64,000 nt of DNA from positions 14,942,001 through 15,006,000 of the forward strand of contig CP075494.1 of NCBI GenBank assembly GCA_021613535.1. Reading direction: 5' to 3'. The translations under genes were made by a program, and so were the position numbers. Source of the stretch: Adineta vaga (taxonomy: Eukaryota; Animalia; Rotifera). The notes beneath the pieces are model-generated. The model had not been told where the DNA came from. It searched no databases and saw only the letters and a program-made list of their open reading frames with translations. Shown piece by piece: positions 1-64,000 of this stretch; positions within the stretch are counted from its first letter, which is position 1; every line of letters starts with the position of its first letter.

Positions 1-729
1 TTATCGCCTTATTCTTGAATTTAAGTCGAAGTTTTGAGTTCGATTTGGGATATATCCAGTAGTTTGCTTCTGTCATTTATTTTTTATACTCATCACATGA
101 ATTGTATCACCTATTATTCATTCCATATCTTGCTATCGACAGACAGGACAATGACATTTGTTTGAATCAAATTTTATACCAGTTGATAAAGAAACCACAG
201 AAATTTTTGTATATCAAAGAGAATTATATTAATTATCAGCAATCGTTACATCGTAATAATAGATATCATCTTAATGAAAAGACTTTCTCAACAAGATTTT
301 GATGTTATTTACAAGTGTCACTATCAAGATCACTATATACTTTCCAGTAGGAATAAAGTAAAAAAGTGATTGCAGATTTCCGACATAAGACTTAATCATG
401 ACTGAAATAAAATTAACATCTTTTTGTCTAAATTTACTGGAAATTATTTTCAGAAACTGTTTTGTGCCGTAATAGACAAATGCGTCGATGATCAGTTTCA
501 TCAAGTATTCTTATTTCACTACTAACATTTTCTATAGAAGAAAATGAAAAAAAAATCTCTTACTCCTTTGTTTGTGGCGCTATTATCCTACTTGATTCAA
601 TCGAACCAATCGAGTTTCTGAATGTATCCCTTTTATCATAAACGTATCAATTGTTTCCCATTTTCTTTTTCTCTTCGTCTATCTTAAATTTAAATTAATT
701 TCCAACATTCATACGTGTTCAGATTAATA

Positions 730-1219
730 ATGGCATTTACATTCGTAGCATTTGCTTATATTGTAGCACTTATACTAACAGCATTGCTTATCTTTTTCGC
801 AATTTGGCATGTAAGACTTAATTTAGTTTTTGTTTTTTCTCACTCTTGATTTTATCTTTTCATAGATTATTGCCTTTGATGAATTAAAAAATGATCATAA
901 AAATCCTATTGAACAATGTAATGCATTAAATCCACTTGTTTTACCTGAATATATCATACATATTTTTATCAATATTCTTTTTCTTCTTGGTGGTCAATGG
1001 TTAACATTAGTTTTCAATGCACCATTAATTGCTTATCATATCAATAAATTTCGTACACGTTCAATGAAAAGTGGATTTGGTATTTATGATCCAACGACGA
1101 TAATGAATGCTCATATATTGAGTTTAGCACAACGTGAAGGATGGATCAAACTTGGTTTCTATATGATTACATTCTTCTATTATCTCTATTCTATGATTGC
1201 TGAACTTATTCGGGAATAA
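730..1219 (+). CDS. CNIH: Cornichon homolog (ER cargo receptor), 2 exons (730-810, 866-1219)
   Basis: Manual translation MAFTFVAFAYIVALILTALLIFFAIWH|IIAFDELKNDHKNPIEQCNALNPLVLPEY...YDPTTIMNA...EGWIKLGFYMITFFYYLYSMI matches the cornichon family; GT-AG intron 811-865. Absent from the ORF track. Confidence 0.95.
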
Positions 1220-1561
1220 ATCAAAGGAATCGTTTTCTCACTTTCGTTATTTTTTTGTTTCAATTGTGATATTTCTTTCTTTTTGTTATTTGTTTAAGAT
1301 CATGAACGATCAAATCATATAAAATGATTCATTCGTGTATGTTAATTGAATAGATTGATAAAAAATTTGTTGGTACTAATAACGAATTGGACATATTCTG
1401 AAAAATTGAAGAAAAAAAATAAAAAGGTCCAGAGAAGTATTTTCCTTTTTCTACGATCAAGGAAGGTAATATTCGTTTCACATTCAAAATATCTGTACAC
1501 AAGACAAATCAGATGCTTTCAATGAATAAACACGAAACGATTCCTCAGATTTTCTTTTTAG

Positions 1562-1885
1562 ATGGATGCAACTGATCAACGATTTCGTACTCTTCTTATC
1601 AATGTTGGTAATAGATTATCGATGAAAGATCGACAATCTCTTGGTTTTATTCTTGGTGGTGATGTACCACGTCAAGATCTTGATACGATTGCTCGCGATA
1701 GTCATGCATCGATGAATATTATTTGGGACGCCTTAATTCAACGAGATAAAATTAATTTTCATAATGTTGATTATCTCATACGTTGTTTCGAAAGTATTGG
1801 TCGTATGGATATAGTTCGATTATTAAAAGAATATTTACAAGAACCTGCTGAACCAACAGCTCTATTCAGACAATTCAATCCATAA
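1562..1885 (+). CDS. Stand-alone death effector domain (DED) protein, 107 aa
   Basis: FRTLLINVGNRLSMKDRQSLGFILGGDVP...DALIQRDKINFHNVDYLIRCFESIGRMDIVRLL follows the DED pattern, including a C-terminal RxD(L/I) motif. It aligns by eye with the N-termini of the two downstream helicases. Confidence 0.85.
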   Translation: MDATDQRFRTLLINVGNRLSMKDRQSLGFILGGDVPRQDLDTIARDSHASMNIIWDALIQRDKINFHNVDYLIRCFESIGRMDIVRLLKEYLQEPAEPTALFRQFNP

Positions 1886-2032
1886 AATTTTCTCAACTCT
1901 TTTGAGACTTTTCTGATTTCATTTTGCTTCTTTATTAGTAAACAAAAAATTGATGTAGTTTTAATTTGTTTTTTTTTCTCAATCTTTTTTATATTAATCT
2001 ACGTAGTTACGATAACATTTTAGATTGAACGA

Positions 2033-5000
2033 ATGCCATCGGATCGTGGTTTTCGTAGTTTATTACTCGAAATTGAAGATGAATTGTCCGATTCAGAACG
2101 CAAAAGATTTGTATTTCTACTTAGTAATGATATTCCACGAAAAATAAGAGATGGACCACTCGTTGATGTTTTTACAGTATTAATCGATCGTGGACATATA
2201 TCAGAAACAGATTGTAGTTACCTGTTGAATATATTCGAAGATATGAAATTATTAGCAGTAGCATACAAAATAGCTCAATTTCAATCTCGTAAATGATTCT
2301 TTTCTATTAATGAAATCTTATTTGTTTTTTTATTTCAAAAGAAAATTCTACTGCTCCTCTTACACAACCAATTTTGGAAAATTTTCAACGAATAGAAAAT
2401 ATTTCATTACCAGAAGATAATAATTCATTAGCTTTGGAAGTTATCAATGATTTTTTTAATAACACTGATTCAATGTTATTAATACCTGGTAAGAAAACAA
2501 AAGCAATTCTATAATATAAAAAAAAGGTTATATTATTGTTATAGATTCAGAGTCAAATAGTCCTACAGATACACCAATTCTTAATGAACCTTCACCGGAG
2601 ATTATTTCTTTATCAGTTGAGAATATTGATTTGAATACATTTGAACGTGAGACATGGTCAGATGAATTTTTGCAGAAGATCAACGTTAGTAATATTCGAC
2701 CGTATGAATATCAACGTGAATTGGTACAGAGTGCAATTCAAGCAAGAAATACTATCATATGTCTTCGAACGGGTGGTAAAAAAACATTTGTTGCTGGTAA
2801 TATATCATTTTCTCTGTATTCAAACAGATGAATTGAAGTCTTTTTTAGGTTTATTATTAAAATATTACCTAATTAAAAACAAGACATCTAAGAATGAAAA
2901 GAAATTCTTGGCATTTTTTATTGTACCACATCGTGCTATGTTAAAACAACAGATGCACAAATTAAAACAAATTGGAAATCTTCGAGTTGCTGTCTGTGAT
3001 GAGACAAATGAAGCTATACAATATGTTCATACTTCTGATGTTATTGTTTGTACACCCCGAAAACTTCTCTAGTATAATCTTTCTTTATTAATTTATTTGC
3101 AAAAGAAAAGTTTTTATTTTGCAGTTGTTTACGATTCAGAACAATCTTTTTAACCAATATTGATGTACTCTGTTTTGATGAGTGTGATGATAATGTCATA
3201 CGTAATCAATATATCGAAATTATGCAATATCTTTTATGTAAAAATATTGATCAGATTCCATCAGTTGAATCTTCACCGATTATCATTGGATTAACAGCGA
3301 TTGGTAAGATCTTTGTAGTGTATCTTAAACGATAAGTCGTCATCTTTTTGAATTGTAGGTGTTCGTCATATGAATTCATCGCAAATCATTCAAAATCTGG
3401 CAAATCTCTGTGCAACATTTAATTGTTTGACTATAACTACTGTTTCCAAGAAGGAAAATGAAGAAGAACTTGAACGATGTGTAACTCGTATATCTGAAGA
3501 TGAAATTATTTGTGTTGAAAAACAGAAAGAATATGAAGCATTGAAATTATCGATTGAAAAAGATCTGAAAGATTTAATTTTACAATTATTTATTAATAAA
3601 AATACAAATCCTTTGCAAATTTTTCCCGAAAAAGATATGAATACGAATGGTTATGAACAAAATCTTATATTAATCAAAGAATCAGAACAAAAAAAGCAAC
3701 ATTTTCCAGCTGTACTTTTATTAGATTATAGTCTTGTGATATATCGTCATTTACAAGCATTGATGATCTTAACACCACAAATGGTTCTCTCGGATTTGAA
3801 AGATCAATTTGAAACGATATATAAAAGTCGAGAACATCCAACACAAATTGATACGTCGATTTATGATAAATGTCACAGTGTATTTAAGAAGAAATTAGCA
3901 GAAATTCAAGAATCAGAACAGATTTTAAAGAGTCCAAAATTGGAGAAGCTTGTGGAATTATTGAAATCACATGCAGAAAAGCCAAATAGTCGAGGTAATT
4001 ATTATACATTTAATCCAATGCTTTGTTGAGAAGATTAATTTATCATCATTACAGTATTGATCTTGGTGGAACGAACATTTTATACGAAGAAAATTTGTGA
4101 TTTTTTACAAAATCATTCTGATTTAAAAGTTTGTTTATCCTTCATATTCTTTTCTCATATTATTCTATCATAAATATAGAATATCATCAAACCATGTTGT
4201 CTTGTTGGTCATACTGGTTCCATTGCTCGACAAGTGAACAGAAATCAATCAACAACACTCGAAGGATTTCAAACTGGTTTGTTTGTTCAACTATTTATAG
4301 TAAAGAATCTTTTCAGATCATTTTTAGGTGTTTATAATGTCATGATTGCGACTGATGTTATACAAGCAGGATTAAATATTCCTCAATGTTCATTAGTAGT
4401 TCGATATGATGTATGTGAATTTGTAGACAAAAGAATTTCATTGATATAACGAATCATTTTTTTTTTGTAGTTTGTTCCAGATAATCTTGGAACTGTTCAA
4501 GCACGTATTCGCGCACGTGCAGTAGATTGTCGTTACTGTCTTATTACTACTAAAGGTAATAGACTTCTTCGATCATCTATACGAGAAGAGTGATATGTTG
4601 TTTAGATTCTGCAAATTATAACAAAGAAAAAGATAGTCGTCAATATGAACGTGATTTAAGTGAAGTTCTTGAAACATGGAAAGGAATTTCACTGGATGAA
4701 TTTCAACATCGAGTTCAAAAAGTTCAAGTAAATCTTCTTGTTTTTCTCTACATTTGATTACAATGAATTTCTTCGTAGGAATCTCTAGTCTCCGAATGGA
4801 ATAATAATTTACAAAGAATCGCAATGTTACAAAAAAGTAGTACGAAAACAACTGAACTAACAGGTGATGTTCTATGTGGAGCTTGTGATTTTGTTCTTGG
4901 ACCACTTTCACAACTTCGTCGACATGGAGATGCTTATTTTCTCAACAATCGTGATTTCTATAATTGTGTTGAAGAGAAATTATTTGCTAAACCAGAAGTA

Positions 5001-5365
5001 TATACGAAAAGTACAACTACTGGTAATTCGTTTCTTATTGCTACGATCTTTTACTGAATTATTTATTGTTTATATTTTGTAAAGGTAAAGCTCATTGCGG
5101 AAGTAAAAAATGTCGAGTTAAACTTGGTAATATTCAAATCTTACGTGATTATCCTGAATTAAGTCCAGTTTATCCATTGAAATGTGAAGCAATAAAAATA
5201 AAATATATCGAAAAGACTAGTGGAAAGGAAGAGATTATTATGAAGAAGAAATGGTCAAAAATGCCGTTTAATATTCCACATCTTATTGAAGAATCATCTC
5301 CACACGATGATGACAATACTGACATTTTTTATGATGCTTGTGATATTTTTCCCAGTGACGTATAG
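2033..5365 (+). CDS. DED-RLR-1: DED + RIG-I-like SF2 helicase with degenerate motifs + Zn-binding C-terminal domain; multi-exon
   Basis: DED exon 2033-2288 splices in frame (GT 2289, AG 2341) through a linker into RPYEYQRE, ICLRTGGKKT, FIVP, VCTP, FDECD, IIGLTA, SPKLEKL, IATDVIQAGLNIPQC and QARIRAR. CTD cysteine pairs are CGAC and CGSKKC, followed by KKKWSKMPF. Confidence 0.88.
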
Positions 5366-5753
5366 CGACAAAAGCACTTGTTTTTTTTTTCATTTGTTAT
5401 CTTAACTCAACTGACAATTTTGTTTCATTCTCTCAATTGGTAGTTGCAATGTTTTTAGGATTTGTGGTATTTACAGTAGATGTATGAAACTATTTTTATA
5501 AAGTGTTTTTTTATGTAAAGATCATCGAATTATTATGTTTAATTATTAATCGAATAAATCATCTATTTGATGTTTAATATTTCATCTAGACAGAAGACGA
5601 TTGTTAATTAATGGAGATATGAATGTTACACTTTTACTTCTTGTCTAGATTTAGTCGTATAGAAAATATTTAAGAGATATAAGATGTTTTTTGTCCGAAT
5701 AAGTGTATTTGATTAATTTTGCTTTGTATATTTTAGATTGAGTTAATTGATAT

Positions 5754-8731
5754 ATGAGTGAAGATTTCGATTTTCGTGTCGTTCTAGTCAAGATTCAAAA
5801 CTCATTGTCAATTGAAGATCGTAGAAAGTTACATTTCCTGTTTGGTGAAGACATTCCACGTGTTTTACAGGAAGAAACTTCAATAGGAAGTGCTCTTGAT
5901 GTATTACAAAAACTCTTCGATAGCTTGAAGATTTCTTCAAAAAACGTTGCTTATCTAGTTCGTGCATTAGAAGCGATACAAAGACATGACTGTGCTCAAC
6001 GTTTATTAGGTACAATGCGATTATAAACTTAATATAAACTAACTAAGACATCGTTCTTTTAGACTATGACAAACTTGTACCCAAAGAGATTCGACAATTT
6101 ACACCTTTAGAAGAAGAACAGAATTCAATTAGAACAATTGTTACATCGCGATTACCGACTGAAGAGGAAGTACTGCAAGATTTAGAAGATGTTGATACAA
6201 TCTGTCTTCCAGGTAGAATTCGTATTCTTTACTAATTTTGTTCGATATTTATCTCTTTCTAGCTGAGGCAAAAAGTACTCCATCGATTCGTTTTGCTCCA
6301 CCTGAACCAGATCCAATGGATTTTGCAAGTATTGATTTACGACCATTTGAAGATTCTTCATATGAATGGACTACCGATTATTCGCAAACTCTTGGTTTAA
6401 ATGAACATCCTCGAAATTATCAAATCGAAATCATACGAGATGCAATTCGTCATAAACAAACTATTGTCTGTCTTCGAACTGGTTCGGGCAAAACATTCAT
6501 TGCATCTGTTTTAATCAAATATTATTTCATTAAAAAACAAAAAGAACAACCAAATTCAACGTTTTTAGCTTTATTCTTCGTACCACGTAAAGCTATTCGA
6601 TTACAACAAGCAAAAGCTGTTTCCGAGATTGGAAATCTACGAGTTCAATTATGTGACGATGATCAAACAATTGATCAATTAATGCAAACCAATCATGTTA
6701 TTGTTGCAACACCACAAAAATTCGTTAATTGTTTAAATAAAGAAACTATGCGTTTATCACAATTGGATATGATCATTTTTGATGAATGTCATAACACATC
6801 CGGTGGAAATCCGTATTGTGAAATAATGAAATATTATTTATGTCCATTAAGAAAACAGAATACATCAGAAAGACCATTGATTATTGGTTTAACCGCAACA
6901 GTTAGTGCGAAAGATGCAGTTGAAAAGAAGGAAACAATTGAAAAAAATTTAGTTACCATATGTAGTAAATTGGCATGTCGAACGATTTCGACTGTTTGTG
7001 ATCAAAAAAATATTGACGAGATTAATGCAAAGATCAGTCGACCGAGCAATGATCAATTTGAATTTGTAAAAGAAGTTATATACAATTCCTATTTTGAAGA
7101 ATATTCGAAAATGTTTAAAGATCTTATTGAACAAATCAAACAGCATTTAGATGGTCGAGAATTATTAGATGAACAAGAAATAGGTTCATCTAGTTTTATT
7201 GGACAATTAATTTTATTAAAACGAACGTTTGAAACAAAAGATGACATTAATAATATTATTATCTGCGATTATTTATTATTATTAACAAAGAAATATTCAG
7301 CACTCAAAGATTTACCATTTGATATGGTAATTAAACATGTAATGCTTAAAATTGATGAATATCATCAAGGATATCAACGACCCGTTCCAATGGATAATAT
7401 ACTCTATGAACGATGTGGAACAGAATTGAATATGATTTTAGAAAAGTATGCAGAACATGCTGCAACAAATCCCAAATTAGATTGTTTAGTTGAACTTTTA
7501 AAACGACATGCTTCTCAGTCTACCAAAGGTACATCACTTTTTTGGTAATAATGTGTCTTTCTACAATTAATTATAGGACTTATTTTGGTTAAAACAACAT
7601 TTTATGCAAAAACTATCTATGACTACTTATCTAATCATCCTGAATTAATAGTAAATAGATATTGATGTATTTAATGAGTTTATAAATGAAGATTATTTTT
7701 CAGAATTTTGTTAAACCAGCATGGATTGTCGGGCAAAATAGTGCAGATCATGCATTGACAATACACGATCAAGAAACGAAATTAAAAGAATTTTGTGGAG
7801 GTTCGTTTTCATTTATTTCTCTTCTTATTTATCTATTGATTTGTAGTTGAACGTAATGTACTAATTGCTACGGGTAAATGATACATTATCTGTGATTATT
7901 TCGAATCGACAACGAGATTTCTTTAGATATTGTTCAGGAAGGGTTAAATATACCGACATGTTCGTATGTCATTCGATATGAATTTGTTTCGGATGAGATT
8001 GGAACGATTCAATCACGTGGACGAGCACGTGCAAAGAATAGTTCATATTATCTCATCACTGAACACGATTCTATCAATCATCATCGAGAAAAAAACAATA
8101 AGATTCGTGAAGATAATATGGAAGCAGCTATAGCAGCATGGCCAAATCTTAACAAAGATCAATTTCATCATGATGTTGAAAGTCATACTGTAAGTAATAT
8201 GTTCTAATAGAAGACAACCTAATCGATTTGCTTTTGTAGAAGACATTGATCAAAGGATGGGAAGACGCTTTACGAAGTGAAGAACAACAGAGAAATATAT
8301 TGAGATCAGTTGGTAAAAAAGAAGGTTCCATACACTGTCGACGATGTGGTAGACTTTTAGGTCAACTCGCATGGTTGAAGAAACGGAATACGACGTATTT
8401 TATTAATAATCCAGAATTTTTTACGACGAATGATTGTAGACTTGATAAAACATTCACAAGTTTTCAAGAAAATTTAGTGATGGGTAAATATTTCTCTTCA
8501 TGTTGATTATGATTCATCTTTGTTTGAAAAATTCTAGGAGATGTGAAATGTACTTGTGGTAATTCACTTGGTGGTTGTCTGAAATTTATGGATCGTTCAG
8601 AATTAGGTCCACTATGTGCATTAAAATGTAAACAAATCAAGTTTAAAATTAATGATCAACCAGCTATGATCGAATTTGGACAATGGAGCAAAAACGATCG
8701 TTTCGATGTCGAAGAACTTCAAGAAATTTAA
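5754..8731 (+). CDS. DED-RLR-2: DED + intact RIG-I/MDA5-like DECH helicase + Zn-binding C-terminal domain; multi-exon
   Basis: DED exon 5754-6009, linker exon, then PRNYQIE, CLRTGSGKT (6478-6495), VATPQ, FDECH (6781-6792), IIGLTAT, NPKLDCL, IATDIVQEGLNIPTC and QSRGRAR (8010-8030). CTD has CRRC...CTCG and FGQWS. Confidence 0.93.
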
Positions 8732-9189
8732 ATTAGTTTTGAGTTTATTTTAATAACTTTTTTTACGACAAAAAAATGAGTTATTTTTCTATTCTTAATC
8801 TTTTTTCCATGACATCCAGAAAATCGACATGAAAAATTTGTAAGAGACAGTCCACGAGAATATCGAGCATTCGCCAACATGACCATACTCTCACATTTTT
8901 TACTCCCCTTTTTTTCGATTGCATGTTAAAGAGCATCATCACAAACTACTAAATCCAAATTTTTAGCTCATTTGAGCTTATACTCGAAGAGTTATGAGGT
9001 ACACACTGAACACATACTCATGAAAAACTCGAAATTTTCATGTTTTTAATAGGTATTTAGTTTTTTAAATTTTTCTTCGCTATATTCTGATCCAATATAC
9101 AAAAATCATATACCATTTTGTAGAGCAGGTTTTGCTCTACAAAACTCCCTGTATGACTTCTCTCCAAACCTTAAAAGTATAGTAGTTTT

Positions 9190-9324
9190 AGGGTGTGGGT
9201 GTGGGTGTGGGTGGGTGAAGGTGATGTTTGTGTGTGGACGCGTGAGTATGTGGGTGTGAGTGGATGTGGGTGAGGATGAGAGGATGTGTATAAGAGAAAA
9301 CACCCACATTCACACACACACCCT
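9190..9324. repeat. TGTGGG/CCCACA-rich repeat with imperfect inverted ends
   Basis: agggtgtgggtgtgggtgtgggtggg at the left and cacccacattcacacacacaccct at the right; related sequence at 55246-55300. Confidence 0.7.
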
Positions 9325-10420
9325 TGTTATTCTTCAACCTCAATTTTATCAGGTAAGAATAAATGACTTGAAATTATCAATATCATTTTCATTTTTTTTT
9401 ATAGATTTGTTCAAGTTTATTTGTTTCAGATGAATTGAGAAGAAGTTTAACATCTGGACTTGTTTCTGATCTCTCTTCTTATTCACAAAGAGATTATCGT
9501 CGTTTTCTTCTGGCTCATTTACAATTTCTTCAAGGACTTTGTGAAATTTCAATTGAATTGATTAGTAATTTTGTTAATCAATTTCATTCTTCGTTATTCA
9601 TTACAACTCAACTTTTATCTCAAATGAATTTTCGTCAACGTCTTAATTCTACAATTGAACAAAGTAAATCAAATCCTCAACAAATCTTTTATTCTCTTCT
9701 TCTGTTAATTCGTAAAATCAATCACAGAAATGGTTTAATATCTACTTATGGAACAAATTATGAATATATTATTTCATGGGATGAATTACATAAAGTTTAT
9801 GTCCCTAGGCAACCCATAATTTATGAAAATTGTTCTTGTGATTTAAACTTAAATTGTACAAGTCAAGCAAATTTTTTGTAAACAGTTCTTTAGAAAAACT
9901 TTCAATTGAAAGATTAAAAATCGGATGTACACCAAGTGAATCATTTCTTTCTTCAACTCTTCAATATTTTTATAATCAATCTTTATTGAAGTGAACTTTA
10001 AATGAACTTGTAAATAATTTCTTTACTGAACAATGAAAAATAACAATTAATTATTTATCTTATTTTGAACATTGTAAACCATCTCATTGTTCTTATACAT
10101 ATATTCAAAATTTTGATGTACTTTATATATTAACTCTTCTTCTTGCTCTTCAAGGTGGTTTAAGTATTATTCTCAAATGGATTTCTCTTAATTTAATACA
10201 AATTATTAATAAAATTTATCGTTATCGAAAAAGACAAACAAATATTGTTCAATCAACTTCGTCGAATCAGATGACATTCATTGCACTATGCTATTACAAC
10301 TGTCAATAATCCTGTTGTAAATTCAGAACCAATTCGAAAAAATATATTTTGGAAATTGTCATCATATTTATATTATTGATATTTGTTATAATATCTCTCG
10401 TTTTGTTTTCGATCTATTTA
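9325..10420 (+). pseudogene. 5'-truncated, disrupted fragment of a Cys-containing membrane protein gene
   Basis: Reads QPQFYQ|ICSSLFVS...YGTNYEY...CSCDLNLNC...GCTPSESFLSSTL...YFEHCKPSHCSYTY...LLALQGGLSIILKWI with an intron at ~9352-9403, stops/frameshifts and no start codon. Confidence 0.65.
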
Positions 10421-10677
10421 TAAAAAAGCGGGGTAAAAAATGTGAGAGTATGGTCATGTTTGAGTGACTCATGAACTGTCTCGTAAAACTTATTCTTATA
10501 AATTTTATTTATTATAATTATATACAACAGTTTTTTTTTTGAATCCATCGAAAAACAATCATGAATGATCTTCGAGTAGCAAGTTTACAATTTTACATTT
10601 GAAAGATAATGCTATATATCAAGATTTATCTTGGTTATTTATTTGTGTAGAAAAAAAAGAAGATAAGAATCAACAGA

Positions 10678-11957
10678 CTATGTCTGAAAATGAGCTAATG
10701 CTTTTACCATCAATGATCCGGATGGAACAAGACCTAGAATATATGAATATTAGTATTTAAGAGAAAGAAAGATGTTCGTCATCTTTTTACCAAGTTCATT
10801 CAATGTCTTATGATTATCATTTTCATTGAAATCTTTCTTGGGATAATTTTGTGCAAGAATAAATGGACGAGATTGTTGTGTTTCACGTATCCATTCCGTA
10901 ACTTTTTCAAATCGATCATTTGTTTTAAATGTGTGTCGAACCATTGAACCATCCGGTAAACGAACTTGTAAATTACATTCATCATATTGTCGTGTTGGTT
11001 GAGGTGCAACGACGTGTTGAGGTTTAGGTGCAGGAACATCTCCAATAATTCCTCCATTTTTTTCTGCTGCAGCTCTTTCTTTTCGAGCACGTTTATCAGC
11101 TTCAATTTGTTCAATCGCACGTTGTTTAGCTAATTGTGTTTCGAGTTTTTCACGACGATTAGCTTCTGCAATCTTTTTCATTTCGTCTTCATCACGTCTG
11201 TGAAAAACCAAACATTTCTAACAAGAATCTACCGACAAGAATTTCATACTTTTGTTTCAATTCCAAAAGAGCTTTTCCATCAGTAATGCGTTTCTTTTCC
11301 ATTTCAAGAGCTTTTTGTTCATCAGCTAATTTCTGTTCTTGACGTCGAGCAACAATACGTTCTTGAAGTCTATTTGATAAAAACAAATAAGATCATTATT
11401 TTCGATGATTTTTCAACTAACTTTTTTTTCATTTCTTCTTTTTCTTCAGCTGTTAATGGTTTAACCGCTTCTGTACATTCTGAGAAGCTTGAGTGATTCG
11501 TTCGTAAAGCATGAGCAGTAGCCATATCTGCATCTTTCAATAATTTACCACATCTGAACGAAAGTTATAGATATACAACGAGTAAAACATCTTTTCTCTC
11601 TTTACTCATCACATTTGAGAGAATTCACGTCGCCATGTGATTCAGCTGTTGTTGTTGCTGCACTAGCAGCACTGGAACTTAAATTGAGTGTTGGTTCAGA
11701 ACTAGCTGCACTTCCTGATGCTATTTCACTTTCGTGCGCAGTAATCCTAGATGTACAAACAATCATATTTATCAATAAATATCAACAATGAACTGTACCA
11801 GTCAATCGCTTGTTCCAAAGTTTCTGCTTTACCCTTATTAATTGCGCTATCACTATAATAGAGAAAAAGAAATAATTCAATCGAAGTAAAACTCAATGAA
11901 AACATACATCTGAGGTTTTTCAAACCCCATTTCAACAAGTTGTTCGGCGAGTGACAT
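10678..11957 (-). CDS. UBXN1: UBX domain-containing protein 1 (UBA + C2H2 finger + coiled coil + UBX)
   Basis: MSLAEQLVEMGF (UBA), CDECGK...HALRTNH, coiled coil, YDECNLQVRLPDGS...NYPKK...TLNELGLVPSG (UBX). Confidence 0.88.
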
Positions 11958-12082
11958 AATTTGTTTTTAACGAGAAATATCTACAAACAAAGTCAATTAT
12001 CCTTTGTATCAAAAGAAAAGTAAATCATCAAATATTCTAACAATATACTAAAAATTTAATAAATACAAAAGAGAAGAAAGAA

Positions 12083-13689
12083 TCAAAGATTGAAACATTC
12101 TTTTGCTTTAGCCACAACCATATCTGCAATTGGTAAAGATGATGTTGCAGCAGGACTCGGAGCATTTCTAACATGTAAAATTCGATTCTTTAAATCACCA
12201 GTATTAACTGTTTCAAAGACAAAATCTTCAACAAGATTTCCATCAGCTGATAATGCTTGTGCACGAACACCACTTGGTCCACTAAATGAATAAACATACG
12301 TAATTCTATTACACGATCAATATTTTTATCAGTAATTACCGTTCTACATCACTAACAGCTAATGCTGGAACGAATTTTTGTAGTTCACGAACAGTAGCTT
12401 TCAATGAATAAGCACGACGCATTTCACCAAGACCATAACTTAGATGTTTCCAAGCAAGTTTACGAAGACCACTACATGAATAATAGAGAGAAAATATGTT
12501 ATCCGATAATGTCTATTCGAATTTACCTATTCAATACATGATCCATACTATCTCGAAGATTTAAATCAAACAAACCATATCCTTCACGTTTCATTGAAAG
12601 AACAGCATTTGGACCAAGCCACACTGAACCGTCCATTCTTGGAGTAAAATGAACGCCTAAAATTAAGATAGATTCAACTTAAACGACTGAAATTGATTTC
12701 AGCCTTACCAAGGAAAGGAAACTTCGGATCAGGAACTGGATAAATGTTTCCATTGATTTTTAATTTCTCTGTATTTTCTTTCAATTTAAGATAATCTCCT
12801 CGAAATGGTACAATTGTTGGATTCTTTGAACCTCCACAAGCCATAGCAAGTTGATCCGCTTGTAATCCACCACATGTAATCACATATCGACTTAGAAAAC
12901 TTGACTAAATTATCTAAATCTACTATTTATATTACAAAACAAATAGCAAATAACTTACATTCGTTGTACTTTGTACAAGAATTGGATATGAAGGATCGTC
13001 TGATGGAAGAAATTTATCGGCCTCAAAATTAAGTGCTATTCGTCCACCAAGTTGTTCAAAACTTTTTCCAAAATGTCGACATAATAAACCATAATCAACA
13101 ATTCCAGTATGTGGACTATGAATTGCTCGAATACCCTAGATAAAATCAACTAAAGATTTCATTCGAATAGAAAATTCGCTTACTCGACAATTCGGTTCAA
13201 TTTCTCGAATTTGATTCGAATCGAGCATTCTAATATCTTGAACACCATTTTGTTTTGCTCGTTCATATAAATCATCTAGTCGTCCTAATTGATCACGTTC
13301 AACAGCGACAATAATCTAAAGAGATGAACTTGTCAAAGAACTTTTCATTATTCATCTAACTTTGCCACATTTTCTGTAGGGTAAATGATTTTCATCGCAA
13401 TATTCATAAATGCGTTTTAAACCTTCAATACAAAGCTTGGCTTTTAATGAATCCGGTTTATAATAAACACCAGCATGAATAACACCAGAATTATGACCCG
13501 TTTGATGTTTAGCTAGGAAAGAAAATATTAAAAAATACATTTCATGAGATTATTTATGTGTTTCTCACCGAGAATATCTTCTTTTTCGACTAATAAACAT
13601 TTCAAATGTGAAAATACCGATTGAAGATTTCGAGCAACAGCTACACCAACAATTCCACCACCCACAATCAAACAATCTACTTTTTGCAT
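12083..13689 (-). CDS. L2HGDH: L-2-hydroxyglutarate dehydrogenase
   Basis: [73 protein letters not shown]. Confidence 0.95.
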
Positions 13690-14656
13690 CTGAAAAATGA
13701 AATCCTTTTTTCTCACAAGACTATATGTTGAAGAGATTCATAATTGGATTTATATATAAAGTATTAACTATTGTTCTATTTTACATATAGTATCATCTCT
13801 TTGAAATTGACCTTTTGTTTGTGTGAATAAAGCATCTTTATTATTACTGGTGGTATAGCAAATAAAAAAGAAGAAGAAGTTTACGCAAATGTGTAGAATT
13901 AATATCAATACGAGCATCATCTTCATTTGCAGTGCGTTCTCTGAAACAACACATAGATCATTTCGAGTTCTATAAAAATAAAATCTATCTACCTTTTCTA
14001 TGTTTAATTGGTTCCTACATTTTGTTGTATTTGTGTTATCATGGGCAATGATATTGTAACAAAATCGCCATTTGCATCCCATTACATACTATTTTTGTAT
14101 TATCAAAACATTGATTTCATTTAACAACACGATCCATTTAAAAAACCTGAAATAAATAAATACTATCTCATCATTTTGACACATTTGTATCAAATATTTA
14201 CCAGCCATCTAAACTCATCTCCTTCTTCTACTACATTGACTGATAGATTACAATATCTTCACTATCCCTTATCTTCCTATATTCACTCTGACCTTAGACT
14301 TTTGCTATTATTCGTTCTTTCTCTAAATATATATATATATATCAGAAGATATTTTAATCATTTACTTACGTCCAATATGTGTGACTCAACTCGAATCTTC
14401 TTTCTACATTACGCATTTGATAAAATCGATTAGAATTCATTAAAGATTAATTTATTTGGATAGTTCTACATGTTCATCTTGTCAATCATATATCTACAAT
14501 TAAAATAAATAAATAATTTTAGTTTGATTATTTATCTCTCCACCACACTTTGTCATTCAATATTCCAAACATATTCGAACGTAAAATATTAAAGGATTAC
14601 AACATGACAACAAAGGGAAAGATTAAGATAAATAAATAAATAAATACAAAGAGATT

Positions 14657-15511
14657 CTAAAGTTCATCAGAGTTATCTTTTTCTCGTTGAATTCGTTGAA
14701 GAGCTGTTGAAACATATTTCTCACGAGAATTTTGTGTCATTACATTAACAAATACACTATTATCCGAAAGATGATGAACACCTCGATGTCGATCATTAAT
14801 CCGTGTTGTCGTACGATCATTTGTCGAAGTCGATTGTGCACTATAAACAATTAAAACAGAATATATCGAATGGATAAAAAACAAACTTTACTTTGAATCT
14901 TGTTGATTGATATCTAATGTTTGTAAAGATTTCTTTGTTAATCGTATTTGTTGATCAATTTTCGAGAAATAATCATGATATGATGAATTATTTGTTGTTG
15001 GAATGGAAGTTGTACTATCAGATGAACGCATTGATGAAATAGAATCATCATTTATCGATGATTGTCGTCGATTTGTTATTGGAGGTAAATTTTGAAGCAT
15101 TTCTAATGAAGGATAAAGACTTTGAAGTGTTGTTAATTGTGTTGCATTAACGGGAATGTAGACAAATTCAAGTAAACGTAATTCAGCATCTGACCATAAT
15201 TGATTGACTCGTTTAATTTCTTGAATCTTCCAAACAAAAACAAAATATTCGATGAAATTATTTAAAAAAAGAAAAGAAAATATACATACATTGATACTAT
15301 ATTTTAATGCAAGTCTTTGTAAAGTATCATCTAATTCCACATGATGAGATATATAAAAGATTGGTTGTAATTGTGATTTAGCTAAACTACCATAATTTCT
15401 TCCCGTATTTTTTGAACTATGAACAACATCTCGAAGTGTACGTGCTTCGGGAGATGTTAATGATGAAATATCAAATGAACTAGTTGAATTGTCGATTGGA
15501 AGTTTCTCCAT
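14657..15511 (-). CDS. LysM domain protein (LYSMD1/2-like, no transmembrane helix seen)
   Basis: YGSLA...HHVELDDTLQRLALKYSIN|IQEIKRVNQLW...VYIP is a LysM motif; followed by DYFSKIDQQIRLTK. Confidence 0.85.
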
Positions 15512-16347
15512 AAATAAGATGACATTAAATGAATCAAAAACTTGTCATGATGACGCGTGCTTTACTCATTATCCTATGGTATCGTATTAACTTTACACTA
15601 AAGACACTATTGATTGTCTCTACTACACAAATCATAGAAAAAATAAAACACTGACAGAACCATGGCTGTTACTGGTCGTAGGGAAATCCAGTAATGTTGC
15701 GTTGTAAACATCATCAACCTGTGACATCTATGGAGTTGAAGAAGACATTGCTTTTGTTTTTAATACGAATGATTTAGATTTAGTTTCGAGATAATTTAAT
15801 CAAATTCACTAGGGAATAGAAACAAATTATTTCAGATATTATTTTGTTCAATATACATGAAATGAAACTATAGTTATGTATGGAAAATTTGACAGTGACA
15901 GAGATCAACATGATCGTGATTAGAGTTGCTTTGCTATTTCGATGAAACGTTATAGTATGCAATTGGAAACAATTTTTTCGAATACTTTCTTATATTCGCG
16001 AGCCAACTTATTTACTATACTTTGGTATAATGTTTTCTATTGTTGTATCCTGAGAATAAAATGGAATCTATCAATCTTAGAGAATCCTATATGCAATTGA
16101 ACTCGTCAATCTTAATTTTTCAGCGAGTAATTCCTAATTCTATATCAGATAAGTATAGAGGCCATATTTGCTTATTCTCCTCCCGACAATCAATACATTG
16201 TATCCAAGTCATACATTCTCTATTGGTACAAGTGTCATCCAATCCATTTACTCTTCCTTTTCAGTCTGTTAGGTTAGGAAAGTGGAATGGATTTTTTTAT
16301 ATTCATAAGTATATCGATTTTTAATAATCTGTTTTTATGGATTATAG

Positions 16348-17648
16348 ATGAGTTTTCTTGCAAGAACCTTTTCGCAAATTATTGTACGTACTGGAAGAAC
16401 AGCACTTCTAACAAAACCGTGTAATGTACCAGCATTAACTCTTCGTTTATCTTCAACACAATCATCTCAACAGAGTAATTAATGCAAGATATGTTGAATT
16501 ATTTGATTTCTATTCGTATGTATAGATGAACAGAAGAAATATGAATATTTGTTAGTTGATATCAAAGGAAAAAATTCCGATGTAGCACTTGTTCAATTGA
16601 ATCGACCTAAAGCATTAAATGCTTTATGTGATGGCTTGATGAGAGAAGTATAAAATAATGTTCTTTTGATTTGTTATTGATAATCCGTTTTCCGTTTCAG
16701 TTAGCTACAGTTTTAGAAACATTTGATAGAGATGATAAAATTGCTTGTATGGTTTTAACAGGCAGTACACGTGCATTTGCTGGTAAAGATATTTCTATTT
16801 AATGAGAAATTTTCTAGAAAATTCGTTTAGCTGGTGCTGATATACGAGAAATGCAAAATAATACATTATCAAAAGTTGTTGGTTCAGGTTTTCTTGATCA
16901 ATGGTCAGCTGTATCAAAAATAAAAAAACCAATTATTGCTGCTGTTAATGGTTTTGCTGTAAATTTATTTATTTAAACTTTCTTATTTTTTTTTTGAAAT
17001 TTATTTTCTTTGGAATTAGTTGGGTGGTGGATGTGAATTATCTATGATGTGTGATATTATCTATGCAGGTGAAGAAGCCGAATTCGGTCAACCGGAAATT
17101 ATTATTGGAACTATTCCTGGTAAGAAACAAATTGAGATGATAGACGGATTGTATTGATTGATTTGGAATAGGTGCTGGTGGTACTCAACGTTTACCACGT
17201 TTTGTTGGCAAATCCAAAGCTATGGAAATGGTTTTAACAGGCAATCGAATTAAAGCAAAAGAAGCTCATCAAATTGGTTTAGTTAGTGCTGTTTTTCCAG
17301 CTAATCAACTTGTTGATGAAGCAATTAAAACAGCAGAAAAGATTGCAAGTCATTCAAAAATTGTCGTACAATTAGCCAAAGAAGCAGTAAATACAGGTAA
17401 AAACCATTGACTTGATTATTTTTCTTTTTTCTAATAATGTTATTTTTGAAAAGCATTTGAAACATCCTTGGCTGAAGGAAATCGTTTTGAAAAACGTCTT
17501 TTCCACACAACATTTGGTTTAGTAAGTTAAGAATATTATTTGAATAGGAGAGAAGATTGATAATTTTGTTTTTATCAAATAGGCTGATCGAAAAGAAGGC
17601 ATGACAGCATTTGTTGAAAAACGTAAACCAAACTTTACCGGTCAATAA
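16348..17648 (+). CDS. ECHS1: Mitochondrial short-chain enoyl-CoA hydratase
   Basis: Basic transit-like N-terminus, [65 protein letters not shown]. Confidence 0.96.
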
Positions 17649-17854
17649 ACTTACGATGATTTCCAATGGAAGAGATTTTCTTTTTTTTAGTAGTTTATTA
17701 TTAGATGATTGTTTTTATTAAAAAACATTAAATGAAAAGGATTTCTTTTTTTCGTCTTTGTTTACATCCGTAAAAGAAAAGAGGAGATCTATGCATTAAA
17801 AATGATTCGAATCTTTCTTTCTTTTATTGTAGATCATAGGTAGATGAGCCTCTC

Positions 17855-20285
17855 ATGAAATTTAGTCAAGTTATTCTACTTATTTTCTTTGTGATTACTG
17901 ACAATATTCATCAGACATCATCTATTGCATTGGGCATTGCCGATACAATTTCATTGTACAATGCAACTGATAAATTAAGTGTACTTACTAGTCAAAATTT
18001 CTCGTCAACAGTTTATCAATCTAAAACAGCATGGCTCATTGAATTCTATGCAAGTTGGTGTGGACATTGTCGATCATATGCAAATGTAGGAAAATATATT
18101 TCTTTTATATTAGAAATAATTTCTGTTTTTTTTCTTTGTAATTCTTAGATTTATCGAGAGATTGCTGCAAATGCTTGGAGTAAGTGAAACAATGTGTTAT
18201 AATCAATTGAAGTATGTTGTTATCTTTTAGCATGGAAATCAATTGTTCGTGTTGGTGCAATAAATTGCTATGGAGGTGATAGTCTTGAATTATGTCGTCA
18301 ACGTGGTGTTCGAGGTTTTCCAACAATTCAGGTTAGTGTAATTGTTATTGTTCGAGATTGAAATCTATCATGTATATACATTCAATAGTTAATTCGACCA
18401 GGAGCTGCTTTTGATAATACATCAAAACCAATTCTTATTCCAGCAACAGATGCTGAAGATGTTACAAAAGAACTTATTAGAGAATTGGATAATATTCATC
18501 GAAAATATAACTCATGGCCAGATTTTACACCTGCAAAGTAAGATTTTGGTTGTTTTTCAGTTTCATTAAATGAATCTTCTGCTATCTAGTCGAGTTATAT
18601 TCGAAGAACTTTATGCTCGTGTTCCACGAACAACCAAACTTCTACTCGTGATTGTCGAAAAACGTGATGATTTAATTGGTCGACAAGTATGACGAATTGC
18701 CTGTCTTATTTCTTTAAATATTTTACTTTCCATTATTTAAATAGTTAATATTAGATTTTTCAAAATATCAAGAACAGATGACTATTTTCCGTACAACACT
18801 TGACGGACGATTATGGCATAAATTTCATATAAATATTACTGATGTACCTGCATTATTTGTTATTCTGAAAAATCGAACGGCTGAACGAATTCCTGTTAAA
18901 CATAATAGAAGGTAAATATAGTAATAACTAAAATGTCCATGTGATCTTCATCATTTGTATTCAATAGTAATGAATTTTACAATCGAGATCTATTCAATAA
19001 GGCAATTCGAACGTATATTCATCAAACAAAGAGTATTTCGAATTTCGATGATCATGATTATCAAGAGATGTTTCAAACTAAAAACGCACTACAATCAGAA
19101 AAAATGAAACAAATATCGATTCAGAATAAAAGACTAATCGAAGAAAATATCCTAAGAAATACAAGTCGTCGAAAAGTGAATATGGTTGATCTGGAATTAG
19201 TTTTATCTCATATGTTCAGACAAGAAATACCTCAAATGAAAGATATTCAAGGACAAGCATATCATGCTTTGATTCAATGGTTAACTGTTCTTATCAAGGT
19301 ATGATATTTCTATATGAAATTCTGTATAATTTGAAATTTTCTTTAGTATTTTCCCGGACGTGAACCAATAATGAATTATTTGGAACGATTATTATCTAAA
19401 GTCAAAGAACAATCGAATGGTTTTAGTGGAAATGCATTTCAACAATTAATCGATACAAAAACATCGGATGCTTATCTACCAAATAATCACAATCGATATC
19501 AATATTGTGCAGGATCACAACCACAATATCGAGGTTATCCATGTGCTCTTTGGCTTCTATTTCATACACTGACTGTTTCACAATATGAAAAAGGTCTGAT
19601 TTTGTTTTTCAATCTATCATCTTTTCTTAATTGATTTTTCTTCTTTATCAATAGAATCTCAACAACTCGATGTTCTCGAAGTTCCATTAGCGATTAAAAG
19701 TTATGTCAAACATTTTTTTACTTGTCGACAATGTAGTCAAAATTTCATGAACGAAACGATGAATATAACTCAAATCAATACAAAAAATAAACAAGAAGCA
19801 ATTCTTTATCTTTGGAAGGGTAAGAGATTTATTTTTCAATTTGAAATCTTCGTCAATTCAATCATTTAGTTCATAATCATGTTAATAAACGCTTACGTGC
19901 TGATGTTACTGAAGATCCAAGATATCCAAAAGTTCAATTTCCAACTAAATTTCTTTGTCCTACATGTAAAATAATCAATAGTAATGACTATGACATCTCA
20001 TCGACAATAAATTTTCTTCTCAACTATTATTCAGCTAAAAATATTGATTCATCATTAATATTAAAAGAATCTCAACAGAGAAATGAATTCTCGAGTCAAT
20101 CAGAATATCTCATTTCAAAATTGGATTCGGTTAATGAAACAAATAATCGATTTGATGGTATTCGATATTTGCCGAATATGATACAAAAATATCCATTTTA
20201 TACATTTATTCTATTTATTCTTCTTATAATTGCGATATCTCGTCATCGACATTGTCAAGCCAAGAGAAAACGTTATACTCTTTAA
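17855..20285 (+). CDS. QSOX: Quiescin sulfhydryl oxidase
   Basis: Signal peptide, thioredoxin [25 protein letters not shown]-domain [12 protein letters not shown]...[11 protein letters not shown], and a C-terminal hydrophobic helix. Confidence 0.94.
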
Positions 20286-20544
20286 TTAATCTCAGTCAAT
20301 ATTGTTTTTATTTATTTATTTAATCTTTGGTTTTAATGAATACTCAAAAGAATGCTTGTTTTTGAATATTTAATCTTTAAAGACATTTTATTCGTTATTA
20401 TTTTAATCTCACTATCTTCCATTCTGTGTGTGTGTGTGTAGTTGCTCATTCTTTATTCCACCGACTAACGTGTTTGTATGTTTGTGTGTTGTCGTGTACA
20501 AAAATAAACATAGATTTACGAAATTCTCTGTAAAAGTAGTGTTT

Positions 20545-22613
20545 TTATTCTTCATTTTGTTTTGATTGTTCAAGGGAAAGAGATAATGGTGAAGTTCGTT
20601 GTTCAAGTCGAGTAGGTGGTCGATCATAATCGATTGAATAGTGTTGAAATATATCGTTTGTTGGTTTTAATTCTAAAATATCATGTTCACAAACAGATTG
20701 TAATCGTGTTTCATTCAATGTAGGTGATGGTGTTGAATTGATCGAACAAATTTGTGTTGTAATATCATTGTTAATTTCAGTATCATCATCATCATCATCA
20801 TCATCTGACGATGATGTTGAAAGAATAGGTGAACGTGGTTGACTTGCAATTTGTTTTGTAGTCGGTTTTGTCGCAATACTTGTGGGACCAATGGATACAC
20901 GTCGTTGTTGTTTGTTGTGTTTATGATCATTGTTTGAATTCGATTTATTCGATGTTGCTGTTCCAGTAGTTGATAAAGTCGAAAAACCAGATTGACTTTC
21001 AATCTCTTCATAATCTAAAAAATTTCGTTTGATGATTTTATCGAGTTTTATTCATCGCGGAAAAACTTACCTTCTAAATTCGTCTTTTTATCATAGGATA
21101 CTGTTGAAATTACAGGAAAATCACGCATTGTTTTTTGATCATTTGATTTAATAGATAACCATCCATTGCATGATATTTCATACATTTCTTTACAAATTGG
21201 ATCATCGATGCATACTTTACTTAAATACCAACTTGCTTCTAAATTCAAAAAGAAAACTTAAAACATAATATTTATTGAAAATACATACTCATATCTTTTC
21301 GATCATGTCCAATTGTAATTCCTATTAATACACCGACATGATATGTATGAAGAATGAATGTATCAGTTTGATTTTTCAAAAACGGTACATGATGTGTTTG
21401 CGAATGAATCAATTCATGAAAACTTGTATGTCCATCTGTACCGTATAGTTTAATTCGGATCGGTGCATTTGTTGATGCACCATTACAATTTCCTGTTGTA
21501 ATGGATAGTTTATATTCACATAGAACACCTTTTGTAATCGGTTTGGATTTGTGTGTCTTTAATTAGAAGAAAAAACAAAGATTTTTCAATCATTGTCTTC
21601 GAATACATACGAATGATGTTGTTTTTGTATTTGAATTAGTAATCGATGGTTGAATACTTGATTGATTACTAAAATACTATATTTTATTCTTGTTTTCATT
21701 CAAAGATTATTTTTTACTCGATTTGATGCGAAAGTAGTGATCCCTATAGATATTAATTGACATAATGAAAAGACATTAATCAAATAGAAAAATGTTACTT
21801 GTTGTGAAAACGAACTTGTTTCGTACATAGAACGTCGTGATTTGACCATCGATGCGAGAATATCAGCTGTATTATTGATTAGATGATCTTGTTGATGACG
21901 TGAAAGTTTAAAAGCAGATCGTGAACGAATATGACGTTTCGTAACATTTAAAGAATTGGATCGATTTGTTGATCGTACTTGAACATCTGGAATTTTTGGA
22001 GTCTCTTTTCCCTAGAATTTTTATACATAGATGAAAAGCGAAGATTTTCTCTAGTTTTTGTTTTTACTAAGAAACTGTATGAACGCATATGAAAATTGAG
22101 TTCTTCACGACACATTTCTCTTTCAGGACTGATTAAAGTTGCCTTAAAACGAGTAGATATTTAACGATAGATTAATCAAACTCTTCTTGAAATTACATTC
22201 AGTTGTTTTGGTTTGTATTGAAAACTGACTGAACTATTTTTCATATGTTTGTCTGTATAATATAAATCATAAAACGATGGATGTTGTTTGTTGTTCGTTC
22301 CAAGCATAAGTTTCTGAGAATAGTCTAAGATGCATTAACAAAGTCAAATTTTGTTCACTTACTGTTTTCGATGGTATCAAATCAAAGACAGATGTATTTC
22401 CATCGAGAACAAAAGCATTCTCACGACTTTTTACATCCATATAATATTTTCTAAAGTAAGTATAAACACACACAAGATATTCATATTTATTTGAACTGCA
22501 TGTAATGAAACTAACAGACTCTTCGATGTTTCTTTGAGAATTGCATGAGTCAATCGATCCATACGTGGTCTTGGACTTGTTTCAGTACCATTAGTGCTAG
22601 CTACATGTGCCAT
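20545..22613 (-). CDS. PLAT/LH2 domain-containing protein of unknown function; multi-exon
   Basis: YKLSITTGNCNGASTNAPIRIKLYG...FLKNQTDTF...VGVLIGITIGHD...WYLSKVCI...CNGWLS is a PLAT domain. Flanking exons are low-complexity and the boundaries are approximate. Confidence 0.75.
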
Positions 22614-22978
22614 AGTAATAATATTAATCCGTGTATGCAATTGATCACTGTTGTCAAGCAAATGTTTATAGACTTTATTTTAAATAATAATCGAAATATG
22701 TCGTCGAAATTAATTTTCAATGTATTCCTATTTCTTCTATTCTTTTCTTCATTGAATTCAATAAAAACTACTTCTATTTGTCTTCTATCATCTGTATGGT
22801 TTCATCAAAAGTTGAATTGTTCATTCTTCTTTAAACAATAACTTCTCTTCATTTTATTATGTTACCTTCATGAATGTCTATTGTTACGATAGAGTTCGTG
22901 CAAAACTTTCAAGTTCTATATTTTGTTTCTATGAAATAGTTTTATTACATTGTAAATGAAAAAAAAAATACAAATTTA

Positions 22979-25900
22979 TCATAGTTCAAGTTTATAACAG
23001 TATAAATAATCATCACGTGAACCAATAAAGATGTGATTTAGGTAAAAAACCGGTGAAGAAAATAGCCCTTCGCCTTCAACTTGTGTTTCACATACTCTTT
23101 CACCTGTTTGACTTTTCAATACACATAAACAACCATTTGTCGAGCCAACAATTAACATTTGACCATGATTACAAACAAATGGTGAAGCATAGATCATCGA
23201 TGGAAATAGACATTTCCATTGTAAAATACCTTGTTGTTCATTTGAAAGATCGATTGCATATAGATATTGATCATGACAACCAATGAAAAGTGTATTATTG
23301 AACAAGCACGGCGAAGAAAATAGAGGACCATTCGTTTCAAATGTCCATTTCTAAAATAGCATCATTTTTTCGAATAATAATCAATAAGCTGATATTTGTT
23401 CTATTGTAAATAGTCTTTAAAAGGTTAATGAGAGCAAACTCCTTTCTATCATCTCAAGATGCATAACTGAATGAAGCAAAACAAAAGATTGCATTGCAGG
23501 AGTTCTATTCTTCGTATCACACTGGTATACTCTCACAATGCTTCACAATTCATTGTATTCTTTCATAAAATATCTCCCGTCCGTACACATCTATGTATAT
23601 AAAAACTATACCTGTTCGCCTGTATCACAACATAAACAATAAAGTTTTTGATCAACACATCCAATTAACAAAAACTTCTCCTTCCATATAGCTATTGTTG
23701 AAAATATCGGTTTAACTAATGATTGTTTCCATAAAATTGTTCCGTCATTTGATTGAAAGGCAAAGACATCTCCACCTAAAGTTGCAACATAAAGTCGAGT
23801 ATTATCTGCCGATAATTGTGGAGATGAAACACAACTACTATTCAATCCAAATTTCCAAAGACATATCGATGAGATTTCCTTAAATTATGAATAAATAAAT
23901 AATACTTCATTAGTAAAAAATGAATAATACTTGAATATGAATAGCATGAATAAATTGATCATGTGCACCGAGATAAACAATATCGAATAATGAATGAATA
24001 CAGGGAATTGTTTTAATTAAACCTTGACATTGATATGTAGAGTAAAGTTGTCCATTAGAGCATTTAATTATATATAATAATCCACTATAATCACCTAAAT
24101 TATATCCATAGAAAGTTGAATTACTTGAGAAAGATTTTACCAATCAAAACAAATTGTCCATTACGTGAAAGAGCTGCACTGCCTTCAATTCTATCGTTAG
24201 TTTGAAATGACCAAATTAGTTGACCATTGGTAATATGATAAGCATTGATTAAACCAGCATGTGATCCAATAATAACATACTGTCGTTGATCATCAAGTAA
24301 CACAAGTAATGGAGATGCATCGATACATTTATTCATCGAATATTTCCAAGATAATTTCAATGTTTTCGGTAGAAATGATGATTCTTCAGGAAAAGTTGAA
24401 TAAAATAACATAGGATGATTATTATTATGACGAGATATTTTTGAACATCGTTGTATTGACCAAATCTGATTTGAATCTGATTGTATAGGTATATCAATTG
24501 GTAAATTAGATGAGAAATATTCATCCATTTTCTTTTGTTGTGGATTATTTATATATTCAATTAAATCTTCGAATGTTTTATGTAAAACAAGATCAAATAG
24601 ATAGTTTGAATCTGTTGATTCATAGATTTGTTTAATTTCTTCAATAAATGTTAATGCTAACAATGAATTTCCACCATTAGTTATAAAATTTGCATGATTT
24701 TCTGGAGATTTCTTTAGTAATCTCTAAACAGATCAAATAGAAATAAAGAAGTCAAGAATGATTCAATTTTCCTACCTGCCAAATTGTTTTCAGATTGACA
24801 TTAGTAGATGTTTGAATCGTATTTAAATAAAGTGTCAATAATTTCGATCGATCAATTTTTCCATTGATAGTTAATGGAATATTTTCTTGAATTGAAACGA
24901 TTTGATTTGGTTGAAACTGATGAATTAAATAGGATTTTAGAAATAACTCAAGTTCATTTGTTTGATCATGATTTTGAAATTTACAAAGAAGAATAAGAAA
25001 ATTTTCATTGTTATTCGAGATTACACAAGCACATTGATCAAGGAGATTTGATTGATGTGCAATCTAAATTCATGAGAATAATGTTTTTCGAGGTATTGAA
25101 TCAATGTTTAGATGTTCCCAAGAGTACAGACACATTAACTAGATTGAGTCAATTCTATTCATGTTTTAATTGATGATTTTTATCATCACTCACTTTTATA
25201 AAGCTAAACAATTGAATTTATAATGTCATAAGTGCACTTAGAAAAGTTTTTTTATTTTTAGACAATTAGACTTAGGTAGAAATGAATAAACAATGATATT
25301 TATTATTGTATTTACTTGTTCAATGTATTCAAGATTTATCATAATTCCAAATCGTTTCAAGGTTAATGTTCGTCTTCCAATATAAAATATTTGATCAATT
25401 GATGAATCATATCGAACTAAATCATCAGTTTCAAATCGAAACTTTTTCTCCGAAAATAAATCTCCAATTCGTGTCCAACGTGTTTGACTTTCTATACTAG
25501 AATAACTTCTTCAGTTTTTTTTGATAATTCTATCAAATTATTACCTAATACAATTCGGAAACAATCTGATCGAGATTCATCATCACGATAAGGTTCAAGG
25601 AATAATGATGTTTCATCTAATGATTTACCTAATGGAATCTGTTCTCTTCTAAAAGAAGAACGATTCAAAAACAAATCTCATAATTCTAACATCTTACTGA
25701 AGATCATTTTCATTTAAGATATGATACGATGCCCAACAAGACATTTCCGTTAGACCATAAATATTAATAACACGTTTATTTTGTTGAATCATTTGTTGAA
25801 TGATAAAATTATCATGAAATGGAAATTGTTCACCACCGAGTATTAAAGTTTTTAATTGAAGAATATTACATTGTCGATGAATTTGACGAAAGAAACTTGG

Positions 25901-27096
25901 TGTCATCTAAGATGATTTGATAAAAAGTTTTAGTTTTAAATAGAAGACATACTTGTGCAATTGTACATTGACTTTGATTGAAAATTGTTGCAATTGATTT
26001 TAAATTTTGACGAATTTCTTGTGAAAATATACAAAGACAAGCACCGGAATGTATAGCGAGAAAAATATCAATTAATGATACATCAAATGTTAAAGATGTC
26101 GAACGAAATAAACAATCATTTGTTGTTACATCAAATACTGATCTATAAATATTATCAAATCATGATTATTAATGAAAAAAAAGCTATTTACTTTAGTTGA
26201 ATTAAATTAGGCAAGATACATGCGTGAGATACATAGATTAATTTCGGTATACCAGTTGAGCCTATTGAAAAATTAATGAATTATTTCCTGTTTAAATATT
26301 ATACTGGAAATAGAGAAATTTCCGTTCTATGAAATAATCACAAAAAGAAAGAAATGATTTCATCAGTTCATTGAACAGAATTATTAACTTTCTCTTTTGA
26401 TACTTTGTTCTATCATATCAAAGTCAGATATTTCTACTTAAATTTACCTGATGAAGCAACGACATAAGCAATATCTTTATAAGATATTTGACTAGAATTT
26501 CTATAGAAATCAATGGAATTATCAAGTAAAATACTAGTTGACAATATTGCGTGATGAAAGAGATGATCGTAGATTTTCTTCTAGATGAATTGAATACAAT
26601 AGATTTGACAATAATATGAAGAAAAATTCACTTTAGTTGGATGTTGACAAATAAATAGCGATGGATTTAATTGCATGAGAAAAGTTTCAAGGAGATTTTC
26701 TGGCCAATTAAAATTACAAATAAAAAAACAATTGTTCGATTGTAAAATTCTATGAAATTCTAACGTTTGAAAATATTTCGAAAAGAAAACAAATTCAATC
26801 AAACCCTAAAATCAATGGAATCGTTAAATATGTTTCATCACTATCAAGAACAATTAATTGTTCATTAATATTCATATCCAATAGTTGTTTAGAGATCTAA
26901 ATATGACAATTGTATCAAATGAATTTCATCTTCGTGATCTATTTACTTCATTTGCAAGTTCAATGATTTCCATATAAGTTAAAATTCTTCTTGATTCAGA
27001 AAGATTTTCATGATAATATTGAATAGCAATATTCTTATTCATTGAACAGAATGTATTCGTATTTGAAATCCATTCCCAAATTGTTTTAAAAACCAT
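22979..27096 (-). CDS. AASDH: Beta-alanine-activating enzyme (NRPS-like A domain, carrier domain, PQQ-type beta-propeller)
   Basis: SSGSTGIPK, TFDVS, LGGEQF, NIYGLTEMSCWA, IPLTINGKIDR, carrier motif FITNGGNSL, KCIDASPL and repeated W..SSP propeller blades. Confidence 0.9.
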
Positions 27097-29034
27097 GTTC
27101 TTTCTTTTTCCTTTTTGTTAATAAGAAGACGAGTTTTCTTCATATAATGATTCTGCTTAACGTTGATTAGTTCGTTTCTCTTATCCAATAAAACGATCGT
27201 GAACGACAGAATGGTAAACAAAATGGTTTGGCATTTTTCTTCAGAAGATGAAGAACTTGTCATAATCGATTTCTAATCCATTATATCTTCGAAGCAAGAG
27301 AAATATTTGATCGTACATTCTTCTCTCTATGTGTATCATTCAACATGGCTCAATTATGTGGTAGGAAATATGATCTATTTTGAAAACAAACATACTCTTT
27401 TCCCCCATATTTATATGTGCAGATGGAAAATAATACCAGATTTAAACAATTCCTAGCATATTTAGCGTAATAGAAGAATTTCTTGAGATTTGCTTGAGAA
27501 ATTAGTCAATAATTCATTATCCGTAACAAGATTTTTAGAATTAAAAAACAAAATTCCCCTCCAAGGTCATTCTTTAATTCCAAAGCGATTATGATATGAA
27601 TTGATGAGAGTGAAAATGCTTGAGGTTTTTCTTTTCTTTTCTTTTATTAACGATTGTTTCAATACATGATTTCGTTTAGAGGAATATTGTTTGATAAATT
27701 AACAAATTAGTATTATTGTTTCTTCGAACATCATTATTTTTTCGTCATATCTTATGCCGGTCTTTTGCTCAAGATACTCAATCAGATAGACTTGTCAATA
27801 TGTAAGTTGTTTTTGATTATTGATTCGGCAGATTACCATGAAATTTGTAGTGTTGTTGACGAGTTTCTAATGACCTTCAATAGCAATAAACATATATGTT
27901 CTATTCGTCGTTGATGACGGAAATGTGTGTAGAAAGCACAAGAAAGAGATGATTTACAAATAATAATTCTTTTCGCGTCGTCGAATCAATTTTTGTTCTT
28001 GTAAAAGCGTGCGTACGCGCGTCGTTACAACCATCATTTTCCTATTAGTTACTTTCTTAGAGCGTGTATTCTGCCACTTTTTTTGACAGCTGCCGACACG
28101 CACATTAAAGCGAAAGAAGAGGAAGGGAAATCTATATTGACAAGTTAGTTGGAAGAATGAATTGAGAGAATTATATCAGAATATTTTGTAAATATGGCAG
28201 AATTTAGCACCATTTTATGAGATGATGTCAGCAAACAAACTAACAACATATTCATTTGATATGTGTGAAACAGAAGGAGAAGAAGAAAGAAAGAAAGAAA
28301 GAAAGAATCTGTCGCATTGTTTAGATCTCAAGAGATCGTCAAGTATTATCATAAAGAAACAACCTATTGCATACGAAAAAAGAAGAGAAAAGCGAAGGAA
28401 CTAGATCATAATTATCATAAAAAGAAGAAAAAAAAACCTAGACTCACACCTTATTTCTATACTATCAAAAAAAGATGAGGGGAGAAGGAGATCAAGATCG
28501 AAAGAGAGAAAGATAAGAAAGTCAGAATTCTTTCTCGTTCGACATTAAAACGAGACATATGATTTTTCTATGATCATTGAAGTGTTGAATACATCTATAG
28601 ATGGAAAATGTGTTGTTTTAACATTTATTCTATATACTAATAATAGCGACGAAACATAGTTCGGTTCTTATGTGTATGATGGATATTTTGTCATAAAAAT
28701 TAGATTATTGGTAGAATGCGTTGATGGAATAGCGTTCTTCTTCCTTTTTCTCTTCTTCGTCTTTCCCTCTTGATGCCACATCGAAGATTTTATATGAGAT
28801 GTCGAGATTGCCTCCTCCGATGCATTTATGCGTTGCGTATATATAAACAGAACTTCCTTTATTCTTCTAGAAATGGTCAACTACATCTAGTCAATGAGAA
28901 TTTTTCATATATGTCCAAACGAGATCTCCTTCGATTCGTACAATTCAAACTTTGTTAACTGTCGTTATTGATTCAAAACAAGTATTATTTGAACTTATTA
29001 TTACTACAGCAACTATTATTTTTGATTAGTCTCA

Positions 29035-32000
29035 TGCGGCTGTGTCAACGTCAACTAATGATGGACGCAGTTGTATTTCGATCTTGTCGACGCCCTTCAA
29101 CGTCGGCATGGTGGTAAGATAATGATTGATAGACATGTCGATCTCTTCTGAAGATAAATATACTAGAATACAATTAATTCTTTTTAGCTAAATACATTGT
29201 GGACACAAATTGAAGTTGTCGAATTAACCAACGACGGCACTGGACTTGGCTTTGGCATTAGTGGAAATAAGTCAACTGGTGTGGTCGTCAAAGCTATAGT
29301 GCCTGGTTCGATTGCTGACAAAGTAATATCATTCTAAGCTTTTATTTATAGTGTGAGATTTGTTTTACTTCCAGCTGCTTTTCTAATCGATGAAACAAAA
29401 GACAACAGAAAAAAAACATAGATAGAGAAAAAAGAAAAAGAAGAAGAAGAAGAAGAAAAGAAGAAGTCAGAAAATAAATTTGCCTAATGAATGATAGCTA
29501 GTAGGATTGTATGTATATATCTTTTAGAAGAGAAAAAAGAACAGAAAAAAAATGAAGAAAAAAAAGAACTGGCAAAGATGAGAAAGACGAGCAAGCATTT
29601 GCGTTGACATATTAGACGATCTGATGAGCAATATATCAAAGAGTTCTCTTATATACGTTATTGTTTGATTTTTTTTTCTTCTCCTTCTAGGATGGTCGTA
29701 TTCGTACGGGTGATCATTTATTTCAAATAAATCATGTTTATGTTCGAGGTATGAGTGCAGAACAAGTAGCTGGCATCCTTCGACAATGTCCTGAACAAGT
29801 TCGTGTTGTTATTGCACGTAGTGTACGTGAACCACAAACAGCAAATAGTAGTTCACCAACGATGTCTCAACGTCCTTCATTAACATCTGAAAATTTAATT
29901 CAATCAAGACATCCTTCATCACCAATGATTCTCGATAATGATGGCATTATAAATAGTTCTCAAAATAAAATCATTCTACGGACTGAACGTTTACTTGAAA
30001 GCAATCATAATTTAGAAAAAATCCTTGATAATCTTCTCGAACAGGTTTGTTCGTTCGTTCGATCCTTTCTTTTTTTTTGGTCTTTCGGCACTTTAATAAA
30101 AGAAGAAAAAAAAAGAGAACAACTAATTAAGAACAACATAGAAAGCGTTTACATGTAATGTTTTCCTCACTCTACTAGTTTACATGTATGTGTGTGTATA
30201 TTTTTTTTTCTTTTCTATTTAGTATTCTTTCCGTTTTTCATTCATCCTTCAAATCTCTTGGGCACTTTCTTCTTTTCACTCTTCATCATTCTCGACTGAA
30301 GAGTCTTTATACAGACTACAAGCATGACAGGTTGTTCCAGTAGTCAGAAGTATGAAGGGAAGAAGACGAAACAAGAGAGAAAAAAGAAAGGAACCATGGA
30401 TTCATTTAGTAAATGTGTGTTTTGTATGTCGTCAATTCTATTAAACCAAGAAGGATAGTACAAAACCGATTGTCGATTGTTAATCTCGGGAATTCTCTCT
30501 CTCTCTCTCTTTCTTGCGTTAAAATCGTGCTTCCCTAAGCATTGACTAGATAACTATCGACTCATTTCTCTTCTTCTTCTTTCTCTTTCGAATACCAACA
30601 TCGTTATTTGATTATATCAATATGTTTAGTGTCAAGCTGAAGAAGGAACACAAATCTTGGATGTTACACTTGAAAAAGGCGATGATGGATTAGGTATCAC
30701 AGTGGCCGGTTATGTTAGTCCCGATTCGACAAATAATGGTAAATATTAAGAAAAACTTTTTTTCTTCTCATCCATTGTGTGTTTATTGACATTATAATCA
30801 ATTGAGTTAATATATTTTATAATGACAGCAAATATAGGATATCTCCATCCAGTTAGTTGCTTCAAGCTAAACAGATGTTATAACAATGATAATATCGTTC
30901 GATTTACATAGTTATTTGGAAACAATTAGTCGAATATAGATCTTAGATGGATAACATACACGGAATTCTTTTCTTATTTGTATACATTCCCATGCCTATC
31001 ATCTCTTCAGATGCAATAAATCTCTTTGAAATCCTTCTTAAACATCTGTAGTCATTCTGTAAATATTCCATGATTAATTTATGTTAACTAAACAAATGAT
31101 AATATGATTTGACTCTTTTTCTTTTCTTCTATTTCATAGATGCTATTGCTGGAATATTCATTCGTGATATAGCTGAAGGAAGTGTCTGTTCACGTGACGG
31201 TAGTCTTGCTATAGGTGATCAAATAATTGAAGTGAATGATCAATCATTAAATGGATTTTCTAATGTTCAAGCACTTTATTTATTACAAAATACGAGCGCT
31301 TCAGTTCGATTAAAAGTTCGACGATATATTGATGGTGTTAAACATGAAAAAATCAAAGAAATGATTTGTAAATCAATCGTTTTTATTGAAAAGATTTCTA
31401 AACAGAAGTTTTGTTTTTTATTTAGCTTTAGAATCTTCACAACCTATTGAAGTAAAAGTTGAACTTCAAAATCAATTGAATCTTAACGATCAAATCAATC
31501 AGAAATGGATGAAAAGCTTAGGAAATAATTATGAAATTATTATTGTTGATCTCTACAAACCCGATAATGGTAGTCTTGGAATAACACTCGAAGGCACAAT
31601 TGATGTGGAAAATGGTGAAGAAGTTGGAGCACATCATTATATTCGAACATTATTATCCGAAGGAATTATTGAACGAGAAGGAACATTAAAATCCGGTGAT
31701 GAACTTTTAGAAGTAAGAAAAACATTCATCAATGAATTATGAAATACATATGTTTGTTTTTGTAGATAAATAATCAAATATTATATGGAAAAAATCATAT
31801 TAATGTTATTGAAATTATCAAACGTGTTAGACATCAAATAAAATTAGTTTGTGCTCGTCGAAAATTAGTCTCACAATCGAATGAAATCAATGCAAACTTA
31901 GCTTCAACTCGTTCTCGTTCAATATCATTTGGTAAAACAACAGAAATTGTTGTTAAAGCAAAAAGTTTAGGAACATTAGTTTCAAACAATACTTCATTCT

Positions 32001-35000
32001 TACGAATAACAAAAACACGTTCATTAGAAGTTATTTCCAATTTAGCCTTATGGTCAACATCGATTTTAAATATTGAATTAATTAAATCTGAACATGGCCT
32101 TGGATTTTCTGTACTCGATTATCAAGATCCTTCGAATCCCAGTTATTCACCGGTGATTGTTATCCGTGCATTAGTACCAGGTGGTGTTGCACAAATCGAT
32201 GGAAGAATTGTACCAGGAGATCGTTTAGTTGCTGTTAATGATATTACACTTGAAAATATGAATCTTGACGAAGTTATTAAAATCTTAAAATCAACTCCGA
32301 AAGGTCCTGTTAAATTAAGTCTATCCAAACCATTACCATATCCAAAATTTAAGAATGATAATGATGATAAAATTGTAACTGATAGTGAACAAAATGGACA
32401 TGGAAATCGACGTTTATCACGTATAAGTAAAAGTAGAACAACAACAGAAATGATTAATAATCATAAGGTAGAGTTGATTTGTTTGCAAATAGATCAGACG
32501 AGAAAACAAAAATATGTTGTTTTTTGTTTTGATTTAATTTGGGTTATTTTCTTCTTTCCGTTCTAATGAGAATAATATCGTGTTTACATAGTTTTTCTTC
32601 TCCGTTAAACATAATCAAAAAGAAAACTATTGGTTTTCAGACAATTCTTTCGGAATATAAACACAAAAGAAAGAAAAAAAAAGAACAATATCTCAAATTA
32701 AGATTTCTATGAATCTCTTCTAGCGTTCAGTTTCAAGTCATCGATCCGTAAAAAATAAACCAGCCGTTTCGAACGGCATTGCCTTGTCTGCTCCAGCTAT
32801 TCTTACTCGACATGAATATCCCGAAACATTATTAACAAAAGAAAATGCAAATAAACGAACTGAACATCACTTCTCAAGTGCTATTCATCGTCATAAAACT
32901 TCGAAACGAACATTTCCATCGAAAAAATCTTATCAATCTGATCTTTGTTTACCAACAATTAATCTACCTGAATTTATCCAATTTCAGTCAGATCATCTTC
33001 TCTTTTTATCTTATCGATCGTATGATCGTTTACGTAGTCCATTAACAAATTCAATATCTAAACTTCCTCGACAATCAACAACTTCTCAAACAACATCGAC
33101 TAAGAGTGCGTCAAAACGTCTATCTCGATCTCGACATTCATATGATGCATCAATTCCTCATCACAAACAACGAAAATCTTCGAAACGTTCGTCGACAAAT
33201 AAATTTGACTCGATGTCATGTTTTAATGAAGTGAGTAGACTAGTGATTTGCTTTCATGCTTTGTTTATTCAAGCACAAGACATCGAATACTCGAAGGAAA
33301 ATAATAACGATGATGATGAAAATTTGATTATGGCATTTTCCCACAGGAGATAACGATAACGATGAAAGAAGAGTTAACACCGTTGGTGACAAAATGAAAG
33401 ACGAGAAAAGGAAATCTCGAGAGAATATCAAGTAAAAGAGAGAGAATAAAAATTTCCGTACTGTTTTCGACATTTTTAACGGAGAAAGTACCGAAACAAC
33501 AAAAGGTATTTTTGATTAATTATATCGTTCATATTCAATTTGCTTTCTCAAAATCAGTTTCTTTCTTTCTCTTTCTTCGATAGTCTATGAATAGCAAAAA
33601 GACAAATGACATTATTGATTTACAGTTTTAGTCGAAAAATAAAACCATCTGGCAAACGTTCATGTCGAGAGTTATTCGACAAACTAATCATTTCTTTTCT
33701 ATTAGTTTGTCATAGATTATCGTTAGATTGCTTGTTAGTCTAATTAGAGACGTTCGAAGTCGGTTGGTAGATGTCTGTTTCTATTTAAGTTGATTCTAAT
33801 TGACATATCGATCTTGATCTACTTCTCATTAATGATTTTGATGACACAGATTAGTTGCTTATAACATCAATCTGTTGACCTTCTACTTGACTTGAATAGA
33901 ACAAGGATAAATTAAGTAAATGACATATATATATTTCTCTCTCTTTCTCTTCTTTTTCTAGGCTGATTTAAGTAGTGACGATACTAATTTGATTCGTTCA
34001 TCTTCCTTATCAAATCGATATTTGGCGAAAACGACTCTTCAATCTGCAGATGTGAAAAATGATGTTGTATGTATGGCTGACGAGAATAAGGAATTAGACG
34101 ACCTTTCCAATAATAATCCAATTAATCAAACATCTACATGTATTTCTTCCTCCAAACAATCATCTCGAATGGCATCGCCTGTTCTATCAAGTAGTTCACG
34201 ATCTTCCGGACATTGTCTTATGTTAGCTAACCCACAAGTTATAGAATTACCTGTTGAACTTCAACGTGAAATCGTTATTAAGCATGATTTTGATCAATTA
34301 AGTTAGTAGAAAAGGAGGAAATATGAACTTGATTTCTAATACGAAACATTTTGCTTTTCTTATCTAGATTTAATCGTTGATCCAAGAATTGATAATGGTA
34401 TTAACGGATGTTGTATACAATCGTTAACATCAATGGATACTGGTTTACATCCAGGTGATTTTATCGTATCAATTAGTAATGAAAATATGAGACAGATTAG
34501 TAATGCACAAGCATGTGCAATTATTCGACGTGCGTCATTAATTCGATCAGATATTAGGTGGATATGAAAGATGCTTGTTTGTTCGTTATATTCATATCTT
34601 TTTTATTCGTTTTAGTATCATTTTTATATGTGGAATTGCAGCTAGAAATTACAGAGAACAATTGCTCATTTCACAAGAAGTCCCATCTGAGTAAAATAGA
34701 AAATCATATTTGTTTTTATAATTCAACATCTTATCATGTTCTTTTCTTTTCTAGTGGTCCTGGTTTTGATACTGAATTTACCGATGAAACAGCTACTACT
34801 CCTCCAAGAATTCTCGATACAGAAAATCTATGTTCAACACTCTGGGGACCCGCACGAACAGTTGTACTTCATCGTGATAAACATGTGAAAAGTTTAGGAA
34901 TTAGTATCGTCGGAGGCAAATTAGATTTTTCTGGTCCGGGAAACACGATTGAATCATGTATATCTGGTATATTTATTAAACATGTGATTCCGGATTCCTT

Positions 35001-37098
35001 AGCTGGACGTCATAGTACATTAAAAACGGGTGATCGAATTCTTGAAGTCAATGGTTATAATCTTCGTGATGCTACACATGATCATGCAGTGGATATCATT
35101 CGTTCAGCAAAATCACCCATCTATTTTAGTGTTCAAAGTTTACTTGATCCATCAACTCAAACAGCAGCACATGTAGAACAAGATGAAAATATTCAATTAT
35201 TTCGACAATATGAACATTTGAATGGTGAAGTTCTTCTAATTGATATAAAAAGAAATTCAATAGAAATGAATGAACCTCTTGGTATTTCATTGATCGGACA
35301 TCGAGATCCTGATCAATTAGCTGTCTTTGTTTGTGATATTCAAGCAAATTCATTATTTGATCGTGATAATCGATTACAAATAGGTGATCAATTACTTCAA
35401 GTAAATTCTATTTTTTTTTTCTCAACAAATTTCTCCGTAATACAATTTTTCTGTTAGGTTAATGATGAAATTCTTTTTGGAAAATCTCATTCAATTGTTA
35501 CATCAATCATTAAATCAATTCCATCGGAAAACTTAAATTTTATTATTCTTCGGTAAAGATAAATACATTTTGAAAATCTTAGTTTTATTTGTTTCACTAG
35601 AAATCCAAATGCAATTCATGATATGGCTTTAAGACAACCTTATACAATCAGTCCACAACATACAATTCCTCTGCATGTTAAATTTACATCTGTTGAGAAT
35701 GATTCACAGACAACGAAACGTTCGTTTAATTTAATCAAAACAACGAATGATGTTGAAAGCAGCAAAGATATCCCATCAACTCAAACTAATTCTCATTCAT
35801 CTATCTCCGATGTGAAGCCTTGCTTATTCAATCAACGAAGTGTTGAATTCTCGCCGACATCATCAGATATGTTAACAAATGTAAATGAAGATCGAAATCA
35901 TCCAATTATGTCTGATGTTATTCTTCCCATTGTTACTAAACAAAGAAGAGATTTAAATACAAATATTAATGGAACATTTGTATCACATATACCTATGATG
36001 TCATCATCAAGTTCTTCCTCATCACTTTCAATTCCAACTCCAACACCAACTTCTGTTAAAAATGATATCCACGTTGATGAATCTGAATCTGTTGTGAAAA
36101 TGATTGAAAAAGATGAAAGTATGTTGATTAAGAATTCGAAATTAAAGATAATGTTTATGATTTTAGTTGATCTTCGTACAAGACCGATTCTTATGGGACA
36201 AGAAACATTGATTGAAATTGATCGAGGACAATTAGGTCTTGGACTTTCAGTAGTCGGAGGTTTTGATACACAATTGGTAAGTTTATCGATTTTTAATTGG
36301 AGAAATGAAGTTATGTTTGTTTTTAGTCAGGGATAATAATTCACGATATTTATCAAGGTTGTGCTGCACAACGTGACGGTCGTTTACTTGTCGGTGATCA
36401 AATTCTTGAGGTTTGTTTTCTTTCAATGTATAATTACATAATTTGAATGAATGTTTTGTAGGTTAATTCAATTGATTTACGTTCGGCAACTCATGAACAA
36501 GCTATTCAAGCATTGAGACAATCAAAAACAATCGTTCGTATGCTCATTTTACGTGGTGAAGTTGTCAATGAAGAAGATAAATTTGATATTATCACAGTTG
36601 ATTTTATGAAAAAAGCCGGCAAAGGATTAGGTAACGATTTTACAATGATCTTTCCTTTTTTTCCTTTATCATAAAAATCTTTCTATTTAGGTTTTAGTAT
36701 CATTGGTAGACGACATGGTTATGGTGTTTTTATCTCTCATATCGTAAGTTGGGTTAACTATTGAATCTATTCGAAAGTTAAATTCATTTTCATTAGATTG
36801 AAAATAGTTCTGCAGAAAAAGATGGTCGACTGATGTCGGGCGATTTAATTCTCGAAGTCAATGGAAAAGATCTACGAACAGCTGCATATGAACAAGTTGC
36901 TTTTACATTGAAAGTAATGATGATTTTTTTTTCATCAAAGAAAGAAGAAATTTATATGAATTCGTTTAGACTCTTCCTCATGAACGTGTTTATATCAAAG
37001 TCGGTCGTTTGAAAGCAAATGCTCATCAAAATTTTGTTCCTATTGAAACAAATGTTCGCTCTCGTTCACCATCAGCGAATCCACTCAATGCTAGATAA
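29035..37098 (+). CDS. Multiple-PDZ scaffold (MPDZ/PATJ-like), about 9 PDZ domains
   Basis: Successive PDZ loops GLGFGI, GLGITV, SLGITL, GLGFSV, SLGISI, PLGISL, GLGLSV and GLGFSI, plus one degenerate domain, most with DGR..GD..LEVN signatures. The first exon is uncertain. Confidence 0.88.
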
Positions 37099-38196
37099 TA
37101 TTTGTTGTTTTTATTTATTTATTTTTCATAGTCATATATACAAAATCAGACTCTAGTCGTTGACATATCTTTCTTTTTAATACAATTGATAAATAAAATC
37201 GAAAAACAAGAGGAACTGATCGTGTTTGTCAAATTTTCTATGCTTCCAAATCGTTTTCTTTCTTTTTTTTCTTTGTCTCTTCTAAATAATTGTACGATGT
37301 GAAACAAACAGAAATCTTTATATTTATTACTCGAGTTTTGTAATACTCCGGTTATTCTCTTGTTTGTGTTTCATTTCTCTCTCTCTCTCTCTTTTTCCCT
37401 CAATGTAGAATTGTTTTATGAGTCGATTATAGGAAAGAAAAAATGTGGAATATTTATGTTATTTTTATCTGTGTTTCAACTTTTTATTTTACTTGTAGTC
37501 TGTCAGTCATTGACGAATAAATTCTATGCAAAGAAATTTATCAGAAATATGATCCAATTCAATTTTATTCTATTCTCAGCTATTTCTATGATCAATCATA
37601 ACTATTTCGAGAGCCACAATTATGTCGATAGAAAGATTTTATTAAAAAATATTATTCCGCCGAAAAGAATACTTTCTCAATGAAACATCAAAGCTTAATG
37701 GAAAAATCATTTGTTTTTTTATATATTCAAAAGAAGAAAAAACAATAAAGCGATATTTGATCTATTTCTTTATGATCTAGAAAAAAACAGTAATTCAATC
37801 AGTATACATAATAAGAAATTCATTGAACACGAATCGAGTTTCTAAAGTTAGATTAATACCTAATCGATTACTCAATGCATGCATGTGAGAATTGGACGGA
37901 AGTTAATGAATGTCGAGTAGATTCGTATCAAAATTTTAATAATCAAACTCTATCATTGTAAAAATCTTGATTATATCCTTAATCATATTTCAGTTTTGTC
38001 AAAAAACTCCACTCCACAAGGAATCCATGAAAACAGTATTCCAATGGGCGAACCAAATGTTTCAATTTACTTGAATCTACCCGAGAAACATGAATAGAAA
38101 CGAGTATCTTAAGAATCTCTGACTAGAATATGATTAACAAATATTCACTATCAAGATCATTAAAGCCTCCTTTTGTCAAACCAAAAGAATTACTTC

Positions 38197-38345
38197 GCAT
38201 CTTTTTTAATCCGTTTCATCTACTCTATTCAGTATAAGTATTAGATCACGCATAGTTTAAGTCAAATCTTGAAGCTTTTTCGAAAACTATGCGTGATCTA
38301 ATACTTATACTGAATAGAGTAGATGAAACGGATTAAAAAAGATGC
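38197..38345. repeat. Perfect 62-bp inverted repeat with 25-nt spacer
   Basis: 38197-38258 (gcatcttttttaatcc...gcatagttt) is the reverse complement of 38284-38345 (aaactatgc...ggattaaaaaagatgc). Confidence 0.95.
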
Positions 38346-38419
38346 AAAGATTTGACGGATTTTCAAACCGAAAATCTACAATCTTTACGTCAAAGTTTTA
38401 GGAATTGGAGCATACCTAA

Positions 38420-38748
38420 ATACTACTTTATATTGTTCAATGGGAGATAATCATAAAGTAGTGAAAAGATGATAAAATGATATTTCAATGACAACAGCAA
38501 TTCTTACTGGAAATGTTATTCAAGGTTCTGCGTCGACTCAGCTTAATCATCCTTATAGAATTGTTTTAGATGCAGAAGAATATCTTTTTTTTGTAGATCA
38601 AGGTAATCATCGTATAGTTGGATGTGATGGGCAAGGTTCAGAATTTCACCATTTGAGACATCCGTTTACTCTTAGTTTCGATGTTGATGGATATATGTTT
38701 GCTAGTGATGAAAACAATAATCGAATTGGAAAATTTCTGTTCGAATAG
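38420..38748 (+). pseudogene. NHL-repeat protein gene remnant
   Basis: QGSASTQLNHPYRIVLD...FVDQGNHRIV and LRHPFTLSFDVDGYMFASDENNNRIGKF are NHL blades. The upstream part is broken by stops. Confidence 0.7.
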
Positions 38749-40032
38749 ATAGATTGAACGCGTTTTTCTTGTTGCAAATGAAAAAGTAGAGAGAGAATTT
38801 TCATATATTTTAACAGAAAAGGCATTTCATGGTTCATCCGACGGCCATCTCTAGTTTTCAATCTTTTCACGTCCACCATCTATTTTCTTTGTGTCTCTAT
38901 TTAAATGTACTTCAACCCATTAACAATGGCATTACAAACAGAAAGCTTTGTGAATGAACGCTTTGAATGTTGTATTTTGACAATTATATAAATACAGAAA
39001 ATGAACAGTCTTACAAAAAAATCTGTTTCACAAAATGCACATCATTTAACATACTTTCATAACTTATCTGAAATCATAATTTACCCAGCTGTTGCGATGC
39101 AATGTAATGTGTTCATCATTGAAGCAAATTCTGATCATTTTCTTTTGAATACTTGAAAAAGAAAAGATCAATTCTCTTCTCTGGTTATATAACAAGACTA
39201 ATTCAGAACTGTCAGTTAATTATCAAGTTATAATGACATTTTTTTTACTGTACCATATAGTTAATAGAACACAGTGTATGACGGAAATTAGTATATAGGA
39301 AATTTTTACTTCTACCTCTCGATTTCCGTTCTCACTCTTAACATTGAACATCAAGAAGTTAGAAGAACATGTTCAACATAATCTTCCTTCTTGACCCTAT
39401 TCTAACTGATTCAGTTCAATTAGAATGAGCGGCTTATTAAAAGAATCCATTACTAGTGCGTGAATGATGTAATACGAACTTAATAATTCTCTTTGAAGAG
39501 AAACCAACTGAATGCTACATTCATTTTCATTTTTAATCAGCACCATATGTGATCGCAATACAATTATCTCTATCTAAGATAATCATTCCAGTTGTGACAA
39601 TGAAAATATGCTCGTATTTGAACACGTCTGTTGTTCTTCGATGCAGTTAGATGGCTGTATCTCTTTTTTTGTTGTTATTCCCTTTTAAGAGATGATCGAT
39701 AACAATTGTCCGGTCAAAGAATTCTAATCATGTACTTTGCCATCTAATGAGCACTATAGAAAATGTTTCTTCGTATGATCGTTGGTTAATTGTTGTTTTC
39801 ATTCGTCGAACGGTCAGCAGAACGAAAGAACTTTTTACATTCGCTTCGATGCGTAAAAATAAATGAAGACTAAAGAAAGAAAGAAAGAGATGGAGAGAGA
39901 GAGAGAGAGAGTGAATGAGAGAATTTTTCTTTTCTATCTCTCATTTCAATAGATAGACATTTGGCAAGACGCATATATACTCTGCGACATTGTTTAAACA
40001 AAATGATTACTTATTGATCGAAGAGATTCAAC

Positions 40033-41914
40033 ATGCATTCAGCACTCAGGTTTTTCTATCAATTGAAAGTTATCTTATGATGAATAAACTTCTTTTTTTT
40101 CTCTTCAATTTAGACCCAAACCTCCTGTTAAATTACCAACATCATTAATTCCATTGACTGTTGCTCCAATTAAAAAACCATCAATTAATCATTCAAAGCC
40201 GATAACACATAATCATCATAAACGTATCGAATCGAACAATTTGGCAACAGAAAAATGTATTTGGTCGTTAGGTTTGATCAATTCCAAAGGAAAATATTTA
40301 ACAGCTGAAACATTCGGATGTAAAATTAATGCTAGTAAGATTTATTCCTATGAATTTTCTATCTAACTTCTTCTTGTTTAAGCTGGTACATGTCTCAAGA
40401 AGAAACAACGTTGGACAATTACTTACAATATTGAAAATGATTGTATTTATCTTCAATCATGTCTTCATCATTACTTATCAACCGATAAATATGGTCGTTT
40501 AAAATGTGATACATTCGATGTTGATAATGATTGTCGTTTTCAACTTGAATATAATCGAAATGGTCAATGGGCGATTAAATCTCTTTCGTATGGAATGTAT
40601 TTAGGTGGTGATGTAGATCATTTACATTGCTTTAGTAAATCACCGGAATGGTGGTCGCCTCATTTAGCACTTCATCCACAAGTAAAAATTAACAGTTTTC
40701 AATCGAATTTTTCTTAATGAAATTTCTTTAGATTAATTTAAAACATGTTCTTCGTAAACGTTATGCCAAATTAGATAATGATGAAATTCATATTGATGAT
40801 ATTATTCCATGGGGTAGTGAAGCTATTTTAACTGTTGAATATATTGATGGACAATATTGTATTCGATCGAATGATGGTCTTTATTTTCATAAAGATGGCA
40901 AATTAATTTCTAAACGAACGAATGAAACATTATTTACTATTGAACTTTATAAAGGTTATTTAACATTTAAAGATTGTGAACAATGTTATTTAACAGCAAT
41001 TGGTCCATCAGGAATGATGACAACACGAAATAAAATTGCTGGTAGAGATGAACAATTTCTTTTGGAAGAAAGTAAACAACAAATATGTTTAATTGCTCCA
41101 AATGGAAAACTTGTTTCGATAAAACAAGGTGTTGATCTATCAGCAAATCAATGTGAACCAAATCATAGTAGTATATTTCAATTAGAATATGATGAACAAC
41201 TTGACGTTTATCATATCCGAACTTCAAATAATAAATACTGGAAATTGGAAGGACATGGTCTACAAGCAACAGCAGATAAACGGTAAGAAAGGAGAGAGAG
41301 AAAGAGACGAAAGATTTTCTTTATGTAATAATTAATCATAGATCGATCGATACGGGATTTTATATTCAATCGACAAATAATGGTCATGTGACATTTCAAG
41401 CATCGAATGGAAAATATATTGTTCCACATGCGACTGGACACATGCGAGCTATTAGTGATCAATTAAATACAAATGATAGTTGTTTTTCAGTTAAATTTAT
41501 CAATCGACCATTTTGTGTATTTAAATGTGAATTTGGTTATGTTGCTTATCGAAATAAACATTCACGTATACTTGAATGTAATAAATCTGTATTTACATTA
41601 TTTACACTTGAAGAATCCGATGATGGGATTGTTTATCTCAAAGGTAAAATAACAAAAAAAAGAATAGAAAACTTAATTCCGTTTTTTTTCTCTTCTAAAT
41701 GATAGGTTCTGATGGAAAATATTGGGAAATTTTAAATGATCTAACTGTTAGTGTGACTGGAAATGAACCATCAAAATTCGTTTTAGAATTATGTTCTTCA
41801 CATTCACGAATACTACTCAAAGCACCGAATGGAATGTATTTACAAGCTGAACAAAATGGTAGTATACATGCAACATGTGAAAACAGTCGACAAGCAATTC
41901 AATGGGAATTTTGA
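40033..41914 (+). CDS. FSCN: Fascin (actin-bundling protein)
   Basis: LGLINSKGKYLTAETFGCKINA...LKKKQRW, HLALHPQINL, IPWGSEA, DEQFLLEES, LVSIKQGVDLSANQ, FINRP. Confidence 0.93.
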
Positions 41915-42716
41915 GAATAATCTTCGTTTCTTTTAAACACAATTAACTATCTGTTGTGATCCTCATGTCAATAAATCATTGTTGTATATGTATGTATGTC
42001 AAAAGAGATTGTTTGCATAGAGCATAAGCCATGATTTATTCTCTGTCGTTCGACTGAATCTGTGTGTTTAATACTCGTTCTATTTGATCGAAAATGATTC
42101 CGTTTTTGTTGTAGTTTACATTCTTTTTTTACAATTAAATATTTCGAGCACACTCGATATTCGATATCTCAATGTATGTGAAATAAGATATTCTTTTATT
42201 GACAAGAAGCTTCAACAATATTGTATTGTTATGATCATCAAGGTTTATTTTAACTACAAACAATCTTTAGATGTATTCCTTTCTCGATAAGTTACTTACA
42301 TCTACACAACGAAGATTATAATTTGAAGTGTATGTTGAAAATAGAGGAAATATAAGTACATTTAGTGCACTCTACTAATGTGATGAACCATTTTATTCAT
42401 AATTATAATAAGAGAATAGGAAGATTATGATTGCGACTGTGAGTGTTACATCAAAGTAGTGAACACTTTTGCTGAGAATGGCACTCTGAATACTGGATAT
42501 GATTCTACTCTTTATATCAATTTATCACAAAGTTATAACTCTCTCTTTGTTTAGATAACTTATATATGCGTCATGACCTCTTATCTTCACAGACAATCCT
42601 TTTAGAACGTGTGTATCTATCCAGTATTTATTCTCTTAAACACGTGGTATAATTATATATAAATATCTTTTTCTTTTTTTTTCTCATACTATTATCTGAT
42701 TCTTTTACCGAAAAAC

Positions 42717-43106
42717 ATGTCGTCAACAACTAACTTATCGAAAGTGAATGTGTATGAAAAAGCATCACTTTTCACTGCTCATTGGACACCAAAAATCATC
42801 GGTGAACTTAATGGACAACATGTTAAATTAGCGAAATTATTAGGTGAATTTGGATGGCATTCACATAAAGATGAAGATGAACTTTTTCTTGTTCTCAAAG
42901 GACAAGTTGTCATACAATTGAGAAATAATGAAAATGGGGATATTCATCTCAATGAAGGTGATATGTTTATTGTTCCAAAAGGTGTTGAACATAATCCCAA
43001 GGCAGAAAACGGTGAATGCACTGTGATGTTATTTGAACCAGCATCCACAGTTAATACTGGTGCTGAAAGAAATGATAAAACACAAATAGAACTCGAACAT
43101 ATTTAA
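42717..43106 (+). CDS. Intronless bacterial-type cupin domain protein
   Basis: HWTPKIIGELNGQHVKLAKLLGEFGWHSHKDEDELFLV...GDMFIVPKGVEHNP...LFEPASTVNTG contains cupin metal motifs HxHxxxDE and PxGxxH. Confidence 0.9.
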   Translation: MSSTTNLSKVNVYEKASLFTAHWTPKIIGELNGQHVKLAKLLGEFGWHSHKDEDELFLVLKGQVVIQLRNNENGDIHLNEGDMFIVPKGVEHNPKAENGECTVMLFEPASTVNTGAERNDKTQIELEHI

Positions 43107-43363
43107 TTTTACCATACAGGTTTTCTGCGATTCTATTTCTTTAATAAAATATAAATTTATTGAGCGACTGTACTTTCTTTTGGATATAATGATTGAATTC
43201 GATGCAATAGAAATATAATAGTGACATCTATTTGCCTAAGAAATAATTGGTTTAAAAGATTGTGTCCTATGCATTTGTCGTGATTCTATCATCGAGCTCA
43301 TTAGTCATTTGCTCTCAAAAGCATGTACATACAGGTTTATTTCAATTGATTATTTTTTTTTAG

Positions 43364-45707
43364 ATGACTACAATCAACGATTCATCACCAATAACTAACG
43401 AATCTAATCAGTCCGATACTTCGATCGGCAAATCACCTGAACAGAGTTCAGTTCTTGTTGTTGGTGCAGGTGGCATTGGATGTGAATTATTAAAATCATT
43501 AGCTCTTTGTCGATTTCGTTCCATTGGTGTCATTGATCTTGATACAATCGAAGTTTCAAATCTCAATCGACAATTTCTCTTTCGTCGTGAACATGTTGGT
43601 CAAGCAAAGGCAACAGTTGCATGTGATAGTATTCGTCGTCTTTGTCCATCGATACAAATCGAACCATTTCATGGTGATGTTATTACTGATCCACGATTTG
43701 ATATTTCATTCTATAAACAATATGATCTTGTTATCAATGCATTAGATAATGTTCAAGCACGACAGCATGTCAATCGAATGTGTTTGTTATGTTCAAAACC
43801 TTTGATTGATAGTGGATCAACAGGTTACAATGGACAAGCAACATTAATATTCAAAGGTCGAACACAATGTTATGATTGTATTGAAAAACCAAAACAACAA
43901 CGAACTTATGCTGTTTGTACTATTCGTAATACACCATCACAACCAATTCATTGTATTGTTTGGGCAAAGTTTCTCTATAATCAATTCTTTGGTGATAACG
44001 ATGATCCAAATAATGAAGATGTCACACCTGATGCTGATGATCCGGAAAATGATGCTAATCCACAACAAGAACAACAGCAGCAGCAAGAAAATGGTCATCA
44101 TCGAATCTCAACACGTGATTGGATTCAAGGTGAAATGGACGAATTTCAGCCGATTCGAGTGTTCAATAAACTATTCTATGATGATATCAACTATTTAACA
44201 ACAATGAAAAATCTATGGGAAAAACGAAGACAACCGATTGCTCTTCAATATGAACAAGCATGTCAAATACAAGAAAAAATCACTTCAAATGGTCAAACTA
44301 ATCATGAACAATCAGTGATGCCAAAGTTAAATGATCAACGAATTCAATCGATTCATGAATATGTTCAAATGTTTATTGATAGTTTACATGAATTAAAACA
44401 ACGTTCAGATAAACAACGACAAATAGGTAAGTGAATTTCGATGAGGAACTTGTTGAAAGATGATTTATGTTTAGCTTCGACAAGTAAAGAACCAACATTT
44501 CTTGTTTGGGATAAAAATGATGATGCCGATCTTCGATTTGTGACAGCATCAGCAAATCTACGTGCATATATCTTTGGTATTAATCTCACAAGTAAATTTG
44601 ATGTCAAATCAATGGCTGGAAACATCATTCCAGCTGTAGCAACAACCAATGCCATTGTTGCTGGTATCACTGTACTTCAAGCACGAAAGATTCTTTCAAG
44701 TTTACCTCGATCATCAACAGATCATACATTAACATCAATCAAACATTTAACTAATGTTTTCATTTCAACTGATCGTAAAACAGGAGCAATAATTCAATCG
44801 ATTCCATTGGAAGAACCGAATTCATCATGTATACAATGTAGTGATCTTGAACAACCAGTTCGTGTTCGAATCAATATGTCTTTGTTTACATTGTATTCAT
44901 TGTATGAACGTTTGATTCGTAAACATCTGAAAATGAACAAACCAGATGTGATTATTGCTGATGGTAGTGGAAGAATTTTGATATCTGCAGATGATGATGA
45001 AGAAGATGAAAATATGATGGTGAAAACACTTGATCAATTTAAATTAATGAATGGTACAATTCTACTTTGTGAAGAAGAATATGATGATAAAACAAATGAA
45101 GCTTTGATACAACATATGAAAATCAAATTAATGCTTGAACATACAGATACAATAACAGATAAAGATGAATATATTATTGTTGATGATCAAGTTATTGGAG
45201 AAATCAAACAAATTAAACAAACATTAAAACGAAAATATGCTGATGATGATGATGATGATGATGATGACAATATTCAACATTTAGATGATTATCAAAATGA
45301 AATGAATATTGTTAAAAAAACGAAAAAATTATCAACATCTCATGATGAACATAATAATGGTCCAATGCATACGAGTTTTGTTATGCTTGTGGATGATCAA
45401 GCACCAACACAAACAAATGGACATCATCGAAATACAGTAGAAAATGATCTTAAAATCAACGTAAAAAAGCAGATACAAAATCAAAACGGTAAATCAGATC
45501 ATTCGTTTGAAGAAGAAATATTTGAAAAGAATTATTTTTATTCTAGACAATTATACTTCAAATGATAGCAACAGTTGTGTGATATTAGATGATGATAGTG
45601 AAACAAATAACAAACCGGTTAATAATACAAACATAGGTGAGAATATTGTCAATCCTGCTGATGATGATGATGACGACTGTTATTGTGTTGAAATCACCGA
45701 TTCATGA
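43364..45707 (+). CDS. UBA2: SUMO-activating enzyme subunit 2, copy A (long acidic C-terminus)
   Basis: VVGAGGIGCELLK, DLDTIEVSNLNRQFLF, NALDN..AR, catalytic CTIRNTP..PIHCIVWAK, WDKND, KSMAGNIIPAVATTNAIVAG. Introns at ~44427-44474 and ~45491-45547. Confidence 0.93.
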
Positions 45708-46226
45708 AATCGTTTGTGGTCTTATTTTTCATTTCCTCGTGTCTTCTCTCTTTCTTTATTTATAAATCTAAATGTTTGACTCATTGTTACTAAATTACCT
45801 CTTCTCTTTTGTGTTTAATTTTCCTTGTTCTCCCTTTTGTTCGTATGTATTACAATGTATTCTTCTTTTCTTCAAAAACTCAAATACACTATTCATTCAA
45901 ATACACATATGAGAAAAGCTAGATAGCTTTGCAAAGAAAATCTATTAGTTTTATCAAATCTTAAGTGATAGTTTCTCTATTTACATTAATAACAATATAT
46001 GGGTGATTCGTGGTAGTATTGTATAACTGTGATGTTATTGGATAGTTTTATGCTAACTTCGTGTTAAGATTTTTTAAATATCATTCACCATCTTTATCCA
46101 ATGTGGCAAAACAAATGATGTAAGAAGAATAGTACCTGCTTGATATCAAGCAGTGAATTGTTCAAATAAATACACGAATGAAAGAACTCTACTTCGATTC
46201 ATATTTCTCAGTCACAAGTTTTGAAG

Positions 46227-47122
46227 ATGGTGTTTTTTTCTGATCGGCGATTCAATTACATTGACATTGCTAGTTATTCTCATTCTTCTTTTTATCTACC
46301 ATGTGTAAGTATTCATTTTTCATGAACTTATTCACTCGAGAAGAATATTGTAGTTATAATCTATGGACAAATAATATATTTCGTCGACTTGCAATACCTG
46401 GTCCTTTACCAATACCATTTCTTGGTGAAATCTTCAATGTCATTCGAAAAGTAATGAAATTTACTATCCAGAACGATCGAAATCAAATGCTGAATCTCTT
46501 AACTATGTTTAGGGAATATATCAGAATGATGTGGATCTTATAAAAAAAAATATGGTAAAACTGTTGGGTAAATGAAAACGAGTGTAAAGATACTCAAACA
46601 CTTTCTTTTCTTATAGTGTGTATGAGGAACCGACCCCGATCTTCTTCGTAATGTTCTCATCAAAGATTCACATGTGTTTATCAATCGACGAGTATGAATT
46701 TATAAACTTGTGTATGTTTCAACATTGTATCCACACTATTTCCAAGACTATCGAGTCTGGAACAGGTCCGTTTGAGTATGGTCTAACTCAGCTAAAGGAC
46801 GAACATTGGAAAAATGCCCGATCCATTGTTTCACCTACTTTTTCCAGCGCAAAACTCAAAACTGTATACTCATCTAACTTTCATAACTGAACAACTACTC
46901 TAATCTATGTATGGCTTGATGAATGAAGTCAGTAAAGTCTACAACAAACGACTTCTTGAGTATGCTGACAAACAAGAAATGTTTGATGTTCAAGAGTAAG
47001 TGTCTCTGTTGTTGATTATGGATATGGAAGATGAGATTGTGAATATGAATGTATAGATTAAATGGTCAATTCACACTGGATAATAATTGCAACTTGTTTG
47101 TTTGGTATTGAAACGAATTCTC
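46227..47122 (+). pseudogene. CYP3-clan cytochrome P450 pseudogene, 5' part
   Basis: Homologous to the CYPs at 55767 and 61017. Has an extra T just after the ATG, an expanded A-run at ~46540, a 21-nt deletion at ~46635 and a lost splice acceptor at ~46905. Homology ends at ~47122. Confidence 0.88.
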
Positions 47123-47555
47123 CCGATATATGTCAAATGATAAAACTTAGTCTTCTTCATAAAGTTATTCTTTAACGTCTGCTGCTGTTTTTTCTAGGGG
47201 TTAAATTTCATCAAAACGTAATATAAATCATACACTATTGAGTATATTTTCAACAAATGCGAACGTAGCATTAAATTGTTGAGGATGATATTATAAGAGA
47301 ATGAACATATGAAAATAGATTCAAACATTTTTGTGTCATATTTATTCAATTAAAAATAACCATTATCAAGAAAATCAATTGTTTTCTTTTCCTTAAATTA
47401 ATTTTGTCATTTTCTTTCAATCAAATATTACTGCATTGTTTAATTTTGTCTATAGAAAAATATCTCATTGTTTGCATTGATGAACAATGTGATGTACAGA
47501 TCGAGTCGAATATATATAAATCGATCATCTTCTTTTTGAATCAAATTAAATCAAT

Positions 47556-49265
47556 ATGAAATACTCAAATGTTGAATTAAATGATTTACCTGATGAAATT
47601 CTTCTGATGATTTTGAAAAACTTGAACAATTTTGATGTGCTTTATTCTTTTCATGGTGTTAATCAACGATTTACTCAATTGATTAAAGATTCAATTTTTA
47701 CAAATTATTTAGGTTTTGTTAAACAATCTTTAGACAAGTTTATTGATCGTCTTTCGGATACTACGATACTTGATCGATTTTGTTTACAAATTTTACCTTC
47801 AATTCAAGGAAAAATCGAATGTTTAAGTCTTGAATCATCATCAATGAGAAGTGTGTTACAGGCCGCTTCTTATCCTAATTTATATGCTCTTCAGCTATTT
47901 AATATCGATAACAAATCAGCTCGAAAACTTTTTAAAAGTAAGTGTATTTTAAAACTAATTTGCTATTGAAAGATTTAATTCTGTTTAGATAAACTTCTTT
48001 CAGCTAGTATATTCAGAACTCAAATTAAAATACTTAGTCTTACATGTAATCGAAAGGAATATTTTACTGATACAGCAATAGTAGGCAACATATTTCAGCG
48101 CATCTTTCCTATCTTTTCGAAACTAAATTATTTAATATTAGACGATCGATGGTATGATAATCGTGTTCGATTATATTTCGATGATATGTTAATTGTTAAC
48201 TTTCGTTCATCAACACTTTTATATTTAAATATAAGAGTACAATCTTTTCATGATTGTCTTTATATTCTTGATGGTCGTTTCAATCAACTTCATACACTTA
48301 TTATTGATTTGGTTAATCCTTGTGATGCAGGTGATGTTAAAAAACGTGTTAGTTTTCTTAATAGAAATGACTTCCTTGTTTGAAAATAGTTCTTTTTTTC
48401 TTTCTAGGATTATTTACCAAATTTAAAGTATTTTTCATTTACATGCACTTATGGGGTATATTTTGATAACAAAACAATTCGTTCACTTCTCCGTCGAATG
48501 TCAAATCTTGAAAGACTTAGTTTATTTATTGCGATCAATAATGACACAAAATTTGTTGATGGAAATTATCTGAAGAAAAATATTCTTAATTTTCTGAGTA
48601 AATTAGATCAATTTCAATTTTCTATTACTTCACATATACGTAGTCTGATGCATATTAATTTACCATTAACAAGCGATATTCAACAAACATTTCTTGATTT
48701 TCAAACAAAGAATATCATTTCTTATGTTGATTATTTTCCAGAATCGGACAGAGGACAATGTCATATTTATTCATATCCATCACAAACGACATATCTCAAT
48801 AGTATTACTAATAAATTTCCAGGTGGATTATATCAATATGTTCGTAAACTGTCCTTATTTGATGAAAAACCATTTGAACATGAATTTTTTCTTCGAATCG
48901 GAAAATCATTTCCATCGATGGAGATATTATCGGTGAACAATAAAAAACCACAAAATTGTAAAGATTCAAATGAAAATTTATCTCTTATTCAATATTCTAC
49001 CCTTCGTGAACTTCGCATTTGCAGTGCCCATGATGATTATATGGAAGAATTTCTCTTGGATACGAAAACATGTTTATCAAAAAATGTCAATCTTTATATT
49101 AAATATGAATCTTTAGAACGAGTCACACAAAATTTTATGCGTGAAAGTACACGAATCAATTGTACAAAAGTTGATAAATTATATTTAAGTGATAGATCAA
49201 AATGTTCAAATTCTTTGGAAGAATATTTTCCCAATACGAAAATAATTAATGTATTGAGATTTTGA
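47556..49265 (+). CDS. F-box protein with degenerate LRR-like repeats, 3 exons
   Basis: LNDLPDEILLMILKNL F-box; DCLYILDGRFNQLHTL, MSNLERLSL, CHIYSYP, DEKPFEHEFFLRI..SFP. Confidence 0.88.
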
Positions 49266-50327
49266 AAGACAATAAAAATCTTGTTTGATAGGAAAAAAAT
49301 TTTCGTTTTTTTTCTTATAATAATAGAAGAGAAAATTTGATGTAATAAACAAAAGATAAAGTCGAACAATATTCAAATTGTTTAATAAATATATTGGTTA
49401 AAAAACGCTTTCCTAAAACATTTTATTCTCAAAATTAATTATTTAAATAAACGCACATTTGATAGTCCAATCATGACCATGTGAACTTGTCTTAACTTGT
49501 GTTTGGTACAAAAATTATAATAAATGATAAACTAAGAAAATAGTAAAAGAAGAACAGATTGTTAAGTAAAGTATCGTAACGCTATACAAATGTGAATTCA
49601 TAGAAATTTATTAATCTTCGATATTTTATCAACAACCGAAAAGATTGAATAACAGTGAATGACTATCTACCATATTTCGGACAAATTATTTCTAGCTGTT
49701 GTTCGCATTTTCGATTATTATGCAAAAATAATAACTGAAGAATATTAATTGACTGTTGGCACAAAAACAAAAACAAAAACTGCGCATAAACATAAATAAT
49801 GAATCCAGAATATTTTTAATGATTTTATCATATCTGTAGTACAATCTTTAGAATTAGAAAATGATTTGTGAAAATGAATGTATTGGAACATTCAAATACA
49901 ATGATCAGTCGCTTTTATTTGTGATTATCTTTGCTTTATAAGTATCTTTCGCCTTCTAAAATGTTGAACTAAGTATAGAATTGCTTTGCAATACGTCTTG
50001 CGAACTATGTTATTTATTCAAGAAATTCGACAATGAAAAGGAAATCTAACGGTAAAAGATGGACAGAAAAATACACAACAAAAGAATTTAATTTGTATTT
50101 TATATAAACGAATAAAAGTATCGCATCATAGCTATATATATCTACAGAGGATAGATTTACTAACACATCTATCGTAATTTACTGAATAGAACGAAAGAAA
50201 ATATCATTTGAATAAAGGACAGTGAATAATTCATAATGAATGTCATTTCAAATGATGTGTTTTCCAGCAATTCTATATATATATCAGAGATTTTGTAAAA
50301 TGTTCGACATTTTTTTCTAGATAAATC

Positions 50328-51027
50328 ATGGAAAAAAATATGCAAAAAGAAAAATTCAAATTTTTATTCAACGAAGTACATGAGTTTTTAAAGGGTAGAA
50401 ACATTCGGTGTGAATTCGACACAGGCACAGTAAGAAAATAAACTATCTATTTTTTCATGGTTATGTTTTTATTTTTTACCTTCCTAAGGAAGAATTTAAT
50501 GCTTCGAACGCTGCTTGGACATAGAATCGGTTTTGTATATTAAATTATGAATACGAAAGCACACAATTCTTAATTCGCATAACAAAAGAAATAGGAATTT
50601 TTTATTTACATGCTGAAGTAAATTCTTTTCTTATTTAATACAACACAAATAGTTTTATGTCTTTAATAGGGAAGAAATGAACTTCGTTTAAATTACAAAA
50701 CACAAATAAATCCATAAATCGAATTCTATGGTAGAGAAAACGTTTGTCAGTAAGACATTATTGTTATAGTGTGAAAAAAATTCGATTATCTTTTGTAGGT
50801 TAGTAAATAGAAATGATTTTTTTACTTCATTAGATTCTATCGTGAATGAAATTCTTACAATCATTAAAAATTATCAATCGAAGAAAATTGCAACAACAAC
50901 GGAAACTATTGATTCATTTGATGTTCTCGACGAAATTATGAGAAAAGGAACCTCACATGAAGTTGATCGTAAGGATCCAGGTTTCAAACAAATGCTAAGC
51001 TATTTACAAGGACAACCTGATCATTAA
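50328..51027 (+). pseudogene. Spliced gene of unknown family with in-frame stops
   Basis: Four putative exons with GT-AG introns keep frame, but there is an in-frame TAG (~50522) and TAA (~50715). No recognisable domain. Confidence 0.45.
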
Positions 51028-51559
51028 ACGAATTTGCTATATTTGATAATGAATTTCATTGATCATGTATTAGTAATGATTGATCATGTTGAAGTAAATC
51101 AAGTGGATGAATAAGAATTCTTGATGAATCTTCTTGTTTTATCTTTAATCCATGAAGTGAACATAATAAATCTTTATTCATTCCAATTCTAAAACATTTC
51201 TTCAATCGACAATATCGAGATTGATGTCGAATTCGCTTTGTTATTAAACAATTTCCATCATATTTGCATTGATTTATATTCTATCAAGCAAATCGATACA
51301 AAAAACAAAGAAAAAGATTCAAAATAAACCAAATCAAAATGAATATTTTAGATGAATCACAACATTGAACGTCATAATTGATTTCAGTATTATCATCATT
51401 ATATACAAGATATTTCATTAATGATTCCATCTAAAATAAGAAATAGAATTATTATATCGCGATATTCATGATACGTGAAATAAATCGACATGTAAAAGAA
51501 GAATATATGTTAGAGTTAAAAAACACTAACATCTAATAAGAAAAATACTTCTGTATACT

Positions 51560-52050
51560 AGTATTGATGGAACCATAACCTTGGAAAAAAGATTTGTAAT
51601 ACTAGCGGGAATAAAAATGTATTGCCTTATGAAAAAATTGGTAGGGTGTGGGGCAATTGCCCCCTCCCCCTCGCTCCCTAGCTGGCCCGCCGATGATCAC
51701 CCACGCCCATACCCTCAAGATTTTTTTCTGATCTATTCACACGATCCGGTGCAGTTTGATGTGCTGAATCCGAATATGTGCAATTCATTAAGATAAAAGT
51801 GATATTCATGTCAAAAATCGAAAAATACTGCAAAAACCGAAAGTCACGAAAAATCAGGTTTTTTACTAGGATTTTGAGAATAAGATTTCAAAAATGTTTG
51901 CTATAGCTTTGGAAACTTTTTCTCCAGATTCAGCATCAAAAACTGATTCTAGGACACTACTTTTTGGTCTTTCAGTGCATATCTTTGTGATTAAAAGAAT
52001 TCGTTTCTTTCAACATAGAGACTAATTGAGTTCTTCTCATTAAAAATGCG
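51560..52050. mobile_element. Probable non-autonomous DNA transposon fragment
   Basis: Locally GC-rich and non-coding, with internal inverted motifs (gatgtgctgaatc / gattcagcatc). Abuts the resumed CYP pseudogene. Termini not resolved. Confidence 0.4.
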
Positions 52051-52051
52051 T

Positions 52052-52708
52052 CAACTCATTTTTTAGATATGGTAATCAATGAAACACTTCGAATGTATAC
52101 ACCATTTATAAGGTATGAGTTTCATTTGCACATATCCTTGATCTAACAATATGTCCCGATAATAGATTTGATCGTGTCGCATCTCAAGATTACAATCTAG
52201 GTCCATACCGTATACCAGAAGGAACCTTCATCGGTATACCTGTGTACCCAATTCATCATGATGCTGAAACATGACCCTCACCCTCAATTTATACCTGAAA
52301 GGTAAAATTGAGAGATAGTTGTTAGAACAGATGATCGTATTTCATAGATTTTCATCTTCTGAAAAAATTAAACGCCATCCAATGGCACATCTCCCACTTG
52401 GTGATGGACCTTGGTAAGAAGACATGGGAGTTTGCTTGATTCGATGAATATATCTGTTCATTATTATTTTTAGCAATTGTGTTGGAATGCGATTTGCATT
52501 GCTCGAAGCTAAACTTGGAATCGTCAAAGCACTTCAAGTTTTAGAATTTCAACGATGCGAAAAGACAGAAGTAAGTAATGATGTTTTTAAGCAATTACTA
52601 GTTTTTACTATTGATATTTATTGTTAGGTCCCACCTGTATTATGTAAAATGGCATTCTTAAAAGGCAAAAATGGTCTCTTTGTTCGCGTTGTTCGTCGTT
52701 CACAATGA
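52052..52708 (+). pseudogene. CYP3-clan P450 pseudogene, 3' part
   Basis: DMVINETLRMY, PIHHD, a premature TGA at ~52272, LGDGP|NCVGMRFALLEAK and VVRRSQ*, with the same introns as the intact paralogs. Confidence 0.88.
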
Positions 52709-52737
52709 GTGACATGCAATTCAGTTGCTTTTTTCAG

Positions 52738-52984
52738 TAGTTAGTTTTAGCTGGCTCGCTCCTGTTTATGCCATGCTATTCAAGACTATATCCTTTACCC
52801 GAGTATCTTAAACCATGTTTCAAACCTTCTTTTTTATTTATATTGTATTTTAATGAGAAAAAAAATAAAACAACAATAGAATGTATTTAGTTAGATATGT
52901 AATGTTCAAATCTATCATCAAAGTCTTGATTACAACGATGAGATATTGATCGATATATAAGCGGCAAATCTAATAAATAAAGAT
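52738..52984 (+). repeat. ~247-bp direct repeat, copy 1
   Basis: tagttagtttta...gcggcaaatctaataaataaagat; near-identical to 55298-55544. Confidence 0.92.
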
Positions 52985-52999
52985 AAGGATTTACAGAAA

Positions 53000-54055
53000 C
53001 AGAGGTCCAATCAGACCAGCATTTTATAGGCCTGGGCTATGCCCATAACAGCCTTGCACCTTACTTAGCCTGCCTGTGCCTATTATATGTTTCCTTTGGC
53101 CTGGCTACTTTTTTATTCCAATAATATAATAACAATAACAGTTAACTTATTGTTCAATTTCACAGAAGTTCTCGAGACCCACTTGAACAAACCAGATGAT
53201 TACACTAAGAACGCTGTACGATGAAAATGAATGAAGCATCTCGGTATTTTCCGTGCAACATAGCTTGCTTTTTCTGCGTTTTCAGGATGATACAAGAGTT
53301 GAAGTGAAACATGAAAAGTTCTCTTTAGAATAGCTCTTCAGTTATTGAAAGTCAAGAAACATTTAGAGTAACTTAAAGGAAGCTTGAACTAAGAAGTATT
53401 TAATCTGCGGAAAAACAAATCGACGAAATTCTAGTATCCATCATTAATAAGATCTTAAGATGAAAGAGCGAGTTTTTCAACAGAATCCCATATTATAGAT
53501 CAAATAAGAATTAACGTTTACAAGAAAAAGAAAAAATCAGAATGGCAACAATATAGCGATAAATCAAATTTCTGGTTTAGGGACATTTTGGATGAATCTG
53601 ATAGATAAAAAAGTCTCCTGGAGTATTGTGCCAAGAGACACTCGATCATCGTTAACCACTGAATCTGTATCAGAAAATGCTGCCTCATCTAGGTTGAATC
53701 AACATGAAACTGAAAATATTGATCAGCGAGTAATAATGAATATGTGTACTCTTGTCGATAAGCTTCCGACAATGATAAAAGATTTGAATATATTCAAGTA
53801 TTTTTTATATTATTTTCAAATATCTATCTATTTTGTCACATCTGAACACTACCCTGAAAATGACCTTATCGACATCTTTTTTACTGATCACATATGAAAT
53901 TTATATGATAAAACTTCGATATCAAACAATAAGTGGACAGGCCAGACGACCTGGCATTTTTCAGCCGCCTGTCTAACTTGATGAACGGGTGGGCCAGGTC
54001 TTAAAAACTCGGCCTGTGACAGGCAGGCTTCCTGACCTGCTTGGGGTCCTGGTAC
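53000..54055. mobile_element. Possible decayed DNA transposon
   Basis: GC-rich ggcctg/caggcc-type patches at both ends (53000-53105, 53935-54055) around a degraded ORF-like interior. Family not identifiable. Confidence 0.35.
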
Positions 54056-54437
54056 CAAGTTACATGATAAACAAATGCACGGATTCTAAAAAACAGAATT
54101 AGATAAACAAAAACTTGTAGTTCAATTCTACCTCGTCAATGCCACATTCCATACATTTTGGTAAATCGATAGTATCGATTCGACACTATTATTAAACATA
54201 ATTGAAAACAATGTTGTATTTACTTTCAACAAAAAATAATGTATTGTTATGTGAATGGTAAATTTAACATCCAATCAATTTTTGAATTGAATAATCTAAT
54301 TTGATGGAATGACAACAGGAAATATATTGGATTCAAATCACTAAAGTGAATAAATTAAATAGATACCATTTAAGTGAAAGTATAGAAAAGATGGTAAACA
54401 CGAAGTATTACATTTGTTGAATATCAGGTTATCCTTA

Positions 54438-54714
54438 TACTCACGTTGATTCCTGAAGCAGCTCTCCGTGATTTTCCGGTTGAAACATTCAGGAAACGCA
54501 TCGGTTCTAGTCTGAATTCGCAGGAAAATTCCAGGAAATAGCCGCAGGAGTCCGCTGATCGTATCCGACTGCCGGTTTTGCCAAGTTTCTGTCAGTTCCG
54601 TCTGGACCCAGATAAATTCTGCTACAGGATTCGTTCACGGGATTACTGCTTCCATGAAAACTCCAGAATTCTCCAAAACCGACCGTTTCCATATCGAATT
54701 ATTCGACCTGGCTA
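54438..54714. mobile_element. MITE-like GC-rich interspersed repeat
   Basis: ~275-bp GC-rich island with degenerate inverted ends (tactcacgttgatt ... attcgacctggcta) bounded by TA. Confidence 0.5.
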
Positions 54715-55297
54715 GACAGACAGTTTCTAACCTCATTTAATTGTAATCATAAATAGTCTGATTTTGTTCAAGTAATTTAAAGAATTCCCATAAAATACAA
54801 AGGTGTAGAAATATAAAATAAAATTTTAAACGATCTCAAAAAGCTTCTCGTTAATGAAAATAATCGTAATTTTTCAGAATAGTTAAATAAGACTCGAATA
54901 TTCGCATAAAGGAAAACAATCAAGTTGTTCTATTTGATGAAAGTATCTGCCCATTGATTTCGAAGAAACAATGCGTAACGTATTGTAAAGATTTATGATT
55001 TACTCTATTGTATCTTGCAAAATACATGGACACATTGAGCATCGAAACAATTAATATAAAAATAAAGTAATAGGAAGATCATTGACCATTTTGAATTAAA
55101 GCCATGTACAGATTGTTTGTGATCATTTTGATCCGTGGAGAAAAGTTTGATACGAAATGGGTTTTTAAATAAGTATGTTCATAGTTAGAACAGCACTGTA
55201 CATACAGTAACTATATAAAGATGTTTATAACCATTAACATCTTGAGGGTGTGAGTGGATAAAGACATACTGACTCGCATCAATCCACACCCACACCC

Positions 55298-55544
55298 TAG
55301 TTAGTTTTATCCGACTCGCTTCTGTTTATGCCATGCTATTCAAGACTATACCCTTTACCCGAGTACCTTATACTATGTTTCAAATCTTCTTTTTTATTTA
55401 TATTGTATTTTAATGAGAAAAAAAATAAAACAACAATAGTATGTATTTAGTTAGATATGTAATGTTCAAATCTATCATCAAAGTCTTGATTACAACGGTG
55501 AGATATTGATCGGTATATAAGCGGCAAATCTAATAAATAAAGAT
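55298..55544 (+). repeat. ~247-bp direct repeat, copy 2
   Basis: Near-identical to 52738-52984. Confidence 0.92.
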
Positions 55545-55766
55545 TGATAGAAATGTCATCCAATCACATGTATGTACTTAAGAATGTAGAAAGAGAAAGA
55601 CTGAATATCAACAAATATCCATATATGGAATAGATGACAGCTCTGTGCGTGTACTGACATTCAAAAGGAAAATGGAGTTGGTAATGTATCTGAAACTAAA
55701 ACATATAAATAGCAACGACTAAAGCTCACTTTCTGAATATACAAAGAATTGGTGGCTACTACAAGA

Positions 55767-58066
55767 ATGATATCCTTTCTCATTTGTGATTCATTTTCAT
55801 TAACATTATTGATTATTTTAATACTACTCGTCGCTTATTATGTGTAAGTATCAAGATTCGCAAATCTATTCATTTGACATAGATTTAAATGGTATGAAAT
55901 TTTAGTTATAATTTGAGAACAAATAATATATTTTGTCGAATTGGAATGCCAAGTCCAACACCTATTCCTCTATTAGGGGAGATGTTCAATGCCATAAGAA
56001 AGGTAGGAGCCATCATTTCTATCGGTCAACATAGGACATTTAGTTTATTTTCATTTATCTATAGGGATTGTATGGTAATGATGTTGATCTTGTTCGAAAA
56101 TATGGAAAAGTTATCGGGTAAATAGAAAAGCTTTTTATGTAAAAAGTTTGTACTGTGATTACTATGCAAATGCTTGAAAACCCATTTTTCGAAGAAAATG
56201 TTATTAACAACTTATTGTAGAATCTTCGAAGGCAGTACTCCAGTTATTCTTTTGTCGGAACCAGATCTTCTTCGAAATGTTCTCATCAAAGATTCGCATG
56301 TGTTTATCAATCGACGAGCAAGTTTTTTTTTGCGTTGTTAATAGTTTCCGACAATTAATTTATGCATTTTTAGACCATGGACGGTGTAACAGGTATTTTA
56401 GATTATGGTTTGACAGCGTTAAAGGATGAGCACTGGAAAAATGCTCGATCCATTGTTTCACCTACTTTTTCCAGTGCAAAACTCAAAACTGTATACTCGT
56501 CTAACTTTCATAACTGAACAACTACTTTAATCTTCCCTTTCGCAGATGTATGGCTTGATGAATGAAGTCAGTGAGGTGTACAACAAACGACTTCTTGAGT
56601 ATGCTGACAAACAAGAAATGTTTGATATCAAACAGTATGTTCACTTCTTCTTTTTAATTATAAATAAGAAACACGATAAGATTATAAATATGAATGTATA
56701 GATTAAATGGTCAATTCACACTGGATAATATTGCAACATGTTTGTTTGGCATTGAAACGAATTCTCTTCAAAACGAAAATGTGACGTTGATCAATCATTT
56801 AAAAGCATTTTTTTCATTCAGCATTGCAAATCTGTTTTTACTGATCTTTTGTAAGTGTCATTAGACAAATGATAACATATGTTAATATTATTTTCACGTC
56901 CAAAAGTTATTTCACCACGATTGGCTCGTCATTTGAGTAAAAAAGGTTATTCGGTAGTGCCGACAAATACAATGAACTATCTGTCAAATTTAATGAATCA
57001 AATATTAGATTGTCGTCGACAACATGTTGAACGACGAAATGATTTCATTCAAATGATGGTTGATCATGAGGAGGAGGTGAAACATGAAGAACAACAATTA
57101 GAAACTAATAAAAGAAGTACATATTTAGGGGTCTCTTTGTTTTATTCAATGTATTGATTTTAGCTTTGAACGACAAAGAAATACTTGGTCAAACAGCTGT
57201 ATTTCTTGTTGCTGGTTATGAAACAACAAGTGTATTGCTGTCCTTTTTCTTTTATGTTATGGCAACTGAACCTGCCATTCAAGAGAAAGTTTATGAAGAA
57301 ATTCGACAAGAAATCGGAGATGTAAGTGATCGATAAAGTTAGAGAGAATGGAATGAATGGTAACGTTTCTGTTAAGGACGAAATGACATATGAAAAGTTG
57401 AATGAACTTCATTATTTGGATATGGTGATCAATGAAACACTTCGAATGTATCCACCATTTACTAGGTAGTTGTTTCTTATGGCTTTTGCTTTTCGTCGGT
57501 AAATTTATAATTCTATTAGATTCGAACGAGTTGCTGCAACAAATTATCAACTTGGTGATTACCACATACCAAAAGGAGTGGTGATAAGTGTACCTGTATA
57601 TCCTATTCATCATGATCCTACAGTATGGACTGAACCAGAAAAGTTTATACCTGAAAGGTATCATTCTAACATTTCTTATACTCCTTTCATGACTGAATTT
57701 TGATTTGTATTTAGATTTTTGCCAGCAGAAAAAGCAAAACGACATCCGATGACCTATCTTCCATTCGGGGATGGACCACGGTATGTTACTTCTATTTCTG
57801 AATGTTGATAAATTATCTCGTTATTTTTGGTCTTAGAAATTGTATTGGAATGCGATTTGCATTGCTCGAAGCCAAACTTGGAATAGTGAAAGCATTACTC
57901 TTAGTTGAGATACAGCAATGTAAAAAGACAGAAGTATGAAATATTTATGTTATTGTAATGTATTTTATATCGGTCTAATCTTTAGATTCCGGTTGAATTG
58001 GGTAAAACGACAACTTTATCGCCAAAAAATGGTATATGGGTTAGTGTTGTACGTCGATCTCAATGA
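55767..58066 (+). CDS. CYP3-clan cytochrome P450, apparently intact
   Basis: N-terminal anchor, PIPLLG, WKNARSIVSPTFSSAKLK, RNDFIQMM, I-helix AGYETTS, ETLR, PERF and heme motif FGDGPRNCIG. Confidence 0.92.
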
Positions 58067-58584
58067 AAACAGAATACTTTTCAACATCTTAAATCTACTG
58101 AACTCCTTTTTTCACACTTACATATGCTTATGAACACTTGTTTTGTCAGTTTTCGTAAGAGTGTTGTATTATCTGACATGTATCAATATTCAGCTTTTAA
58201 TAAATATTTCTGCATCAATATAATAACCTTTTAGCTTCGAAAAAAGTACAATAAAATACATATTTTCATTTATCGAGGAGTTCTTTGCCGGCGACGTCCA
58301 TCAGGAATATCATCTATTTCTACATGCTTTTCTATTGTATCTTGATCAGTTTCCTATTCATTTAATAGAATGTAGATTTATTGACCAAATATCGGTTCCT
58401 CTGAATAAGAACTAGTTTGGTACAAATGTAATATATGAGTGACATCTTTTTCTGAAGAAAACAATCGGTTCGGATCGGTTCGATTCGAACAGTTCTATCT
58501 TATACATTTTCGTTCTCGTTCGTCGGATTTTCCCGAAAAATGAGTGTACGTATAAATTTATTTCATTTCACTAAATTATTTTAG

Positions 58585-60525
58585 ATGGTTGCAATCAACG
58601 ATTCATCACCAATAACTAACGAATCTAATCAGTCCGATACTTCGATCGGTAAATCACCTGAACAAAGTTCAGTTCTTGTTGTCGGTGCAGGTGGCATTGG
58701 ATGTGAATTATTAAAATCATTAGCTCTTTGTCGATTTCGTTCCATTGGTGTCATTGATCTTGATACAATCGAAGTTTCAAATCTCAATCGACAATTTCTC
58801 TTTCGTCGTGAACATGTTGGTCAAGCAAAAGCAACAGTTGCATGTGATAGTATTCGTCGTCTTTGTCCATCAATACAGATCGAACCATTTCATGGTGATG
58901 TTATTACTGATCCACGATTTGATATTTCATTCTATAAACAATATGATCTTGTTATCAATGCATTAGATAATGTTCAAGCACGACAACATGTCAATCGAAT
59001 GTGTTTGTTATGTTCAAAACCTTTGATTGATAGTGGTTCTACTGGTTACAATGGACAAGCAACGTTAATATTCAAAGGTCGAACACAATGTTATGATTGT
59101 ATTGAAAAACCGAAACAACAACGAACTTATGCTGTTTGTACTATTCGTAATACACCATCACAACCAATTCATTGTATTGTTTGGGCAAAGTTTCTCTATA
59201 ATCAATTCTTTGGTGATAATGATGATCCAAATAATGAAGATGTCACACCTGATGCTGATGATCCGGAAAATGATGCTAATCCACAACAACAACAACAACA
59301 GCAGCAGCAAGAAAATGGTCATCATCGAATCTCAACACGTGATTGGATTCAAGGTGAGATGGACGAATTTCAACCGATTCGAGTCTTCAATAAACTATTC
59401 TATGATGATATCAACTATTTAACAACAATGAAAAATCTATGGGAAAAACGAAGACAACCGATTGCTCTTCAATATGAACAAGCATGTCAAATACAAGAAA
59501 AAATCATTGCAAATGGTCAAACTAATCATGAACAATCAGTGATGCCAAAGTTAAATGATCAACGAATTCAATCGATTCGTGAATATGTTCAAATGTTTAT
59601 TGATAGTTTACATGAATTAAAACAACGTTCAGATAAACAACGACAAATAGGTAAGTGAATTTCGATGAGGAACTTGTTGAAAGATGATTTATGTTTAGCT
59701 TCGACGAGTAAAGAAGCAACATTTCTTGTTTGGGATAAAAATGATGATGCCGATCTTCGATTTGTGACAGCATCAGCAAATCTACGTGCATATATCTTTG
59801 GTATTAATCTCACAAGTAAATTTGATGTCAAATCAATGGCTGGAAACATCATTCCAGCTGTAGCAACAACAAATGCCATTGTTGCTGGTATCACTGTTCT
59901 TCAAGCACGAAAGATTCTTTCAAGTTTACCTCGATCATCAACAGATCATACATTAACATCAATCAAACATTTAACTAATGTTTTTATTTCAACTGATCGT
60001 AAAACAGGAGCAATAATTCAGTCGATTCCATTGGAAGAACCGAATTCATCATGTATTCAATGTAGTGATCTTGAACAACCAGTTCGTGTTCGAATCAACA
60101 TGTCTTTGTTTACATTATATTCATTGTATGAACGTTTGATTCGTAAACATCTGAAAATGAACAAACCAGATGTGATTATTGCTGATGGTAGTGGAAGAAT
60201 TTTGATATCTGCAGATGATGATGAAGAAGATGAAAATATGATGGTGAAAACACTTGATCAATTTAAATTAATGAATGGTACAATTCTACTTTGTGAAGAA
60301 GAATATGATGATAAAACAAATGAAGCTTTGATACAACATATGAAAATCAAATTAATGCTTGAACATACAGATACAATAACAGATAAAGATGAATATATTA
60401 TTGTTGATGATCAAGTTATTGGAGAAATCAAACAAGTCAAGCAGTCAATTAAGCGAAAATACATGGAAGAAGTGGATGATGTCAGTATAGAATATTTTCC
60501 AGTCAAAAGAATAATGGATAAGTGA
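58585..60525 (+). CDS. UBA2: SUMO-activating enzyme subunit 2, copy B (short C-terminus)
   Basis: Near-identical to copy A up to ...IGEIKQ, then a distinct 30-aa tail ending PVKRIMDK*. Confidence 0.92.
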
Positions 60526-61016
60526 ATAGTAAATTCTAATGTTTTATATAAACTCACAGTTTCTGATATTTAGATGTAATTACCTAGTTGAATAAATTAT
60601 GAAAAAATATATTTCATGATGAAAGTATATGATTTTTTTATAATTAAATCCATATACTTCAAAATAACGACTTTTCGACTGTCGCCTCAATCTTAATTCC
60701 TAAGTTAGCAGTAAGATAATTGATTTGTCCGAACGGAAGCTTTCGACATAAAAAAGGACCAAACTTGTATTCATTATTCTTTTTTTCTATTTTCTTGTGA
60801 ACGCCATTGTCCAAATTTATCGATGAGGATAATAGTGATGCGTTCGCATTCTCAAGTAGAACAGCATGGTACTATTTTTTTAAATTAAATCTTAGACAAT
60901 TCTTTCAATGCTTTTATATCAATATCAATACTACTTAACGGTTGAAACAGAACTGAAAAAGTATGAGTCAAGAAAATGACTCTTTGATTTACATTTCTAG
61001 ATAAGAAATATCAAAG

Positions 61017-63261
61017 ATGGTATTTTTTCTGATCGGTGATTCAATTACATTGACATTGCTAGTTATTCTCATTCTTCTTTTTATCTACCATGTGTAAGTA
61101 TTTATTTTTTATAAACTTATTCACTCGAGAAGAATATTGTAGTTATAATCTATGGACAAATAATATATTTCGTCGAAATGGAATACCAGGTCCAATACCA
61201 ATACCATTTCTTGGTGAAATGTTTAATGTAATGCGGAAAGTAATGACTTTTATCATCGAAAACTATAAAAATGAAAAGCTGATGTCAATTCTATTTAGGG
61301 CATCTACAAGAATGATGTAGAGCTTGTAAAAAAATATGGTAAAATTGTTGGGTAAATGACAACGAGTGTAAAGATGCTCAAACGCTTTCTTTTCTTATAG
61401 TGTGTATGAGGGAACAACCCCGATCGTTCTTATCGCTGATCCCGATCTTCTTCGAAATGTTCTCATCAAAGATTCACATGTGTTTATCAATCGACGAGTA
61501 TGAATGCATTTACTTATTTCTAATACTCTATACGCTTGCTTGACTAGATTCTCGATTGTGGATCAGGTCCATTTGAACATGGTCTCACTCAGTTAAAAGA
61601 TGAACATTGGAAAAATGCCCGATCCATTGTTTCACCTACATTCTCCAGTGCAAAACTCAAAACTGTATATACTTCTTCGAATTTTCATAACTGACTATCT
61701 GTTTTATTGTTTCCATTACGTAGATGTATGGCTTGATGAATGAAGTCAGTGATGCATATAACCAACGTCTTGTTGAATATGCTGATAAACAAGAAATATT
61801 CGAAATCAAACAGTATGTTTCTTTGTTCTTTGTTATGAATAAAAAATCCTAGATTAACTATATAGATTGAATGGTCAGTTCACATTAGATAATACTACGA
61901 CATGTCTGTTTGGTATCGAAACAAATTCTCTTCAAAATGAAAATGTGGCATTGATCACTTATTTGAAGAAATTCTTCATTGTTAATTTTGCCAATATATT
62001 TCTTTTGATATTATGTAAGTATGATTAATGATAACAAGAAGTATGTAAGTTTTTTTAATAATAGTCGTATCACCTCGCTTGGCGAAATATTTTGGAGAAA
62101 AAGGTTATTCGATATTTCCAATGGATTCTGTTGATTATACTACAAATCTTATCAATCAGATATTGACTCGACGTCGAGAACATGTTGAACGACGAAATGA
62201 TTTTATTCAAATGATGATTGATCATGAAGAAGAAGTCAAAAGTGTAGTAGAAACAACTCAACAAACCGAGAATCAAAAGCAAGCTGATAGGCAACAGTGG
62301 AAATCACTTAAGAAAAGTAAAAAAGAAATGACGACTTTTATTGTTTTAATTTCTTATCTAAATTAAGCTTTGAACGATAAAGAAATAGTTGCTCAAGCAC
62401 TTACATTTCTAATTGGTGGTTATGAATCAACAAGTATTTTGTTATCATTCTTCTTCTATGTTATGGCAACAGAACCCGACATTCAAGAGAAGGTGTATGC
62501 TGAGATTCGACAACAAATTGGAGATGTAAGTGAATGATAAAGTTATAGAGAATGAATTGTATGGAAGAGCTTAATTTAGGATGAGGTAACCTATGAGAAA
62601 CTAAATGAACTTCATTATTTGAATATGGTGATCAATGAAACACTTCGAATGTATCCACCATTTATCAGGTGACTGCTTCTTTGATTATATCGTTGACCCA
62701 ATGTTATATATTCATGATAGATTTGATCGTGTTGCCTCCCAAGATTATCAATTTGGTGCATATCATATACCAAAAGGAACTATTATCAATGTGCCAGTAT
62801 ATCCAATTCATCATGATCCCGAAGTGTGGCCTGAACCAGAAAAGTTCATACCTGAAAGGTATCATTCGAGCACTCATGAGAATTATTTCATCACTAAACT
62901 TTGACCCACGCACAGATTTTTAGCAACAGAAAAAGCAAAACGACATCCAATGGCCTATCTACCGTTTGGTGATGGTCCTCGGTAAATGAGTACAGTTGTC
63001 TTGGCTGATAATATTGAAGATGTTCTTGTAGAAATTGTATTGGAATGCGATTTGCATTGTTGGAAACTAAAATTGGAATAGTGAAAGCACTTCAAGTTGT
63101 AAAATTTCAACGATGTGAAAAGACTGAAGTACGAAATATTTATATGATTGAAATTCATCTTATATCTGTTTAATCTTTAGATTCCATTGAAATTAGGTAA
63201 AATGCCAACATTATCAAGTAGAGGTGATATTTTGCTCCGTGTTGTACGTCGATCTCAATGA
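61017..63261 (+). CDS. CYP3-clan cytochrome P450, apparently intact
   Basis: Same exon structure as the 55767 gene; I-helix GGYESTS, ETLR, PERF, FGDGPRNCIG. Confidence 0.92.
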
Positions 63262-63518
63262 AAAAGTGTCAAACGAGAGTGTGTCGAAAGATTTTTACTG
63301 CATCATAAACCTATTAATAAATATTTATCCATGAAATAATCGTCTCTTAATTTCTATAGAAGTATAATAGATTTTTTTTATTGAGAATCTGTTTCTCAGC
63401 AACATCCAATAGGCATATCAACCTGGATTCGTATAAATATTGTCCGTTAGTAAATCATATATTGTTCGTTTATAATTAGTTTTTTTATTTCCTATAATGA
63501 CATGATTAAAACATTAAT

Positions 63519-63955
63519 ATGAGTTATTTTCTCATCAGTGGTTCAATTACTCTCAAATTATGTGTCATCTCTACATGTGTTTTCGCTTATTATGTGTAAG
63601 TATTAAGCCATGTTCATTATCACTATTATTACCATTGAATTTAGATACAAATTACTAACTAACAATATTATTCGTCGACTTCGAATACCTGGTCCCACTC
63701 CAATTCCTCTCCTGAGTGAACTATTTAATGTTATTCGTAAAGTATCGTATTTATTCCATTTGATTTTTACTATACAACGATTGTTGATGGATTTTTCTGA
63801 AAGGGTTTATATAAGAACGACATTGATCTTGTTCAGAAGTATGGTAAAATTGTTGGGTACGTATCAATGATCGTAATGACAAAAAATTGTATTCGAGAAT
63901 ATAAAAATTCGAGTGATGGAATCATTTTTTATTTAGAATAAATGAAGGAACAAGC
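63519..63955 (+). pseudogene. CYP3-clan P450 5' fragment, probably truncated
   Basis: Exons 1-3 are homologous (IPGPTPIPLLSELFNVIRK, KYGKIVG). Exon 4 loses similarity after INEGT and reaches a stop near the window edge. Confidence 0.65.
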
Positions 63956-64000
63956 TTTAATCTTTCGAGATTTTTTAATCTACATATTAGCTTGAGTAGA

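What the first reader, a model, noticed from the sequence alone, without database searches (positions are those of the whole stretch)
2769..4518. DED-RLR-1 looks like a maintained pseudo-ATPase paired with an active paralog
Seen, RLR-1 vs RLR-2: Walker A TGGKKT vs TGSGKT, motif II DECD vs DECH, motif V IQAG vs VQEG, motif VI QARIRAR vs QSRGRAR. The spliced frame appears open throughout and the CTD Zn cysteines are retained. Established: these motifs form the ATP site in RLRs. Inference: four changes concentrated on ATP-site motifs in an intact gene point to a catalytically impaired RNA-binding or scaffold partner, analogous to cFLIP/caspase-8 or paired immune receptors, and not to decay.
Basis: partly seen in the sequence, partly recalled or inferred. 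Interest (0 to 1): 0.8.

Follow-up and report, generated by a model that had tools for sequence, protein, structure and literature searches.

The report
Rotifer RNA sensor with eroded ATPase
A bdelloid rotifer carries, next to a normal RIG-I-like viral-RNA sensor gene, an intact and selectively maintained sister gene whose ATP-burning site has been altered since early bdelloid evolution and is damaged further in this genome, so it probably clamps RNA and signals or scaffolds without normal ATP turnover.

Summary
RLR-1 (13 exons, 2033-5365, 892 aa, all introns GT-AG, no internal stop) reads TGGKKT, DECD, IQAG and QARIRAR. The adjacent RLR-2 (5754-8731) reads TGSGKT, DECH, VQEG and QSRGRAR.

- **Old changes.** Motif V Glu->Ala (RIG-I E702) and motif VI first Gly->Val/Leu/Ile (RIG-I G729) are shared by all derived-bdelloid RLR-1 orthologs with data (motif V is Thr in one). 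Motif III has also lost its Ser/Thr in most.
- **Canonical outgroup.** The Didymodactylos carnosus ortholog has every motif in canonical form.
- **Private changes.** Walker A Gly->Lys and DECH->DECD occur only in this genome. All 17 other orthologous sequences keep GKT.
- **Scattered hits.** Other lineages have their own catalytic-site changes (DECQ, DDCH, DECA, Arg->Lys). About 30 RLR-2 orthologs have none.

RLR-1 is nevertheless under purifying selection (omega 0.15-0.42). It is not accelerated in this lineage and stays in tandem with RLR-2 in eight contigs.

The Walker lysine, motif II Asp and nearly all arginine fingers are conserved. The clade is therefore better described as an ATP-binding, hydrolysis-uncoupled sensor than as a dead pseudo-ATPase. 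Human RIG-I E702A signals constitutively. No biochemistry or expression data exist.

The parts
2033..5365 (+). DED-RLR-1 gene: 13 exons, 892 aa. Domain order is DED, linker, Hel1, Hel2i, Hel2, pincer, Zn-CTD.
   Evidence: Exon and phase check found all introns GT-AG and one terminal stop. Pfam finds DED, DEAD and Helicase_C on single exons. RIG-I is the best PDB hit.
2033..2288 (+). RLR-1 exon 1, the death effector domain.
   Evidence: Pfam PF01335 scores 49 bits against a cut-off of 35.9. Omega is 0.31-0.66 in unsaturated pairs.
2700..2714 (+). Q motif PYEYQ. Tyr replaces RIG-I R244 and Gln247 is kept.
   Evidence: The Tyr is shared by the whole RLR-1 lineage, including the canonical D. carnosus ortholog.
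2769..2786 (+). Motif I (Walker A) TGGKKT. Gly->Lys falls at the RIG-I G269 position. The codons are GGT GGT AAA AAA.
   Evidence: Ungapped alignment to RIG-I TGCGKT. All 17 other orthologous sequences keep G-x-GKT.
3052..3060 (+). Motif Ic TPR, where the canonical form is TPQ.
   Evidence: Arg is shared with L015. Other RLR-1 lineages have His or Lys. RLR-2 orthologs have TPQ, with Lys in 2 of 27.
3177..3188 (+). Motif II DECD (His->Asp, CAT->GAT).
   Evidence: The closest relative L007 and L015 have DECH. L003 has DECQ, L005 has DDCH and L012 has DECA.
3294..3302 (+). Motif III TAI, with the Ser/Thr lost.
   Evidence: RLR-1 orthologs have I, V, A or E at this position. Only L002 (T) and D. 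carnosus (S) keep a hydroxyl residue. RLR-2 is always T or S.
3359..3994 (+). Exon 6, the Hel2i insertion domain.
   Evidence: A profile of 11 orthologs hits only the RIG-I Hel2i region, colinear over positions 4-198, with E = 0.011.
4195..4218 (+). Motif IVa region CCLVGHTG. The conserved Trp and Gln-Asn are replaced in this genome only.
   Evidence: DNA and protein alignments.
4348..4377 (+). Motif V ATDVIQAGLN. Ala falls at the RIG-I E702 position.
   Evidence: ungapped, query residues 2-27 against RIG-I 691-716. It is Ala in all derived RLR-1 orthologs with data, and Thr in L012.
4498..4518 (+). Motif VI QARIRAR. Ile falls at the first glycine, RIG-I G729. The arginines are kept.
   Evidence: It is Val, Leu or Ile in all derived RLR-1 orthologs, and Gly in D. 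carnosus.
4875..5113 (+). CTD zinc ligands: CxxC at 4875-4886 and CxxxxC at 5096-5113, across an intron.
   Evidence: The cysteines are invariant in 7 orthologs. hhalign gives 97.6% probability against a Rotaria RLR CTD that passes Pfam RIG-I_C-RD.
5754..8731 (+). DED-RLR-2 gene: 9 exons, 856 aa, all helicase motifs canonical. It lies 388 nt downstream of RLR-1 on the same strand.
   Evidence: About 30 orthologs all carry GKT, DECH and TA[ST].
1562..1885 (+). DED-only ORF (107 aa) directly upstream. It is probably a separate gene of the same cluster.
   Evidence: Pfam DED 42.6 bits. It has its own ATG and stop, with no donor before the stop. It is annotated separately in Rotaria magnacalcarata and is present in L002, L005, L006 and L015.

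Best explanation
RLR-1 is the bdelloid-rotifer ortholog of an ancient DED-bearing RIG-I-like receptor, and its motor site was remodelled once. This happened on the stem of the bdelloids other than Didymodactylos. Motif V Glu became Ala (RIG-I E702A), the first glycine of motif VI became Val/Leu/Ile (G729), and the motif III hydroxyl residue was subsequently lost in most lineages (L002 still has Thr).

**Shown.**
- The gene has since been kept intact under purifying selection.
- It stays in tandem with a strictly canonical RLR-2.
- It keeps the RNA-contact threonines, the zinc CTD, its DED, the Walker lysine, the motif II aspartate and, in all but one lineage, the arginine fingers.
- It tolerates scattered hits on residues needed for turnover in separate lineages.

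**Inferred.**
- In most bdelloids the protein still binds ATP and dsRNA, but hydrolysis is slow or uncoupled from translocation and release.
- It would therefore dwell on RNA instead of proofreading it.
- It would use its DED to nucleate or modulate a DED assembly, possibly with the upstream DED-only protein and with RLR-2.
- In this genome, two further private changes (P-loop Gly->Lys at G269 and DECH->DECD) probably push it to weak or no nucleotide binding. That would make it an RNA-binding scaffold.
- Whether it activates or dampens signalling cannot be read from sequence.
For: - **Gene integrity.**
- **Family identity.**
- **Orthologs and synteny.** DED-only, RLR-1 and RLR-2, or RLR-1 with RLR-2, lie together in eight independent contigs (window, L002, L003/L004, L005, L009, L012, L013 and a JGI contig).
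- **Clade-wide motif states.** Motif V, VI and III states are shared across the clade, while motif I and II changes are private.
- **Canonical outgroup.** D. carnosus P0075 groups with the RLR-1 clade (SH-aLRT 99). It is canonical on genomic DNA.
- **Rarity.** Among 102 family representatives, motif V has Glu in 97, Gln in 3 and Ala in 2. Motif VI has Gly in 101 and Val in 1. The Val and one of the two Ala cases are an RLR-1 fragment.
- **Purifying selection.** Omega is 0.23-0.34 in unsaturated pairs and 0.15 for window against L007.
- **No acceleration in the window lineage.**
- **ATP-site columns.** They are intermediate: 9 of 21 variable against 72% background (p = 0.006) and 2 of 21 in RLR-2.
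- **Literature.** RIG-I E702A alone causes constitutive signalling. P-loop C268F is catalytically dead with reduced ATP binding and yet signals (PMC6086658). Motif VI G731R is ATPase-deficient, binds RNA tightly and is dominant negative, while G731A and G731L are gain of function (PMC12976907).
Against: - No ATPase, RNA-binding, interaction or expression data exist for any bdelloid RLR.
- DExD is a normal helicase box.
- The effect of a beta-branched residue at G729 has not been measured in any RLR I could find.
- The conservation of K270, D372 and the arginines could equally mean that the clade is simply an active ATPase with odd motifs.
- The Walker A change rests on one assembly.
- The other homoeologous or allelic copies of this degenerate-tetraploid genome were not available.
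- Orthology of P0075 rests on a tree of the Hel2i exon only, and its contig shows no tandem RLR-2.
- NG86 estimates in a 30% GC genome are rough.
Confidence: 0.55

Rival explanations
1. RLR-1 is an ordinary, fully active dsRNA-dependent ATPase and sensor. On this view the odd motif residues are tolerated family-specific variants with no functional meaning.
For: The Walker Lys/Thr, motif II Asp-Glu, Gln726 and all three arginines are conserved in nearly every ortholog. ATP-site columns are more conserved than background. DExD boxes are functional in other SF2 helicases (own knowledge). Purifying selection is similar to that on RLR-2.
Against: - G729 is Gly in 101 of 102 family representatives and E702 is Glu in 97 of 102.
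- E702A changes RIG-I behaviour (PMC6086658).
- Repeated independent hits occur in RLR-1 only: DDCH on the catalytic Glu, DECQ, DECA, DECD, Arg->Lys, and G269K. About 30 RLR-2 orthologs have none.
- A Lys in place of the P-loop Gly is hard to reconcile with normal nucleotide binding.
Confidence: 0.17
2. RLR-1 is a cFLIP-like or dominant-negative decoy. It would bind the same RNA or the same DED partners as RLR-2 and restrain its signalling.
For: The tandem pairing with canonical RLR-2 is conserved. RIG-I G731R shows that a motif VI change can give an RNA-binding, ATPase-deficient dominant negative (PMC12976907). RLR-1's DED evolves faster than RLR-2's.
Against: The substitution actually shared by the clade, E702A, is gain of function in RIG-I, not inhibitory (PMC6086658). 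The Hel2i tree places the two genes as old paralogs and not as a recent enzyme and pseudo-enzyme duplicate pair. There is no evidence of heteromerisation.
Confidence: 0.18
3. The copy in this window is a recently disabled gene on its way to becoming a pseudogene. An intact homoeolog elsewhere in the degenerate-tetraploid genome would cover for it.
For: Private hits occur on motifs I, Ic, II and the IVa region in this genome only. Bdelloid genes usually have further copies (own knowledge).
Against: The 892-codon frame is open and all 12 introns have intact splice sites. There is no rate acceleration against L007 or L015 or against RLR-2. Omega for window against L007 is 0.15.
Confidence: 0.07
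4. The Walker A Lys is an assembly or base-calling error next to an A run. The true sequence would be GGN AAA.
For: It is unique among 18 orthologous sequences. It lies at the start of a run of seven A.
Against: It needs two substitutions with no length change. The same gene carries other private non-homopolymer changes, such as CAT->GAT in motif II.
Confidence: 0.03

Closest known systems
Human RIG-I with ATPase-site variants: E702A, the Singleton-Merten variants C268F and E373A, and G731R (PMC6086658, PMC12976907)
   Same: Same family and the same positions. The RLR-1 clade carries Ala at E702. The window copy has a bulky residue in the P-loop next to C268. Motif VI is altered between the arginine fingers. 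These mutants show that RNA binding and signalling can survive loss of ATP turnover.
   Different: Those are single engineered or disease mutations in a CARD-bearing vertebrate protein. Here the changes are fixed, combined, maintained across many bdelloid species, and sit at G729 instead of G731. Their effect is unmeasured.
DED-bearing RLRs of lophotrochozoans, for example Lingula anatina LanRLR8 (PMC8998645)
   Same: The architecture is an N-terminal death effector domain instead of CARDs on a helicase plus RD core, in a spiralian lineage.
   Different: That study did not sample rotifers, and its text says nothing about altered ATPase motifs. Relatedness to the bdelloid genes was not tested here.
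LGP2 (DHX58), the regulatory RLR
   Same: It is an RLR paralog that modulates the signalling of other RLRs on shared RNA.
   Different: LGP2 lacks a death-fold domain and keeps canonical motifs. RLR-1 keeps a DED and has non-canonical motifs.
Dicer helicase domains that lost motor activity: vertebrate Dicer, and C. elegans DCR-1 working with DRH-1 (PMC12146746, PMC11095941)
   Same: This is the same helicase clade. There is natural evolutionary loss or weakening of ATP-dependent function while the domain is retained. Two related helicases work together, with one doing most of the hydrolysis.
   Different: There the motif sequences stay largely canonical, and the partner is a nuclease complex and not a death-fold signalling assembly.
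cFLIP with caspase-8 (own knowledge)
   Same: A DED protein with a disabled catalytic site is encoded next to its active relative.
   Different: The enzyme class is different. The bdelloid pair appears to be old paralogs, and no heterodimer evidence exists.

Membership tests
RIG-I-like receptors (RLR) | SF2 DExD/H helicase core with Hel1 and Hel2 | tested here: met
   Pfam DEAD and Helicase_C score above cut-off on single exons. The best PDB matches of exon peptides are RIG-I, MDA5, LGP2 and Dicer.
RIG-I-like receptors (RLR) | Hel2i insertion domain between Hel1 and Hel2 | tested here: met
   A profile of 11 orthologs of exon 6 hits only the RIG-I Hel2i region, colinear, at E = 0.011-0.07. The match is weak but specific.
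RIG-I-like receptors (RLR) | Zinc-binding C-terminal RNA-recognition domain | tested here: met
   CxxC and CxxxxC are invariant in 7 orthologs. hhalign gives 97.6% probability against a Rotaria CTD that passes Pfam PF11648. The window exon alone scores below the Pfam cut-off (14.4 against 25.6 bits).
RIG-I-like receptors (RLR) | N-terminal death-fold signalling module (tandem CARDs in RIG-I and MDA5) | tested here: not met
   RLR-1 has one DED (PF01335, 49 bits) and no CARD. This is a known variant architecture in spiralians (PMC8998645).
RIG-I-like receptors (RLR) | Canonical ATP-site motifs: I GxGKT, II DECH, III TAS, V EG, VI QxRGRxR | tested here: not met
   The window has GGKKT, DECD, TAI, AG and QARIRAR. 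RLR-2 and the D. carnosus ortholog meet this feature.
RIG-I-like receptors (RLR) | dsRNA-stimulated ATPase and RNA-triggered signalling | not testable with these tools
   This needs biochemistry and cell assays.
Pseudo-enzyme (pseudo-ATPase) | Loss of residues indispensable for catalysis | tested here: inconclusive
   The window has lost the P-loop Gly (G269K), the motif II His, the motif V Glu and the motif VI Gly. It keeps K270, T271, D372, E373, Q726 and R728/R730/R732.
Pseudo-enzyme (pseudo-ATPase) | Maintenance by purifying selection after the catalytic change | tested here: met
   Omega is 0.15-0.42 at p < 1e-5. There is no acceleration in the window lineage. The frame is open in the window and the orthologous exon matches of all loci except L006 are free of stop codons.
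Pseudo-enzyme (pseudo-ATPase) | Absence of catalytic activity | not testable with these tools
   This needs an ATPase assay.
cFLIP-type paired pseudo-enzyme | Encoded beside the active paralog | tested here: met
   RLR-1 and RLR-2 lie in head-to-tail tandem in eight contigs.
cFLIP-type paired pseudo-enzyme | Heteromerises with the active paralog through DEDs | not testable with these tools
   No interaction data exist. The joined protein was not folded.

The most novel reading that the evidence does not exclude
Bdelloid rotifers have fixed, and kept across the derived bdelloid lineages sampled here, a natural RIG-I E702A-type receptor that binds dsRNA without ATP-driven proofreading. They run it as an obligate partner of a canonical RLR-2 and a DED-only adaptor encoded in the same three-gene cluster. 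This would be an RLR equivalent of sensor/helper or enzyme/pseudo-enzyme pairs, feeding a DED (caspase-type) output instead of a CARD/MAVS output.
Probability: 0.2. Interest if true: 0.8.

Novelty: new variant of a known kind. Interest (0 to 1): 0.55.

Why it matters
In vertebrate RLRs, ATP hydrolysis is the proofreading step that keeps the sensor off self RNA. Mutations that slow it cause interferon disease or, in one case, dominant immunodeficiency.

A whole animal lineage has fixed one of these exact substitutions (E702A) together with a motif VI change. It has kept the gene under selection beside a canonical paralog. That makes it a natural experiment on what an RLR does without normal turnover, and on how an organism tolerates such a receptor.

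The series needed to test this already exists in nature:
- the canonical Didymodactylos ortholog;
- the intermediate Rotaria and Adineta forms;
- the most eroded copy, in this window.

It also adds rotifers to the spiralian lineages with DED-coupled RLRs, which links RNA sensing to death-effector signalling outside vertebrates.

Tried and rejected
- **PDB searches with single exons.** Exon 10 (motif VI, 28 aa) and the two CTD exons found nothing meaningful. Their identity was instead established through RLR-2 and RLR-3 alignments and hhalign.
- **Search for closer relatives.** The one metagenome scan returned only four loci at 67-69% identity, none closer than L007. Two contigs had no retrievable DNA.
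- **Saturated comparisons.** dN/dS against L002 and L015 is unusable because synonymous sites are saturated or compositionally shifted (pS above 0.75; L015 is 53% GC). Only amino-acid rate tests were used for those loci.
- **Two-DED model rejected.** I first modelled RLR-1 with two DEDs. I dropped this because the first DED ORF ends in a stop with no donor before it.
- **D705N rejected as a lesion.** It also occurs in RLR-2 and in sea-urchin RLRs.
- **Exon 8 burst partly rejected.** The cluster of changes in exon 8 (4180-4276) is partly shared with L015. Only Trp->Cys and Gln-Asn->His-Thr are private to this genome.
- **Enrichment test.** A four-taxon Fisher test on motif columns alone (7 of 20 against 2 of 20) is not significant. 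The wider sampling was needed.
- **Joined model left out.** All searches were exon by exon by reference, and substitution counts were summed over exons.
Full report
**Source and method.** The window is AT-rich (about 30% GC) eukaryotic DNA with 46-62 nt GT-AG introns. Its closest named relatives are bdelloid rotifers: Rotaria, Adineta and Didymodactylos. RLR-2 groups with Adineta ricciae (77% identity, SH-aLRT 92), so an Adineta-like species is likely. It is not human. The joined spliced protein was never assembled for a search, a fold or a tree. Substitution counts were made exon by exon and summed.

**Gene models.** RLR-1 is 13 exons, 2033-5365, 2679 coding nt and 892 aa. RLR-2 is 9 exons, 5754-8731 and 856 aa. 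Every intron is GT-AG and there is no internal stop. Four exon pairs have identical lengths in the two genes (256, 74, 97 and 244 nt). The DED ORF at 1562-1885 has its own ATG and stop, with no GT before the stop. It is annotated as a separate gene in Rotaria magnacalcarata. I therefore treat it as a DED-only gene, which makes this a three-gene cluster.

**Observation.** The motif strings are exactly as reported.
- HMMER alignments to human RIG-I are ungapped. The first Lys of KKT falls on G269 and the second on K270.
- The Ala of IQAG falls on E702.
- RLR-2's motifs V and VI align to MDA5, and RLR-1 aligns to RLR-2 without gaps. The Ile of QARIRAR is therefore the first glycine. That is G729 by the numbering in PMC12976907, which places G731 between the two catalytic arginines.
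- RLR-1 also has TAI for motif III and TPR for motif Ic.
- The Asn in GLNI is shared with RLR-2 and with echinoderm RLRs, so it is uninformative.

**Family.**
- Pfam finds a DED on exon 1 and DEAD and Helicase_C on helicase exons.
- PDB best hits are RIG-I.
- A profile of exon 6 orthologs hits only RIG-I Hel2i.
- The last exon aligns at 97.6% hhalign probability to a Rotaria RLR CTD that passes Pfam RIG-I_C-RD. The CxxxxC pair is aligned, and all four cysteines are invariant in orthologs.
- DED-bearing RLRs are already described in lophotrochozoans (PMC8998645).

**Relatives.** Word searches with exon peptides, contig look-ups and one metagenome scan gave 15 loci. RLR-1 followed by RLR-2 is seen in eight independent contigs. 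The flanking cornichon and UBX genes are also syntenic.

**Motif states across RLR-1 orthologs**:

| Motif | Window | Other RLR-1 orthologs |
|---|---|---|
| V (E702 position) | Ala | Ala in all derived orthologs with data, Thr in L012 |
| VI (G729 position) | Ile | Val, Leu or Ile in all derived orthologs |
| III (hydroxyl residue) | Ile | I, V, A or E; only L002 keeps Thr |
| I (Walker A) | GGKKT | G-x-GKT in all 17 other sequences, including the sister lineage L015 and Adineta steineri |
| II | DECD | DECH in L007, L015 and seven other loci; DECQ in L003 (and the near-identical L008); DDCH in L005; DECA in L012 |

L011 has Arg->Lys at the last arginine of motif VI. About 30 RLR-2 orthologs (44-77% identity) all show GKT, DECH and TA[ST]. 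The six RLR-2 sequences with Hel2 data show QEG and QSRGRAR. A third, DED-less paralog in Rotaria is also canonical.

**Polarity and age.** I used the exhaustive profile search once, because the breadth of the clade rests on absence of relatives.
- Only six representatives score better than 1e-30, so the clade is narrow.
- One of them, P0075, is a 905-aa DED-RLR of Didymodactylos carnosus.
- In a Hel2i-exon tree it joins the RLR-1 clade (SH-aLRT 99). The 12 derived RLR-1 sequences form a clade (99) on a long stem.
- P0075 is canonical at every motif, and I checked this on its genomic DNA.
- The motif V and VI changes therefore arose on that stem, and motif III was lost afterwards in most lineages (L002 keeps Thr).
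- Among 102 parsed family representatives, motif V has Glu in 97, Gln in 3 and Ala in 2. Motif VI has Gly in 101 and Val in 1. The only Val, and one of the two Ala, belong to an RLR-1 fragment.

**Selection.**
- Nei-Gojobori omega for the helicase-CTD of RLR-1 is 0.23-0.34 in unsaturated pairs (dS 0.12-0.37) and 0.15 for window against L007. For RLR-2 it is 0.22-0.30. All have Fisher p below 1e-5.
- Window-private residues at otherwise invariant sites relate to L002-private ones by 0.66 in RLR-1 and 0.69 in RLR-2.
- Amino-acid relative-rate tests show the window lineage is not faster than L007 (22 against 30) or L015 (38 against 79).
- The 21 ATP-site columns are variable in 9 cases in the RLR-1 clade, against 72% of background columns (p = 0.006) and 2 of 21 in RLR-2.
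- The site is therefore partly relaxed but not free. K270, T271, D372, Q247, Q726, R728 and R730 never change.

**Mechanism (inference).** In RIG-I, ATP binding drives the signalling-competent closed state, and hydrolysis removes the protein from self RNA.
- E702A alone gives constitutive signalling. P-loop C268F is catalytically dead, binds ATP poorly and still signals on RNA (PMC6086658).
- Motif VI G731R is ATPase-deficient, binds RNA tightly and is dominant negative. G731A and G731L are gain of function (PMC12976907).
- The clade-wide pattern keeps the binding residues and alters the coupling residues. It fits an RNA- and ATP-binding receptor with slow or uncoupled turnover and a long dwell time.
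- The window copy, with a Lys replacing the P-loop glycine, has probably lost most nucleotide affinity and acts as an RNA-bound DED scaffold.
- The sign of its effect on signalling is open.

**Rivals.**
- **Ordinary active ATPase.** Conserved core residues support this. The rarity of the substitutions and the RLR-1-only scatter of hits argue against it.
- **cFLIP-like inhibitor of RLR-2.** This is compatible with the tandem arrangement, but nothing else supports it. The tree makes the two genes old paralogs.
- **Young pseudogene.** The open frame, the intact splice sites and the rate tests argue against it.
- **Assembly error at Walker A.** This would need two substitutions and cannot be excluded without reads.

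**Limits.**
- There is no expression or biochemical evidence.
- The orthology tree uses one exon.
- L006's RLR-1 has a stop and a frameshifted stretch, but it comes from a 3x-coverage assembly.
- NG86 is approximate at this base composition.

Noticed in passing
window 1562-1885 (+): A DED-only ORF of 107 aa has its own ATG and stop and sits directly upstream of RLR-1. The same arrangement is seen in L001, L002, L005, L006 and L015, and a JGI contig shows two such ORFs. It keeps an RxD[LI]-like stretch that the RLR-1 DED lacks. It is a possible adaptor of the cluster.
   Followed up: partly
window 43324-45237 and 58545-60461 (+): A 1.9-kb segment is duplicated at 97% identity about 15 kb apart. 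Each copy carries ThiF plus UAE_UbL ORFs, which resemble a SUMO or ubiquitin-like activating enzyme subunit. The second ORF of the downstream copy is shorter (286 against 374 aa). More diverged repeats (74-82%) surround them.
   Followed up: partly
window 1064-1216 (+) and 10750-11211 (-): A cornichon exon and a UBX-domain gene flank the RLR cluster. The same neighbours occur in orthologous contigs (L002, L006 and a JGI contig), so synteny around the cluster is old.
   Followed up: partly
window about 9100-9340: A simple CA/GT-type repeat downstream of RLR-2 reads as His-Pro-Thr runs in several frames.
   Followed up: no
L006:6763-7614: The RLR-1 ortholog in this contig has a stop in the motif II exon and a frameshifted stretch in Hel2i. 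The contig name gives 3x coverage, so this may be assembly error or a true pseudogene.
   Followed up: no
L001:8387-10115: Rotaria magnacalcarata has about 1.7 kb between the motif III exon and the Hel2i exon, where other species have a 50-60 nt intron. The public gene model is split there into separate genes.
   Followed up: no
L015 (whole locus) compared with the window: Orthologous loci differ widely in base composition. L015 is 53% GC, L012 is 40% and the window is 30%, although L015 is the sister of the window/L007 lineage in the Hel2i tree.
   Followed up: no
P0062-P0066 (Rotaria species): A third bdelloid RLR paralog is about 700 aa with no DED in the public models. It passes Pfam RIG-I_C-RD and all its motifs are canonical.
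   Followed up: partly
L014:1556-9738: The D. carnosus RLR-1 ortholog spans 8.2 kb and has two introns of more than 2 kb. No RLR-2 lies within the 16-kb contig, so the tandem arrangement may post-date or have been lost in that lineage.
   Followed up: partly
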